Shown: positions 1 through 64,000 of the stretch, piece after piece
How the letters are laid out: each line of letters begins with the position of its first letter
Position numbering within the stretch: the stretch's first letter is position 1
Translations under genes and position numbers: made by a program
Notes under the pieces: model-generated
What the model was told of the DNA's origin: nothing
Databases searched by the model: none
The model's input: only the letters and a program-made list of their open reading frames with translations
Assembly (NCBI GenBank): GCA_964202905.1
Contig: CAXNJO010000001.1
Location: 704,001-768,000 of the forward strand
Length of the DNA stretch: 64,000 nt
Direction: 5' to 3'
Origin: Polyangiales bacterium
GTDB taxonomy: Bacteria > Myxococcota_A > Polyangia > Polyangiales > JADJQN01

Positions 1-3000
1 CGGGCATCGGGCAGACGCGTCTGATCACGGCGAACAACGTGAAGAGCCTCACGGTCTCGCCTGCGTGGACGACGACGCCGAGCACGACCAGCGGCTATGC
101 GATCTATCCGAACAACACGCTCAACGACACGACTCCAAGCTGGTCCGGCACCATCACCGGCGCGCGCGTGCGTATCCGGAGTGGCACGGGTGCCGGGCAG
201 GAGAGCACGGTCACGGCCAACACGGCGACCCAGCTCACCGTGTCGCCGGCATGGACGACCCCACCGAACGCGACGAGCGTCTACGAGGTGATCGCGGCCT
301 CGGAGCTTAACAAACTCTACGACACCACCAAGACGTGGGCGGTCAACCAGTTCACGACGTTCACCTATGTCGTGCGGATCACCGGTGGTCGCGGTTCGGG
401 GCAGTCGGCCACGGTGACCGCCAACTCCGCCAACGTCCTGACCGTCTCGCCCGCGTGGCCGATCCTCCCGGATACGACCAGCACCTACGAGATCGCCGAG
501 GCGCTCTTCAACGACAAGCTCTATGACCTGACTCCGAGCTGGACGGGCAGCGTCGGCGGCGCGCGCGTGCGCATCCTGAGCGGCACCGGGGCGGGCCAGG
601 AGCGCAACATCACGGCAAGCGCTGCGACTCGCCTCACCGTCTCGCTCGCTTGGACGACCCTCCCGGACGCGACGAGCGTCTACGAGGTGATCGCGGCGGC
701 CGATCTCAACAAGCTCTACGACACGACGCGCAGCTGGACGCTCAATCAGTTCATGGGCTTCACCGTCACCATCACCGGCGGTCGTGGTGCCGGCCAATTC
801 GCCGCCGTCTCCTCGAACACGGCGACCGTGCTCACGGTCGCGGCCGCGTGGGCGACCCTGCCGGACGCGACGAGCACGTACGACATCCGCGAGGCGGCCT
901 TCAACACGCGGCTCTACGACACGACCACGCCCGGTTGGACGGGGACCGTGACGGGCTCGACGGTGTTCATCACCTCGGGAACGGGGGCCGGCCAGAACCG
1001 CGTGATCTCGTCCAACACGCCGACGGTGTTGAACGTCACCCCCGCTTGGGTGACGCAGCCGGACGCGACGAGCAACTACGAGGTCGTCGCCGCCGCGGAC
1101 GTCGTCCGCCTCTACGACACGACGAAGAGTTGGGTGGTCAACCAGTTCATGACTGGCTATGTGGTGAACATCCTCTCGGGTGCAGGCGTGGGCCAGATCC
1201 GCGCGATCTCGAGCAACACCGCGAACGTCCTCACGGTCTCGGCGTGCGTGGGGCGACGATGCCCAACAACACGAGCACCTACGAGATCCGCGAGACGGTC
1301 AGCAACGACAAACTCTACGACACCTCGCCGAGCTGGGCGCCGGCGGACGTGCTCACGGGTCGGACGATCTTCCTGACCTCGGGCATCGGGCTCGGGCCAG
1401 TCGCGCGTCATCAGCGCGAACAACGCGAACAAGATCACCGTCTCGCCGGCGTGGGGCACGCTGCCGGATGCGACGACCGGGTACGCGATCGTCGCAGCGG
1501 CCGACCTCGCCAAGATGTACGTGCCCGTGCGTCCGTGGACGCCGGGCCAGTTCGTCGGCTTCACGCTCACCCTCACGGGCGGACCCGGCGCGGGGCAGTC
1601 GCGCCCGATCACGGCCAACTCGACGACGGACGTCACCGTCATGTCGGCTTGGATGACGCTGCCCGACGCCACGACGACCTACGAGATCCGTGAGACGGTC
1701 ATCAACAACCAGCTCTACGACATGACGCCTGCGTGGGCGGGAAGCGTGAACGGCTACACGCTGTTCCTCACGGCGGGCACGGGCGCCAGCCAGACCCGGA
1801 CGGTGACGGCGACGGCGCCGACGCGGCTCACCGTGAGCAGCCCGTGGGCCACGCAGCCCGATGCGACGACGCAGTACCGCCTGGTCGCGCCGGCGGTCTT
1901 CACGACGGTCACGGACACGACCAAGTCGTGGATCATGAACGAGTTCGCGACGGCGTTCACCTTCCGCATCGTCTCCGGCACGGGCGTTGGTCAGACGAGC
2001 GTGATCACCAGCAACACGAGCAACTCGCTGACGCTCGCGACGGCGCTGACGACGCTCCCGGACGCCACGACCGTCTACGAGATCCGCGAAACCGTCATCA
2101 ACGACAAGCTCTACGACACGACGCCGAGCTGGTCGGGGAGCGTGGTGGGCTCGACGGTGTTGCTGACGGGCGGGACGGGCGCGGGCCAGCTCCGCACGAT
2201 CTCTGCGAACACGACGACGAAGCTGACGGTGTCGGCGGTTTGGACGACGAACCCGGACGCGACGACGCAGTACGAGGTCATCCCGGCTGCGGAGCTGACG
2301 AAGCTCTACGACACGTCCAAGTCGTGGGCGATGAACCAGTTCACGCCCGGGTACATCGTGAGCATCCTGACGGGCGCGGGCGCGGGCCAGACGCGCAACG
2401 TCGTGTCGAACACGAACAACGTCGTCACGGTGGATGCGCCGTGGATGACGCTGCCGAACACGACGAGCACGTACGAGATCCGCGAAGCGGTGATCAACAA
2501 CAAGCTGTACGACGCGACGGTGCCGGGCTGGGTGACGGGCCTCGCGCTGAATGGCTCGACGGTGCTCCTGACGGGCGGCAGGGGCGCGGGCCAGTCGAAT
2601 ACGATCATGGCGAACACGGCGACGAAGCTGACGCTCAACAGCGCGTGGGCGCCGGAGCCGGATGCGACGACGACGTACGAGGTCGTGGCGCCGGCGGAGT
2701 TCACGAAGCTCTACGACACGACGAAGAGTTGGGTGGTCAACCAGTTCATGACTGGCTATGTGGTGAACATCCTGACGGGCGCGGGTGCGGGCCAGACGCG
2801 CCCCATCGTGTCGAACACGAACAACGTGCTGACGGTGTCTGCGCCGTGGTCACCGCTGCCGAACGCGACGAGCACGTACGTGATCCGCGAAGCGGTCACG
2901 AACGACAAGCTCTTCGACACGACGGTGCCGAGCTGGGCGCCTGCGGCCGCGTGCTGAACGGGCTCGACGGTGTTCATCACGGCAGGGCACGGGCGCGGGC

Positions 3001-6000
3001 CAGTCGCAGCACGATCACGGCGAACACGGCGACGCGCCTCACGGTCAACAGCGCGTGGGGCACGCAGCCGGACGGGACGAGCCAGTACGAGATCGTCGCG
3101 GCGGGCGAGTTCACGAAGCTGTACGACACGACGCGTTCGTGGACGCCCGGCCAGTTCGCGGGCTTCACGGTGACGATTATTGGGGGCGCGGGCGCGGGCC
3201 AGGTTCGCCCGGTGACGGGGAACGGCGCGACGGACCTGACGGTGTCTGGGGCGTGGATGACGCTGCCGAACAGCACGAGCACGTACGAGATCCGCGAGAC
3301 GGTGATCAACGACAAGCTCTACGACACCACAGTGCCGGCGTGGTCGGGGGTCGTGAGTGGGTTGACGCTGGTGCTGACGGGCGGGACGGGCGCGGGTCAG
3401 ATCCGCACGATCTCTGCGAACACGGCGACGAAGCTGACGGTGTCGGCGGTGTGGACGACGCAGCCGGACGCGACGACGCAGTACCTGGTTTTCGCGGGCA
3501 CGGAGCTGAGCCGTCTGTACGACACGACCAAGAGCTGGGTCGTGGGCGAGTTCATGGGCTTTGAGCTGAGCATCACGGCGGGTCCGGGAGCCGGTCAGAC
3601 GCGGACGGTGTCTTCGAACACGTTGAATTCGCTCACGATCTCGGCGCCGTGGATGACACTGCCCAGCACGGCGAGCACTTATGTGCTGCGTGAGGTGGTG
3701 GTCAACAACAAGCTCTACGACACGACGGTGCCTGCGTGGTCGGGGAGCGTGATGGGCTCGACGGTGTTGCTGACGGGCGGGACGGGCGCGGGCCAGCTCC
3801 GCACGATCTCGACGAACACGGCGACGAAGCTGACGGTGTCGGCGGTGTGGACGACGAACCCGGACGCGACGACGCAGTACGAGGTCATCCCGGCGGCGGA
3901 GCTGACGAAGCTCTACGACACGACCAAGTCGTGGGCGATGAACCAGTTCACGCCCGGGTACATCGTGAGCATCCTGACGGGCGCGGGCGCGGGCCAGACG
4001 CGCAACGTCGTGTCGAACACGAACAACGTCGTCACGGTGGATGCGCCGTGGATGACGCTGCCGAACACGACGAGCACGTACGAGATCCGCGAAGCGGTGA
4101 TCAACAACAAGCTGTACGACGCGACGGTGCCGGGCTGGGTGACGGGCCTCGCGCTGAATGGCTCGACGGTGCTCCTGACGGGCGGCAGGGGCGCGGGCCA
4201 GTCGAATACGATCATGGCGAACACGGCGACGAAGCTGACGCTCAACAGCGCGTGGGCCGCCGGAGCCGGATGCGACGACGACGTACGAGGTCGTGGCGCC
4301 GGCGGAGTTCACGAAGCTCTACGACACGACGAAGAGTTGGGTGGTCAACCAGTTCATGACTGGCTATGTGGTGAACATCCTGACGGGCGCGGGTGCGGGC
4401 CAGACGCGCCCCATCGTGTCGAACACGAACAACGTGCTGACGGTGTCTGCGCCGTGGTCACCGCTGCCGAACGCGACGAGCACGTACGTGATCCGCGAAG
4501 CGGTCGTGAGCGACAAGCTGTTCGACACGACGGTGCCGGGCTGGGTAACGGGCCCCGCGTTGAACGGCTCGACGGTGTTCATCACGGCAGGGACGGGCGC
4601 GGGTCAGTCGCGCACGATCACGGCGAACACGGCGACGCGCCTCACGGTCAACAGCGCGTGGGGCACGCAGCCGGACGGGACGAGCCAGTACGAGATCGTC
4701 GCGGCGGGCGAGTTCACGAAGCTGTACGACACGACGCGTTCGTGGACGCCCGGCCAGTTCGCGGGCTTCACGGTGACGATTATTGGGGGCGCGGGCGCGG
4801 GCCAGGTTCGCCCGGTGACGGGGAACGGCGCGACGGACCTGACGGTGTCTGGGGCGTGGATGACGCTGCCGAACAGCACGAGCACGTACGAGATCCGCGA
4901 GACGGTGATCAACGACAAGCTCTACGACACCACAGTGCCGGCGTGGTCGGGGGTCGTGAGTGGGTTGACGCTGGTGCTGACGGGCGGGACGGGCGCGGGT
5001 CAGATCCGCACGATCTCTGACGAACACGGCGACGAAGCTGACGGTGTCGGCGGTGTGGACGACGCAGCCGGACGCGACGACGCAGTATGTGGTCCTCGCC
5101 AGCACCGAGCTGAGCCGTCTCTACGACACGACCAAGAGCTGGGTCGTGGGCGAGTTCATGGGCTTTGAGCTGAGCATCACGGCGGGTCCGGGAGCCGGTC
5201 AGACGCGGACGGTGTCTTCGAACACGTTGAATTCGCTCACGATCTCGGCGCCGTGGATGACACTGCCCAGCACGGCGAGCACTTATGTGCTGCGTGAGGT
5301 GGTGGTCAACAACAAGCTCTACGACACGACGGTGCCTGCGTGGTCGGGGAGCGTGATGGGCTCGACGGTGTTGCTGACGGGCGGGACGGGCGCGGGCCAG
5401 CTCCGCACGATCTCTGACGAACACGGCGACGAAGCTGACGGTGTCGGCGGTTTGGACGACGAACCCGGACGCGACGACGCAGTACGAGGTCATCCCGGCT
5501 GCGGAGCTGACGAAGCTCTACGACACGACCAAGTCGTGGGCGATGAACCAGTTCACGCCCGGGTACATCGTGAGCATCCTGACGGGCGCGGGCGCGGGCC
5601 AGACGCGCAACGTCGTGTCGAACACGAACAACGTCGTCACGGTGGATGCGCCGTGGATGACGCTGCCGAACACGACGAGCACGTACGAGATCCGCGAAGC
5701 GGTGATCAACAACAAGCTGTACGACGCGACGGTGCCGGGCTGGGTGACGGGCCTCGCGCTGAATGGCTCGACGGTGCTCCTGACGGGCGGCAGGGGCGCG
5801 GGCCAGTCGAATACGATCATGGCGAACACGGCGACGAAGCTGACGCTCAACAGCGCGTGGGCCATCGAGCCGGACGCGACGACGACGTACGAGGTCGTGG
5901 CGCCGGCGGAGTTCACGAAGCTCTACGACACGACGAAGAGTTGGGTGGTCAACCAGTTCATGACTGGCTATGTGGTGAACATCCTGACGGGCGCGGGTGC

Positions 6001-9000
6001 GGGCCAGACGCGCCCCATCGTGTCGAACACGAACAACGTGCTGACGGTGTCTGCGCCGTGGTCACCGCTGCCGAACGCGACGAGCACGTACGTGATCCGC
6101 GAAGCGGTCGTGAGCGACAAGCTGTTCGACACGACGGTGCCGGGCTGGGTAACGGGCCCCGCGTTGAACGGCTCGACGGTGTTCATCACGGCAGGGACGG
6201 GCGCGGGTCAGTCGCGCACGATCACGGCGAACACGGCGACGCGCCTCACGGTCAACAGCGCGTGGGGCACGCAGCCGGACGGGACGAGCCAGTACGAGAT
6301 CGTCGCGGCGGGCGAGTTCACGAAGCTGTACGACACGACGCGTTCGTGGACGCCCGGCCAGTTCGCGGGCTTCACGGTGACGATTATTGGGGGCGCGGGC
6401 GCGGGCCAGGTTCGCCCGGTGACGGGGAACGGCGCGACGGACCTGACGGTGTCTGGGGCGTGGATGACGCTGCCGAACAGCACGAGCACGTACGAGATCC
6501 GCGAGACGGTGATCAACGACAAGCTCTACGACACCACAGTGCCGGCGTGGTCGGGGGTCGTGAGTGGGTTGACGCTGGTGCTGACGGGCGGGACGGGCGC
6601 GGGTCAGATCCGCACGATCTCTGACGAACACGGCGACGAAGCTGACGGTGTCGGCGGTGTGGACGACGCAGCCGGACGCGACGACGCAGTACCTGGTCCT
6701 CGCCAGCACCGAGCTGAGCCGTCTCTACGACACGACCAAGAGCTGGGTCGTGGGCGAGTTCATGGGCTTTGAGCTGAGCATCACGGCGGGTCCGGGAGCC
6801 GGTCAGACGCGGACGGTGTCTTCGAACACGTTGAATTCGCTCACGATCTCGGCGCCGTGGATGACACTGCCCAGCACGGCGAGCACTTATGTGCTGCGTG
6901 AGGTGGTGGTCAACAACAAGCTCTACGACACGACGGTGCCTGCGTGGTCGGGGAGCGTGGCGGGTTCGACGGTGTTGCTGACGGGCGGGACGGGCGCGGG
7001 CCAGCTCCGCACGATCTCTGACGAACACGGCGACGAAGCTGACGGTGTCGGCGGTGTGGACGACGAACCCGGACGCGACGACGCAGTACGAGGTCATCCC
7101 GGCTGCGGAGCTGACGAAGCTCTACGACACGACCAAGTCGTGGGCGATGAACCAGTTCACGCCCGGGTACATCGTGAGCATCCTGACGGGCGCGGGCGCG
7201 GGCCAGACGCGCAACGTCGTGTCGAACACGAACAACGTCGTCACGGTGGATGCGCCGTGGATGACGCTGCCGAACACGACGAGCACGTACGAGATCCGCG
7301 AAGCGGTGATCAACAACAAGCTGTACGACGCGACGGTGCCGGGCTGGGTGACGGGCCTCGCGCTGAATGGCTCGACGGTGCTCCTGACGGGCGGCAGGGG
7401 CGCGGGCCAGTCGAATACGATCATGGCGAACACGGCGACGAAGCTGACGCTCAACAGCGCGTGGGCCATCGAGCCGGACGCGACGACGACGTACGAGGTC
7501 GTGGCGCCGGCGGAGTTCACGAAGCTCTACGACACGACGAAGAGTTGGGTGGTCAACCAGTTCATGACTGGCTATGTGGTGAACATCCTGACGGGCGCGG
7601 GTGCGGGCCAGACGCGCCCCATCGTGTCGAACACGAACAACGTGCTGACGGTGTCTGCGCCGTGGTCACCGCTGCCGAACGCGACGAGCACGTACGAGAT
7701 CCGCGAGACCGTCGTGAGCGACAAGCTCTACGACACGACAGCGCCGAGCTGGGTAATGGGCACCGCGTCGTACGGCTCGACCGTGTTCATCACCGCGGGG
7801 ACGGGCGCGGGGCAGTCGCGCGTCGATCACGGCGAACACCGCGACCCGCCTGACGCTCGCCTCGAGCTGGGTGACGCTGCCCGACGCGACGAGCCAGTAC
7901 CGGATCGCCGGGGCCGCCGATGTGCTGCGCCTCCTCGATGCGGGCGCGGGATGGACGGTGGATCGGTTCGTCGGATACACGGTCGAGATCCTCTCCGGCG
8001 CGGGCGCGGGTCAGACGCGCGTGATCAGCTCGAACACCGTCGACGTCCTCACGGTCACCACCGCCTGGACGACGCTGCCGGACGCGACGAGCAACTACCA
8101 GATCCGCGAGACCAACCTCGCCGACAAGCTCTTCGACACGACGAAGAGCTGGACGACGAACGTCTACGCGGGCACGACGGTCACCATCACGGGCGGGACG
8201 GGCGTCGGCCAGGTCCGCACGGTGGTGAGCAACACGAACAACCGCCTCACCGTCACGCCCGCGTGGGCCACGCTGCCCGGCGCGACGACCACGTACCGGG
8301 TCGGGACTGGCGCCGTCGGCGAGCTCAACAAGCTCTACGACTTCACGCAGGCGTGGGTCCCCGGGAGCCTCGTGGGCTTCACGGTCCGGATCACCGGCGG
8401 TCTCGGCTCGGGTCAGACCCGCACGATCTCCGCCAACGACGCGACCAGCGTCACCGTCTCGGTGAACTGGGTCACCGTGCCGAACACGACGAGCACGTAT
8501 GAGATCACGGGTCTCAACAACGTGCTCTACGACCTCGACCTCCCGACGCCCTGGGCGACCAACCAGTTCGCCGGTTACAAACTCTTCATCAGCTCGGGGC
8601 GCGGCGCGGGTCAGACGCGCACGGTCTCCGGCAACGCCGCGCGCACCCTCACCGTCTCGGCGGCGTGGGCGACGATCCCCGACACCACGAGCGTCTACCA
8701 GCTCTCGAACGAGGACTACTACACCCCGTACTTCGCGGGTGGCCACGTGCCTCCGACCTACACGCAGACCGTGGCCGCGCTGAACGCGCGCGGCATCAAG
8801 GTCATCGTCGTCGATTCGAGCGGCGGCTACGCCCCCGCGCTCCGAGACGCGCGGGAGATCGCCACGGCGACCGGCGCCCTCGGGCCGACGGGCGCGCCGC
8901 TCGTCTACAGCATCAGCCCCTCCGGAACGGGTCTCGGGACGGCGGTCGCGAGCGCGGTCGCCGACCTCGCGAGCTACTCGCGTCTGGACATCACCGCGCG

Positions 9001-9649
9001 CGCCAACGACAACCCGGCGACGCCGTTCGACGAGCGCACGCTCGTGGCGTCGATCCTCGCGGTGGCGGGCTCGTACGCGCCCGGTCGCTGCACGGGGATC
9101 ACCGGCGGCGTGCAGTTCAACCAGTGCCTGCCGGGCACCGGCGTGACCTTCCAGGTCAACTTCACGGGCGTCGTCATGCCGACCAGCGTGCCGCAGCGCT
9201 TCGATTTCACGATCGACACGCTCGGCAACGGCAGCCAGATCATATCGACGACGCCCGTCACGATCATCATCCCGCCGACCTCGCCCGCGTATCCGCCCAG
9301 CGGCACGTACACGCGCGACTTCGACGCCACGATGCGCTGCGCCGGCACGGAGGTTCCGCGCTGGGGCAACCTGTCGTGGACGGCGACGCTCCCCACGGGC
9401 ACCAGCATCTCCTGGACGCTGCGCTCGGCGACGACGACGGCGGCCCTCGCCGCGGCGACGCCGGTGACCTTCTCGACGCCGACCTTGAGCAGCCCGCAGA
9501 ACGCCGGCAGCCAGCTGATCGCCGGCGGGGTTCCCGCGACCCTGCCCCACATGCGCGTGACCGCGACGCTGAACTCCAACGCGGCGCGCAGCGCGGCGCC
9601 GACCCTCTCGAGCTTCAACCTGCTCTACGACTGCGTGGCGGGCGAGTAG
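1..9649 (+). CDS. Giant Thr-rich repetitive surface protein/adhesin (5' end outside window; multiple frameshifts) with C-terminal vWA-like half-domain, Ig-like domain and Cys-bracketed terminal domain
   Basis: ORFs 39-1376, 1515-2957, part of 1733-5020, 4293-5168, 5044-, 5441-6772, 6648-, 7045-8502 and 7871-9649 all encode the same ~66-aa unit (KLYDTTxxWxxNQFxGxxVxIxxGxGAGQxRxIxxNTxxxLTVxxAWxTxPDxTSxYEI) in changing frames. The unique C-terminus starts at ~8710 and ends with TAG at 9649. Confidence 0.85.
2100..7740 (+). repeat. Near-identical intragenic tandem repeat, ~1602-bp unit, ~3.5 copies
   Basis: Anchor GGTCGGGGAGCGTG recurs at 2131, 3738, 5342 and 6946. The 1604-bp spacings each include two +1 insertions, giving a 1602-bp (534-aa) unit. 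Confidence 0.9.
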
Positions 9650-9665
9650 CGCGCGGCGGGACGCG

Positions 9666-11042
9666 ATGAGCGAGACCGCCACGTACACCGCGCGGCCCCG
9701 GGCGCCCGGACCCTCCGGGCGCTACGGGCTGCGCAACGTCGCGCGGTTCGTGCGCGACCCGCTCTCGTTCCTGCGCGGGCTCTCGACGCGGTACGGCGAC
9801 GTCGTGCAGCTGAAGCTGCTCGGCAAGCCGTACTTCGTGCTCAGCCACCCGGACGACATCGAGGCGGTCCTCGTGCAGCACGCGCGCTCGATGGGGCGCG
9901 ACGAGTACGTCGAGGTGCTCAAGAACGCGCTCGGGCTCGGACTGCTCACGAGCGACGGCGAGCTCTGGAAGCGGCAGCGCAAGCTGATGTCGCAGGCCTT
10001 CGCGCCGCGCCGCATCGCGGCGTACGCCGACGCGATGGCGCGCGTCACGGACGCGGGGCTCACGCGCTGGCGGGATGGCGCGGTCGTGAACCTCCACGCG
10101 GAGATGTCGCGGCTCACGATGGAGGTCGTCGCCGAGGTGCTCTTCGGCGCGGGACTTCGGGCCGACGACGTCGCGCTCGTCGGGCACGCGATGGAGGAGG
10201 TCAACGCCTTCTTCGCGAACAGCCCCGAGGCGCTGTTGAAGATCCCCACGCGCGTGCCGACGCCGCGCAACCGCCGCTTCGTGAAGGCCGTCGCGGCGCT
10301 CGACACGCTGCTCTTCCGCATCCTCGCCGAGCGCCGCGCCGGGCCCGCGCGCGACGACCTGCTCGGCACGCTGCTCGCCGCGCAGGACGACGACGGCGCG
10401 CGCATGAGCGATCAGCAGCTGCGCGACGAGGCGATCACGCTCTTTCTCGCGGGGCACGAGACGACGGCGCTCGCGCTCGCGCACACGCTCTACCTCCTCG
10501 CGCGGCACCCCGAGATCGAGAAGAAACTCCACGCCGAGCTGCGCGCGGTGCTCGGCGATCGCCTGCCGACGGCCGCGGACGTGCGCGCGCTGCCCTACAC
10601 GGAGTGCGTGCTCAAGGAGGCGATGCGCCTCTATCCGCCCGCGTGGACGACGGGGCGCGAGGTGCTCGAGCCGATCGAGGTGCGCGGCGTGTCCATGCCG
10701 AAGGGCGCGCAGATCTTCTTGAGTCAGTGGGTCGTACACCACGATGCGCGATGGTTTCCGGATCCGGAGCGCTTCGACCCCGAGCGCTTCACACCCGAGC
10801 GCGCGAAGGCGCTGCCGCGCTACGCGTACTTCCCCTTCGGCGGCGGGCCGCGCATCTGCATCGGCAATCATTTCGCGATGATGGAGGCGACGCTGATGCT
10901 CGCGCTCATCGTCGGGCGCTGGCAGCTCGCGCTCGAGCCCGGACAGAAGCTCGAGCTCGCGCCTTCGGTGACGCTGCGGCAGCGCGGGCCGGGCCTGCGC
11001 GTGCGGCTGCGTTCGCGTCCGCGTGAGAGCGTGTCGGCATGA
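9666..11042 (+). CDS. Cytochrome P450
   Basis: I-helix AGHETT, K-helix EAMR (ExxR), PERF motif, heme-binding FGGGPRICIG. Confidence 0.97.
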   Translation: MSETATYTARPRAPGPSGRYGLRNVARFVRDPLSFLRGLSTRYGDVVQLKLLGKPYFVLSHPDDIEAVLVQHARSMGRDEYVEVLKNALGLGLLTSDGELWKRQRKLMSQAFAPRRIAAYADAMARVTDAGLTRWRDGAVVNLHAEMSRLTMEVVAEVLFGAGLRADDVALVGHAMEEVNAFFANSPEALLKIPTRVPTPRNRRFVKAVAALDTLLFRILAERRAGPARDDLLGTLLAAQDDDGARMSDQQLRDEAITLFLAGHETTALALAHTLYLLARHPEIEKKLHAELRAVLGDRLPTAADVRALPYTECVLKEAMRLYPPAWTTGREVLEPIEVRGVSMPKGAQIFLSQWVVHHDARWFPDPERFDPERFTPERAKALPRYAYFPFGGGPRICIGNHFAMMEATLMLALIVGRWQLALEPGQKLELAPSVTLRQRGPGLRVRLRSRPRESVSA

Positions 11043-12472
11043 CCCGCGCCGCGAGCCCCGCGGCCGTCGAGCGTGCCTTGATCGAGATGGACGCTGCGTT
11101 GCCGAGCGGCGCGGTGCTGCGCGACGCCGACGTGCTCGCCGCGTACGCGCACGACGAGAGCGAGACGACGCCGTGCACGCCGGACGCCGTCGTGCGTGCG
11201 GGGAGCACGGCGGAGGTCGCGGCGGTGCTGCGCGCCGCGCACGCGCACGGCGTCCCCGTCACGCCGCGTGCGGGCGGCACGGGCCGTGTCGGCGGCGCGG
11301 TGCCGGTCGCGGGCGGGATCGTGCTCAGCGTCGAGCGCATGCGCGACGTGAAGGGCGTCGAGCGCGACGAGCTGCTCGCGGTCGCGGGGCCGGGCGTGGT
11401 GTTGCAGACGCTCCACGAGACGGTCGAGCGCGAGGGGCTCTTCTATCCGCCGGACCCCTCGTCGCTCGCCTCGTGTCGGCTCGGCGGCAACGTCGCGGCC
11501 AACGCGGGCGGGCCGCGCGCCTTCAAATACGGCACGACGCGCGACTTCGTGCTCGGCCTGGAGGCCGTCACCGCGGACGGCACCGTGCTCCAGCTCGGGC
11601 GCCGCACGCGCAAGGGCGTGACGGGCTACGACCTCACCGGGCTCGTCGTCGGCAGCGAGGGCACGCTCGCCGTTGTCACCGAGGTCACGCTGCGTCTCGT
11701 GCCGCTGCCCGAGCGTGTCGCGACGCTGCTCGTGCTCCTGCGCGACGTGCACGCCGCCGCGCGCGCGGTGAGCGCGATCGTGGCGCGGCGCGTGGTTCCG
11801 CGCTGCCTCGAGCTGCTCGACGCGGCGACGCTCGAGATCCTGCGCCCGGCGACCTCGCTGCCGCTCGATCCGCGCGCGGGGGCGCTGCTCCTCGTCGAGC
11901 TCGACGGCGGCGACGCGACGCTCGACGCCGAGCTCGCCACGATCTCGGCCGCGCTCGACGATCTTGGCGTGCTCGACGTGCTCGTCGCGAAGAGCGAGGC
12001 CGACCGCGCGCGGCTCTGGGCAGCGCGCCGCGACCTCAGCTACGCGACGCGCCGCATGGCCCGCTTCAAGCTCAGCGAGGACATCGTCGTGCCGCGCACG
12101 CGGCTGCCCGCGCTGCTCGAGGCCGTCGCGCAGATCGCCGAGCGCGAGCGGCTGCGCATGCCGGCCTATGGCCACGCGGGCGACGGCAACCTGCACGTCG
12201 CGCTGCTCTGGGACGCGCCCGAGGATCGGCCGCGCGTCGACCGCGCGATCGAGTCGCTGTTCCGCGCGACGGTCGCGCTCGGCGGCACGCTGAGCGGCGA
12301 GCACGGGATCGGCGTGCTGAAGGCGCCGTACCTCGGCCTCGAGCAGAGCGACGCGCTCATCGCGTTGCAGGAGCGGGTGAAGGCGACCTTCGACCCGCGC
12401 GGGATCCTCAACCCGGGCAAGGTCTTCCCCGCGCAGGCGGCGCGCTTCCCGCACACGCACGGCGGCTGCTGA
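11039..12472 (+). CDS. FAD-linked oxidase, GlcD / D-2-hydroxyacid dehydrogenase family
   Basis: PRAGGTG, YPPDPSS, GGNVAANAGG, GSEGTL, GHAGDGNLH, SGEHGIG and DPRGILNPGK motifs; start overlaps the P450 stop. Confidence 0.93.
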   Translation: MTRAASPAAVERALIEMDAALPSGAVLRDADVLAAYAHDESETTPCTPDAVVRAGSTAEVAAVLRAAHAHGVPVTPRAGGTGRVGGAVPVAGGIVLSVERMRDVKGVERDELLAVAGPGVVLQTLHETVEREGLFYPPDPSSLASCRLGGNVAANAGGPRAFKYGTTRDFVLGLEAVTADGTVLQLGRRTRKGVTGYDLTGLVVGSEGTLAVVTEVTLRLVPLPERVATLLVLLRDVHAAARAVSAIVARRVVPRCLELLDAATLEILRPATSLPLDPRAGALLLVELDGGDATLDAELATISAALDDLGVLDVLVAKSEADRARLWAARRDLSYATRRMARFKLSEDIVVPRTRLPALLEAVAQIAERERLRMPAYGHAGDGNLHVALLWDAPEDRPRVDRAIESLFRATVALGGTLSGEHGIGVLKAPYLGLEQSDALIALQERVKATFDPRGILNPGKVFPAQAARFPHTHGGC

Positions 12473-12520
12473 CGCCGCCCGCCGGCGGTGAACCGCGGCG
12501 CGCACCGTGCGTCCTGGGGG

Positions 12521-12640
12521 TGTTGCAACGACGTTTCAGCAGTGCCGCGCGCGCGCCCGCATGCGCCGACAAAACAAGGTGAAACGATCGAACCAGCGTT
12601 TCAGCGGCGTTTCAGCGGCGTTGCAGCGACGTGGCCGCGA
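12521..12640. repeat. Intergenic 11-bp repeats (CGTTTCAGCGG-like)
   Basis: Units at 12521, 12532, 12597, 12608, 12619 and 12630, with an inverted GTGAAACG near 12579; between convergent genes. Confidence 0.65.
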
Positions 12641-12647
12641 AGCGCCG

Positions 12648-14222
12648 TCAGGGCGCGACGTCGAGGCGGCGCCAGACGCTCCAGCGGGGGCCGCGGAAGA
12701 CGGGCTCGTAGAGCGTGCGGTCGGCGCCGACGCGCCCCGCGGGGCCGCGCACGAGCACGTACTCGTACCAGGCGAGGTCGCGGCGCGGGTCGACGCGCTC
12801 GGGTGTCCACTCCCAGCGCGGCTCGACACGCGGTGGCCGCCGATCTTCGCGGAAGCGGAACGGCGACTGCGGGAAGTCGGCGAACGTGAACATCACCGCG
12901 CCGCCCTTGTCGGCCTGGTACCAGGCGACGTAGTGGAGGAACGCGGCGAACTTCGTGTGTCGAGAGTGCTTGTCGACGATGAGCCCGGCGACGCGACGCG
13001 CGGGCGGGATCGCGGCGAGCGCGTCGTCGAACTCACCGACCTCCTCGCGCTCGAAGGCCGTGAAGCGCTCGCCCGCCTCCACGAAGCTGAGCACCGACAC
13101 GAGGGTGAGCGCGGCCGCGAGCAGCACACCCGCGGCGCGTCTCGGCGCGGGCAACACGGGCACGGCGAAGAGCAGCGCGAGGAGCGGGAAGCGCGCGCTG
13201 ATCGGCCAGATCCAGTCGTAGCCGGTGGGCGTCACGACGTAGAGCGCGAGGGCGAGCGGCGAGAGCACGGCGAGGCGTCGCGTGAGCGCGCCGCGCAGCG
13301 CGTCCTCGGCGGTGGGCGTGGGCTCGCCTGCGGCGGGTCGCGCGCCGAGCCCCACCGCGAACACGGCGAGCGCGAGCGTCGCGACGAAGAGCTGCGCGTC
13401 GCGCTCGCCCTGGAAGACGTCGGTGACCCAGCCGGGCAGATCGCGGAGCGCCTCGGAGGCCGTCGCGAAGGTGGGTTGCGGGCCCGCGTCGGGCTGGCCG
13501 AGCGCGGCCGTCGTCGTGGCCTGGCCCGCGGGCGAGCGCTGCGCCCAGACGAGCCCTGCGAGCCCTGCGGGCACGAGCGGCGCGAGGCGGAGCACCGACG
13601 CGCGGAGGCCGCCGCCGAGCGCGATCAGGGCCGCGCCGAGGCCGAGGAACGCGAACGGCACGACGTGCGTGTAGAAGATGACGAGCGCGATCGCGGCGAG
13701 CGCGAGGGCCCGGCCGCCCGTCGTGCGCTCACGCAGGCGCACGGCGAGGGCGAGGCCTGCGAGCGCGAGCGGGATCGCGGCGAGGAAGTTGAAGAAGCCG
13801 AGGATCAGGTGCGCGTTGTAGGCGAGCGGCAGCGCGAAGAGCGCGAGCTTCTCGTCGCGTCCGAGCGCGCGGAGCAGGGCGCGGAGCGCGAGCGGTGTGC
13901 CGGCGACGGCCGCGGTCACGAGCACGAGGTTCGCGTGCCGCACGCCGAGCGGGTACGCGAGCAGATCGGCCGTGAGGTAGTACGCGAGGTACTGCGTGCG
14001 CGAGAGCGTCAGCTCGAAGTACGGCGCGAGGCCGAAGGCCGGGTCGTGGAGCGAGTGCAGCACGCGGATGGCCGCGAGGTGCTGCGGGAGGTCCTCGATG
14101 GGCGGGTAGCGGACGAGCCAGAGCGGCACGACCGAGCCCGTGACGAGCGCGAGAAACACGAGCTCGAACGGCCACGCGGCGCGGCCGGCCAGTCTGCGGA
14201 GCTGAGCGGCGGCGCGTTTCAC
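12648..14222 (-). CDS. Polytopic membrane protein, possibly GT-C-type glycosyltransferase-like
   Basis: Many hydrophobic segments, acidic first loop (PPIEDLPQH), soluble C-terminal tail. Confidence 0.65.
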   Translation of the reverse strand: MKRAAAQLRRLAGRAAWPFELVFLALVTGSVVPLWLVRYPPIEDLPQHLAAIRVLHSLHDPAFGLAPYFELTLSRTQYLAYYLTADLLAYPLGVRHANLVLVTAAVAGTPLALRALLRALGRDEKLALFALPLAYNAHLILGFFNFLAAIPLALAGLALAVRLRERTTGGRALALAAIALVIFYTHVVPFAFLGLGAALIALGGGLRASVLRLAPLVPAGLAGLVWAQRSPAGQATTTAALGQPDAGPQPTFATASEALRDLPGWVTDVFQGERDAQLFVATLALAVFAVGLGARPAAGEPTPTAEDALRGALTRRLAVLSPLALALYVVTPTGYDWIWPISARFPLLALLFAVPVLPAPRRAAGVLLAAALTLVSVLSFVEAGERFTAFEREEVGEFDDALAAIPPARRVAGLIVDKHSRHTKFAAFLHYVAWYQADKGGAVMFTFADFPQSPFRFREDRRPPRVEPRWEWTPERVDPRRDLAWYEYVLVRGPAGRVGADRTLYEPVFRGPRWSVWRRLDVAP

Positions 14223-14330
14223 GGGGCCGCGAGCATAGCAGCCGCGCGTCGTGGTCCGCTGCGGGCGCCGGTCTGCGGCGTGGGCCGTGCGTCGCCGCGT
14301 GTGGTCCCTCGCGCGCCGCGGGCGCCGTCG

Positions 14331-15209
14331 CTACTCGAGCGCGTGCCCCGTCGCGAGCCGCGCCGCGCGCAGGTGGTTGCGGAAGCGCAGGCTCCCCGTG
14401 CGCGCGAGCGTCTCGCCGTAGAGCTCTTCGGCGCGCTGCAGATCGCCCGCGAGCCACGTGAGGCCCGCGCGCGCCTCGCCGCTGCGCACGCCGCCCGCGG
14501 CCGCGTACGCGTCGAGCGCGGCGGCGCGCTCCGCGGGGGCGGCAGTGTCGGCGCCGAGCGCGAGCCAGCCGTGGAACGCGCGGCGCTCGACGGGCGCGAG
14601 CTGCCACGTCGCGGCGAGCTGGCAGACGGAGTTCCAGCGCGCCTTGTACAGCGTGCGCAGCACGAAGCGCGGCGCGCGCAGCCGGCCGGCGCGCGTGACG
14701 CCGTAGCGCTCGACGGTGCGCGGAAAGCTGCCGACCACACGGTCGCGCGCCTCGCCGCGCGCGCGCGTCGCGAGCACCCGCTCGAAGTCCGCGACGGCCC
14801 GGGCCCGGAGCGCGAGCACGCCCGCTTCGCCGTGCGCGCGCTCGACGCCGAGCGCGGCGTTCCCGAGGCGCACGAAGCGCTCGCGGGCGTCGTTCGGCGT
14901 CTCGCCGGTGCCGACCTCCGCGAGGCCCTGCGCCGCGACGAGCTCCGTCAGCGCGCCGGCGGTCGCGTCCGTGGGCGCGCGGGATGCGGCGCGCGCGTCA
15001 TCGGCCTGCACGCGCGCGATCTGCGCAGGGTCGAGCACGAGCCCCGGCAGCTCACGCGGCTCGACCGCGCGGGGCAGTGCGAGGAGGGTGCCCGCGGCGC
15101 CGACGGCGGCGGCGAAGAGGATGACGCCGAGGCGCGTCGGCGAGAGGCGGCGCGGTGTGGCCGCAGCCGCCGCAGCCGGCGGGGCCGTCTTGACTTGGTG
15201 GGGGGTCAA
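14331..15209 (-). CDS. Hypothetical membrane-anchored protein with helical/TPR-like C-terminus
   Basis: 292-aa ORF with one N-terminal hydrophobic segment and an Ala-rich helical remainder. Confidence 0.6.
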   Translation of the reverse strand: MTPHQVKTAPPAAAAAATPRRLSPTRLGVILFAAAVGAAGTLLALPRAVEPRELPGLVLDPAQIARVQADDARAASRAPTDATAGALTELVAAQGLAEVGTGETPNDARERFVRLGNAALGVERAHGEAGVLALRARAVADFERVLATRARGEARDRVVGSFPRTVERYGVTRAGRLRAPRFVLRTLYKARWNSVCQLAATWQLAPVERRAFHGWLALGADTAAPAERAAALDAYAAAGGVRSGEARAGLTWLAGDLQRAEELYGETLARTGSLRFRNHLRAARLATGHALE

Positions 15210-15247
15210 AGGTAGACGCCGGGTCCCTTCCGAGCGGAGCGTACACC

Positions 15248-15562
15248 GTGACTGGTCAGCGCGTACACGAGCGGTTCCCCATCCGAATCCCCGTGACGGT
15301 CGTCCACGAAGGGCGGTCCTTCGAGGCCGAGACCCGCAACCTCAGCCTCGGCGGCGCGTTCGTGGCGCTCGCGAGCGACGTCCCCTTCGGCGCCATCGTG
15401 CGCGCGCGGCTCCGTGTGCCCGCGTCGTCCGAACTCATCGACGTCGAGTCGACCGTGCGCTGGAAGCAGGCGGATGGACTCGGTCTCCAGTTCGGCAGCC
15501 TGCGCGCGCTCGAGACCTGGGCGCTCAACCAGCTCTTCAAGGCGCACGCCGCGGGCGGCTGA
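15248..15562 (+). CDS. Stand-alone PilZ domain protein (c-di-GMP receptor)
   Basis: RxxxR (RVHER) and NxSxGG (NLSLGG) motifs; ends in VRW...GLGLQF. Confidence 0.9.
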   Translation: MTGQRVHERFPIRIPVTVVHEGRSFEAETRNLSLGGAFVALASDVPFGAIVRARLRVPASSELIDVESTVRWKQADGLGLQFGSLRALETWALNQLFKAHAAGG

Positions 15563-15577
15563 GCGGCCTCGCCGCCT

Positions 15578-15803
15578 GCGCGTGAAACACGGTGTCGCCC
15601 GCGCGTGAAACACCGTGTCCCCCACGCGTGAAACACGGTGTCGCCTGCGCGTGAAACACCGTGTCGCCCGCGCGTGAAACATCGTGTCGCCCGCGCGTGA
15701 AACATCGTGTCGCCGCGGCGTGAAACACGGTGTCGCGGCGGCGTGACACGCGCTGCCGTGGTGGCGTGAAACGGGTGTCGCGGGGTCGTGAAACGCGGTG
15801 TCC
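15578..15803. repeat. Intergenic tandem array of ~10 x 23-bp units (GCGCGTGAAACACGGTGTCGCCC)
   Basis: Units start at 15578, 15601, 15624, 15647, 15670, 15693, 15716, 15739, 15762 and ~15784 and degenerate towards the right; no spacers. Confidence 0.92.
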
Positions 15804-15815
15804 GATCGGCGCGCC

Positions 15816-18107
15816 TCAGTCGCCGACCTGCAGGCCGAGCGTGACGCCGAGCATGCCGCCGTCGTCGAAGTACGCGCCCTGCAGACCGATCGAGAGGCGC
15901 TCGGTCGGGCGCACCTCGCCGGTCACGTAGAAGCCCACGCGGTCGTCGATCCAGCGGCCGGTCGCGGGGTAGGTGACGACGCCGAGCCCGTAGCGGAACT
16001 GCACGTCCTCCATGTGCCGGACCATCGCGCCGTGCGCCGCGAGCATCCCGACGAGGCCGAGGCGGAAGGTCGTCGGGCCGAGCAGCGCGCCCGCGTCGAG
16101 GTAGCCCACCTCGAGGCCGAGCACCGGGAAGCCCGCGCGCAGGTGCCCGCCGACGCGCACGCGCAGGCGCTCCTCGACGACGCGCGGCAGGCCGTCGACG
16201 CGCGTCGCGGTCGAGAGCAGATCGCCGTAGAGCGCGAGGCCCGCGGCGAAGCGCGGCTCCTCGAGCTCGACCCAGGCCGTCGCGAAGCCGCCGCGCTCGT
16301 CGAGGTGCGTTCGGAGCGGCTCACCGACCACCGCGCGCGTCGTCGCCGCGATGAGCGCGCCTGCGCTCGCGCCGACCCCGAGTGTCCACGGGCCGCCGCC
16401 GAGCGGGCGCCGCGCGGCGTAGCGGAGCCAGCCGCCGAAGCCCTGCCGATCGAAGAGCGTGCTCGCGCCGCCGCAGCCGTCGATGACGACGTAGGACGTC
16501 GCGCCGCCCGCGAGCGCGAGGCCGACCCAGTGGCGGAAGTCGTGCCGCTCGGCGGCGTCGCGCGCGTCGGCGGGTGCCTCGAGTTCGCGCGGGAGCGTGT
16601 CCGTCGCGGGGGCGTCGGGGAGGGCGGGGAGCGACTCGGTGGCCGGGGCGTCGGGGATCGGCGGGAGCGTGCTCGCCGCGTGATCGTCGGGGGCCGGCCC
16701 GCTCGCGGGGGGCGGATCGGTGGGCGTGGCGAGCCCGAGGGCGCGGCGGCGCGCGCGCAGCGCCGCGAGCGGATCGCCGAGCGTACCGAGGCGCACGAGC
16801 AGCGCGCGGCGGTGATCGACCTCGTAGACCCAGCTGCGGCGCTCGTCGCGGCGCGGGGTCGCGCGCGGTCCATCGGCGCGCGCACCGTCGGGCTCGAAGG
16901 CGCGCGCGAGCACTGCGCCGAGCGGGATCGCGGCGAGCGCGAGCGCGACGAGCGGGGCGCCGAGCGCGGACAGTGCGCGCAGCGCCGCGGCGCGTGGAAA
17001 CGGGCGGATTCGCGTCGGACAGGGGCGCGTCGGCGACGCCGAGATGGGATGTGAAGAGGGGATGTCCGGCGAGGAGGGGATGGGCCGCGATGTGGGGATT
17101 CGCGGCCAGAATCCGATTGGGAGCGAAGAGGGCATCGGCAGCGCAGGCGCCGCGGCGAGCAGCGTCAGCACGTGGAGCTGGTGGAGAAACGGTGTCTGCG
17201 CGCCGTCCACGAGGACGCCTGCGAGCCACGCAGCGCCGAACACCGCCCAGCCCGCGCGCGTCGCGTCGTGCGCTGGGGTGACCGGCACCGCGTGCGGCGT
17301 GGCCGCGTCGTGCGAGGCCGCGTCGTGCGAGGCCGCGTCGTGCGTGGCCGTGCCGTCGTGCGCCGCGCGTCGGGCGCGTCGCTCGAGCACGAGGGCCGCG
17401 CCGAGCAGACCGAGCGCGCCGAGCGCGAACGCGCCCTGCAGCCGATCGAGCCCGGCGACCGCGCCGAGCTTCGCCCACCAGACGTTGATCATCGCGCGTG
17501 TGCCGTCGATCCCCGCGCGCACCGCGAGGTCGAAGGCGCCGGTCAGCGCGAGCACCGCGCCCTCCGAGCGCAGGCGCCGCGCGAGGGCGCCGAGCAGCGG
17601 TATCCAGAGCAGGAGGGCGAGCGACTCGTAGAGCGGAGAGGGGTGCACGCCGAGGCTCGTCGGCGCGTCCGAAGCGATGTGCCCGAGCGCGAGGTGCAGC
17701 GCGAAGGCGGCGGTGCCCGCCTCGTGGTGCACGGCCCAGGGCAGCGCGGTGGGCGTGCCGAAGCAGCAGCCCGCGACGAGGCAGCCGATGCGTCCCACGG
17801 CGACGATCAGGGTGAGCCCGAGCGCGAGCGCGACGAGCGGCGGGCGTCGCAACCCGAGCGCGCGCTGGGCCACGAGCCACGCGCCGACTCCCCCCGCGAG
17901 CGCGCCGATCACGCTCGGCAGGAGCGCGGCGCCGACCGAGGCGCCCGCGCCGAGCGCTGCCGTCGTGAGCAGCGCGTGGCGCCAACGCCAGCCGCGGCGC
18001 AGCCCCGCGCCGAACAGCGCGGCGACGAGCAGCGCCACCGGGAGCCGCCCGAAGATCGTCCACGCGTCGGGGTGCAGCGCGCTGCGCGCGAGGTCGGACC
18101 AGCTCAT
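15816..18107 (-). CDS. Lgt (prolipoprotein diacylglyceryl transferase)-like membrane domain fused to a C-terminal beta-strand-rich (barrel-like) domain
   Basis: GRIGCLVAGCCFGTPTALPWAV and HPSPLYES match Lgt-family motifs; AAAGGAG RBS before ATG 18107; C-terminal ~230 aa show alternating hydrophobic strands. Confidence 0.7.
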   Translation of the reverse strand: MSWSDLARSALHPDAWTIFGRLPVALLVAALFGAGLRRGWRWRHALLTTAALGAGASVGAALLPSVIGALAGGVGAWLVAQRALGLRRPPLVALALGLTLIVAVGRIGCLVAGCCFGTPTALPWAVHHEAGTAAFALHLALGHIASDAPTSLGVHPSPLYESLALLLWIPLLGALARRLRSEGAVLALTGAFDLAVRAGIDGTRAMINVWWAKLGAVAGLDRLQGAFALGALGLLGAALVLERRARRAAHDGTATHDAASHDAASHDAATPHAVPVTPAHDATRAGWAVFGAAWLAGVLVDGAQTPFLHQLHVLTLLAAAPALPMPSSLPIGFWPRIPTSRPIPSSPDIPSSHPISASPTRPCPTRIRPFPRAAALRALSALGAPLVALALAAIPLGAVLARAFEPDGARADGPRATPRRDERRSWVYEVDHRRALLVRLGTLGDPLAALRARRRALGLATPTDPPPASGPAPDDHAASTLPPIPDAPATESLPALPDAPATDTLPRELEAPADARDAAERHDFRHWVGLALAGGATSYVVIDGCGGASTLFDRQGFGGWLRYAARRPLGGGPWTLGVGASAGALIAATTRAVVGEPLRTHLDERGGFATAWVELEEPRFAAGLALYGDLLSTATRVDGLPRVVEERLRVRVGGHLRAGFPVLGLEVGYLDAGALLGPTTFRLGLVGMLAAHGAMVRHMEDVQFRYGLGVVTYPATGRWIDDRVGFYVTGEVRPTERLSIGLQGAYFDDGGMLGVTLGLQVGD

Positions 18108-18276
18108 CGCAGCTCCTTTTGGCTCACGGCGAGGATACGTCCAACGCAGCCGCGCCTGCGCCGACATCCACGCTCGGACTGCCGCCGATCGTGCGTCGAC
18201 GAGGGTGGGCAGTGTCTCGCAAGATGATGATCCAACGCGGTTTTTCGGCGGCCTGCGCGGGATGCATGGGAGTCCG

Positions 18277-20935
18277 TCAGGGGTGCGCCGAGAAGCCGCC
18301 GTCGATCCCGACGAGGCCCGCGCCGCGCACGGTGATCGTCACGTCCACCGCGCGTCCGGCCGCGTGCGGCGTCGCGATCGTGCGGTGTTCGACGCGCGTG
18401 CTCGACGCGCTCGGTACGTCGAACGTGTCGTGTCGCGCGCCGTCGATCGCGACCTCCACCGTGACGCCGCCGCGCTGACCGTCGGGCACGGCCCAGTCGA
18501 GGGTGAGCGTCGGGCCGCCCGCCACGCGTCTCCAGGTGGCGCTGCGCGGCTGACGTGCGCCCGTCGGCGCGAGCAGGAAGAGCGGCACGCGCGCGCCGCC
18601 GACGCGCGGTGGATCGCTGGTCGCGAGTCCGCTCAGGGCCTGCGTGCCGACGTCGAGGTGGCTGCACTCCCACGAGAGGTGCTCCCACGCGAGGAAGTCG
18701 CACGGCACGTCGCCCGCGCGCACGTCGGCGAGGCGCACGCCGCGCGGCGTCGCGAAGCGGAGGGGCGCGTCCGATTCGGTGTGCAGGCGCACCGCGCCCG
18801 CGACGAGGAGCGCCGTGACGAGCGCGGCGCCGAGGGCGAGCGCACGTCGCGGACGCAGCGCCGCGAGGCCGCGCGCGAGGGCCGAGAGCGTGGCCGCGGC
18901 GGGCAGCGCGAGGGCGAGCGCGACGAGCGGCGAGGCGGCGAGCGTGGGCGCCGCGGAGGTCGAGGCGGCGAGCGCCTGTGCGGGCCGTGTGAGCGCACCC
19001 GCGACGACGAGCGCCGTGAGCGCGAGCATGGCCGCGCCCGTGCGCGCCTCGCGGCGGAGCGCGACGACGAGGCCGGGCAGCGCGAGCACGAGGAGCGGCA
19101 CGAGCGCGCGCGTCGGACCGGGCTGCGCGATGAGCGCGCGCCCGAACCCTGCGGCGCGCGCCGCGGCGTCGAGGGCGGTGTCGCTGGTCGCGGGGCGGGG
19201 CACGTCGGCGCCGACGACGAGCGCGATCGCTCCGAGCGCCGCGAGCGCCGCGCCGCCGTGGGCCCAGCCCTCGCGCGCGCCCTGCGCCGGCGCGCGGTGC
19301 GAGCGCGACGAGCGCGACGGCGACGGCCGCGCAGAGCGCCGCGGCGAGGCCTGCGCCGCCTGCGCCGTGCGGGTCCCCGCGCAGGTGCACGAGCGCGTCG
19401 CGCATCCCCGGCAGCGCGAGCGGGATGAGCGCGGCGGTGGCCGCGGCCGCGGGCTCCGCGACCTTCGCGAGCGCGGCGGACGTCGCGGCGGCGAGCAGCG
19501 CCGCGAGCACGAAGCGCGCGCCCACATCGCCCTCGAGCATGGGCATCCCGTGCGCCCCGGCGCGCGTCAGCGCGAGCCAGCCGAGCGCGAGCGCGAACAC
19601 GGATGCGGGCACGGCGAGCCCGCGCGCGTGCCTCGGGGCGTGCAGCGATCGCACGAACGCCTGAAAAAACAAGGCGATGCGGCCATCGGCGCCCCGCGCG
19701 AATCCGTCGCGCAGGCCCCGCGCGAGCGTGCGCGCCGCGCCCGGGAGCCGCGCGCCGAACGCGCTCGCGAGCTCCAGCGACACCGCGAGCGCGGGCGCGA
19801 GGAAGCCGAGCGCGAGCCAGTGAAAGCGATCGCCCTCGAACACGTACTTCGCGAAGACGAGCAGGCTCGCGGCGGAGAGACCGAGGGCCGACGCGGCGTA
19901 CGCGGGCCGACGCGCGCAGAGCACGAGCAGGCCCGGCGCGGCGAGCGCGAACACCGCCGCGCGCTGCCGCAGCCCGTAGCCGCCGCGCCACGTGCGCCGC
20001 AATCCATCGCCGAGCGGGTGCGCGAAGGAGCCCGCGTTGTCGACGATCTGCGGCACGCCGTGCACGACCGCGAGGATGCGGTTGTAGCCCGTGAGCCAGG
20101 GCCGCCCGAACATCGCCCAGTTCACGAGCGCGCCCGCGACGAGCACGGCCGTGCCCCCGGCGAGCGCGCCCCCGAGCGCCCGCCACGCGAGCGCCCGCCA
20201 CGCGAAGGCCCCGCGCGCGTGCAGACGCGGGGAGGCGAGCAGCACCGCGCCGACGGGCGGCAGCAGCATCAGCGCCGTCGGCCGCATGAGCACCACGGCC
20301 CCGAGCAGCAGGCCGGCGGCGAACCCGCGCGTCTCCACGGCGCATGCCATCGCAGAGAGTCCCATCGCGAGGAGCAGCGGATCGACCTGATAGTCGTACA
20401 TCGTCTCGCGCGCCCCGGTCAGCCAGAGCAGCGCGAGCGCGGCGAGGGCGCTCGGTGCGGGCCCCGCGAAGGCGCGCGCGAAGCGGTACGCGAAGAGCCC
20501 CGCCGTGCCGTAGACGAGCGCGTTGAAGACGAGCGTGCCGAGCAGCCCGAGCGCCGCGAGCAGCGGCAGCGTCAGCAGCGGGAGGATCCACGTGTGCTTC
20601 GGGTAGAACTCGCCGCGCGCGCCGAGGGCGATGTTGCTCCAGCCCACGTCGAGCTCGCGGTTCCAGCCGAGCGTCCCCGAGTACCAGCTCCGCGCGAACG
20701 GCTGCTCGAGGCTCCCGCGCTCGAGCAGCGTCGTGCCGATGTTCACGTAGAAGCGCCCGTCGCGCTGGATCCACGTGCTCGGCACGTACAGCGCGGCCGC
20801 CTCGCACGCGACGAGCAGGCAGGCGAAGAGCCCGATCGCCCACGCGGCGCGCCGATCGTCCGCGCGGTGCGGGGAGGCACCCGGGGAGCGCGACGCAGCG
20901 GGGGACGGGACGGGCCGGAAGCGCGAGCGGAACAT
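18277..20935 (-). CDS. Large polytopic membrane protein, GT-C/ArnT-like, frameshifted near 19295
   Basis: N-terminal part in ORF 18104-20935 (QRDGRFY loop, many TM segments); continues in the 18277-19527 frame (GWAHGGAALAALG...) to a soluble C-terminal domain. Confidence 0.6.
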
Positions 20936-21033
20936 CGTCTCCGGGGACGCCGTGCTCCTGCAGGCGCGAGCGACGGGTCACGCTAGGCTGCGCCTCGCGG
21001 CCCTGTCAAGCAGCGCACACGCCCGCTCCACCC

Positions 21034-21735
21034 ATGCCCGCCGACACGCTCACCCCCACCGTCCGTGTTCGCTATTTCGCCGCCGCGCGGGATCTCGCCG
21101 GCTGCGCCGAAGAGCCCTTCGTGCTCGACCCCGACACGCGCACCGCGGGCGCGCTGCTCGCGCACGTCTATGCGCGCCACCCCGCGCTCGCCCCGCACGC
21201 CGCGAAGCTGCGCGTCGCGCTCGACGGCGAGCTTTGTGACCTCGACGCGCCCCTCGCTGCCGGCAGCGAACTCGTCTTGCTCCCGCCTGTCGCGGGCGGG
21301 GCTCCCGCCTCCGCGCGCGTCCGTCGCGCTGAACTCAGCACAGCGCCGCTCTCCCTCGACCTCTGCGTGCGCGACGTCTCGCACCCGGCCGCAGGCGGAA
21401 TCGCCACCTTTCTCGGCGTCGTGCGCGACCACGCCGATGGCCTCGCCGTCACGCGCCTCGACTACGAAGCCTGGACGGAGCGCGCCGCCCCCATGCTCCG
21501 CCGCGTCCTCGAGACCGTCGCCGAATCGCATCCCGGCGCCTGGCTCTCGGCGCAGCACCGCACGGGCTCGCTCACCATCGGCGACACCGCCGTCGTCGTC
21601 GCCGCCTCCGCCCCGCATCGCGCAGAAGCCTTTGCCGCCTGCCGCGCCGCCATCGATCTGCTCAAGGCCACGGTGCCCATCTGGAAACGCGAGTGGACGC
21701 CCGATGGCGAAGCCCGTTGGGTCGGGTGGGAGTGA
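21034..21735 (+). CDS. moaX: Fused molybdopterin synthase MoaD-MoaE (MoaX-like)
   Basis: MoaD part VRYFAAARD...LLPPVAGG followed in frame by MoaE motifs GGIATFLGVVRDH, LDYEA, HRTGSL, SAPHR, LKATVPIWKRE. Confidence 0.92.
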   Translation: MPADTLTPTVRVRYFAAARDLAGCAEEPFVLDPDTRTAGALLAHVYARHPALAPHAAKLRVALDGELCDLDAPLAAGSELVLLPPVAGGAPASARVRRAELSTAPLSLDLCVRDVSHPAAGGIATFLGVVRDHADGLAVTRLDYEAWTERAAPMLRRVLETVAESHPGAWLSAQHRTGSLTIGDTAVVVAASAPHRAEAFAACRAAIDLLKATVPIWKREWTPDGEARWVGWE

Positions 21736-22139
21736 CGACACACCGCCTCTTCGTGCTCGACGGTGGCGGCGCGCTCGTGTCGGCGCTGCTGCTCGGTGTG
21801 GTGCTGCCGCCGCACGCGGACTGGTTTGGCGCGGCACCCTGGGCGCTGCGCGTGCTCGCGGCGTACGCGCTCGTTCTCGTCGTCGTGGACGGGATTGGTG
21901 TATTCGGCCGCGTGGTGGACACGACGCGCGCGCTGCGCGTCATCGCATGCGGGAACGTCGGATATCTGCTCTTCACGGGAGCCGTGCTGGCGAGCGATGG
22001 CGTCCCGCTCAGCGCCTGGGGCGTGCTGTACCTCGCAGGGGAAGCGGCCATCGTCGGCGCGCTCGTCGTGTTCCAACTGCGTGCAGCGCATGGGGAGTCG
22101 CCTCCCGTCGCCGCGAATCACGGCGGAGTGCAACGCTGA
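21732..22139 (+). CDS. Small membrane protein (~4 TM)
   Basis: GTG overlaps the moaX stop (GTGA); hydrophobic helices; LFVLDGGGALVSA start. Confidence 0.65.
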   Translation: MTTHRLFVLDGGGALVSALLLGVVLPPHADWFGAAPWALRVLAAYALVLVVVDGIGVFGRVVDTTRALRVIACGNVGYLLFTGAVLASDGVPLSAWGVLYLAGEAAIVGALVVFQLRAAHGESPPVAANHGGVQR

Positions 22140-22266
22140 TAGAGGGACATAGTTCGTCCCTCCTGCGACGCATTCTCTCCCTCGTCCAAAGCATTGCTGC
22201 GCACGTGATCGGCAGTCGGTCGCGGCGCGATGCGTGGGTGACGCGCATGGCGCGAGGAGGGTTGCG

Positions 22267-22758
22267 ATGAGCGAGGAATCGAGCGGTTCGCGCGCGGTCG
22301 AAGGGCCGGGAGCCCCAGAGGTGGACTGCGCGTGTACGTATTGCTGTGCGTACTACGCGGAGGCGGAGATCGTCGAGTTCATCTCGGAGGGCGGTGAGCC
22401 GCTCTGTCCGCGCTGCGGGATCGACAGCGTGATTCGCGCACGGGAGCGCGGGGGCGTGCTGCCCGACGAGGCGGAGCTGCGCCGGCATCGGGCAGCGGGA
22501 TTCTGCATCCCTGAAGACGAGCCGATCGTGCCGATCGTCCGCATCCGCTGGAACAAGGTCTTCGCGTCGATGGACGCGCGCGCCGCGGGCGGGATGGGCG
22601 AGATCGACGAGGAGACCTGCCGCATGGCGATGGCCGAGATGTCCTCGATGGTCGGCGACGACTCGGACGACGGTGGCGAGGGCGCTGACGAGGGGGTTGC
22701 TGGCGACGACGGCGTGGCCGCTCTCGACTCCACCGACGCGGGGGGTGCGCATGAATGA
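22267..22758 (+). CDS. Small Cys-rich, probably Zn-binding protein
   Basis: GAGGAGG RBS; CACTYCC...LCPRCGIDSVI motif; acidic tail. Confidence 0.65.
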   Translation: MSEESSGSRAVEGPGAPEVDCACTYCCAYYAEAEIVEFISEGGEPLCPRCGIDSVIRARERGGVLPDEAELRRHRAAGFCIPEDEPIVPIVRIRWNKVFASMDARAAGGMGEIDEETCRMAMAEMSSMVGDDSDDGGEGADEGVAGDDGVAALDSTDAGGAHE

Positions 22759-23296
22759 GCGCGTGTCGGAGGAGTTTCCGGATTGGGACGACTTGCGCGC
22801 GTGGGTGGGCATCGACCCGAAGCGCGTGATCTACCGGAGCGATCACCTCGCCGGGCTCGGGCCGGATGCGCGGATGATCGTCGCGCTGCACGTGTGTGTC
22901 GGTCATCTGCGCTCGGATGGCGGGCAGTTCTTCCTCACGAATGGCGTGCTCGCGGACTGGTGTGCGCCGCTCGCTGCGGGGCTGCGTCGGCTCGGGACGC
23001 CGCGCGCCCGCGCCTATGCGAAGGCGCTCGCGCGCATGGTGGCCATCGCGGAGAAGGCGCGCGTGCTCGAGACGCAGATCAGCCGCGACCTGCCGGAGGA
23101 CGAGGACCCGGCGATGCTGGCGCTCAACGAGTTTGGAGGCGAGCTCGGCTGGATCGCCCATCGGATCGACGATCTCGACGAGGCGCTGCGCTGGGATGTC
23201 GTGAATCGGCTCGATGGGAAGCGCCCGCGCCCGAGCAAGCGTCCGTGGCCGAAGGTCCCGCGCCCGAGCAAGGCCGTGCGGCGCGCGTGGGGATGA
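22751..23296 (+). CDS. Hypothetical protein, weak resemblance to DMP19/DUF4375 family
   Basis: Start overlaps the upstream stop; LRSDGGQFFLTNG...AAGLRRLG pattern. Confidence 0.45.
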   Translation: MNERVSEEFPDWDDLRAWVGIDPKRVIYRSDHLAGLGPDARMIVALHVCVGHLRSDGGQFFLTNGVLADWCAPLAAGLRRLGTPRARAYAKALARMVAIAEKARVLETQISRDLPEDEDPAMLALNEFGGELGWIAHRIDDLDEALRWDVVNRLDGKRPRPSKRPWPKVPRPSKAVRRAWG

Positions 23297-23341
23297 GCGC
23301 GGTCGTGCGCTGAGGCGGTGCGCAGCGGTGCGCCGTGGGGC

Positions 23342-23944
23342 TCAGGGGCGCGTCGCGGTCGCGAGGAAGATCGTGTAGGGGCGGGTCTCCTTCACGAGGG
23401 GACACGCCGTCTCGATCGCGATCTCGGTGAAGCCCGCGTCCGCCATCGACGCTGCGAGCCGCGCGCGGTCGAAGCCGTGGTGGTACACGCCCTCGGTGCC
23501 GGGCGGGTGGAAGTCGCCGGCCTCGCGGTCGAGGTCCGCGAGCGCGAGGCGGCCGCCGGGCTCGAGGTGCGCGAAGAGCGCGCGCAGCAGCGCGTCGGTG
23601 TCGGCGACGTGGTGGAGCGCCATCGCGCTGACGACGCGCGTCACGCGGCGATCGAGCGGGGTCGTGAGCAGGTCCTGGCAGATCGGCTCGACCTTGCCGT
23701 GCAGCGCGGGTTTGGCGGCGAGCTGCGCGAGCATCGCGGGGGAGACGTCGACCGCGAGGACGGTGGCGACCCCCGGCGCGAGGCGCTCGGAGAGCAGGCC
23801 CGTCCCGGCGCCGAAGTCGAGGACGACGTCGTCGGGGCCGAAGCGGACACGCGCGAGGAGCGCGGTGGTGACGCCCTCGGAGATCTGCTGCGGGAGCGGG
23901 CGGGCGTCCCAATCGGTGGCTTTCTCGGCGAAGAGATCGGTCAT
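23342..23944 (-). CDS. Class I SAM-dependent methyltransferase
   Basis: VLDFGAGTGLL, VDVSPAML, SAMALHHV, LEPGGRLALADL, HHGF. Confidence 0.93.
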   Translation of the reverse strand: MTDLFAEKATDWDARPLPQQISEGVTTALLARVRFGPDDVVLDFGAGTGLLSERLAPGVATVLAVDVSPAMLAQLAAKPALHGKVEPICQDLLTTPLDRRVTRVVSAMALHHVADTDALLRALFAHLEPGGRLALADLDREAGDFHPPGTEGVYHHGFDRARLAASMADAGFTEIAIETACPLVKETRPYTIFLATATRP

Positions 23945-23979
23945 GAGAGGGTTTCTCCGGGTGGATTCAGAATCGGATT

Positions 23980-24150
23980 CTCGCGGCGCGCGAATGGCAT
24001 GCTCACAATGCGTGACTGGCACGCTCACGGCGCGTGAAAAGCGCGCTCACGGCGCGCGAATGGCATGCTCACGGCGCGTGACTGGCACGCTCACGGCGCG
24101 TGAAAAGCGCGCTCACGGCGCGCGAATGGCATGCTCACCGCGCGTGAATC
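23980..24150. repeat. Intergenic tandem array of ~8 x 22-bp units with 66-bp (A-B-C) higher-order period
   Basis: A = CTCACGGCGCGCGAATGGCATG, B = CTCACGGCGCGTGACTGGCACG, C = CTCACGGCGCGTGAAAAGCGCG; order A B C A B C A plus a partial unit. Confidence 0.92.
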
Positions 24151-24244
24151 TCGTGTATTCACGGCTGGACTCTCAGGATGTTGGTGGGTCGATGGCGCCG
24201 TTGCGGGAGGTGCGGCACGCGCTCTTCGCGTGTGGATCGCGAGC

Positions 24245-25555
24245 TCAACGCGCGGCGCTGCGGCCCGTGAGCCAGCCGGTGGTCGTCGCGCAGCCGAGGC
24301 CGGTGCCGTCGTGCGCCGGGTCGTGGCCGGCGAGGAGCGCGCCGCAGGCGTAGAGATCGGGGGCGCGCGGGGTGCCGTCACGGTCGAGCGCGCGGTAGGC
24401 GTCGTCGGTGGCGACGCCGGCGCGGGAGGCGGGGGACGCGCGGAAGGGGCTCGTGCCGAAGAGGGCGGCGGTGTCGCGGCCGGCGCTGCTCGAGGCGAGC
24501 GCGAGGACGCGTCCGTCGACGTGGACGGGGAGGCCGGCGAGGGGCTCGAGGAGCTCTCCGCCGCGGACGACCAGGCCGCCGCTCGTGTGCTTGCCCGTCG
24601 CGAGGATGATGGCCTTGCCGCGCAGCGTCTCACCGTCCTCGAGGGTGATGGTGGTGCCCTGCGGACGCGCGTCGATCGCGCGGACCCGCGCGGCGCGGCG
24701 CGCGCAGCCGCTCTCGCGCAGCGCGGCGTCGATGCGGCGCGCGAGGCGCAGGCCCTGCGGCCCGGCGAGCGGCGCGACGACCTCACCGACGGGGACGCCG
24801 ACGAGCGCGCGCAGCGCGGGGGCGACGTCGTCACGCAGCAGGCCGAGCAGCGGCGGCAGGAGGAGCGCCGTGTCCCCGCGCCCTGCGAGCGCGCGCCCGA
24901 GGGCCTCGGCGAGCCGGGCGAGGCCCGCTTCGCCGTCGGCCGCGGTGGCGCGCTCGTGCGGGTGCGGGAGCGTGTCGCTGGGCGCGGCCGTGATCGGGAT
25001 GGGCCGTGCCTCGAAGCGCCGCGCGTCGCCCGCGTGGGCCGCGAGATCCGCGAGCGAGGCCGCGACGAAGGCGCTCTCTCCGGCGCGTGGCCCGGGGAAG
25101 ACGCCGACCGCGATGCAACCGGATTGCATCTCGTCGATCGCGAGCACGGCGTGCTGCGCGGTGCCGGCACGGCGCGGGAGACCGAGATCCGTCGCGAGCA
25201 GGAGCCCCGGGCCGTCGAGGTCGAGGGGCCGGTAGATCGCGAGCGCACCGAGCACGCGGGCGTGGGCCGCGCGCACGGCCTCGACGAGGCCCGCGCCGAG
25301 CTTCGCGTAGGGGTGGTGTGCGTCGTCGCGGGCCCGCGCGACGAGGGCCTCCGCGAGCGTGCGCGCCGGGCGGAAGACCTGCTCGGGCGAGGCTGCGGGA
25401 TCCGTCGCGACGTCCCACGCGCCGCCCGCGAGCACGCTGGCCCCGGCGTGCGCGTCGAGCACCGTGACGCGCGCGCCCGCGTCCCGCGCCCCGAGCGCGG
25501 CGGCGAGGCCGGCGACGCCCGCGCCGATCACGATCACGTCGTCGGCGCGGCTCAT
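24245..25555 (-). CDS. glpB: Anaerobic glycerol-3-phosphate dehydrogenase subunit B-like FAD protein
   Basis: VIVIGAGVAG FAD motif, ILATGKHTSGGL, LYACGALLAGHDP...GLGCATTTG; coupled to the upstream glpA. Confidence 0.8.
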   Translation of the reverse strand: MSRADDVIVIGAGVAGLAAALGARDAGARVTVLDAHAGASVLAGGAWDVATDPAASPEQVFRPARTLAEALVARARDDAHHPYAKLGAGLVEAVRAAHARVLGALAIYRPLDLDGPGLLLATDLGLPRRAGTAQHAVLAIDEMQSGCIAVGVFPGPRAGESAFVAASLADLAAHAGDARRFEARPIPITAAPSDTLPHPHERATAADGEAGLARLAEALGRALAGRGDTALLLPPLLGLLRDDVAPALRALVGVPVGEVVAPLAGPQGLRLARRIDAALRESGCARRAARVRAIDARPQGTTITLEDGETLRGKAIILATGKHTSGGLVVRGGELLEPLAGLPVHVDGRVLALASSSAGRDTAALFGTSPFRASPASRAGVATDDAYRALDRDGTPRAPDLYACGALLAGHDPAHDGTGLGCATTTGWLTGRSAAR

Positions 25556-27264
25556 TCCTTGCGACCGCCTGCGGGCACGCGCTGGCCCTCGAAGCCGAGG
25601 CCACCGGCGCCGAAGCGCGCGGCGAGCAGCTCCTCCTGCTGGGCCTGCGCGCCATCGATCGCCATCGCGCGGCCCTCGTAGCGCTCGACGAGGAAGCGCG
25701 CCGCGAGCAGGTGCGCCTCGCGCGGTGCGTAGCCGTGCTCCTCGGCGACGATCTGCGCGCCGCGGTGCGCGCAGCGCATGCCGCCGCACGCGCCGAGCCC
25801 GAGCCGCGTGCGGCGGGCGACGTCCTCGAGGGTGCGCGCGCCTTCCGCGCGGCAGGCGTGGCGCACCTCGCACTCGAGCACGGGCTCGCAGGGGCAGACG
25901 ACGGCGTGCGGATCGCCTTGTTTTCCCTGGGTCGCGAGCACGTCGCTCGCGCGCGTGCCGTGGCGGTAGACGAGCCTGCGCACCGCGGGCTCGGGCACGT
26001 CGAAGCGCGCGGCGACGGGGCGCGCGTCGGCGACGGCGTCGCCGCCCGGCAGCGGCGCGGTGTGCGTGGTGCACGCCGCCGAGACGCCGAGCTCGCGCGC
26101 GACGACGTCGGTCATCTCCTCGGCGAAGATGCGGAAGCTCGCGAGCTTGCCGCCGATCATCGAGTAGAGGCCGGGCATGGCGTCCTTGGCGCCGTGGTCG
26201 ACGATCTCGTGCTCGCGCGAGAGGGCGTCTTCCGCCGGGCCCCAGGCGTAGAGCGTGGGGCGCGCGCCGACGGTGGTGCCGATGATGCGCGCGTCACGGA
26301 TCGACGGCAGCACGCGCGCGACGCCCGACACGAGGTAGCGCACCTCGTCGGTGGTCGCGCGCATGTCGTCGAGATCGCCGAAGTAGTCGTCGTCCGTGGT
26401 GCCGATCCACGAGAGATTGCCCCACGGCATCACGAAGATCTGGCGGCCGTCGATCGCGTGCGAGACGACCGCGTAGTTGGAGACGCGGCGGTCGTAGCAG
26501 ACGTGGATCCCCTTGCCGGGGCGCACTTTCGTCGAGGTCTTGCCGCCGAGCCCGGCGGTGATCGGCGCCCACGCGCCGGTCGCGTTGACGACGATGCGCG
26601 CGGTCGTCGTCTCGCGGCGGCCGGTGAGCACGTCGCGCGTGACGACGCCGCGCACGCGGCCGGGCGCGCCGTCCGGGCCGGCGTCGCGGACGAGCCCCTC
26701 GACGGCGGTGTGCACGTGCAGGGCCGCGCCGTGCTCGCGCGCGTCGAGGGCGTTGAGCACGCAGAGGCGGTGGCCGTCGGTGCCCCACTCGTCGAAGGTG
26801 ATCGCGCCCGCGAGCTCGGAGGTGAGGCCCGGCTCGAGGCGGCGCACCTCCGCGGCCGTGAGGCGCGTGTGCGGCTTGCCGTGCTTGAGCGGCTGGAAGC
26901 GGTCGTAATAGCTGAAATACGCGTCGACCGCGGCCAGCATCACGGCGGCCTTGCGGGACTCGGCGGGGATCGGGAACAGGAAGGGGATGCGGAAGAGCAG
27001 GTTGGGCGCGATCGCCTGGATGTAGCCGCTGTCGCGGCAGGACTGCTCGGTGACGTCGGGGTGATCGGTGAGGTAGCGGACCCCGCCGTGGATCATCCCG
27101 CTGTTGTTGCCGCTCGCGCCGAAGGCGAGGTCGTTCTTCTCGAAGAGGGCGACGCGCAGGCCGCGCAGCGCGCAATCGCGCGCGACCCCGGTGCCGTTGA
27201 TGCCCCCGCCGATGACGATGACGTCGAACATCGGCCGGTCGTCGTCGCGCGTGATCGTCGCCAT
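25552..27264 (-). CDS. glpA: Glycerol-3-phosphate dehydrogenase subunit A (FAD) with C-terminal BFD-like [2Fe-2S] domain
   Basis: DVIVIGGGINGTGVARDCALRG, SGMIHGGVRYL, VVNATGAW, IGTTD, GGKL, CPCE...RTRLGLGACGGMRC. Confidence 0.92.
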   Translation of the reverse strand: MATITRDDDRPMFDVIVIGGGINGTGVARDCALRGLRVALFEKNDLAFGASGNNSGMIHGGVRYLTDHPDVTEQSCRDSGYIQAIAPNLLFRIPFLFPIPAESRKAAVMLAAVDAYFSYYDRFQPLKHGKPHTRLTAAEVRRLEPGLTSELAGAITFDEWGTDGHRLCVLNALDAREHGAALHVHTAVEGLVRDAGPDGAPGRVRGVVTRDVLTGRRETTTARIVVNATGAWAPITAGLGGKTSTKVRPGKGIHVCYDRRVSNYAVVSHAIDGRQIFVMPWGNLSWIGTTDDDYFGDLDDMRATTDEVRYLVSGVARVLPSIRDARIIGTTVGARPTLYAWGPAEDALSREHEIVDHGAKDAMPGLYSMIGGKLASFRIFAEEMTDVVARELGVSAACTTHTAPLPGGDAVADARPVAARFDVPEPAVRRLVYRHGTRASDVLATQGKQGDPHAVVCPCEPVLECEVRHACRAEGARTLEDVARRTRLGLGACGGMRCAHRGAQIVAEEHGYAPREAHLLAARFLVERYEGRAMAIDGAQAQQEELLAARFGAGGLGFEGQRVPAGGRKE

Positions 27265-27329
27265 GCCCGCAGCGGCCGAATATGGGCCGCTGCGGGGCGA
27301 AGGCAACGCGTGTCGTGGTCGGGTCGCCG

Positions 27330-30300
27330 TCAGGCGCGGCGGCGCGCCGCGCGGCGGCGGAGGGCGAGCGCGAGCAGGCCGAGCGCGGCGAGCGCGGCGC
27401 CGCCTGCACCGGGCGAAGCGCCGTGTCCGGCCGCGCGGCAGGAGCAGCCCTCGGCGGTGCCGTCGACGGGCGGGACCGGGGTGCCCGCCTCGTCGCCGAG
27501 GTCCGCGCCGCCGAGATCCGCGCGACCGGCGTCCGCGCCCGCGTCGGTGTCTGCGCCCGCGTCGGTGTCGACGCCCGCGTCGGTGTCTGCGCCCGCGTCG
27601 GTGTCCGCGCCCGCGTCGGTGTCCGTGCCTGCGTCGAGTGTCGGCGCCCGCGTCGGGGTCGCTGCCCGCGTCCGGCACGCCCGCGTCCGGCACGCCCGCG
27701 TCCGGCATCGGGCGCGGCTCGCACGCGCTCACCGTGAGGTCGCAGCGGCGGTCGGCGGCGCAGTCCACGTCGTCCGTGCAACCGCAGAGGCCGTTGCCGA
27801 GGCAGGCCGCGCCGCGCCCGCCCGCGTCGCAGCGGCCGAGGTCGGTGGGTGCGCACTCGGCGCACGTGTTGCCCGCGCCCACGCAGGCCACGCGGCCATC
27901 CACGCGCCCGGCGCACGCGCCGTCGTCGCGGCACTCGGCGCAGACGCCGGCCGCGCCCGCGGACACGCAGAAGGGCTGCGCGGCGGAGCGGGCCGCGCAG
28001 GCCGCGTCGTTCTCGCACGTGGTGGTGCAGACGCCCACGGTCACCGCGTCGGGCGAGGTGCAGAACAGCGCCGCGGGGCAGCCGTGGCGCTCCGCGCCGA
28101 AGCAGCCGTCGATGCAGCGCCCCGTGGAGGCGTCGCAGATCCGGCCGCTCGTGGCGTCGCCGCACTCGGCGTCGGTCGCGCAGCCGCAGAAGGTGGCCGT
28201 GACGCGCGTGCGGCAGCCGACGCCATCGGCCGCGCCCGCGCAGAGCGCGTCGCCGCCGTTGTCGGCGGTGCCGTCGCAGTCGTCGTCCACGCCGTTGCAG
28301 GACTCGGGCACCGGCGCACCGGGCACGGCGCTGCACGCGGTCGCGGCGCCGTCGCCCGTGCAGACGCGCGTGCCGGACGCGAGGCACGCGCCGACGCCCG
28401 CCTCGCAGACCGCGCCGAGGTCGGCGAAGTCCTCGTCCACCACGCCGTCGCAGTCGTCGTCGAGCGTGTTGCAGCGCTCGGTCGTCGGCGAAACTTCACC
28501 ATCACAGAAGAGGGTCCCTGCGCGGCAGGCGCGCACGCCACGCTGGCAGATGCCGGTGTCGAGGCCGCAGGCGCCGCCCGTGTCGCTCAGATCGTCGTCG
28601 ATGGTGCCGTTGCAGTCGTCGTCCGCGCCGTTGCAGACCTCGGGTGTCGGTCCGACGCTGCTGCCGCAGATCAGCGCGCCAGCGACGCATTCGGTGGTCC
28701 CGAGGGTGCACGCCCCGGTCTCAGTGCCGCACGGGATGCCCGCGTCGGTGGACGCGTCGTCGACGGCGCCGTCGCAGTCGTCGTCGGCGCCGTTGCAGAG
28801 CTCGGTCGTGGGCGCGATCTCGCCATCGCAGACGACCGCGCCCGTGCGGCAGACACGGACACCGCCCTGGCAGGCGCCGGTGTCGGTGCCGCAGCTGCCG
28901 CCGACGTCCGTGGGCGCGTCGTCGACGGCGCCGTCGCAGTCGTCGTCGTCGCCGTTGCAGACTTCGGTCGTCGGGCCAGTGGCGCCGGTGCAGACGAGCG
29001 CGCCGCCGACGCAGGCGTTTGTGCCGGTGGCGCAGGCGCCGGTGTCGGTGCCGCAGGAGCCGCCCGCGTCGGTGGGCGCGTCGTCGACGGTGCCGTCGCA
29101 GTCGTCGTCGGCGCCGTTGCAGAACTCGGTCGTCGGCGCGGTGTCACCCTCGCAGGAGATGGTGCCGCCAAGGCACACGCGCACGCCCGTGGTGCAGGCG
29201 CCGATGTCGGAGCCGCAGGTGCCGCCTGCGTCGCTGGGCGCGTCGTCGACGGTGCCGTCGCAGTCGTCGTCGAGGCCGTTGCAGAGCTCGGCCGTGGCGA
29301 GAGAGGTGTTCGTGCAGCGGTTGTCGAGACCGCAGGTGTCGGCGGTGCAGGTGTTGCCGTCGTTGCAGTCGGCGTCGACGTTGCAGCAGCCCGCGATGGG
29401 CGCGTTCGCGCAGGTGCCGGAGGGCTCGGTGCACGCGTCCGCTGTGCAGACGTCGCCGTCGTCACACGACACGGCGGTGCCTGCGGTGCACACGCCCGTG
29501 AGGCACGTCTCCGCCCCGTTGCACGCGGTGCCGTCGGCGCACGCGGTGCCGTTCGCGACGACGCCGTCGGCGGGGCAAGCCGCCGCGCTGCCGGTGCACG
29601 ACTCGGCGACGTCGCACGCGCCGCTCGCGACGCGGCATTCGGTGCCTGCGGCGACGAAGGCGTCGGCCGGGCACGTCTTCGCGACGCCGTCGCACGACTC
29701 GGCGACGTCGCAGATCCCCGCGACCGCGCGGCAAACGCTGGTCGGGCCCGCGACGCGATCCACGCACACGCCCGCTCCGTCGCAGGTGTCGGGCGCATCG
29801 CAGAGGCCGCTCGTCGCGGCGCCGCACGTCGTCCCGACCGCGGGCAGCGCGCACGCCGCGTCGCAGCCGCACGCCGTCGTGCCGTTCGTGGCGCCGTCGT
29901 CGCACGTCTCACCGTCGTCGAGCGTTCCGTCGCCGCAGCGGTTGAAGGTCGAGCGCAGCACGAGGTCGTCGAGCGCGAGCTCGTCGCGGTTCCCCGTGCT
30001 GCCCGGCACGTCGTCCGTCGACCAGCGCAGGAAGAGGAACTGGCCCGCAGGGACGGCCGCGGGGAGCGTCACGCGCCGCGTGACAGACGACGAAGCCGAG
30101 CGCGTCCGCCGCGGCGCCCGACGCGTAGCTCGCGGCCGGGACGGGCGTGAAGGTCGTGCCGTCGGCGGACCACGCGAGATCGAGCGCCGTCGCCACGGCG
30201 TTGTCGTTGCGGGCCCAGATCGTGTACGAGAGGTCGGCGCTGACGAGCCGCCCGCCGGTCGTGTTCTGCAGGCGGAGGGTCAGCGTGCCAGGCGTCAGGT

Positions 30301-31411
30301 CGGGGCCTGTGGGCTGGAGGCCGAGCGTCGTCGCGCCGCTCGCGACCGCGAAGTTGTAGAGGCCGCCGGTCGTGATCGCGATGGCGCTGCTGCCGCGCGC
30401 GAAATCGCCGGCCGTCTGCGTGCCCCCGAAGGCGAGCGTCCCGTCGCTCAGGCCCGTCACGGCCCAGTTGCGCGAGTCGAGCTGCGTGGCCGTCGGTGTC
30501 GGCGACAAGCCCGCCCCCGCGAAGCCGCGGAACTCGATCACCGTCTTCTGTCCCGCGATCGCGGCGGGCGCCGCGTACGTCTGGAAGGTCGCGAAGTCGG
30601 TCGCGCCGAGGGTGAAGGGGTTGGCGCCGATGTTGGACGGCGCGGTGCCCGCGGCAACGCCCTGGAACTCGTTGGAACGGAAGGCGTTCGCTGCGTTGAT
30701 GAGCGTCGCGACGTAGTCGATGGCCGTGCCGGGCGCTGTGCCGAGGTCGGCGAGCGAGAGGCCGTCCACCTCCCGGTTGCAGGCCGCGCCGAACATCGCG
30801 CCGGGCGCGCGCGAGAGGCCCCGCACGAAGCCGAGCGCGCCGCCCTCGACGAGCGCGAAGACGCTCGCGGAGTCGTCGCGGAGCACGATGGCGAAGTCGG
30901 CCGTGAAGCCCGGCGCGAAGGTGAGCGGCGCCGTCCCGCCGCCCGTCCCGCGACCCGAGACGGCCGCGCGCCCGCCGTCGCCCGTGTCCGTGAGACCGCC
31001 CGTGCCCGTGACGCCGCCGGGGCGCGAGTCGACGTAGATCACGACGCTGTCGTCGACACCGAGGACGCAGGATTCACCCCCTCCAGAGGTGGTGTCCTCG
31101 ATCGCGATCGCGAGGTTGCCGGCCGCGTCGGAGTCGAGGTGCAGCCGCGTGCCCGCGCCGAGCTTGCCCCCGAAGCTCGTGTTGATACCCGTGGTCGATC
31201 CTGCGTATTCGGTGGCACCGATCGCGCCGTCGCGGACGGCGAGGCCTGCGCCGACGTCCGTGATCGCGCGGACCTGCGCGGCCGCGTGCGACGCGAGCGC
31301 GCCTGAGAGCAGGAGCGCGAGGCCGAGCGCGGACGCACCGCGCAGGGCGGGCGTCGATGAGGCGGTACGGGCGGACGAAGGGACATCGGAGCGCGGCGTG
31401 GCGTCGTGCAT
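27330..31411 (-). CDS. Large secreted Cys-rich repeat protein with MYXO-CTERM sorting signal (frameshifts near 30085 and 27635)
   Basis: Signal peptide (LALLLSGALASHAAAQ); CGDGTLDDGETCDDG; disintegrin-like CRxxxGxCDVAESC; about 7 ExCNGxDDDCDGxVD (MopE-type) repeats; DAG linker; GCSCRAAG...AALAALGLLALALRRR tail ending at TGA 27330. Confidence 0.82.
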
Positions 31412-31544
31412 GGTGGCTGGGCGACACGCTATCGGCTGCGGGCGCCGGCGGCAATGGCGACGTCGCGGCGCGCGCATGTGCGATTCGCGGGGGGCGGTTC
31501 GTCGCGCAACGAGCCCGACACGCCGCGGCGCAATGAATCGCCGT

Positions 31545-32480
31545 TCAGTCTTCGGGCAACCGCGTCGCCTCGCGCGGCAGCGTCGCGAGGTCGAAGCGCG
31601 GGACGAGCGCGCGTGGGGAGAGTGATTCGCCGGGCGCGGCGAGGCCGAGCGTCTCTGCGAGGCGGCTGATGATCGCCGCGGGCGTGTGGCCCGCATCGCG
31701 GAGTGAGGCGAGCGAGGTCGAGCCGTGCCGCTTGCCGAGGCGCTGGCCGTCCGCGGCGAGCACGAGCGGGACGTGCAGCCATGCGGGTGGTGTGCCGCCG
31801 AGCGCTTCGGCGAGCGCGATCTGACGCGGCACCGAGGCGCGCAGATCGTCGCCGCGCACGACCTCGGTGATGCCCATCGCGAGGTCGTCGACGACGACGG
31901 CGAGCTGGTAGCTGAAGGTGCCGTCGCCGCGCGCGACGACGAAATCGCCGCCCCCGAGCGTGCCCGGCGCGCACGGCCCCGCGAGCGCGTCGTCGAAGCC
32001 GGGCGCGGGCTCGGGCATGCGGAAACGCCAGCTCGCCAGGCGCTCGGGGTGCGTCGGCCCGTCGCGGCACGTGCCCGGGTACCGCGGGCCCTCGTCGTCC
32101 GGGCCGTGCGGGGCGCTCGCGATCGCGGCGATCTCGCGCCGCGTGCAGGTGCATGGATACACGTGTCCCGAGGCGCGCAGACGCGCGAGCGCGTCGGCGT
32201 AGCGGTGCGTGCGGGCGCTCTGCACGTAGGGCGCGTGCGGGCCGCCGACGTCCGGGCCCTCGTCCCAGTCGAGGCCGAGCCAGCGCAGATCCGCGCGCAT
32301 CGCCGCCTCCGCGCCCGCCACCACGCGCGGGGCGTCGAGGTCCTCGACGCGCAGCACGAACGCGCCGCCCGCCGAACGCGCCCGCAGCCACGCGACGAGC
32401 GCCGTCCGCGCGCTGCCGAGGTGCAGCGCGCCCGTCGGGGAGGGCGCGAATCGCCCGCGGTAGACGTGCGGTCGGCTCAT
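31545..32480 (-). CDS. gluQ: tRNA glutamyl-Q(34) synthetase GluQRS
   Basis: RFAPSPTGALHLGS, LRVEDLD, YPCTCTRREI, YQLAVVVDD, VVRGDDL, RLGKRHG; short, no anticodon-binding domain. Confidence 0.93.
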   Translation of the reverse strand: MSRPHVYRGRFAPSPTGALHLGSARTALVAWLRARSAGGAFVLRVEDLDAPRVVAGAEAAMRADLRWLGLDWDEGPDVGGPHAPYVQSARTHRYADALARLRASGHVYPCTCTRREIAAIASAPHGPDDEGPRYPGTCRDGPTHPERLASWRFRMPEPAPGFDDALAGPCAPGTLGGGDFVVARGDGTFSYQLAVVVDDLAMGITEVVRGDDLRASVPRQIALAEALGGTPPAWLHVPLVLAADGQRLGKRHGSTSLASLRDAGHTPAAIISRLAETLGLAAPGESLSPRALVPRFDLATLPREATRLPED

Positions 32481-32570
32481 GTCGGAGGGGATGTCTGCAC
32501 GCGAAGCGCGCCGCGCGGCGCGGAGATCCGTTGCGTTCTGGCACCGCCCGTGCGTTCCTTCCAGCCCTCC

Positions 32571-33329
32571 ATGCGTGGCCTCGACGACGTCTGCGGATGC
32601 TTCCCCACGGGCCGCCACTACCCCGGCATCGCGGACCTGCTCGCGCGCACGGCCGTGCACGTCGCGGGCCTCGTGCGCGAGCACGCGCCCGACCGCGTGT
32701 GGGCCGCGCAGTCGTTCTGCGTGATCGACTTCGAGACGACCGGGCTCGACCCCGAGAAGGAGCGCGTCGTCGAGATGGGCGTCGTCCTCTTCGAGGGCGG
32801 CGTCGTCGCGACGCGGCGGCAGTGGCTCATCCACCCCGAGATCCCGATCCCCGCGGAGGCGAAGGCCGTCCACGGCATCGGCGACGACGAGGTGAAGGAC
32901 GCCCCGAAGTTCCGCGAGATCGCCGCCGAGCTGCTCGTGCTGCTCGAGGGGCGCATCCCCGTCGCCTACAACGCCGACTTCGATCGCCGCTTCCTGCACG
33001 CGGAGTTCACGCGCGCGGGGTTCGCGCCCGCCGACGCGCGCCCGCCCGCGTTGCGGCCCGACGTCGTGTGGATCGACCCGCTCGTCTGGGTGCGCGAGCT
33101 GCAGAAGTACGAGAAGGGCAAGAAGCTCACCGACGTCGCCGCGCGTCTCGGCATCGCGCTCGACAACGCGCACCGCGCCGACGCCGACGCCGAGGCCGCG
33201 GGCCGCGTCTTGCTCGCGCTCGCGCCGCAGATGCCGAGCACCTACGGCGAGCTCGTGCGCCTGCAGGGGCAGTACGCCGCGCGCCAGGAGGCCGATTTCC
33301 AGGCCTGGCGCGCCCGCAAGGGGGGGTAG
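32571..33329 (+). CDS. DEDDh 3'-5' exonuclease (DnaQ / Pol III epsilon-like)
   Basis: VIDFETTGLD, VHGI, AYNADFD, AHRADADA. Confidence 0.92.
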   Translation: MRGLDDVCGCFPTGRHYPGIADLLARTAVHVAGLVREHAPDRVWAAQSFCVIDFETTGLDPEKERVVEMGVVLFEGGVVATRRQWLIHPEIPIPAEAKAVHGIGDDEVKDAPKFREIAAELLVLLEGRIPVAYNADFDRRFLHAEFTRAGFAPADARPPALRPDVVWIDPLVWVRELQKYEKGKKLTDVAARLGIALDNAHRADADAEAAGRVLLALAPQMPSTYGELVRLQGQYAARQEADFQAWRARKGG

Positions 33330-33339
33330 GCCTCGCACC

Positions 33340-34266
33340 GTGCCGCGCGCGCACGCCCTCGGGCTGTATCTCTTCGGGTCGTACGGGATCGTCGGCGCGC
33401 TCGCGCTCGGCTTCTCGCTGCTCGGCGGGCGCTGGGAGGGCCGCACGGCGCTTGCGCTCGGCGTGTTCGCGATGTGGGTGCCCTTCGCCGTCGCCGCGGC
33501 GCTCACGAAGTGGGGCTGGCACCTGCCGCTGCGCCCGGTGCTCGGCCTGCGCCTGCGGCCGGATCGCTACTACGTCGCCGCGTGGCTGTTGCCGGTCGGC
33601 GTCGCGGGGCTCGCGCTCGCGATCGCCGCCGCGCTGCCGGGCGTCGAGTTCACGCTCTCGCTCGCGGGCTACGCCGAACGCGTCGCGCCCGCGCTCGACG
33701 CCGCGCAGCGCGCGGAGCTCGATCGGCAGCTCGCCGAGGCGCCGCTGCCGCCCTGGCTGCTCGCCGCGGGCCAGGCGCTCTTCGCGGGGCTCACGGTGAA
33801 CGCGCTCGCGGCGCTCGGCGAGGAGGCTGGCTGGCGTGGCTACGTGCACGCGGTGGCCGAGGGGCGTTTCTGGCCCGTGGCGCTCGCGACGGGCGCGCTG
33901 CACGGGCTCTGGCACGCGCCGCTCGTGCTGCTCGGGCACAACGCGGTGAGCGACTCACGCCCGCTCAACCTCGCGCTCACCGTGTCGTGGTGCGTGCTCA
34001 CCGGGCCGCTCTTCACGTGGGTGCGTGCGCGCACCGGATCGGCGCTCGCGGCCGCGATCACGCACGGCACGTTCAACGCGCTCGCGGGCGTACCGCTGCT
34101 GCTCGTGCGCGGCGGCTCGGCGCTCGCGGTCGGCCCGCTCGGGCTCGCGTGGCAGCTCGCGACGCTCGTCGCGGTCGCGCTGCTCGTCGCGTGGGATTGG
34201 CGCCTCGGCGCAGGCTCCGTCGTGCGCCCGGAGAGTGCCTATCGAACCGGCCCGACGCCGGTGTGA
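33340..34266 (+). CDS. CPBP (CAAX/Abi) family intramembrane metalloprotease
   Basis: GEEAGWRG, HGLWHAP and HGTFN motifs; multiple TM segments. Confidence 0.9.
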   Translation: MPRAHALGLYLFGSYGIVGALALGFSLLGGRWEGRTALALGVFAMWVPFAVAAALTKWGWHLPLRPVLGLRLRPDRYYVAAWLLPVGVAGLALAIAAALPGVEFTLSLAGYAERVAPALDAAQRAELDRQLAEAPLPPWLLAAGQALFAGLTVNALAALGEEAGWRGYVHAVAEGRFWPVALATGALHGLWHAPLVLLGHNAVSDSRPLNLALTVSWCVLTGPLFTWVRARTGSALAAAITHGTFNALAGVPLLLVRGGSALAVGPLGLAWQLATLVAVALLVAWDWRLGAGSVVRPESAYRTGPTPV

Positions 34267-34328
34267 GAATCGGATTCTCGCGAACCATCCGAATTCAATT
34301 CTCGGCGTCGTGAATATCCCTTCATCCA

Positions 34329-35657
34329 TCACCCCTCTTCGCCGACGAGCGCGCGGACGGTCGCAGCGAGGGTGTCGAAGCGCGGGAAGAGCACGCGGGT
34401 TTGCTCGATCGTCGTCTCGGAGCCGCCGGCAGCGAAGGGTTGGAGCACCGCCTCGGGCGCGTAGGCCTCGATGAAGCTGCGTGTCGAGCGGGAGAGTGTG
34501 GCGCGTCCGCCGTGCTTCACCTCGACGCCGATGCAGCGCTTGCCCGAGACGAGGACGAAGTCGAGCTCGGCGCCGCCCTTGGTGCGCCAGTAGTGGATCG
34601 TCCACGTCTCGGGGAGGGCCTTGAGCAGCTCTGCGTAGACGAAGGACTCCGCGAGCGCGCCGCGGTCCGGGCGACGCTCGATGTCTTCGGAGAAGGTGCC
34701 GAGGGCTGCGTTGCGCAGGCCCGGATCGACGAAGAAGACGCGCTGTGCCGTCGTGAGCTCGCTGCGTCGGCCACCCGCGAAAGCGGGGATTCGCCGCAGG
34801 ATCCACGCCTCTTCGAGGAGTGAGAGATACTCATGCACGGTCGAGGCGGAAATGCCCAAGATCGACGCCCACTCGGCGAGGTTCACGAGGCTGCCTACCT
34901 GACCGGCGGTGAGCGCGATCAAGCGCCGGAAGGCGTCGGGGCGCTGGATGCGGAAGCGATCGGAGGCGTCGCGGATCACGAACGCTTCGAGCAACTCACG
35001 CAGCTCGTCGGCGGGGTGTGTGGACGTGACGACGGCGGGATAGCCGCCCCAGATCCACTGTTTGCGCGTGATCTCCGCTGTGGCGCGCGCGCGCACGGCG
35101 GGCGGGAGGGAGCTCATCGCACCGACTTGCTCGTCGAGACTCAGCGGCAGGATGCGACGTCGCTGCGCGCGCCCGGCGAGGCTCTCGCGCGTCCGCGCAG
35201 CGAGGTCGTAGGCGGAAGAGCCCGTGACCCAGACCTCCCAACCCCGTTTGGCGTCGATCAGCCCCTTGACGAAGAGCCCCGCCTCGGTGAGGTGCTGCGC
35301 CTCCTCGAGGAAGACCACGCGCACGCTCGGGAGCCAGGCTTCGATCTGCTGCGTGAACGCGACGGACGAGCTGCACAGCGCGCGAAAGAGCGCCTCTTCG
35401 CAGTTGAGGTAGAGGACGGTCTGCGGCTCTCGGGAGGCGAGCTGCTGCCAGATCCACGTCGACTTCCCGGCCTGCCGCGGGCCGACGACGAGTGCGGCTT
35501 TGCGGGTGGTGATGGCCAGCGGGGCGACCGCGCGCGGGATCGGCGATTCCGGCAGGAAGCGCGCGATCTCCGCCGCGTAGGTGTCGGGAGCCGCGTGCCA
35601 TGGATTGGCGAAGAGCAGCCGATCACGGGTCGCCGCCGCGCTCTCGGGAGTCATCAT
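34329..35657 (-). CDS. AAA_14 ATPase with C-terminal DUF4143 (PD-(D/E)XK-like) domain
   Basis: GPRQAGKS Walker A, FLEEAQ, VTGSS, ESLAGR, GGYP, FFVDPGLRN, YWRTKGGAELDFV...GVEVK. Confidence 0.9.
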   Translation of the reverse strand: MMTPESAAATRDRLLFANPWHAAPDTYAAEIARFLPESPIPRAVAPLAITTRKAALVVGPRQAGKSTWIWQQLASREPQTVLYLNCEEALFRALCSSSVAFTQQIEAWLPSVRVVFLEEAQHLTEAGLFVKGLIDAKRGWEVWVTGSSAYDLAARTRESLAGRAQRRRILPLSLDEQVGAMSSLPPAVRARATAEITRKQWIWGGYPAVVTSTHPADELRELLEAFVIRDASDRFRIQRPDAFRRLIALTAGQVGSLVNLAEWASILGISASTVHEYLSLLEEAWILRRIPAFAGGRRSELTTAQRVFFVDPGLRNAALGTFSEDIERRPDRGALAESFVYAELLKALPETWTIHYWRTKGGAELDFVLVSGKRCIGVEVKHGGRATLSRSTRSFIEAYAPEAVLQPFAAGGSETTIEQTRVLFPRFDTLAATVRALVGEEG

Positions 35658-35665
35658 CCGCGACT

Positions 35666-35750
35666 AACCTGACTCATCGTCGACGTCAACCCCGATGAAC
35701 CCGACTCATCGTCGACGGTATCCCCGATGAACCTGACTCATCGTCGACGG
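35666..35750. repeat. 32-bp direct repeat, ~2.6 copies, immediately upstream of the ATPase gene
   Basis: AACCYGACTCATCGTCGACG at 35666, 35698 and 35730, joined by near-identical ...CCCCGATG linkers. Confidence 0.85.
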
Positions 35751-35999
35751 GCGTCGCGGCGCAGGTGGCCGACGATGGGCGCGGCGTGCGGCTGCGCGCC
35801 GCTCCATCCGAGCCCGTCGTCTCGGTGAGCGCGGCCTCGGCGCACCAGAAGGCGAGGACCGTGGCGTGGATGGCGATCCCGACGAGGCCGCCGAGGCCGC
35901 CGAGGCCGCGGGAGATCTCACGCAGCGGCGTCGCCGCGAGCACGTCGTTCCAGACCATGTCGCTCGCCTCGCTCGGGGCGGACGTTCGTCTCCGTGATC

Positions 36000-36418
36000 G
36001 CGCGCTCTGCGCGCGCCTCCGTCTCGGCCTGCCGCTCGTGCTGCACGTGGTGCGCGCGCACGAGGCGGCGCTGCGGGCGCTCGCGCGGCACGCGCCCCTG
36101 CGCGGCGTGGCGCATGCGTACAGCGGGCCCGCCGAGCTCGTCCCGGCGTATCTCTCGCGCGGGCTGCATCTCGGTGTTGCGGGCGGCGTCACGCGTCCGA
36201 ATGCGCACAAGGCGCAGCGGGCGGTGCGCGCCGTGCCCCGAGAGCGACTCCTCGTCGAGACGGACGCGCCCTCGCAGGCGGCCCACGGATGCGGGTCGTC
36301 GCGGGCGGAGCCCGCGCATCTCGTGCTCACGCTGCGGGCGATCGCGGCGGGGCGCGGCGAATCGAGCGACGATCTCACGCGCGCGACGACGGCGAACGCG
36401 ACGGCGTTGTTCGGGTGA
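36000..36418 (+). pseudogene. 5'-truncated TatD-family hydrolase (C-terminal half only)
   Basis: LPLVLHVVRAH, GVAHAYSG, ERLLVETDAP, TTANATALF present; N-terminal DxHxH and GEIGLD motifs not found upstream. Confidence 0.7.
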
Positions 36419-36509
36419 GCGGTGCTGGTCGAGGCGATGGCGGCGCAGGCTCGTCGCGGGGCGCGGTCGAGTGATTCCGCCGTGCTAGCGTCGCGCCGTG
36501 ACGGGAGGC

Positions 36510-37643
36510 ATGCGCATCGTCCGTGCATCGGTGCACGGTCGGCGAGTGGCGCCATGCGCGCTCCTTGCGCTCGTCGTGTCGGTGATTCCGATGCGGGTGG
36601 TCGCGCAGACGCAGGGCGCGTGCGCGCTGCGCGCGTCGCCGGCGGTCGCGTCGCTCGCCGAGGCCGCGGGGCGCGGTGCGGCGCGGCGACTGGCGCGTCC
36701 GCTCACGGTGGGTGCGCCGCTCGAGGACGACACCCCGCGTTCGCTCGGCGCGTGTGTCGTCGGGCTCACGCGCGGTCCGGGCGGTCTGCGCATCTTCGCT
36801 GCGGACGCCGCGGGAGCGCTGCGCGAGGTCGAGGTGGGAGACGATGGTGATGCAGCGGCGACGGCCCGCGCGCTCGCCGTCGCGCTCTCGACGCTGCTGT
36901 TGCAGCTGGAGGCCGGCGATCTCGCGAATCCCGCGCAGCCCGAGATCGCCAATCCGTCGAATCCTGCGAATCCCGCGCAGCCCGAGATCGCCAATCCGTC
37001 GAATCCTGCGAATCCCGCGCAGCCGACTGCCACGAACCCCACGCAGGCCAATCCCGAGAATCCCGCGGATACGGGGGCGGCGGAGGTCGGGAATCCGTCG
37101 CGTGGCGCCGCGGAGGGGCGCGCCGGGGCCGTCGTGCGCGCGGTCTTCGTCGCGGGCGCGCAGGTGCGGGCGCCGGTCTCCGTGCTGCGCGGGACGGGAG
37201 GCGTCGGGCTCGGTGGAGTGCTCGGCTTGTGTTTGGTGGAGAGGGTGTGTGCGCTGCTCTCGGCGGAGTACGTGCTGCCGTCCGAGCGTCCGGCCTGGGC
37301 TGGCGCGCCGGCGGCGTATCGCTGGGGCAACGCGGCGGCCGTCGCCCAGATCACCGCGCTGCGCCGCGGTTCGTGGGTGCTCGGCGCGGGGCTCGGCGTC
37401 GTCGCGCGGCTCTCCGAGGCGACGCTCGACGGGCGCACGACGCGCGGCACGTCGCTCTCGGCCGGGGTGCGCGTGCAGCTCGAGGGCAGCCTGGCCCTCG
37501 GTCGCTTGTGGGAGGCGGTGCTCGGCCTCGGCACCGATCTCTACGTCGACCGCGCGGCCTTCGTGCAGGGGGGGCAGACCCTGCTGGTCGAGGACTTCGT
37601 CACGCCGTGGGCCCTGTTTTCGGCGCGATTTCGCGCACCTTGA
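36510..37643 (+). CDS. Secreted protein with NPA-rich linker and C-terminal beta-strand (outer-membrane-like) domain
   Basis: Signal-like N-terminus; 42-bp repeat ANPAQPEIANPSNP x2+; alternating strands ending ...WALFSARFRAP. Confidence 0.6.
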   Translation: MRIVRASVHGRRVAPCALLALVVSVIPMRVVAQTQGACALRASPAVASLAEAAGRGAARRLARPLTVGAPLEDDTPRSLGACVVGLTRGPGGLRIFAADAAGALREVEVGDDGDAAATARALAVALSTLLLQLEAGDLANPAQPEIANPSNPANPAQPEIANPSNPANPAQPTATNPTQANPENPADTGAAEVGNPSRGAAEGRAGAVVRAVFVAGAQVRAPVSVLRGTGGVGLGGVLGLCLVERVCALLSAEYVLPSERPAWAGAPAAYRWGNAAAVAQITALRRGSWVLGAGLGVVARLSEATLDGRTTRGTSLSAGVRVQLEGSLALGRLWEAVLGLGTDLYVDRAAFVQGGQTLLVEDFVTPWALFSARFRAP

Positions 37644-37660
37644 CGATTTTCGAGGGGTGA

Positions 37661-37687
37661 TTGGAAATGCGCGCGCCCGCGGACGAC
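37661..37687 (+). promoter_or_regulatory. Putative ECF sigma promoter (autoregulatory copy) TTGGAAAT-N13-GACGAC
   Basis: Same motif and spacing as 39601-39627; directly upstream of the ECF sigma gene. Confidence 0.7.
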
Positions 37688-37726
37688 TCACGTAGGATGC
37701 ACCTGGCCGTGAGCGAGCATGGGGCG

Positions 37727-38284
37727 ATGTCGGAGACGCCCGAAGACGTCGAGTGGCTGCGCCGTGCGGCGGGGGGCGATGCGCGCGCGGCGTCGCTGCT
37801 CTTTCGCGCCCACGGCGCGCGTGTTCAGCGGATGGCGGCCCGCGTGCTCGGCGCGGGCGACGCGGAGGTCGACGACGTGGTGCAGCAGACCTTCCTCGCG
37901 GCGCTCGACTCGGCGGCCCGCTTCGACGGCCGCTCGGCGCTCTCGACGTGGCTCATCGGCATCGCCAACCGCCGCGCGCTCGACGCCGCGCGCAGCCGGG
38001 CGCGCCGCGCGCGCCTGCGTGAGGTGACGTCGTGGTTCGGACTCGGGGACGCCGCGCCGGCGGCCTCCGAGGCGCGCGATGCGCGGGATTCCGCCGCACG
38101 TGCGCTTGCCGTGCTCACCCCTGAACAACGCAGCGTCTTCGTGCTCGTCAGCGTCGAGGGCTACACCTTGCAGGAGGCGGCGGACATGACCGGTACGGGC
38201 ATGTCGACGCTCCACGCGCGCCTCGCCGCGGCGCGCAAGCGGCTCGATGCGGCGATCGCTGACGGCGGGGAGGAAGCGCGATGA
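37727..38284 (+). CDS. ECF (sigma-70 group 4) RNA polymerase sigma factor
   Basis: DDVVQQTFLAA, FDGRSALSTWLIGIA (region 2); LTPEQRSVFVL...EGYTLQEAA...STLHARLAAAR (region 4). Start may be 37697. Confidence 0.93.
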   Translation: MSETPEDVEWLRRAAGGDARAASLLFRAHGARVQRMAARVLGAGDAEVDDVVQQTFLAALDSAARFDGRSALSTWLIGIANRRALDAARSRARRARLREVTSWFGLGDAAPAASEARDARDSAARALAVLTPEQRSVFVLVSVEGYTLQEAADMTGTGMSTLHARLAAARKRLDAAIADGGEEAR

Positions 38285-39498
38285 GCGAGCTCGCAGACAC
38301 GCGGCGCGATGCACACGCGGCGCCCGACCTGGCCGAATCTCCGGCGGATCGCGTCGCTGCGCGTCTGCGCGCGGAGCCCGTCGACGCGGCTGCGGTCGCG
38401 CGCGCGGAGGTGCGTTTCGTCGAGGCGGCGCGGATGCGCGACGGTCGGAAGGCTGCGTCCCGCGCGTGGATCGGTGTCGGGTTCGCCGTGGCCTGCGCGC
38501 TCGTGATCGCGGTGGTCATCGGGCGCTCCGAGTCCGTCAGCGACGGCGGGGAGGGCGGCCGACCCGTGGCGCAGACGCTCACGCCGCTCCGTGCGGGGCA
38601 GGTGCTCGACGGACGGGAGCCCGTGCGCGGGCGGCTCGGCCACGCGACGCTCGAGTTGTCGCGGGGAGCGCACGCCGAGATCGTCCGGGACGCGCTGCAC
38701 GCGGCGTTGGTTCGGCTCGATCGGGGGGAGTTGTTCGTCGATTTCCAGCCGCTGCGGCGCGGCAAGGAGCACCTCGCCATCGAGACGCCGAGCGCGCGCG
38801 TCGAGGTCGTCGGCACCGCGTTCGTCGTGCGCGTCGCTGCGGATGGCGCGACGCGGGTCGAGGTCACGCACGGCGTCGTCGAGGTGCTCGCGCGCGCGAC
38901 GGGCGTGCGTCGTCGGCTCACCGTCGGCGCGTCCATCGACGTCGGCGCGGTCGTCGCCGCGGCGCCGCCTGCGCCCGTTCCGCAGCTCGCCACGAGCGAC
39001 TCGCCCGTCCGCGTGCGCGTGACGGACGGTGATTCGCAGCAGAACGCCGTGGCCCCGCAGCAGCAGGAGTCGGCGTCTACCTACAACGGACTTGCAACAG
39101 CGCGCGACGTGCGCCTGAGCGCGGGCGCGCTGCCCTCGCTCGAATCCGCGCTGGCGGCACTCGACGCGGGCGACACGGCCCCGAGCGAGCGACTCGCTCA
39201 GACCGGCGCGCGCGCGGCGCGGCTCGACGCGCTCGAGGCGCTCGCCGACCACCACGAGCGGCGTGGGTCCGCCAGCGCGGCCGAGTCGGCCTACGCGAAG
39301 ATTCTCGCGCTCGATCCGCACGGCGCGCGCGGCGCCACGGCCTGCTTCGCACGGGCGTCGCTGCGCGAGCGGGTCGGTGCGCCCGGTGCGGCCGACGACT
39401 TCGTGCGCTACCTCGCCGAGCACCCGCGCGGCGCCCTCGCGGCGCAGGCCCGCGTGCACCTGTGTTCGCTCGCACCCGCGCGCTGCCCTCCTCCTTGA
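38281..39498 (+). CDS. FecR-like anti-sigma factor with C-terminal TPR-like domain
   Basis: Coupled to sigma (ATGA overlap); single TM; LDRGELFV, IETPSARVEVVGTAFVV, VEVTHGVVEV FecR motifs; YLAEHPRG tail. Confidence 0.85.
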   Translation: MSELADTRRDAHAAPDLAESPADRVAARLRAEPVDAAAVARAEVRFVEAARMRDGRKAASRAWIGVGFAVACALVIAVVIGRSESVSDGGEGGRPVAQTLTPLRAGQVLDGREPVRGRLGHATLELSRGAHAEIVRDALHAALVRLDRGELFVDFQPLRRGKEHLAIETPSARVEVVGTAFVVRVAADGATRVEVTHGVVEVLARATGVRRRLTVGASIDVGAVVAAAPPAPVPQLATSDSPVRVRVTDGDSQQNAVAPQQQESASTYNGLATARDVRLSAGALPSLESALAALDAGDTAPSERLAQTGARAARLDALEALADHHERRGSASAAESAYAKILALDPHGARGATACFARASLRERVGAPGAADDFVRYLAEHPRGALAAQARVHLCSLAPARCPPP

Positions 39499-39600
39499 CG
39501 AGAATGGCATTCTGCGGCGCGCGGCATGGGGGGGTTCGCAGGCCGCAGAACCCGATGTTTCCTCGAAAAACACGCAGCTTGAAGAAAAAGATCCGAGGGT

Positions 39601-39627
39601 TTGGAAATCCACGCAGGGACCGACGAC
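39601..39627 (+). promoter_or_regulatory. Putative ECF sigma promoter (target copy) TTGGAAAT-N13-GACGAC
   Basis: Matches 37661-37687; followed by a GGAGG RBS and ATG 39648. Confidence 0.7.
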
Positions 39628-39647
39628 AGAGGGCATAGGAGGTTCGA

Positions 39648-41201
39648 ATGACGCTTCTTCCCACCGCCCCCCGCCGCCGTTTCTTCGCCCCTGCGCTCCT
39701 CGCCGTGATGCTCGCGCTCACGGGCTGCACGGAGACCGTCTCGCTCCCGAGCGCCGTGCCCGCCATCGGCGCGAGCGCGTCCCTCGTCGTCGGTCCCGCG
39801 GGCGGCAGCGTCCGCATCGACGACCTCACGGTCACGTTCCCCGCGGGTGCCCTCGCGACGCCGACGTCCGTCACCGTCACCGTCGAGGCGCCGACGCGCA
39901 CCGGGCGGCTGAGCGCGTTCTCCCCGGTCGTGCGCTTCGAGCCCGCGAACCTCGCGCTCGCCGTCCCCGCGGAGATTCGCCTGCCCTTCCGCGGCGACGC
40001 CGCGCTCGCCAACGCCTTCCTCGCCAACGCGGCGGGTGAGGCGTTCGCGGCCCGCGCGACGCGGGTCGAGGGGGATGTCGCGGTCTTCGAGACGACTTCG
40101 ATGCGGTCTTCGTTCGTGGGTTCGGCGTGCGAGGGCGAGGACTGCGCCTGTGCGCCCGTCTCGTCGCTCGACCTGCTCGTCGTCATCGACAACTCCAACT
40201 CGATGGCGGAGGAGCAGGCAATGCTCCGGGGCGAGCTGCCCGAGCTCTTCCGCGCGCTCGCCACGGGTGACCTCGATGGCGACGGCACGCAGGATCTCGC
40301 GTCCTTCGAGAGCGTGCGCGTCGGCGTCGTCACCACGGATCTCGGCGCAGGCGCGGCGAGCGTGCCGACCTGCGATGGACCGTCCGCGGACGACGGCGTC
40401 CTGCGGACGACCTCGGGCGATGCGTCCGTGGCGGGCTGCCCCGCGGGCGGCTTCGCCTCGCCCTTCGCGGCGTACGACGGCGCGAATCCGGCCGGACTCC
40501 CCGACTTCGTGCAGCACGTCGCCTGCACGAGCGCGGCGGGCATCGCTGGTTGCGGCTTTGAGCGTCCGCTCGAGGCAGCGCGCTTCGCGCTCTCGCCGAC
40601 GGCGCCGACGAGCTGGACCGCGCCCGGCTACGTCACGCCCGTGCTGGCCGATGGCCGCGCGCCGATCGGCGCTGGCGCCAACGCGGGATTCCTCCGCGAC
40701 GGCTCGCTGCTCGCCGTGCTCTTCGTGACGGATGAGGACGACTGTTCGGCGACCGAATCTTCGCTCTTCGATCTGAGCGATGCGCGCTACGCGAGCGTCC
40801 CCAACCTCAACATGCGCTGTAGCGGCTTCCGCGACACCGCGCTCTTCGACGTGCCCACGCTGGTCGAGAGCCTCACCGGTCTCCGCCCGCAGCCGCAGGA
40901 TCTCGTCGTCGCCGCGATCGCCGGCGTCCCCACCGACCTCGCGACGGACGACCTCGACGCGGTGCTCGCCGATCCGCGCATGTCTCCGGTCGACGACGGC
41001 AGCGGCATGAACATCGAGACGGCGTGCGCGGCGAGCGGTCGCGGCGTCGCTTACCCCGCCAACCGTCTCGTCCAGGCGCTCCGCGGCGTCGAGCAGGCGG
41101 GCGGCCGCGCGGTGCTGCAGTCCATCTGCGCCGAGAGCTTCCAGACGGCCACCGAGTCGCTCGCCGAGGCCCTCGCCGAGCGCGCCGGCGGCGACTGCTG
41201 A
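39648..41201 (+). CDS. Lipoprotein with ZU5-like domain and Cys-rich myxobacterial vWA-like domain
   Basis: Lipobox LTGC; VGPAGG...FPAGAL...FEP (ZU5-like); DLLVVIDNSNSM MIDAS-like; GVVTTD; GCGFERPLEA; FLRDGSLLAVLFVTDEDDCS. Confidence 0.82.
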   Translation: MTLLPTAPRRRFFAPALLAVMLALTGCTETVSLPSAVPAIGASASLVVGPAGGSVRIDDLTVTFPAGALATPTSVTVTVEAPTRTGRLSAFSPVVRFEPANLALAVPAEIRLPFRGDAALANAFLANAAGEAFAARATRVEGDVAVFETTSMRSSFVGSACEGEDCACAPVSSLDLLVVIDNSNSMAEEQAMLRGELPELFRALATGDLDGDGTQDLASFESVRVGVVTTDLGAGAASVPTCDGPSADDGVLRTTSGDASVAGCPAGGFASPFAAYDGANPAGLPDFVQHVACTSAAGIAGCGFERPLEAARFALSPTAPTSWTAPGYVTPVLADGRAPIGAGANAGFLRDGSLLAVLFVTDEDDCSATESSLFDLSDARYASVPNLNMRCSGFRDTALFDVPTLVESLTGLRPQPQDLVVAAIAGVPTDLATDDLDAVLADPRMSPVDDGSGMNIETACAASGRGVAYPANRLVQALRGVEQAGGRAVLQSICAESFQTATESLAEALAERAGGDC

Positions 41202-41362
41202 GCGCGAGACATCGATTCTCGGACTGCCTCGCTCGGGCGCCGGGGCGTCTCGGTTCGCCGCAGCGAGGGGAGGATTCTCAACGACCGTGCATCGCGCCCG
41301 AACCCCTGCTCCGGTGGGGGTTTGGGCGTTTTTGCAGCGCTCGGTTCACCTCTGGGTCGGCG

Positions 41363-42725
41363 TCACCACGTCTCTTCGGGGCCGGTCACCACGAAGGCCG
41401 CGGGGTCACGCTGGTTCGCGTAGCGCGCGCTCCGCCACGCCGCGCTCCGCACCACGCCGCTCACCTCGAGGTGGTCGTAGTCGCCGCGGTGGTGGGAGCC
41501 CGTCTCGGCGACCGTCTGGCCGCGCTGACCGCCGAGCCAGAAGGTCGGGGGCGCGATGCTCCGCGTGACGGGGCAGACGGACGGCGACCTGTCACGTCGT
41601 CGACGGTGACGACCGTCGCCTCGGGGCCGCCGATGGCGCAGACCTGATGGAATGTCACCATCACGGATCATGCGTCATGGAGACGACTGACGCTCGTCGG
41701 CGCGGGCTGCAGAGTCCGCTGCGGAGGCCCACGCGGCCGGACTCGGTGAAGACGCCGAAATCGGCCGACTCGAGGCCCGTGCTGATCTGGCCGAAGATCG
41801 TCGGATTCTTCCAGTTGGTCGCGTTGCTGCGGTCCTCGTCCGTCCGCAGCCACACGCAGACGGTGAAGGTGCGGAAGCCCTCGAGGACCGCGAGCGGCAG
41901 CGCGAGGTGATCGTCGACGCCGTCGAGGCGCTCGGCGCCCGCGATCCGGCCGGGCACGTCCTCGTCGCCGTCGTAGTTGCCGCGTGTGGCGTGGAAGGCC
42001 GCGGCCGTCGCGTCGAGGCGCGGGCGCGCGCCGTCCTCGGCGAGCAGCCACACGCCGCGGAAGTCCGCGTCCCACACCTCCGTGGGCGTGTTGGGCGTGG
42101 CCGCGCCGCACGCGCGGTCGCCGTAGTAGAGGTGCAGGCGCGTCGCCGCGGGGCCGCCGAGCGGGACGCGCACCCACGCCGCGAGCGCGCCCGTCTCGGG
42201 GTCGTAGGCCTCGGGCGCGTGGGGGAGGCGTGCGCCCGTCTCTGCGTCGGCGAAGAGGAGGTCTTCGCCCGACGCGAGCGCGTGGTCGCGGAGGCCGGTG
42301 TCCGTGATCGTGACGAGCAGCGGGAAGTCGGCGAGCGGCTCGGTGGCGCGCCCGGCGGGGACCGTCACGAGGCGGCGATGCGGGCACGCCGTGTCACGCC
42401 AATCGGCGGGCGGGTTCGCGCAGCCCGCGGTGTCGAGCCTGCAGTCCGTGTCGCAGCCGAGCGTGCCGCGCAGAAAGCCCGCGCTCCCGCAGCTCGCGCC
42501 GTCGAGGTCGTCGCCGTCGCACGCCTCTGCGCCCTCGCGCACGCCGTCGCCGCAGCGGGCGGCCCCGAGGTCGGGCGGGGCTGCATCGTCGCGCGGCGCG
42601 GCGTCGCGGGGGCGTCCGCCGTCCGCGTCGTCGCCGGGCGCCTGCCCGGCGCGATCGACCGCGCACGCCGCGAGCGCGGCGGAGAGCGCGAGGGCGCACC
42701 AGCGTGGGGAGGCGACGTTCGGCAT
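41363..42725 (-). pseudogene. DUF2341 + LamG-like lipoprotein, 3' part disrupted by several frameshifts
   Basis: Lipobox LAAC; LADFPLLV, GEDLLF, AWVRVP, LHLYYG (DUF2341); FTVCVWLR (LamG); remnant GDYDHLEVSGVVRSAAW...YANQRDP in the 41363-41671 frame. Confidence 0.7.
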
Positions 42726-42771
42726 CAAGGGCGGTCTCCGGCGCGACGCTACCACGCGCGCGCGGTCGCCC

Positions 42772-43569
42772 TCAGGCGCGATCCTTGGCGCGGCGGACGG
42801 CGGCCAAGACCTCGACCGCGTCGTCGCTCGCCGCACCGCGGGCCCGCGCGAACGCCACGATTTCGGGCGCCTGCGCGCGCAGAAACGGGTTCGTCGCGCG
42901 CTCCTCGTCCACGCGCCCGGGGACGGTGGGCAGGCCCGCGTCGCGTCGCGCGCGCACCGCGGCGAGCCGCGCCGTGACGTGGGGGTTGCCGGGCTCGACG
43001 TCCCGCGCGAAGGCGAGGTTCTTCGCGGTGTACTCGTGACCGACCCAGAGCCGCGTGTCGTCGGGCAGCGCGGCGAGGCGGGCGAGCGAGCCGGCGAGCT
43101 GCGCGGGCGTGCCCTCGAAGAGGCGGCCGCAGCCCCCGAGGAAGAGCGTGTCGCCCGTGAACGCGTGCCCGGCGCCGACGTACGCGACCGCGCCGAGCGT
43201 GTGCCCCGGCACCTCGAGCACGCGCAGCGTCGCCTCGCCCACCGAGAGCGTGTCGCCCTCGCGCACGCCGCGCGTCTGCCCCGGGATGCGCCCCGCGGCG
43301 AGGTCGTGCGCGCTGCCGACGACCTCGACGCCAGGGTACGCGGCGCAGAGCGCAGCGACGCCGCCCGTGTGGTCGACGTGGTGGTGCGTGCACCAGATCC
43401 CCGTGAGTCGCAGGCCCCGCGCGGCGAGGATCGCTTGCAGCGGGGCACCCTCGGACGGATCGATGACGGTCGCCTCGTTGCGTGCCGGATTCACCAGCAG
43501 ATACGCGTAGTTGTCGTGCAGCAACGGGATGGGCACGACCTCGATCGCGGCCTGCGGGTGGGTGTCCAT
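42772..43569 (-). CDS. gloB: Hydroxyacylglutathione hydrolase (glyoxalase II)
   Basis: DNYAYLL, THHHVDHTGG, PGHT, FTGDTLFLGGCGRLFEG, GHEYT, ERATNPFLR. Confidence 0.95.
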   Translation of the reverse strand: MDTHPQAAIEVVPIPLLHDNYAYLLVNPARNEATVIDPSEGAPLQAILAARGLRLTGIWCTHHHVDHTGGVAALCAAYPGVEVVGSAHDLAAGRIPGQTRGVREGDTLSVGEATLRVLEVPGHTLGAVAYVGAGHAFTGDTLFLGGCGRLFEGTPAQLAGSLARLAALPDDTRLWVGHEYTAKNLAFARDVEPGNPHVTARLAAVRARRDAGLPTVPGRVDEERATNPFLRAQAPEIVAFARARGAASDDAVEVLAAVRRAKDRA

Positions 43570-43624
43570 CGGGCGACGATACGCGCTCCCGCGCGCGCCG
43601 CGAACCGCGATACCGTCTCGCCCC

Positions 43625-44104
43625 GTGAGCGCCTCTCCGCACGACGGCTTCCAGCAGCGCAAGCGCGCGCTCGTGCTGCTCACCGTCGTCGCGACGCCGC
43701 TCGCGCTCGGCATGGAGACGCTCGTGCGCACGCAGGTGTTCCCGCTGTTCCTGGGCGGCGACTTCGACGAGGTGCGTGCGCTCCTCGGGCCGCCGCTCAC
43801 GCCCGTCGCGTGGGCGCTCTGCGGCGTCGCGCTCGTCGCGAACGTCGCTGGCTACGTGCTCCACGCGCGGCTCGTGCAGCGCGCCGTCGCGAAGCTCCCG
43901 CCCGCGCGCCGTGACGCGCCCGCCGAGCGCGAGCGTGCGGCCCTCGGCGCGTTCCTGCTCGCGGCGAGCGTGCCGCAGGTGCCGTGCATCCTCTCGACGC
44001 TCGCCTTCACCTTCGGTGCGTCGCTCGCGCCGGTGCTCGTGGGTGTCGCGCTCGGCTCGCTCGGCGTGGTGGCGCAGGCGCTCCGCACGCGCAGCCCGGC
44101 GTGA
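43625..44104 (+). CDS. Small membrane protein
   Basis: About 4 hydrophobic segments; divergent from gloB. Confidence 0.65.
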   Translation: MSASPHDGFQQRKRALVLLTVVATPLALGMETLVRTQVFPLFLGGDFDEVRALLGPPLTPVAWALCGVALVANVAGYVLHARLVQRAVAKLPPARRDAPAERERAALGAFLLAASVPQVPCILSTLAFTFGASLAPVLVGVALGSLGVVAQALRTRSPA

Positions 44105-44145
44105 AGGAGCCGCCGCTCGTGCGCGGCCGCGTGGCGGGGCGGCGC

Positions 44146-45384
44146 TCAGCCCTCGTCCGCCTCGCCGCCGTAGATGCCCTTCGCCATGAGCGAGGTCGCC
44201 GCGCGTGCGCGGGCCGCATAGATCTCGCGGCGCGCCTTCGCGATCCCCGCATCTCCCGGCGCTGCCTGCGCGGCCTGCTCCGCGAGATGACACGCGAGCG
44301 CGAACTCCCCACGTGCCGCGAGCTCCGTCGCGCGTGCGGAGAGCCGCGCCGCGCCGCCTGCCAGATCCGCAAGTTCGCGCGCGAGCGCGCTGCGCGGGGC
44401 GGGCTCGAGCGACGACGGGTCGCCATCCCACCAGCCGCCATAGGTGCGCCAGAGATTGCGCACGATGAACTCCGGCTGATCGTAGACGGGGCGCAGCCAG
44501 GGCCGCTCCATGAGGCGCGCCGGCGCCTTCACCGCGTGAATCACATCCACCAATCGCGCGCCCGCATTCATGAGAGAGAGCGTCTGATCGTGGAGTGACT
44601 CGAGCAATTCGGCCGTCGTCGAGAGCGCCTCCTGCACCGCGTCCTCGCCCCAGATCGGCACGCCGTGGCCGGGGCACAGCACCGCGGGACGCAGCGCCTC
44701 CATCGCGCGGAGCGCCTGCGCCCACTCGCGCGGATAGCGCTGCACCTTCTGCGGGTTGCCCGCGTTTGGCGAGCACCAGATGAAGAGATCGCCCGTGCAG
44801 AGCACGCGGCGCTCGGGGATGAACGCCCACGTCGCGTCGTCCGTCTCGCCGCGCGCGTGGTGGAGCTCTACGCGCAGCCCGCCGACCTCGAGTGTCAGAC
44901 CATCTTGGAAGGTCTCATCGGGGAAGCGGTACTCGCCCGGCCACTCGAGCTTCGTGCGGAACTGCCGCGCGTTGATGCACGCGTTGTAACCGCGCGAGCG
45001 CTGGTAGCGGCGGAAGCGCGCGGGCACGGCCTCGTGCGCGACGACGTGCGGGGCGCGCCAGCCGCGGGCGACGGATTCGGCCTCGAAGCGCTCGACGCCG
45101 AAGACGTGATCGACGTGTCCATGCGTGTAGACGACGTGCGAGACGCGCTGCGGCGAGAACTGCCGCACCGCGCCGTGCACCTGCGCCGAGAGCAGGAAGC
45201 TCCCGACGTCGACGAGCACGAGGCCGTCGTCCGTCGCGATGGCCGTCGCGTTGGCGAAGCTCGACACGAACGCGACGCGGTCGGCGACCTCCTCCCACGC
45301 GAGCAGCGGCGTGAAGGGCGAGGTCACGAGCGGGTCGATCTCGCCGGCCCAGTATTTCTCGAAGTGCGTGCGGATGAGCCCCAT
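44146..45384 (-). CDS. Alkyl/aryl-sulfatase-like metallo-beta-lactamase fold hydrolase with dimerisation domain
   Basis: YTHGHVDH, HARGETDD, TGDLF, PNAGNPQKVQRY, PGHG, YGGWWDGDP. Confidence 0.88.
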   Translation of the reverse strand: MGLIRTHFEKYWAGEIDPLVTSPFTPLLAWEEVADRVAFVSSFANATAIATDDGLVLVDVGSFLLSAQVHGAVRQFSPQRVSHVVYTHGHVDHVFGVERFEAESVARGWRAPHVVAHEAVPARFRRYQRSRGYNACINARQFRTKLEWPGEYRFPDETFQDGLTLEVGGLRVELHHARGETDDATWAFIPERRVLCTGDLFIWCSPNAGNPQKVQRYPREWAQALRAMEALRPAVLCPGHGVPIWGEDAVQEALSTTAELLESLHDQTLSLMNAGARLVDVIHAVKAPARLMERPWLRPVYDQPEFIVRNLWRTYGGWWDGDPSSLEPAPRSALARELADLAGGAARLSARATELAARGEFALACHLAEQAAQAAPGDAGIAKARREIYAARARAATSLMAKGIYGGEADEG

Positions 45385-45501
45385 GGCCCGCCACGATAGC
45401 GCGGGTCGAGGCGCGCGCGGGGCCGCGTCGAGGGGGGGCGCGGCGGCCGGGTCGGCGAACACCGCTTGTGCGACGCGCGCCGCTGCGCGAGCCTCGCGCG
45501 C

Positions 45502-46335
45502 ATGACGGGACGACACGCTTCGCGGTCGATGGGTCGGCGCGTTCTCACGGCGGTGGGCGCGCTCACGCTCGCGGGGTGCGGCGCCGCGTCGTCGCCGTCG
45601 CACGCCGCATCGACCGGTCGCGTGTCGCACGCCGCCGCGCCGGCCGAGGCGGACACGCCCGCGCGTGCGCTCGCGCGTCGCGTCGCCGAGGCGGCGGGGC
45701 TCGTGCGGCTCTCTGAGGTCGCGGCGCTGCGCTTCACGTTCGTCGTCGAGCGCGACGGGCAGCGCGCGTTCGTCGCCGCGCACGCGTGGGATCTGCGCGC
45801 GGGGCGCGACCGCGTGCGGTGGACGGAGGACGGGCGCGCGTGGGACGTCGTCGTGGATCTGCGCGCGCGCACCGCGATGGGCAGCGTCGACGGCGCGCCG
45901 ATCGCCGCCGCGGACACGGCCGCTGCTGCCGAGCAGGCCTACGCCCGCTGGGTGAACGACGCGTACTGGCTGGCCCTGCCGCTCAAGGTGCTCGACCCCG
46001 GCGTGCGCCTCTCGCTCGACGCGCCGCGCGTGCACGAGGGCCGCACGCACGAGGTGCTCGCGCTCGCGTTCAACGGCGTCGGGCTCACGCCGGGCGACCG
46101 CTACTGGCTGTTGGTCGACCCGGAGACGCACCGCATCGCGCGCTGGGAGATGGTGCTCGAGGGGCAAGCGGGGCCGGCGCGCGGGACGTCGTTCGCCGCG
46201 TACGAGGCGGTCGGTCCGCTCACGCTCGCGCTCGATCACGCGAGCGACGACGGCGCGCGCCACATCCGCTTCGAGGGCGTCGCGGCCCTCGCGCAGGTCG
46301 AGCCGGGCGACTTCGCCGTGCCCACCGCGCCCTGA
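45502..46335 (+). CDS. Hypothetical lipoprotein
   Basis: Lipobox LAGC; WVNDAYWLALPLK and GLTPGDRYW conserved-looking motifs. Confidence 0.75.
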   Translation: MTGRHASRSMGRRVLTAVGALTLAGCGAASSPSHAASTGRVSHAAAPAEADTPARALARRVAEAAGLVRLSEVAALRFTFVVERDGQRAFVAAHAWDLRAGRDRVRWTEDGRAWDVVVDLRARTAMGSVDGAPIAAADTAAAAEQAYARWVNDAYWLALPLKVLDPGVRLSLDAPRVHEGRTHEVLALAFNGVGLTPGDRYWLLVDPETHRIARWEMVLEGQAGPARGTSFAAYEAVGPLTLALDHASDDGARHIRFEGVAALAQVEPGDFAVPTAP

Positions 46336-46470
46336 CGGCGCGGCGCGCTGAACGACGGGTGGCGTCGAACGACGCGGCGCACCGATGCCGGCGCATGCGC
46401 GCGCTGGGGACGCCGCCCCGGCGCCGACGAGCGATGTACGGCGGGGGCGCGATCCTCTAGTGTCGGCGAC

Positions 46471-47397
46471 GTGTCCTTCCGCGACGACGACGAGGGGCTC
46501 CGCGCGCGTGTGAACGCGCTCGAGGTGCGGAACGCGGAGCTCGTGGTCGAGCGTGACGCGGCGCTCGCCGCGGAGGCGGCCGCACGCGAGGCGGCGCGCG
46601 CGCGCCGTGAGCCGCAGGAGACGCCGCGTGACGCGTCGTCGCCCGATGGGGCCCGGGAGCTCGAGCCGCGGCGCGCGAAGCGCTTGTCTCGGCGAGAGCG
46701 CAAGCAGCAGCGACGCGACGCCGCCGCACGCGCGGAGGAGGACGCGCAGCGCTCACCCCGCCCGGCGGCGTTCATCCGCTGGATGGACGCCTACGGCGGC
46801 GCGACCGTGATGGCGTGCTGTGCCGCCATGATGCTGCTCGTGGTCGCCGCCGGGTCGTTGTGGGTGCGTCGCACGAGCGTCCCGGTGCCGCTCACACCGG
46901 GCGCCTTCGCGCTGCCTTCGGCCTGCGGCTGCACGAGCCCCGGCGGCGTGCGCTACACGCTCGAGGCGGCGGTCGTGCGCACGCGCGTCCGCGACGATCT
47001 GCCGAGCCGCAAGCGCGAGTGGCAGCTCGACTGGTCGCTCTCCGGGCCGAGGGGCCGCATCCCGCTCGCGGGTCTCGGCGCGCCGCACGGTGCGCTCCTC
47101 GCGGGGGGCGACCTGCTGGCCGAGTCCGGGCACCTCTACGCGCTCGGTCTCGCGTGTCCCGCGGACGATCGCGTGCTCGTCGCGGGGTCGGATGCGGTGA
47201 CCGCGTGGTCCACGGAGGACGGCCACGCGCTGTGGTCCACCACGGTCATCGACGCGTTCGAGTCCGACGGCGGGTTCTTCACGGACCTCCGGATCCGCTG
47301 CTCGCCCGTCTCCGTCGAAGACGGAGAGGCGCGCTTCTCGCGCGAAGACGCCGCCGACGCGCGCGTCGACATCGACGACGGCGCGGTGCGCTTCTAG
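46471..47397 (+). CDS. Hypothetical membrane-anchored protein (coiled coil + TM + beta-rich domain)
   Basis: N-terminal coiled-coil-like segment, one TM, AWSTEDGHALWST PQQ-like motif. Confidence 0.6.
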   Translation: MSFRDDDEGLRARVNALEVRNAELVVERDAALAAEAAAREAARARREPQETPRDASSPDGARELEPRRAKRLSRRERKQQRRDAAARAEEDAQRSPRPAAFIRWMDAYGGATVMACCAAMMLLVVAAGSLWVRRTSVPVPLTPGAFALPSACGCTSPGGVRYTLEAAVVRTRVRDDLPSRKREWQLDWSLSGPRGRIPLAGLGAPHGALLAGGDLLAESGHLYALGLACPADDRVLVAGSDAVTAWSTEDGHALWSTTVIDAFESDGGFFTDLRIRCSPVSVEDGEARFSREDAADARVDIDDGAVRF

Positions 47398-48917
47398 CCC
47401 GGGCTCGCGACCGCCCGGGCCCGGCTCCGGCGGGGCGACGGCGTGATCACCTCGAAGGCGTCGCGGCGCGCGTAGAGCTCCACGCCGCGGGTGGGGCACC
47501 AGACCCGGCAGCCCTGCGCGGGGCGGATGCGGGTCGCGCCCGCGGGGACCGTGCCCGCGCGCACGTGCATCACCTCGCCGTGCCAGATGAGCTCCTCCTC
47601 GGAGCGCCACGGCTTCTCGTCCTCGTCGATGCGCGGCGACACGTGGAAGGCGAGGCTCTCGATCGTCGTCTCCATCACGGTCCGACCCTCCTTCGGGGCC
47701 TCGTAGCCGTGGTTCACGCGCACCACGTCGCCCGCGTAGAGGCGCGGGCCCGGCGGCTCGTGCCAGCGCTTGCGGCGCGGCGCGGGCGCGCGGCGCGCCT
47801 GCAACACCGCAAGGACCTTGCGACGTGGGCGGCGCAGACATCCGCGGCGCGCGTGACACTCGCGCAGATCGAGCAGGCGGAGCGTGGGGATCGTGGCGAG
47901 GGCCGAGAGGTCGAGATCGTCGTGCGCGTTCTGCAGGCGCAGCGTCTCGAGCGACGGGTGGGCGCCGAGCGGCGCGAGGTCCCGGAGCTGCGTGCAGCGC
48001 GAGAGATCCAGCGTGCGCAGCCCCTTCAGCCGGGAGAGCGGGCGGAGATCCCGGATGCCCTCGTGGCCCTCGAGGTCGAGGTGCGCGAGCTGCCGCAGCT
48101 CCCGGAGGAAGCGGAGGTCGGTGACGCCCGTGAAGGAGACGTCGAGCGCCCGCAGCCCGTGCAGCGCGCGGAGCGAGCCGTGCCAGAAGTCGCCCTCGTC
48201 GCACCAGCGCAGGCGGAGCGACTCGAGGTCCGGCAGCGCCTCGAGCACGTCGAGCCCGGAGAGATACGAGCAGTGGCTGAGGTCGAGCGCGCGCAGCTGC
48301 GGGAAGTCGCGGACGAAGGCCGGATATTGCAGGTGGTCGTCGCCGATGAGCGCGAGCTGCCAGAGCCCGGTGTGCTGCGCGAGCCCGTCGAGGGTGCCCA
48401 TCCGGTAGCTGGTGACCGGGTGGCCCGTCTCGGGATCGATGCGCTCGGTCACGATCCAGGGGCGCCTCACGCGGGCGCCGCGCACGACCCCGTCGATCGC
48501 GATCCACACGCCGAGCGCGTCCTCGGTGAGCGCGACGGCGCCGGGCGTCGCCCGGAAGGCCTGCATGGTCTGCCACGGGGATTCCGGCCCTTGATGGCGT
48601 TCGCGGCGCCGGATCATCGCGCTGCAGTGCGCGGGCACCGCGACGCGCGCGGCGTGCGGGTCGATCCCGTCGCCGAAGAGCGACGTCCAACCTTCGTCCG
48701 CGTCGGCGTCCGGCCACGGATCCCGCGCGGTCCACGCGATCACCTCGAGGCGGGTCTCGTGTCCGCCGCGCGTGTAGAGAAACGCGCGCGTCGCCTCGAG
48801 CGCACCGGGGTCGAGCGTCCAACACGGATTGGTGGGCGATTCCACGTCGGCGGGGGCGGACGGGCTCGGAGCCGCGCGCGCACCGCGCCTCGCGGGGGGG
48901 TTCAACGGATGGGTCAT
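47394..48917 (-). CDS. Leucine-rich repeat protein
   Basis: About 7 LxxLxLxxC/T repeats (LRALDLSHC, LRTLDLSRCTQL); GAGGAG RBS before ATG 48917. Confidence 0.8.
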   Translation of the reverse strand: MTHPLNPPARRGARAAPSPSAPADVESPTNPCWTLDPGALEATRAFLYTRGGHETRLEVIAWTARDPWPDADADEGWTSLFGDGIDPHAARVAVPAHCSAMIRRRERHQGPESPWQTMQAFRATPGAVALTEDALGVWIAIDGVVRGARVRRPWIVTERIDPETGHPVTSYRMGTLDGLAQHTGLWQLALIGDDHLQYPAFVRDFPQLRALDLSHCSYLSGLDVLEALPDLESLRLRWCDEGDFWHGSLRALHGLRALDVSFTGVTDLRFLRELRQLAHLDLEGHEGIRDLRPLSRLKGLRTLDLSRCTQLRDLAPLGAHPSLETLRLQNAHDDLDLSALATIPTLRLLDLRECHARRGCLRRPRRKVLAVLQARRAPAPRRKRWHEPPGPRLYAGDVVRVNHGYEAPKEGRTVMETTIESLAFHVSPRIDEDEKPWRSEEELIWHGEVMHVRAGTVPAGATRIRPAQGCRVWCPTRGVELYARRDAFEVITPSPRRSRARAVASPG

Positions 48918-49065
48918 CGGGGATACTCCTCGAGGTGCGCCGGGGACGAACGAGCAAGTGGCGCAGGCCTCAGACGTGCGCGACGCCGATCGATTCAACG
49001 GCCCTGCGCGCCTCGTGAACGTCACAAGGAGGTTGTCATGTCCGTCCGCGGCGCGTCCGCCACCG

Positions 49066-50721
49066 CTACCGCCGTCGCACGTGCACGCCGAAGATCGCGG
49101 CGCGGCGCTGCACCGTCGGGTCGAGCGGCGCCTGCTCGAGCGCGCGGATCGCGTGCTGCGCCGCCGCGCGGCGGTCGCCCGCGTTCAGGCAGCTGCCCGC
49201 GAGCTGGAACTCCCACTCGACGCGGTTGTGGAGCGTGAAGGTCTGGCCCTGCACCGCGAAGGCGAGCGCGGCCGCGAGCACGGCGGCGCCCGCGGCGCGA
49301 CGGCCGGGCGTGGCGACGGCGCGCAGCGCGGCGGTGAGGCCGTACCCGCCGAGCACGAACATCGGCAGGGCCATCGCGAGCCGGTAGCGGCTGCTCGGGT
49401 GGTAGAGCACGCACGTCACGAGGCAGCCGACGAAGAGGGGCGCATGGGCCCAGAGCGCACGCAGATCGGGCGCCATCGCGCCCGCCTCGCCGGGGGACGC
49501 CTCGCCCCGCGCCGCGGCCCGCGCGAGCGCCCAGACGCCTGCGAGCGCGAGGACGACGAACGCGCTCCACGCCCCGAAAAACAGGCGCAGGAAGGGCACC
49601 GCGTCGCGCTCGCCGACGAACCCGTACTGCCACGTCATCTCGCGATTCCCGAAGGTCTGCGCGATCTTACCCGGGGCCTGGGCGAGCACCCCGCGCACGT
49701 CGTAGCGCGCGAGCCGCTCGCGCAGGGAGGGCGCCTCCGCGGCCACGGCGTCGGGCGCGAGGGAGCGCTCGGCCTGACGCACCACGTCGAAGGGCGAGGC
49801 GAGCTCGCCGCCCTGCGAGAGCGCGCCGAGGTTCCCGTCGAAGCGCGCGGTGCTCGCGGTCTCGAGCGTGCGGGACACCGCGATGACGGGCACGAAATGC
49901 CCGCTGCCCGCGGCGTTCACGGCGCCGTTCGCGCCGAGCACGAGCGCGATCCCCGCGGCGACGAGCGCCGCGCGCCGCACGCCGACGAGGCGCGCCTCCC
50001 CACGCGCCCAGCGCGGCAGCGCGGCGAGCACCGCGAGCGGCAGCGCGAACACGAGGCTCGCGCGGGCGAGCACGGCGAGCGCGAGCAGCGCCCCGGCGGC
50101 GAGCGTCCGCGTGGGGCGCGCCGCGCGCACGCCCTCCGACGCGTAGGCCGCGAGCGAGAGCGCCGCCAGCAAGAGCCCGAGCGTCTCGCTGAGCAGCTTC
50201 GAGGCGTAGTACGGGAGCATCGCGTACGAGAGGGCGAGCCCCGCGGCGGCGAGCCCGGCCCGGGACCCGAAGCGCGCGCGCGCCGTCCGGTGGATCACCG
50301 CGGGGATCAGCGCGCTGAGCACCGCCTGCAGCACGAGCGGCGCGAGCGACGCCGCGCTCACGCCGAGCGCCGCGAGCGTGTAGCCGTAGAGCGGGCTGAA
50401 CGCGAGCAGCGCGGGCGTGCCGAGCCTGCCGGCGAGCACGTCGCGCGCCTGCTGCAGGTAGACGAGCGAGTCGCCGAGCGGCCCGTCGACGAAGGGCAGC
50501 GCCTGCGCGTACAGCGCGAGGTACGTCGCGTGGAGCGCGAGCGCGAGGCCCACGAGCGTGGCCTCCGGGTGTCGCGCGAAGAGGGAGGTCCGCGGGGTCG
50601 CTTCGGATGGGGCGGTGTCGGACTGTGTCGCGTCGGACTGCGTCGCGTCGGACTGCGTCGCGTCGGACTGCGTCGCGTCGGACTGCGTCGCGTCGGCGAC
50701 CGCGGGTCGCGCGTCGCTCAT
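49066..50721 (-). CDS. ArnT/PMT-like (GT-C) membrane glycosyltransferase
   Basis: GDSLVY, FSPLYGY, KLLSETL and RYRL motifs; multiple TM; short TPR-like tail; coupled to the upstream gene. Confidence 0.75.
   Translation of the reverse strand: MSDARPAVADATQSDATQSDATQSDATQSDATQSDTAPSEATPRTSLFARHPEATLVGLALALHATYLALYAQALPFVDGPLGDSLVYLQQARDVLAGRLGTPALLAFSPLYGYTLAALGVSAASLAPLVLQAVLSALIPAVIHRTARARFGSRAGLAAAGLALSYAMLPYYASKLLSETLGLLLAALSLAAYASEGVRAARPTRTLAAGALLALAVLARASLVFALPLAVLAALPRWARGEARLVGVRRAALVAAGIALVLGANGAVNAAGSGHFVPVIAVSRTLETASTARFDGNLGALSQGGELASPFDVVRQAERSLAPDAVAAEAPSLRERLARYDVRGVLAQAPGKIAQTFGNREMTWQYGFVGERDAVPFLRLFFGAWSAFVVLALAGVWALARAAARGEASPGEAGAMAPDLRALWAHAPLFVGCLVTCVLYHPSSRYRLAMALPMFVLGGYGLTAALRAVATPGRRAAGAAVLAAALAFAVQGQTFTLHNRVEWEFQLAGSCLNAGDRRAAAQHAIRALEQAPLDPTVQRRAAIFGVHVRRR
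50617..50691 (-). repeat. In-frame 15-bp tandem repeat x5 (DATQS)
   Basis: GTCGGACTGYGTCGC at 50617, 50632, 50647, 50662 and 50677. Confidence 0.9.
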
Positions 50722-52950
50722 GCGTCGCGTCGGGCGCGCGTCCTGCGTCGGGCGCCGCCGAGCACGCTGAGGGCGACGAGCAGTGTGGCCCACGCGTTCG
50801 CCGTGCCGTGCTCGCCGTGCGCTGCGCCGAGCGCGCACTGGCAGCCTGGCGACGAGAGGCCGCGCGCCGCGGCGGGGCTCGCGGCGTCGGGCGCGCCGAG
50901 GCCCGCGTCCGCCTCGAGTCCGCCGTCGGGCAGGCGCGGATCGTCGGGCGCGTCCGGGTCGTTGCCGGGCACGGTCGTCGGGGGCGGCGCGTCGGGGGTC
51001 GGGACCCACACACCGAGCAGGTCGGCGATCACGTGGGCGCGCCCGCTCGCGAAGACGCAGAGCGAGCCGCCGCCCGTCGCGCCGAAGGCCAGCGCGCTCG
51101 TCGCGCCCTCCGGATCGAAGTTCAGGCTCGAGGTGCCTGGGACGGCCTCGCCGCACGGGAAGACCGTGAGAAAGCCGCGCGCGCTCGCGTCCGTGACGGT
51201 GAGATTCACGACCGCAGCGCGCACGTCGGCGGGCATCCCGCTGGCGCGCGAGAGTGGGAGTTCGAGGATCTGCCGCTCCCCGACGCGCCCCGTGTAGAGG
51301 CTCGTCGGGGCGCGTGTGTCGAGCACGCGGACGGGCGCGAGAGCCTGATACGACAGCTCGCCTGCGGGCACGAGATAGCCATTCACATCGACGACGAGGC
51401 CGACTGCGTGGGTCGACGTGACACACATGCTCCCCGCGCCGAGCGCCGAGATGATGGTATTTGCCGTCGCGGTGCCCGCGCGGAAGTTGAGGTTGCTCGT
51501 CGGCGGCACGGGCGCGCCACAGGGCGCCACCGTCACGAACCCGGCCACCTCACCGCCGAGCACGGTGACCGACGCGACGACACCCTCCGCATCCGCGGGC
51601 GCGCGCACGTCCACCTCGAAGGGCACGCCCGGGGTGAGGGTCGTCGCCGTCGCGCGGGTGTCGAGCACGCGCGTCGGCCCGGCCGCGCGCAGACCGAGGC
51701 CCGCCGGAGCCCACGCGCCCGTCCAGTCGACGACGAGGTCGACGTCCGTGCTCGCGGCGAACGTCACCGCGCCGCCTGCGCCGAGCGTCGTCGCGGCCGC
51801 GTTCGCGCGGGCGTTTCCGGGCGTGAAGTGCACCGTCGCGGTGTCCGGCGCGGGGCCTTCCGCGTAGGCCTGCACGAAGCCCGCGGCCATACGCGGCACG
51901 GCGGTGACGTTCAGCCACACCGCGCTCGCGTCCGTCGGCAGCGCGGACCACGACGCGAACGTCCCGCGTCCGCGTCCCGCCGAGCGGCCCGCCCGTCGCG
52001 CCGTCCGAGCGCACGAGGCGCGCGCTGCCCTCGGGGGTGCGCGTGTCGAAGAGCCGCTCGGCGGGCACGAAGCGGAAGCGCGAGCGCCCGGCGACGGGCG
52101 TGACGCCGGGGAGCGTGGCGTCCGCGAGGCGCGTCGCCTCCGGCGGCTCGAGCGGTGTCGGCGGGCCGCAGCGTGGCGGCGAGGGCAGGCACACCTCGCC
52201 CGTCGCGGCGCAGTCGACGAAGGTGCAGTCCTCGCGCACCGCGGCCGTCCCGTAGCAGACGACGGGACACGTCATCGGCGGCGCACCCTCGGTGAAGAAG
52301 CGCGTGCGCTTCGCGGCGCCATCGACGCTCAGCTCGGTGTGAATGTGATTCACGTGGTGATCGGTGCGATAGGCGCCCGAGCTCGTGCGTGTGTCCGAAA
52401 TCTCGGTGAATCCGCGCTCGCCATTCCAGAACATCCCATCCCAGATCACGCGTTGAATGCCGATGTACTCGGCATTCTCGATGAGCCAGTGGGCGACCGC
52501 GTCTCCGCGGGTGTTGTCCGCGTCGCCATCGATGGTGGGAATCATCAGATCGATGGCGCGACCGATCGAATGTACGGACAGAGATCCCGTGCTGCTCGGG
52601 TTGCTGTTGCGCCGGCACGAATACGTGCCTCCGGCGCGCACGTACGGCCAGCGCGTGCGGATGTAGACGTCGAGTTCGGTGGTGCCGGGATGGGCGCGGA
52701 GGCAGGCGGGATGGGTGCACGTGCCCACCCACGGATCGGTCGAGGTGCAGCTCCCGAGCGGAAGCACCGTCGGCGGATCGACGACGTCGACGAACTGCGT
52801 CGCCGCGAGCTCGCGCGTGCTCGTGGGCGGGTTCCAGTCGCCCGGCACCCTCACGGCCTGTCGCTGATCGCCGACGGGCTCCTGCACGCAGCCCGCGAGC
52901 GCGAGGGCGAGGAGCCGCGATGCCGAGTGCGCGTGCGGGCGGGGGGTCAC
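50718..52950 (-). CDS. Surface protein: M15/DD-peptidase-like Zn domain + three RxLDTR beta-sandwich repeats + MYXO-CTERM (frameshift near 51965)
   Basis: Lipobox LAGC; SVHSIGRAIDL and HVNHIH; RLFDTR/RVLDTR...GFxTVxPCG...SxLNF repeats; GCQC...LLVALSVLGGARRR tail. Confidence 0.75.
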
Positions 52951-53102
52951 CCCGCCGAGGGTGCCTGAGGTCGCCGCGCCCGTCCACGCATCGGGCCGCT
53001 GCCCGGGGAAGGGGGCGCGCGCGGACCGGCGCCGTGAGCGTGCGTCGCGGGAGGCTTGTCACGCGTGTTTCGACCCTTGGTGGCGCCCGCGTAGGCGCAT
53101 CC

Positions 53103-53802
53103 ATGCGCAGCGCCGCGCTCGCGCGCATCGTCGTCGCCGCGGGCGTGGCCCTGCTCGCCGCCTGTGGCGACGACGTCGCGCCCTCCGGCCTCGACGCGTC
53201 GTTCGACGGCGCGACCCTCGCCGTACGTTCTGCGAGGATCTCGACGGCGTCGCGTCGGTCGCGTGCGGCGGCGACGACTGCGACGACACCGACGCGCCCC
53301 GGGGGGGCGAGCAGCACGTGGAGCGCGTGTTGCGCGGCCGACGAGGGCCCGACCGTCACGGGGACGTGCAGCGGCTGCGACGATGATCTCGACGGGCATA
53401 CGGACGAAGGCTTCGCCTGCGAGCAGAACGCGCTGCGCACCTGTCTCGTCACCGCGTGTGGCACCCCCGGAGTTCGTTCTTGCACGGCCACCTGCACCGA
53501 AGCGTCGGCCGAGCGCCGCGCGGTGGGCGAGTTCGGCAACCACTGCGACGACGATGTTCCGGCTCGAGGCTCAGGGCGCGGGCGCCTGGCAGCTCGAGGT
53601 CGCCAGCATCGCCGCGCAGGCCCTCAGACACGGTGATTTCCTCCGCGTCGGGGTGTTCGCCTCCACGACCGCGACACGCCGCGCCATCTATCGCTGGCGC
53701 CTCGGCGGCTCGAACGATTCGGGCACGGCCTCCGCCTCGGCGTCCGGAACCTGCCGCCCCGACCGCTCGTCCGTCATCACCTCGTGCGTCTGTGATGCAT
53801 GA
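53103..53802 (+). pseudogene. Degenerate/frameshifted Cys-rich lipoprotein
   Basis: Lipobox LAAC; fragments FCEDLDGVASVACGGDDCDD, CDDDLDGHTDEG and NHCDDD spread over three frames. Confidence 0.55.
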
Positions 53803-53869
53803 CGCGACTCGACATCCGCCGTCCGTGGGCCGCTTGTGACGGCGCACACTTCCGCACTACAGTCGCGGG

Positions 53870-54820
53870 ATGAGTCCTCCTCGCGCCGCCTCGCTTCGCA
53901 TCGCGTCTCTCACGCTCATGGTGGTCGCGCTCGCGCTCGCGGTCGCCGGGTGCGGTGCGGACCGGCGGCGTCCGGGGGTCGCGAGTCGGTTCGACGGGGG
54001 CAGCGGGGATGGCGGCGGGGGTGGCGGGCGCGATGCGATGATTCCCGATCTCGGGATTCCGCCGAGCAGCTGCGTCGCGGACGCGCGCTTCATCTATCTC
54101 GTCGACAGTGGCAATTCGCTGCTGCGTTTCGACCCGGAATCGCGGGCGATCACGCCGATTGGCACGCTCGCGTGCGCGCCGGGAGCATCACCCTTCTCGA
54201 TGGCCGTCGACCGCAACGCGAACGCGCTCGTGCTGCACAGCGACCGGCGCATCTATCAGGTGAGTACGAGCGACGCGAGCTGCACGCCGACGCCGTACGT
54301 ACCGGGCGCGATGGGCTTCGAGCTCTTCGGCATGGGCTTCGTCTCGGACGTCGCGGGCGGGGCGTCGGAGACGCTCTACATCGCGGGTGGGCCGGAGGCG
54401 GGCGTCGGCAGCGGGCGCGCGACGTTCGGCGCGATCCGCACGGCGGATTGGTCGGTGTCGACGATCGGCCCCGTCGCGGGCTCGCCCGAGCTCACCGGCA
54501 ACGGCGAGGCGGAGCTGTGGGGCTTCTTCCCCGACGCGATGCCGATGGCGGTGCGCCAGCTCGACAAGGCCACGGGCGCGACGCTGCGCGAGTTCGACGT
54601 GTCGTCGATCGACACGAGCTTCCTGCCGCTGCCGAATGCGTGGGCCTTCGCGTACTGGGGCGGCCGCTATTACATCTTCTATCTCGGCGCGCTCGGGACG
54701 AGCTCCTCGATCTTCCGCCTCACGCCGGACACGGGCGCCGTGGAGGTCGTGATTCCCGAGACGGGCTATCGCATCGTCGGCGCGGGCGTGTCGACGTGTG
54801 CGCCGACGATCCTGATCTGA
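53870..54820 (+). CDS. Lipoprotein, beta-propeller-like
   Basis: Lipobox VAGC; FSMAVDR, FGMGF, ELTGNGEAELWGFF, WAFAYWGG, YRIVGAGVSTCAP. Confidence 0.8.
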   Translation: MSPPRAASLRIASLTLMVVALALAVAGCGADRRRPGVASRFDGGSGDGGGGGGRDAMIPDLGIPPSSCVADARFIYLVDSGNSLLRFDPESRAITPIGTLACAPGASPFSMAVDRNANALVLHSDRRIYQVSTSDASCTPTPYVPGAMGFELFGMGFVSDVAGGASETLYIAGGPEAGVGSGRATFGAIRTADWSVSTIGPVAGSPELTGNGEAELWGFFPDAMPMAVRQLDKATGATLREFDVSSIDTSFLPLPNAWAFAYWGGRYYIFYLGALGTSSSIFRLTPDTGAVEVVIPETGYRIVGAGVSTCAPTILI

Positions 54821-54869
54821 GCGTGAATCGCCCCGCGCCGCGCGTGACGAACACCCTCCTGGGTGATGG

Positions 54870-57020
54870 TCAGAGCGTCTGACCCGTCCACGGCGCGGGC
54901 GGCGGTGACGGTGACGGCGCGGGCGCGTCGGTCGTGGGTGCGCGGGGCGACTCGGGCGGGACGCGCCAGTCGATGCCGTCGTCCGGGCGCGGCGGCACGA
55001 CGACCGTCGGCGGGGCGGGCTCGAGCACCTCGTGCGTGAGGACCATCGGCGTATCGCCGTCGCGCGCGGGGCGCCTGCGGCCGGCGGCGCGGGGCGAGTC
55101 GTTCGCGTCGACGAGGATCTGTGCGCGTAGCTGCAGGCCCGCGGTGGCGTCGTCGACCACGAAGAAGACCCCGTATTCGCCGGCCTGCGGGAAGGTGAAG
55201 CCGCCGAGCCAGGCGCCGTCGTCGCCGGGCGTCGCGCGGATTTCGCCGCGCAGGGGGCGTCCGGCCCGCGTCACACGGAAGCGCGGGTTCACGCCCGCGG
55301 GCAGCGTGGTGCCCCGAGCCAGCGTCGCGACGAGGGTCACCGCCTCGCCTGCGCGGGGCACGGCGGGGAGCGTGCGGACACCGGCCGTGGGGGCGGCGGC
55401 GTGCTCGTGCCGATCCACGATCGCCAGCCCCTCGCGGGCGCTCTGTGCTTCGGGGTCGAGGCGCAGCGCGCGGTCGTAGAGGGCGCGCGCTTCGTTCCAG
55501 CGCAGGGCCCCGCGCGCCTGATCGGCGTCGGCGACGAGCCGCAGCGCAGCGGCCGAGCGGAGGCGGAGCGCGTCTTCATCGCCGGGGTGGGCGAGCCAGA
55601 GCGCGCGCGTGAGCGTGAGCACGTCCTCGCCGGGCGCGGTGCGATGCGGGGAGGCGTCGTCCCAGGCGCCGACGTCGAAGGCCGCGCGCGCGCGCCGTGC
55701 GAGCGCGTCGCGGTCGACGGTGGCCGACTCGGCGCCACCCCAGCGCTTCGCGACGAAGGCACCGCCACCGACGGCGAACGCGCCGGTCAGAAAAGCCGCG
55801 ATCAACAGGTGTTTGCGCGTGCGCTGCCGTCGCCGTGGGAGACCGGCGATCTCGGGGGAGTCGTCGAAGCGGGGGTCGTCGCCCGTGTGTGTGGACGGGG
55901 TGTCGAGCGCCGCGTGGGTTGCGCCGTGTGGATCGACGCTGCTGCGTGCGGCGAGAGGGGGCGTGGTGGCGTGCGGGTCACGTGCTCCGCCGCGCGTCGT
56001 GTTCGCGTCGGGTGAGGGAGGCGCGAGGGATGGCGCGCCGGGCGGGAGCACGGCCGTGAGGCCCGCGCGTGCGGCAGCCTCGCGGAGCGCCTCCGCGAGG
56101 GCGCGTGCGTCGTCGAAGCGCGCGTCGGGGTTCTTGGCGAGGGTGCGTGCGACGACCTCCGCGATCGGCGCGGGGACGCCCGCCCCGCGGCCGCGCATGC
56201 GCACGTCGGGCGCGGACTCCTGCACGTGCTTCATCAGCAGCGCCACCGGCGAGGGCGCGTCGAAGGGCGTCTCGCCGCAGAGCAGCTGAAAGAGCAACAC
56301 GCCGATCGAGTAGACGTCACTGCGCGCGTCGGTGGCCTCCCCCGAGGCGCCCTCGGGGGAGATGTAGCGGGCCGTGCCGAAGATGAGACCCGATTGCGTC
56401 ACCATCGTCTGCTCGCCCCACAAAAAACGGGCGATCCCGAAGTCGAGCACCTTCACGACGTCCGCGTCGCGCCCGCGCGCGACGAGCTGCACGTTCTCGG
56501 GTTTCACGTCGCGGTGCACGACGCCCTGGCGGTGTGCCTCGCCGATCGCGTCGCAGATCTGCGTGGTGATGTGCACCGCGCGCGCCGGCGCCAGCGCACC
56601 CTCAGCGTGGATCACGTCGGCGAGCGAGCGCCCGTCGAGGTACTCCATCACGAGGAAGAGGCTGCCGTCGGGGAGCTGCCCGAAGAGGATCACGCGGACG
56701 ACGTTCGGGTGGTCGAGCGCCGCCGACACGCGCGCCTCACGCTGGAAGCGCCGTACGGCATCCGCGTTCTGCGTCAGCTCGCCGTGCAGGATCTTCACGG
56801 CGACGAGCCGCTCGACGCCGAGCTGCCGCGCCCGGTACACGGTGCCCATGCCGCCGGCGCCGATGCGCGCCTCGAGGTGGAACTGCCCGAGCAGCGTCTG
56901 CCCGATGTACGCGTCCTGCGCCGGGTCGTCGCCGAGCGGCGTGCCGTCCCGCGTGCAGAAGTCCGCCGACGCGTCGTAGCGCGCCCCGCAGCGGGCACAG
57001 GTTTTCGGGGACACGTCCAC
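54870..57020 (-). CDS. Membrane-spanning Ser/Thr protein kinase
   Basis: N-terminal CxxC...FCxxDG; IGAGGMGTVY, VAVK, HRDVKPEN, DFG, GTARYISPE, DVYSIG; TM plus TPR-like extracellular part. Start approximate. Confidence 0.95.
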   Translation of the reverse strand: MDVSPKTCARCGARYDASADFCTRDGTPLGDDPAQDAYIGQTLLGQFHLEARIGAGGMGTVYRARQLGVERLVAVKILHGELTQNADAVRRFQREARVSAALDHPNVVRVILFGQLPDGSLFLVMEYLDGRSLADVIHAEGALAPARAVHITTQICDAIGEAHRQGVVHRDVKPENVQLVARGRDADVVKVLDFGIARFLWGEQTMVTQSGLIFGTARYISPEGASGEATDARSDVYSIGVLLFQLLCGETPFDAPSPVALLMKHVQESAPDVRMRGRGAGVPAPIAEVVARTLAKNPDARFDDARALAEALREAAARAGLTAVLPPGAPSLAPPSPDANTTRGGARDPHATTPPLAARSSVDPHGATHAALDTPSTHTGDDPRFDDSPEIAGLPRRRQRTRKHLLIAAFLTGAFAVGGGAFVAKRWGGAESATVDRDALARRARAAFDVGAWDDASPHRTAPGEDVLTLTRALWLAHPGDEDALRLRSAAALRLVADADQARGALRWNEARALYDRALRLDPEAQSAREGLAIVDRHEHAAAPTAGVRTLPAVPRAGEAVTLVATLARGTTLPAGVNPRFRVTRAGRPLRGEIRATPGDDGAWLGGFTFPQAGEYGVFFVVDDATAGLQLRAQILVDANDSPRAAGRRRPARDGDTPMVLTHEVLEPAPPTVVVPPRPDDGIDWRVPPESPRAPTTDAPAPSPSPPPAPWTGQTL

Positions 57021-57183
57021 GTTTGCTCTCGCTCCGACGCTTGGCGGCGTAGCACCCGGCGCCCGCTGCGGCAGTGGACAGGCATGAGCCGGGCGGGGCG
57101 GGGACACGCGCCGCGCTTGCCGCGGTCGACGCCCGCGCGTTAGGGTGGCGCCCGTTCCGCTCGGCAGGGACGGAGGAGACTCG

Positions 57184-58464
57184 ATGACGTCCTCGTGGAG
57201 ATCGCTCGCGCCGCTGCTCGTGATGTTCGGGCTGCTCGCCGCGCCGTCCGTCGCCTTCGCCGACACCTCGGTGATCGTGCTCGGCATGCGCTCCGTCGAG
57301 GGCGACGACGAGTTCGCGCGCAACCTGACCGGGGCGCTGCGCCGTGCGGCCGAGCAGGTGCCTGGCCTGCGCGTCGTCGACCGCGACGTGTCGCTCGCGC
57401 AGATGATGCTGGTGTTCAGCTGTGACGAGCCGGACGCCGCGTGCCTGCAGCAGATCGCCGGCGAGCTCCGAGTCGCGCGCATCGTCTACGGCACCGCGCG
57501 CCGCACCGCGGCCGGCGACCAGTACAACTACGCGCTCGCGCTCTATTCGTTCGACGCGAGCGACAACGAGATCGACCAGCAGCTCACGGCCACCGTGCAG
57601 CGCGCGCGCAGCGACATCGACGACCTGCGCCCCGTGGCGCGTGGCTGGATGTCGGTGCTCGCCGGGCTGCCGCAGGTCGGCTCGATCGTGGTGCGTGGCG
57701 CGACGAATGGCGCGCAGGTGCTCGTCGACGGGGAGGCGGTCGGCGTCGTGGCGCGCGGGACGTTCACCGCGCGCGGCGTCCGTGCGGGCGGCCACCTCGT
57801 CGAGGTACAGGCCGAAGGGCAGCCGGGCTTCCGCCAGCGCGTGAGCGTCGAGGTCGGCGATACCATCACGCTCGATGCCCGTCGCGCTGCATCCGCCAGC
57901 GACGCGAGTGCGGCCGACGTGGCTGCCGGAGAGGCGTCGGGGGCCGAGGCGGTCGGTGTCGAGCTCGAGGCCGCGGGCGACGCAGATCCGGCCCCTGCCG
58001 AGGGCAGCGCGTCGCTCGGCACGGGCTTCTGGGTCGGCGTCGGCGCGTCGGTGCTCGGTGCGGCGATGATCGGGCTCACCGCCTACAGCTGGCTCGAGCT
58101 CGACGCGGTGGACGGCGACGCCGCGTGGCTCGCCTACCGCGGCGCGGCCGCGGCTCCCGGTCAGCCGAACGGCGTCGACGACATCTGCGTGCCGGCCGAA
58201 GCGGGCCTCGACCTCGGTACCCCCGCGGGCACCGTCGAGCGCGTGCGCTCGCTCTGCAGCACGGCGAACACGTTCGAGCCCTTGCAGTACGTCTTTCTCG
58301 GGCTCGGCATCCTCGGGCTCGGCGCGGGCATCTACCTCATCTCGACCGGCCTCGGCGGCGACGACGAGCGCGACGCGTCCGTCTCGCCCGCGGCGGGCAC
58401 GCTCTCGGTGCGCCCGGTGGTCGGGCTCCGGCAGGGCGGGCTCGAGGCGCGCCTCACCTTCTGA
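57184..58464 (+). CDS. PEGA domain secreted/outer-membrane protein
   Basis: GGAG RBS; signal peptide (SVAFA-D); GAQVLVDGEAVG...GGHLVEV PEGA; C-terminal GLEARLTF. Confidence 0.85.
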   Translation: MTSSWRSLAPLLVMFGLLAAPSVAFADTSVIVLGMRSVEGDDEFARNLTGALRRAAEQVPGLRVVDRDVSLAQMMLVFSCDEPDAACLQQIAGELRVARIVYGTARRTAAGDQYNYALALYSFDASDNEIDQQLTATVQRARSDIDDLRPVARGWMSVLAGLPQVGSIVVRGATNGAQVLVDGEAVGVVARGTFTARGVRAGGHLVEVQAEGQPGFRQRVSVEVGDTITLDARRAASASDASAADVAAGEASGAEAVGVELEAAGDADPAPAEGSASLGTGFWVGVGASVLGAAMIGLTAYSWLELDAVDGDAAWLAYRGAAAAPGQPNGVDDICVPAEAGLDLGTPAGTVERVRSLCSTANTFEPLQYVFLGLGILGLGAGIYLISTGLGGDDERDASVSPAAGTLSVRPVVGLRQGGLEARLTF

Positions 58465-58476
58465 GTCCCCCCGCGC

Positions 58477-59091
58477 ATGCGCATCATCGGCGGGGCGCTC
58501 GGCGGGCGCCGCTTCCACGGCCCGCCCCCCGGCGCCACGCGCCCGACCTCCGACCGCGTCCGTGAGGCCGTGGCCTCGGCGCTCGAGGCGCGCGACGCGA
58601 TCGCGGGGGCGCGCGTGCTCGACCTCTACGCCGGCACCGGTGCGCTCGCGCTCGAGGCGCTCTCGCGCGGTGCGCAGCGCGCCTGCTGCGTCGAGCGGGA
58701 TCGCCGCGTCGCCGCCGCGCTCGAGGCCTGCGCCCGCGAGCTCGGCCTCGCACCGCGCGTCGAGGTGGTCGTCGCCGCGCTCGCGCCCAAGCCCGCGTCC
58801 CCGCTCGCCGCGCGCCTCCGCCGCGCCGCGGGAGGTGTGGGCTTCGATCTCGTCTTCGCGGATCCGCCCTACGCCGAGATCGACGACGTGCCGCCGCTCC
58901 TCGAGCGGCTCGCCGCGCTCGGCGTGATCGCGCCCGATGCGCTCGTCGTGCTCGAGCACGCGACGCGCCAGCCGCCGCGCCCGCCGCCCGGGGGCGCGAC
59001 ATTCTTCACGCCCGACGCGGCTTACCGCTACGGTGACACCACCGTCCTCTTCCTGCGTCGCCGCAGTGAGCCCGAGGCCTCCGACCCATGA
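58477..59091 (+). CDS. rsmD: 16S rRNA m2G966 methyltransferase
   Basis: MRIIGG...[36 protein letters not shown]; adjacent to coaD. Confidence 0.95.
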
Positions 59092-59567
59092 GCACCGCGA
59101 TCTACCCGGGGTCCTTCGACCCGATCACGAACGGCCACGTCAGCATCCTGCAGAGCGGGCTGCGCGCCTTCGACCGCATCGTGGTCGCCGTGCTGCACAA
59201 CCCGAAGAAGAGCGCGCTCTTCAGCGTCGAGGAGCGCATCACGATGATCCGCGAGGCGCTCGGCGACGACCCGCGCTTCGAGGTCGACACCTTCGAGGGG
59301 CTGCTCGTCGACTACGCCCGCAAGAAGCAGGTCAACGTCGTCCTGCGCGGCCTGCGCGCCGTCGCGGACTTCGAGTACGAGCTGCAGATGGCCAACATGA
59401 ACCGTCACCTCAACGAAGAGGTCGAGACGGTCTTCATCATGGCGAAGGACGCCTACTTCTACGTCTCGTCGAACCTCGTGAAGGAGGCCGCGCGCCTCGG
59501 CGGCGACGTCTCGAAGCTCGTCCCGGCGAGCGTCGACGCGCGCCTGCACGCGAAGCTGCGCGGCTGA
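59088..59567 (+). CDS. coaD: Pantetheine-phosphate adenylyltransferase
   Basis: [31 protein letters not shown]. Confidence 0.97.
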
Positions 59568-59702
59568 ATCGCCATTCAGTGATGTGGGGCCGCGCCCCCG
59601 CGGGTCTGCACGCGACGCTGCGCGGCTGAATCGCCATTCAGTGATGTGGGGCCGCGCCCCCGCGGGTCTGCATGCGACGCTGCGCGGCTGAATCGCCATT
59701 CA
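59544..59702. repeat. 62-bp tandem repeat, ~2.6 copies, including the coaD 3' end; two hairpins per unit
   Basis: Units start at 59544, 59606 and 59668; contain CTGAAT-CGCC-ATTCAG and GGGGC-CGC-GCCCC inverted repeats. Confidence 0.9.
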
Positions 59703-59716
59703 TCGCCGCGGCGACG

Positions 59717-60859
59717 TCACGCGACGGGCCGTGCGGGGAAGGTCCGCGCCGCGCCCGCGGCCACGAGCGCGCGCAGCGCCCCGACGTCGGCGACGCCGAC
59801 GCGCCCCATGCGCAGCTCGTCGAGCGTCGTCTCGCCGGCTGCGAGCGCGCGGCGCACGCGCAGCCAGCCGTGCAGGTAGCCCGCGTCGCGCGCGACGCCC
59901 CCACCGCGGTACGCGCGCTCGCACACGGCGACGGCGGCGTCGGGCGCGAGTCCGTGCTCCCGCGTGAGCGTGAGCGCGCAGGCGCCGAAGGGCTCGCCCG
60001 CGTGCACGGCGTCGGTCGCGACCACGCGCGCGGCGAGCGTCCGCGCCCGCGTCGCGTCGAGGCAGCCCGCGCCCTCTTCGAGCGCGAGCGCGACGCCCTC
60101 CTGATCGGCGAAGGATCCCGCCGTGCCGACCTCCAGCAGACGCAGCGGCTGCATGCGCGCGTGGGCGGCGCTCACGAGGTGTCCGAACACCTCGTGCACC
60201 GCGAGCCGCCGCGCCTCGCGCGGGCCGAAGTCGCGCGCGGCGAGGAGGATCAGCCGGTCACCGGTCGCGGCGTTCGCGGCGAGCCGCGGCTCGACGCGCA
60301 CCGTCACCGCGAGCCCGGCCGCGGCGGCGGCCTCGCGCAGCACGCGCGCCGCGGAGGGCCCGCCGTGCGGATCGTCGGCGGGGAGCGTGCGCGGCTCCGG
60401 CGGCTCGGGCGCGGCGCGCAGCATCCGGCGCGCCTCCTCCGCGAGCGTGCGCGTGTCTCCGTCCGCGCCGACGATGCGCGCGTCGCCGCGCCCGTAGCGC
60501 TGCGCGGCGAGCGGCGGCACGGCGCGCGCGTCGCCGAGCGCCGCGAGGATGCGCAGCTCGAGCTCGAGCTCGTCGAGCCGCGTGAGGTAGAGCGTGGCCG
60601 CGGGCGAGTCGGGCGCGACGCGGCGCGCCTCGTCGAGCGCGTGCGCGGCCTCCGGCGGCAGCGGGCGCGGCGTGTAACGGAGCTGCGGTGTCGGGGCGCG
60701 CCCCGCGGCGACGTCGCGGATCAGCCGCGCGCGCTCCGCGTCTGCGCCGTCGACGGTGAGCGCGGGCAGCAGGCGCGCGGCCGTGGCGATACGCCCGAGC
60801 AGCGCGTCGAGGTGCGCGCGCGCGGCCTCGGGGCCCGGCTTCGCGCGCCGTGTCGCCAT
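59717..60859 (-). CDS. DUF1704 / QEGLA-motif metallopeptidase (MATCAP-like carboxypeptidase domain)
   Basis: HEVFGH (HExxxH) and QEGVA motifs; YRGGG..RD..YLHG. Confidence 0.8.
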   Translation of the reverse strand: MATRRAKPGPEAARAHLDALLGRIATAARLLPALTVDGADAERARLIRDVAAGRAPTPQLRYTPRPLPPEAAHALDEARRVAPDSPAATLYLTRLDELELELRILAALGDARAVPPLAAQRYGRGDARIVGADGDTRTLAEEARRMLRAAPEPPEPRTLPADDPHGGPSAARVLREAAAAAGLAVTVRVEPRLAANAATGDRLILLAARDFGPREARRLAVHEVFGHLVSAAHARMQPLRLLEVGTAGSFADQEGVALALEEGAGCLDATRARTLAARVVATDAVHAGEPFGACALTLTREHGLAPDAAVAVCERAYRGGGVARDAGYLHGWLRVRRALAAGETTLDELRMGRVGVADVGALRALVAAGAARTFPARPVA

Positions 60860-60861
60860 CG

Positions 60862-62193
60862 TCAGAGCAGCTCGGTCGCGCGCTCGGCGAGCTCGGAGCG
60901 CTCGCCCTTCGTGAGCGTGACGTGCCCCGCGATGTGCTCGCGCTTGAAGCGCTCCGCCACGACGGAGAGCCCGTTCGAGGCGGCGTCCACGTACGGGTTG
61001 TCGATCTGGTCGGGGTCGCCCGTCAGCACGATCTTCGTGTCCGAGCCGCAGCGCGTGATGATCGTCTTGACCTCGTGCGGCGTGAGGTTCTGCGCCTCGT
61101 CCACGATGAGGAACTGGTTCGGCAGCGAGCGCCCGCGGATGTACGTGAGCGGCTCGACCTCGATGACGCCGCTCGCGACGAGCTCGGCGTAGCTGCGCCC
61201 CTCGCCCGCGCGTCCGCGGCCGGTCGCGAAGATGTACTCGAGGTTGTCGAAGATCGGCTGCATCCAGGGGTTGAGCTTCTCTTCGAGGTCGCCGGGCAGG
61301 TAGCCGACGTCGCGGCCCAGCGGGAAGATCGGGCGCGACACGAGCAGCCGCGCGTACACGCCCTCGTCGATGACCTTCTTGAGGCCCGCGGCGATCGCGA
61401 GCAGCGTCTTGCCCGTGCCCGCCTTGCCCACGAGGGTCACGAGGTTGATCGAGTCGTCGAGGAGCACGTCGAGCGCGAAGTTCTGCTCGAGGTTGCGCGG
61501 CCGCACGCCCCACGCGCCGTCGCGCGCGACGCGCAGCGGGCGCACGAGATCCTTACGCGCGTCGAAGCGACCGAGCGCGGTGTGGCTCGGGTTCTCGGCG
61601 TCGCGCAGGACGAGGCAGGCGTTGGGGAAGAGCGCGGCGCCCTGCGCGCCGAGGTCCGCGAGCGGCACCTCGCCCTTGCCGCCGAGCTGATCGACCACGC
61701 CCGCGTCGACCGCGAGCTCGAGCGTGCCCGTGTACAGGTCGTCGTACGAGATGCGCGCGTTCTCGTAGTTCTCCGCGCGCAGGCCGAGCGCGTCGGCGCG
61801 GATGCGGAGGTTGGCGTCCATCGTGACGAACACCGTCGGCGTGCCGGAGTGCGTGTCGCGCTCGGTGATGGCCGTCTGCACGATCGCGTGGTCCATCGCG
61901 GCGTTGTCGAGCTTCTTCAGCGCGAGCACGTCCTTCGGCACCGCGACGCGCAGGCGCCCGCCCCCCGCGAGACGACAACCTTCTTGCAGTGTCCCGCCCG
62001 TGGCCTCGCGCAGCTCGTCGAGCGTGCGGGTGAACGTGCGCGCGTTGCGCCCGACCTCGCTCATCTCGCGCTTGAACTGGTCGATCTCCTCGATGACGTG
62101 GATCGGGATGACCACGTCGTTGTCCTCGAACTTGTCGATCGCGCGCGGGTCGTGGAGCAGCACATTGGTGTCGAGGACGTAGATCTTTTTCAC
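60862..62193 (-). CDS. PIN-PhoH protein (PhoH2/YlaK-like)
   Basis: YVLDTNVLLHDP PIN start, DANLRIRA, PRNLEQ, GKAGTGKT, GYLPG, YIRGRS, IVDEAQN, GDPDQID. Confidence 0.93.
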   Translation of the reverse strand: MKKIYVLDTNVLLHDPRAIDKFEDNDVVIPIHVIEEIDQFKREMSEVGRNARTFTRTLDELREATGGTLQEGCRLAGGGRLRVAVPKDVLALKKLDNAAMDHAIVQTAITERDTHSGTPTVFVTMDANLRIRADALGLRAENYENARISYDDLYTGTLELAVDAGVVDQLGGKGEVPLADLGAQGAALFPNACLVLRDAENPSHTALGRFDARKDLVRPLRVARDGAWGVRPRNLEQNFALDVLLDDSINLVTLVGKAGTGKTLLAIAAGLKKVIDEGVYARLLVSRPIFPLGRDVGYLPGDLEEKLNPWMQPIFDNLEYIFATGRGRAGEGRSYAELVASGVIEVEPLTYIRGRSLPNQFLIVDEAQNLTPHEVKTIITRCGSDTKIVLTGDPDQIDNPYVDAASNGLSVVAERFKREHIAGHVTLTKGERSELAERATELL

Positions 62194-62243
62194 GCTCCGG
62201 ACGGTAGCAGACGCGTGCGCCGTCTCGGCGTGTCGGCGCGCGC

Positions 62244-62759
62244 TCATCGCTTGCCCCGCGCGCCGCGCCGCGCGAGCGCCTCGTCGTAGGCGGCGCGCAC
62301 GGCGCGGAACTCGGCCGCGTCGCCGCCCTGATCGGGGTGCGTCTCGAGCGCGCGGCGTCGGAACGCGCGCTTGATCTCGTCGGGCGAGGCGAGCCGCTCG
62401 ACGCCCAGCACCGACCACACCGAGCGCGGCGTGGACCCCGGCGGCGGCGCGGGACGGGGTGCCCGCGGAGCGCCGTCGAGCGCGGCGAGGTCCCGCGGCG
62501 TGAACGGCGCCTGCCCGCGCAGGATGCGGTTCCACGCGTTCGCCCAGCGGAAGTCGAGCTCGCGGAGCGCGCGTCCCGCGGCGCGCTCGGCCTCGCGCCG
62601 GGCCTCGTCCATCGACGCTGCGCCGCCGTGCGAGGCGTCGGGCCTGCGGAAGGGCGTGCGCGTCGGCGCGCCCGTCCACCAGGCGGCCCAGAAGAAGCGC
62701 CCGCGCCGCGTGGGCGTGATCGAGACCAGCCCCGTGCCGAGCGCGCTCCGCTCCGTCAC
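62244..62759 (-). CDS. J-domain (DnaJ-like) protein
   Basis: C-terminal WSVLGV...EIKRAFRRRALETHPDQGGDAAEFRAVRAAY. Confidence 0.88.
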   Translation of the reverse strand: MTERSALGTGLVSITPTRRGRFFWAAWWTGAPTRTPFRRPDASHGGAASMDEARREAERAAGRALRELDFRWANAWNRILRGQAPFTPRDLAALDGAPRAPRPAPPPGSTPRSVWSVLGVERLASPDEIKRAFRRRALETHPDQGGDAAEFRAVRAAYDEALARRGARGKR

Positions 62760-64000
62760 AGCACGACGAGCAGGTACTCGCCCGCGCGCTCGACGCCGCC
62801 CGAGACGTACGTGTCGAGCACGATCGTGAAGGTGCCCGCGCCGAGGTCGAGCCCGACGTGCGTGTCGTGCCGCGCGAGGCAGCCCGCGGGTGCGCCCGAC
62901 GCGTCGAGCACGTGCACGTCGACGTCGACGGTGCCGCGGTCGAAGAGCCACACGTCCACGCGGCGGGGCGCGCCGAGCGAGAGCGTGTAGACGTACTCGG
63001 GCCCGCCCTCGTTCGCGGTCGAGCCGCAGCCCCCGTAGGTGCTGCGCGTTCGCTCGGTCGCGAAGACCGTGTTGCGCGCGTCGGTGAAGGGCAGCGTGTC
63101 GACGATGAATGGCGATTCAGTCGTGCCCGCACCCACGCGGCGGGGCCCGGGATCGTCGGGCGGTGGCTCGCCCGCGGCGACCACGCGGCGCGCGCGGTCG
63201 AGCGCCTCGAGCGTGACGAGGTTCCGCACGTTGTAGCCGTACGTGAGGCCCGCCGCGGTGAAGTCGCAGGCGCCGCCGGGGGCGAGGTTCGGGTGCACTC
63301 CGTCGCTGCCGAGCCCGTGCCCGGGGAGCGGCAGCAGCGCGCCGTGGAAGTCGACGTACGGCACCTGCCGCGCCTCGGCGACGGCGCGCACGATCGCCTT
63401 GTAGAGGGGCACACGCGCGTCGGCGGCGGCGTCGTCGTCGCGCGGCGGGAAGGTCGAGACGATCGGCACGACGCCGCGCCCGGTCAGCGTGTCGACGAGG
63501 TCGAGCACGTTGTCCGCGTAGCGCGTGGGTGTGTTCGCGCCGATGTCGTTGGTGCCGTACATGACGACGGCGAAAGCGGGGCGGGCCGCGTCGAGCTCCT
63601 GCACGACGCGCGGCGGCGTCGTGCCCTCGACCACGCTCCACGCGCTCCAGCCGACGCCCGCGGCGAGCGAGGTGCGCGTGTACGGGCTCGTGCCTGCGGC
63701 GTCGCCCGCGCCGAAGTGCGCGACCGTGCCGGCGAGCGCGTCGCGCCCGCCGAGGTTCACGCGGCTGCCCGCGAGGCAGTGCAGAAAGCCCGTCGAGACG
63801 GTGATCGAGTCGCCGACCTTCGCGAGCACGTCTTCACGCAGCGTCGGGTCGTTCGTGCGGATGCGCGCGAGCTCGGCGGCCACGTACGGGCTGAGCGGCG
63901 AGTGGCGCGCGTCGGCCGGATAGCGCGTCGGCTCGGGCGGCAGCCCTGCATCGGGCATCCCCGCATCAGGCGGGCCCGCGTCCTCCCCACCGAGGTCCGC
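62756..64000 (-). CDS. SGNH/GDSL hydrolase with C-terminal PPC-like domain (5' end outside window)
   Basis: VGDSIT, YGTND, DGVHPN; DAG linker at N-terminus; GPEYVY...DVDVHVL...FTIVLDT C-terminal domain. Confidence 0.88.
   Translation of the reverse strand, partial: ADLGGEDAGPPDAGMPDAGLPPEPTRYPADARHSPLSPYVAAELARIRTNDPTLREDVLAKVGDSITVSTGFLHCLAGSRVNLGGRDALAGTVAHFGAGDAAGTSPYTRTSLAAGVGWSAWSVVEGTTPPRVVQELDAARPAFAVVMYGTNDIGANTPTRYADNVLDLVDTLTGRGVVPIVSTFPPRDDDAAADARVPLYKAIVRAVAEARQVPYVDFHGALLPLPGHGLGSDGVHPNLAPGGACDFTAAGLTYGYNVRNLVTLEALDRARRVVAAGEPPPDDPGPRRVGAGTTESPFIVDTLPFTDARNTVFATERTRSTYGGCGSTANEGGPEYVYTLSLGAPRRVDVWLFDRGTVDVDVHVLDASGAPAGCLARHDTHVGLDLGAGTFTIVLDTYVSGGVERAGEYLLVVL

What the first reader, a model, noticed from the sequence alone, without database searches (positions are those of the whole stretch)
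1..9649. Giant adhesin-like protein whose ~43 beta-rich repeats appear inserted inside a vWA domain
Seen: at least 8.7 kb of a ~66-aa Thr/Gly-rich unit with near-invariant W, GxGAGQxR, LTV, AW..PD/N and Y positions. The array runs straight into ...PPTYTQTVAALNARGIKVIVV...DAREIATATGA...PLVYSI...GLGTAVASAVADLA. Inference: that segment looks like only the second half of the myxobacterial vWA fold, so the MIDAS-bearing half should lie upstream of the array. The array would then be a loop insertion of >2,900 aa rather than a stalk. I cannot assign the repeat to a named family. There is no MYXO-CTERM; the protein ends in a Cys...Cys-bracketed domain.
Basis: partly seen in the sequence, partly recalled or inferred. 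Interest (0 to 1): 0.8.

Follow-up and report, generated by a model that had tools for sequence, protein, structure and literature searches.

The report
45-deep nested rod in integrin-like adhesin
A giant bacterial surface lipoprotein has about 3,450 residues inserted in one loop of its integrin-like adhesion domain: 45 short strands followed by 45 small barrels that each lack that strand, which are predicted to zip together in mirror order into a long out-and-back rod, far deeper nesting than the six levels a 2026 domain survey gives as its extreme example.

Summary
Confirmed, and stranger than reported. The vWA N-half (DTTGSM, NDLPES, TDAPFH) lies upstream of the window. The loop after TDAPFH holds about 3,456 aa, against 16-30 aa in cargo-free homologues. 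The host is an integrin-beta-like lipoprotein, resembling CglD.

Both arms carry the same 8-member duplication. Homologues keep the counts matched (9:9, 4:4, 3:3, 2:2), and near-identical genes differ by one strand plus one body.

A complex prediction places strand 44 on body 2 and strand 43 on body 3, the mirror order (score 0.61, best control 0.00). A homologous two-level tip folds at pLDDT 97.6. The barrel resembles a phage hub sugar-binding-type domain (Z 8.2). The frameshifts are likely assembly errors.

Best reading: a roughly 45-level Russian-doll rod, up to about 145 nm long, projecting from the adhesion domain. Recursive insertion is known; this depth and form were not found in print. 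No experiment yet.

The parts
1..1 (+). UPSTREAM of the window (marked at base 1), G000:C1:701177-701905: start codon, lipoprotein-type signal ending LTAC19, Cys-rich region with two DxDxDG motifs (aa 42, 194), and the likely N-terminal strands of a hybrid-like beta-sandwich (aa 216-243)
   Evidence: lipobox read by eye; TSP_3 E 0.048, below cut-off; hybrid assignment is inference
1..1 (+). UPSTREAM of the window (marked at base 1), G000:C1:701906-702391: N-half of the integrin beta-I-like vWA domain, with DTTGSM (D250), DDYP (289), NDLPES (346) and TDAPFHNGPP (396-405)
1..1 (+). UPSTREAM of the window (marked at base 1), G000:C1:702392-703711: outgoing arm of 45 xxGTATxxxx motifs (s1-s45), mean period 9.8 aa; s9-s32 are three near-identical 8-motif blocks
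1..107 (+). End of body u2. The tip (s45 running directly into u1, the only complete and the most divergent barrel) lies just upstream, from G000:C1:703682
   Evidence: contig X2 covers L001 7514-8213 with no differences
108..8716 (+). Returning arm: bodies u3-u45, 62-69 aa each, lacking strand 1; two alternating subtypes
2097..7715 (+). Recently amplified part of the returning arm: u13-u40, an 8-unit (about 1,604 bp) block in about 3.5 near-identical copies
   Evidence: unitig at about 3x depth
1245..7823 (+). Frame-breaking sites in the assembly near 1245/1388 (compensating pair), 2924-2984, 3010, 4257, 5018, 5415, 6622, 7019 and 7823; likely assembly errors
8750..8971 (+). C-half of the vWA domain (PPTYTQTVAAL to ASAVADLA)
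8972..9277 (+). Likely C-terminal part of the hybrid-like beta-sandwich
   Evidence: conserved in homologues; fold inferred, not modelled
9278..9649 (+). Cys-bracketed C-terminal domain and stop codon; conserved in the family, no Pfam or NCBIfam hit
11039..12472 (+). FAD-linked oxidase gene, a marker of the conserved locus. Two co-oriented genes upstream of the window (G000:C1:698323-701042; propeller-like and Cys-rich lipoproteins) are also syntenic, in 6 of 7 related loci
   Evidence: propeller fold is only a lead (atlas 0.80-0.87)

Best explanation
This is one ~4,150-residue lipoprotein gene, likely intact, whose integrin-beta-like vWA domain carries 45 short strands followed by 45 strand-less barrel bodies in the loop after TDAPFH, and these are predicted to pair in mirror order (strand k with body 46-k) into a rod of 45 barrels, each nested in the first hairpin of the one before. 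Shown by sequence: the split vWA domain, the 45:45 count, and the motif being the normal first strand of the barrel. Predicted: mirror pairing, tested for the outer levels only, and the barrel fold. Inferred: both ends of the insert return to the vWA loop, so the domain can still close. The rod would be up to about 145 nm (9.8 residues per level at about 3.3 A). It would fold from the tip toward the base. It likely works as a surface stalk that carries a divergent tip barrel, and possibly sugar-binding barrels along its length, away from the cell, while the MIDAS site stays near the membrane. Length would change by adding equal numbers of units to both arms.
For: Split: N-half upstream in frame. 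Loop of 16-30 aa in 10, 148-193 aa in 18 and 283-329 aa in 3 of 32 measurable homologues. The family profile hits integrin beta chains in the 60 rows shown, best E 1e-8; beta-1 is matched across profile 33-256 at E 2e-7. Counts: 45 motifs and 45 bodies, with a lag-8 identity peak in both arms. Ordinary copies of the barrel begin G-T-A-T about 10 residues before LxD (668 instances). In 628 ordinary domains, strand-1 positions couple to strand 2 and to the last strand (T8-T19 z 9.3, G10-T16 z 6.1, T6-T69 z 3.8). A fixed rule gave strands = bodies in 12 of 20 tight arrays, whereas 26 of 605 isolated bodies have two or more upstream motifs. L226 (3:3) and L227 (4:4) differ by one strand and one body. 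Complex of u2-u4 with free s42-s44, the strands given no alignment: score 0.61, best of 3 controls 0.00; the mark was reached by 116 of 157 solved and 2 of 215 mismatched pairs; runs agree in at least 96% of contacts; partner pLDDT at least 87; u2 residues 58-61 pair with s44 and u3 residues 67-68 and 120-121 with s43. AlphaFold2 of a homologous two-level tip: pLDDT 97.6, pTM 0.86, outer strand ordered although only 3-5 rows covered it. Frameshifts: extra bases are absent from read contigs, and four sites read as the union of two sister alleles.
Against: No experiment; all pairing evidence is prediction, and only 3 of 45 levels of this protein were tested. The similarity-matrix test does not fix the order: mirror register r 0.42 at the required offset (best 0.49 at +1), and direct order also reaches 0.49 at offset +7. 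The recent duplication covers 24 strands but 28 bodies. 8 of 20 arrays missed the rule: 5 appear to be partial sequences, P0145 is 8:8 by eye but the script missed its end bodies, and 2 gave 3:2. Two of the matching proteins are near-duplicates of others. Bodies kept pLDDT 78-84 with unrelated partners, so they may partly fold alone. A whole-protein AlphaFold2 run on P0138 with 8 rows failed (pLDDT 38). No read contig spans the gene; 3 of 8 net frameshifts have no read row shown; run X1 has single-base gaps that X2 lacks. The adhesive role and sugar binding rest on analogy only.
Confidence: 0.78

Rival explanations
1. The bodies fold on their own as an ordinary tandem array, and the GTAT region is a separate low-complexity spacer or beta-solenoid; the insert is a floppy loop.
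For: Bodies keep pLDDT 78-84 without the strands. The linkers here are 8 residues, longer than the 4-6 of several other nested arrays. The matrix test does not fix the order.
Against: Exact 45:45 count, matched counts in unrelated proteins, joint gain of one strand and one body, coupling of strand 1 into the barrel, and mirror contacts in the complex. A 440-residue spacer could reach back to the vWA loop only if it runs alongside the array.
Confidence: 0.07
2. The nested rod is real but the vWA domain no longer closes or binds; the protein is an anchor plus rod, acting as a spacer, capsule-like coat or scaffold rather than an adhesin.
For: No ligand or phenotype data. The insert leaves the loop right after the TDA aspartate. 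Most bodies are close to neutral in charge, as a spacer might be.
Against: The metal-site motifs are intact. Both halves keep 50-61% identity to the cargo-free same-genus homologue. 21 of 32 homologues carry domain-sized cargo in the same loop.
Confidence: 0.1
3. The gene is a decaying pseudogene or an over-assembled repeat, so the 45-level product is never made.
For: 8 net frameshifts plus one compensating pair in the assembly. No contig spans the gene.
Against: All net shifts lie in or at the edge of the near-identical blocks. Four are the union of two sister alleles. Extra bases are missing from contigs of runs X1, X2 and X5. A unitig at depth 17.8 against about 5.8 single-copy supports three block copies. 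The 45:45 match is hard to get by mis-assembly.
Confidence: 0.05

Closest known systems
CglD of Myxococcus xanthus, a beta-integrin-like outer-membrane lipoprotein (10.1101/2023.10.19.562135; passages and section 5 read; supplements not seen)
   Same: Lipoprotein with a beta-I-type vWA domain and MIDAS; first-to-last MIDAS aspartate spacing 143 there and 147 here; Cys-rich.
   Different: Two DxDxDG motifs here, not twelve. The paper's main text has no 'insertion' or 'hybrid' hit. Orthology was not tested; other paralogues in this genome have more DxDxDG repeats.
Si3 insertion of cyanobacterial RNA polymerase: recursively inserted HABAS/SBHM domains (PMC13114784, abstract and passages; PMC11515920, passages)
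   Same: Copies of one small beta domain inserted into one another inside a loop of a host protein.
   Different: Six levels and branching, in an enzyme. Here about 45 levels, unbranched, every domain split at the same hairpin, in a surface protein; the best fold matches are a different barrel.
Streptococcal antigen I/II stalk (PMC3178794, passages)
   Same: Two repeat regions far apart in sequence pair into a stalk that projects the middle of the chain from the cell.
   Different: Alpha-helix with polyproline helix there; strand complementation of folded barrels here, and the stalk grows out of a loop of an adhesion domain.
'Oligosaccharide-binding' domain of GTA-type phage hub proteins (PF09356 region; 8gtc_P, 8vjh_D, 8rk3_g, 6tba_7A; PMC7296036, passages)
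   Same: Same small barrel fold: Z 8.2, rmsd 2.1 A, 72 residues against 8gtc_P 165-241; weak Pfam match.
   Different: 7-12% identity, below the Pfam cut-off, no iron-sulphur cysteines, single copy there. The paper names that domain by similarity to a sugar-binding tailspike insert; sugar binding is untested here.

Membership tests
CglD-like beta-integrin-type lipoprotein | N-terminal lipoprotein signal | tested here: met
   hydrophobic stretch ending LTAC19; pattern by eye only
CglD-like beta-integrin-type lipoprotein | beta-I-type vWA domain with MIDAS residues | tested here: met
   D250-x-T-x-S, NDLPE, TD397; family profile hits integrin beta chains, best E 1e-8
CglD-like beta-integrin-type lipoprotein | beta-sandwich (hybrid-like) domain flanking the vWA domain | tested here: inconclusive
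   flanks conserved, but PDB matches cover only profile 33-256; not modelled
CglD-like beta-integrin-type lipoprotein | COMP-like array of twelve DxDxDG motifs | tested here: not met
   two motifs only; so described as a CglD-like relative, not filed as CglD
CglD-like beta-integrin-type lipoprotein | orthology to M. xanthus CglD | not tested
   CglD sequence not fetched; NCBIfam gave no relevant hit on 6 homologues
CglD-like beta-integrin-type lipoprotein | role in gliding or focal adhesion | not testable with these tools
   needs mutants
Phage_BR0599 (PF09356) | Pfam gathering score 22.9 bits | tested here: not met
   21.1 bits for four units; 19.2 for a complete homologous domain
Phage_BR0599 (PF09356) | barrel fold of the hub 168-249 domain | tested here: met
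   Z 8.2, 7.5 and 7.1 to three phage chains of hub size, on a model of a homologous tip
Phage_BR0599 (PF09356) | iron-sulphur cysteines of the hub protein | tested here: not met
   no cysteine in the 22 aligned units
Recursive domain insertion (Si3 type) | A1-B1-C-B2-A2 nesting of like domains | tested here: met
   45:45 count, homologue counts, predicted mirror contacts; predicted, not solved
Recursive domain insertion (Si3 type) | HABAS/SBHM fold | tested here: inconclusive
   not recognised among the 50 listed matches, which are led by hub, tailspike-insert and elongation-factor barrels
Antigen I/II stalk | Ala-rich helix paired with Pro-rich helix | tested here: not met
   all-beta model; works alike, not a member

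The most novel reading that the evidence does not exclude
A distinct class of tandem-repeat protein: telescoping rods built by unbranched self-insertion of one portable barrel, tunable from 2 to 45 levels, which plug into loops of unrelated hosts without breaking them. Length would change by replacing the inner 'doll' with a longer one in a double crossover, which adds equal units to both arms at once. Here it gives an integrin-beta-like bacterial adhesin a roughly 145-nm arm at the loop that, in animal integrins, faces the alpha-subunit propeller (recalled, not verified), next to a syntenic propeller-like lipoprotein gene.
Probability: 0.5. Interest if true: 0.9.

Novelty: new variant of a known kind. 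Interest (0 to 1): 0.83.

Why it matters
A 2026 survey of 2.7 million classified domains gives six-level nesting as its example of extreme complexity (PMC13114784). This protein is predicted to nest about 45 deep, inside a vWA domain. It explains how a loop can hold 3,450 residues without breaking its host. It shows that some low-complexity Thr/Gly tracts are stored strands of domains lying thousands of residues downstream, which domain annotation and structure prediction will miss. It offers a natural length series (2, 3, 4, 8, 9, 45 levels) for testing folding order, mechanical strength and coordinated two-site repeat expansion, and a scaffold for rods with both ends at one pole. It also shows the bacterial integrin-beta-like domain to be a cargo platform with at least three usable loops.

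Tried and rejected
Sequence search of the repeats against PDB gave only RACK1-type matches to one unit (best E 0.003), rejected as chance. NCBIfam and PHROGs gave nothing useful. AlphaFold2 of whole P0138 with an 8-row alignment failed and was not used. Alignments A2-A4, A6, A7 and A9 were built and not folded: in most, rows slid by a unit or put unrelated residues over the strand arm, and A7 was too shallow. This is why the folded tip is from homologue L228, not from the window gene. The first vWA profile reached integrin beta-1 only at E about 1; the broader one was significant. The similarity-matrix test cannot tell mirror from direct order, and linker length does not track strand length at the tip. 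A group of arrays with 9-11-residue linkers (P0161, P0172, P0218, P0222, P0235, P0249) fell outside the counting rule and is not counted for or against. A second vWA protein with this barrel was not found: none of 254 barrel-bearing proteins matched the vWA halves and none of 40 vWA homologues held the barrel. The barrel was not found in the 3 other genomes of the family (80-94% complete), and was found in 5 of 400 genomes of the order as 1-2 copies and 16 of 400 in the phylum. A genome scan with the tip found no relative. No RNA holder was listed. Parts of the gene without read cover are not taken as evidence. Foldseek's top PDB hits by E-value (depolymerase, rmsd 11 A) were rejected as poor superpositions. 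Literature searches for a precedent of this form found none (PMC4684702 passage irrelevant). The search for the integrin loop-propeller contact found no paper, so that point is recalled only. The joined N- and C-halves were not folded; that test remains open.
Full report
OBSERVATION. The window is G000:C1:704001-768000. The array is real: 45 units of about 66 aa, 43 of them wholly in window 108-8716, with invariant W, G, G, P and Y in the 22 units aligned. In this assembly the array is broken by 8 net +1 frameshifts and one compensating pair.

THE HOST. The frame begins about 2.8 kb upstream (C1:701177) with a lipoprotein-type signal (LTAC19) and holds DTTGSM, NDLPES and TDAPFH before the insert. 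The C-terminal part has matches in 218 of 301 genomes of the order, including G000 and one unpublished genome, G122. I fetched 40 regions, chosen as top hits and long frames, so this is not a random sample. They gave 40 proteins, and the loop could be measured in 32: 16-30 aa in 10, 148-193 aa in 18, 283-329 aa in 3, and one (L076) has a short loop with its insert further on. Pfam names the cargo PPC in both of the PPC-like cases scanned (L052, L066). Of the other 8, seven carry inserts in other loops of the same domain, with PA14 and PPC in the three scanned. Here the loop is about 3,456 aa in a protein of about 4,154 aa. The gene sits in a conserved locus: upstream propeller-like and Cys-rich genes and an FAD oxidase match in 6 of 7 related loci, and the seventh, from the same genus, has a propeller-like gene directly upstream and a 16-aa loop. 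A 16-row profile of the family hits integrin beta chains in the 60 rows shown, best E 1e-8, with TDAPFH aligned to the equivalent motif of beta-6. That makes it a relative of CglD, described as a beta-integrin-like lipoprotein (10.1101/2023.10.19.562135, passages and section 5). It has 2 DxDxDG motifs rather than 12, and orthology was not tested. That the organism is a myxobacterium is inferred from gene content and an earlier unchecked note, not from a taxonomy call.

THE HIDDEN ARM. Between TDAPFHNGPP and the first body lie exactly 45 motifs of the form xxGTATxxxx, mean period 9.8 aa. The last runs straight into body u1. Ordinary copies of this domain in other proteins begin with the same motif about 10 residues before LxD (668 instances). 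Coupling analysis of 628 such domains ties those positions to strand 2 and to the last strand. Bodies u2-u45 lack the motif; their linkers are mostly 8 residues. Both arms show a lag-8 identity peak (0.77 and 0.85 against about 0.62-0.72 at lags 1-7). Near-identical blocks span s9-s32 and u13-u40. Both arms also alternate with period 2: 17 of 22 even strands and 0 of 22 odd strands are ten or more residues long with Tyr or Phe at position 8, and odd and even bodies have different linkers. Against my reading, the matrix correlation does not pick mirror over direct order, and the recent duplication covers 24 strands but 28 bodies.

OTHER PROTEINS OBEY THE COUNT. Searches with the tip gave 371 and 2,273 relatives, of which 255 were retrieved. 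A fixed rule found 20 tight arrays among 254 proteins; strands equalled bodies in 12. Five misses appear to be partial sequences, P0145 is 8:8 by eye, and two gave 3:2. As a control, 26 of 605 isolated bodies had two or more upstream motifs. The clearest series is a small lipoprotein from genomes titled Gemmatimonadetes and Acidobacteria, with 3:3 (L226), 4:4 (L227) and 9:9 plus 2:2 (L228, the second array by eye). L227 differs from L226 by one added strand and one added body. These are related sequences and count as one lineage; P0145, P0164, P0168 and P0184/P0254 are different hosts. The same barrel also appears nested at two other loops in P0004, P0005, P0008 and P0015 (by eye), and it is common on phage contigs (347 matches).

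STRUCTURE PREDICTIONS. For the window gene, bodies u2-u4 were folded with free s42-s44 given without an alignment. The score was 0.61 against a best control of 0.00; the mark was reached by 116 of 157 solved and 2 of 215 mismatched pairs, roughly applicable here. Runs agreed in at least 96% of contacts and partner pLDDT was at least 87. The best contacts put s44 antiparallel to the last strand of u2 and s43 on u3, the mirror order. This supports binding; it does not show it. No solved complex of this kind appeared in my searches, though the barrel fold itself is known. The best fold matches are phage baseplate chains of hub size: 8gtc_P Z 8.2, rmsd 2.1, 72 residues; 8vjh_D 7.5; 8rk3_g 7.1; then tailspike inserts and elongation-factor barrels. 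Z near 8 is modest, but it agrees with weak Phage_BR0599 hits from Pfam and the atlas (0.78, a lead only). The RcGTA paper calls this hub region oligosaccharide-binding by similarity to a sugar-binding tailspike insert (PMC7296036, passages).

IS THE GENE INTACT? Four frameshifts read as the union of two sister alleles, a pattern expected from consensus polishing in repeats (inference). Read contigs lack the extra bases at window 2948, 2950, 2957 and 2984 (X2, X5), 3010 (X5), 5018 (X2), 6622 and 1388 (X1); an X3 contig is 10 bases shorter across 7684-8080. That covers 5 of 8 net shifts, one by inference; the other three have an in-frame sister copy in the assembly. An X1 unitig over the block has depth 17.8 against about 5.8, supporting three copies. 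X1 has single-base gaps elsewhere that X2 lacks, so it is the weaker witness. No contig spans the gene, and the best holder may be the source sample.

MECHANISM. Shown: the split domain, the counts, and the motif's identity as strand 1. Predicted: mirror pairing and the fold. Inferred: the chain leaves the vWA loop as one long strand, turns at the complete tip barrel, and returns building a barrel around each strand segment, so both ends meet at the loop. If the outgoing arm is extended, 45 levels give up to about 145 nm. Folding would run from tip to base, with the vWA domain closing last. The tip body is the most divergent (59% mean DNA identity) and has the most arginines of the 23 units counted (6, against 1-4), which fits a binding tip but does not show one. 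Equal growth of both arms needs two matched duplications, or one double crossover that swaps in a longer inner segment; this is untested.

COMPARISON AND NOVELTY. Recursive insertion is known from the Si3 region of cyanobacterial RNA polymerase (PMC11515920, passages). A 2026 survey of 2.7 million domains gives its six levels as the example of complex nesting (PMC13114784, abstract and passages). Out-and-back stalks are known from antigen I/II (PMC3178794, passages). Five searches of the open literature found no description of an unbranched strand-complemented rod of this kind; subscription papers are not covered. Earlier notes of this scan report nested barrels in phage proteins up to eight deep; they are unchecked and not independent evidence, but they suggest the principle recurs. 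I rate this a new variant of a known kind, at an extreme: about 45 levels, in a cellular surface protein, inside an integrin-like domain. Interest 0.83.

Noticed in passing
L066 (G118:C136), vWA loop insert: The 290-aa cargo appears to be one PPC domain inserted inside another, so nesting recurs in this family with a different domain (by eye).
   Followed up: partly
L061, L073, L074, L077, L079, L080, L084: Homologues with inserts in other loops of the same vWA domain: after the first helix and between the PE and TDA motifs; PA14 and PPC in the three scanned.
   Followed up: partly
L081 and L082, vWA loop: A 152-aa cargo unlike PPC, with no Pfam hit in L081; L081 also has a second, ordinary vWA domain further on.
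   Followed up: no
G000:C1:698323-699888 (upstream of the window; L001 2323-3888): Propeller-like lipoprotein gene syntenic with the beta-I-like gene in related genomes; a possible alpha/beta-like pair, untested.
   Followed up: partly
L248 (G000:C3:197766-199844): A protein sharing the Cys-rich N-terminus of the giant gene (E 4e-14) but with a propeller-like middle; its C-terminus looks similar by eye but gave no blastp match.
   Followed up: partly
G000 contigs C1-C4: Ten further matches to the vWA N-half; the six checked have short loops, many have long DxDxDG arrays, three are in tandem on C3, and the C1 copy looks frameshifted.
   Followed up: partly
P0004, P0005, P0008, P0009, P0015: The same barrel appears nested at two other loops (after the LxD motif and before the last strand), up to three or four deep (by eye).
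   Followed up: no
L146-L225 and P0013-type proteins: A large phage-associated family of about 860-970 aa with 6-7 copies of the barrel, mostly without precomputed Pfam domains.
   Followed up: no
window 15573-15802 and 23980-24149: Arrays of about ten 23-bp and eight 22-bp tandem units; not examined.
   Followed up: no
window 28443-29733: Tandem 162-bp and 96-bp units that look like Cys-rich protein repeats on the minus strand.
   Followed up: no
G000:C1:677409-686519 (upstream of the window): Two adjacent large lipoprotein-like genes (about 1,500 and 1,390 aa) with HExGH-type motifs, apparently paralogous.
   Followed up: no
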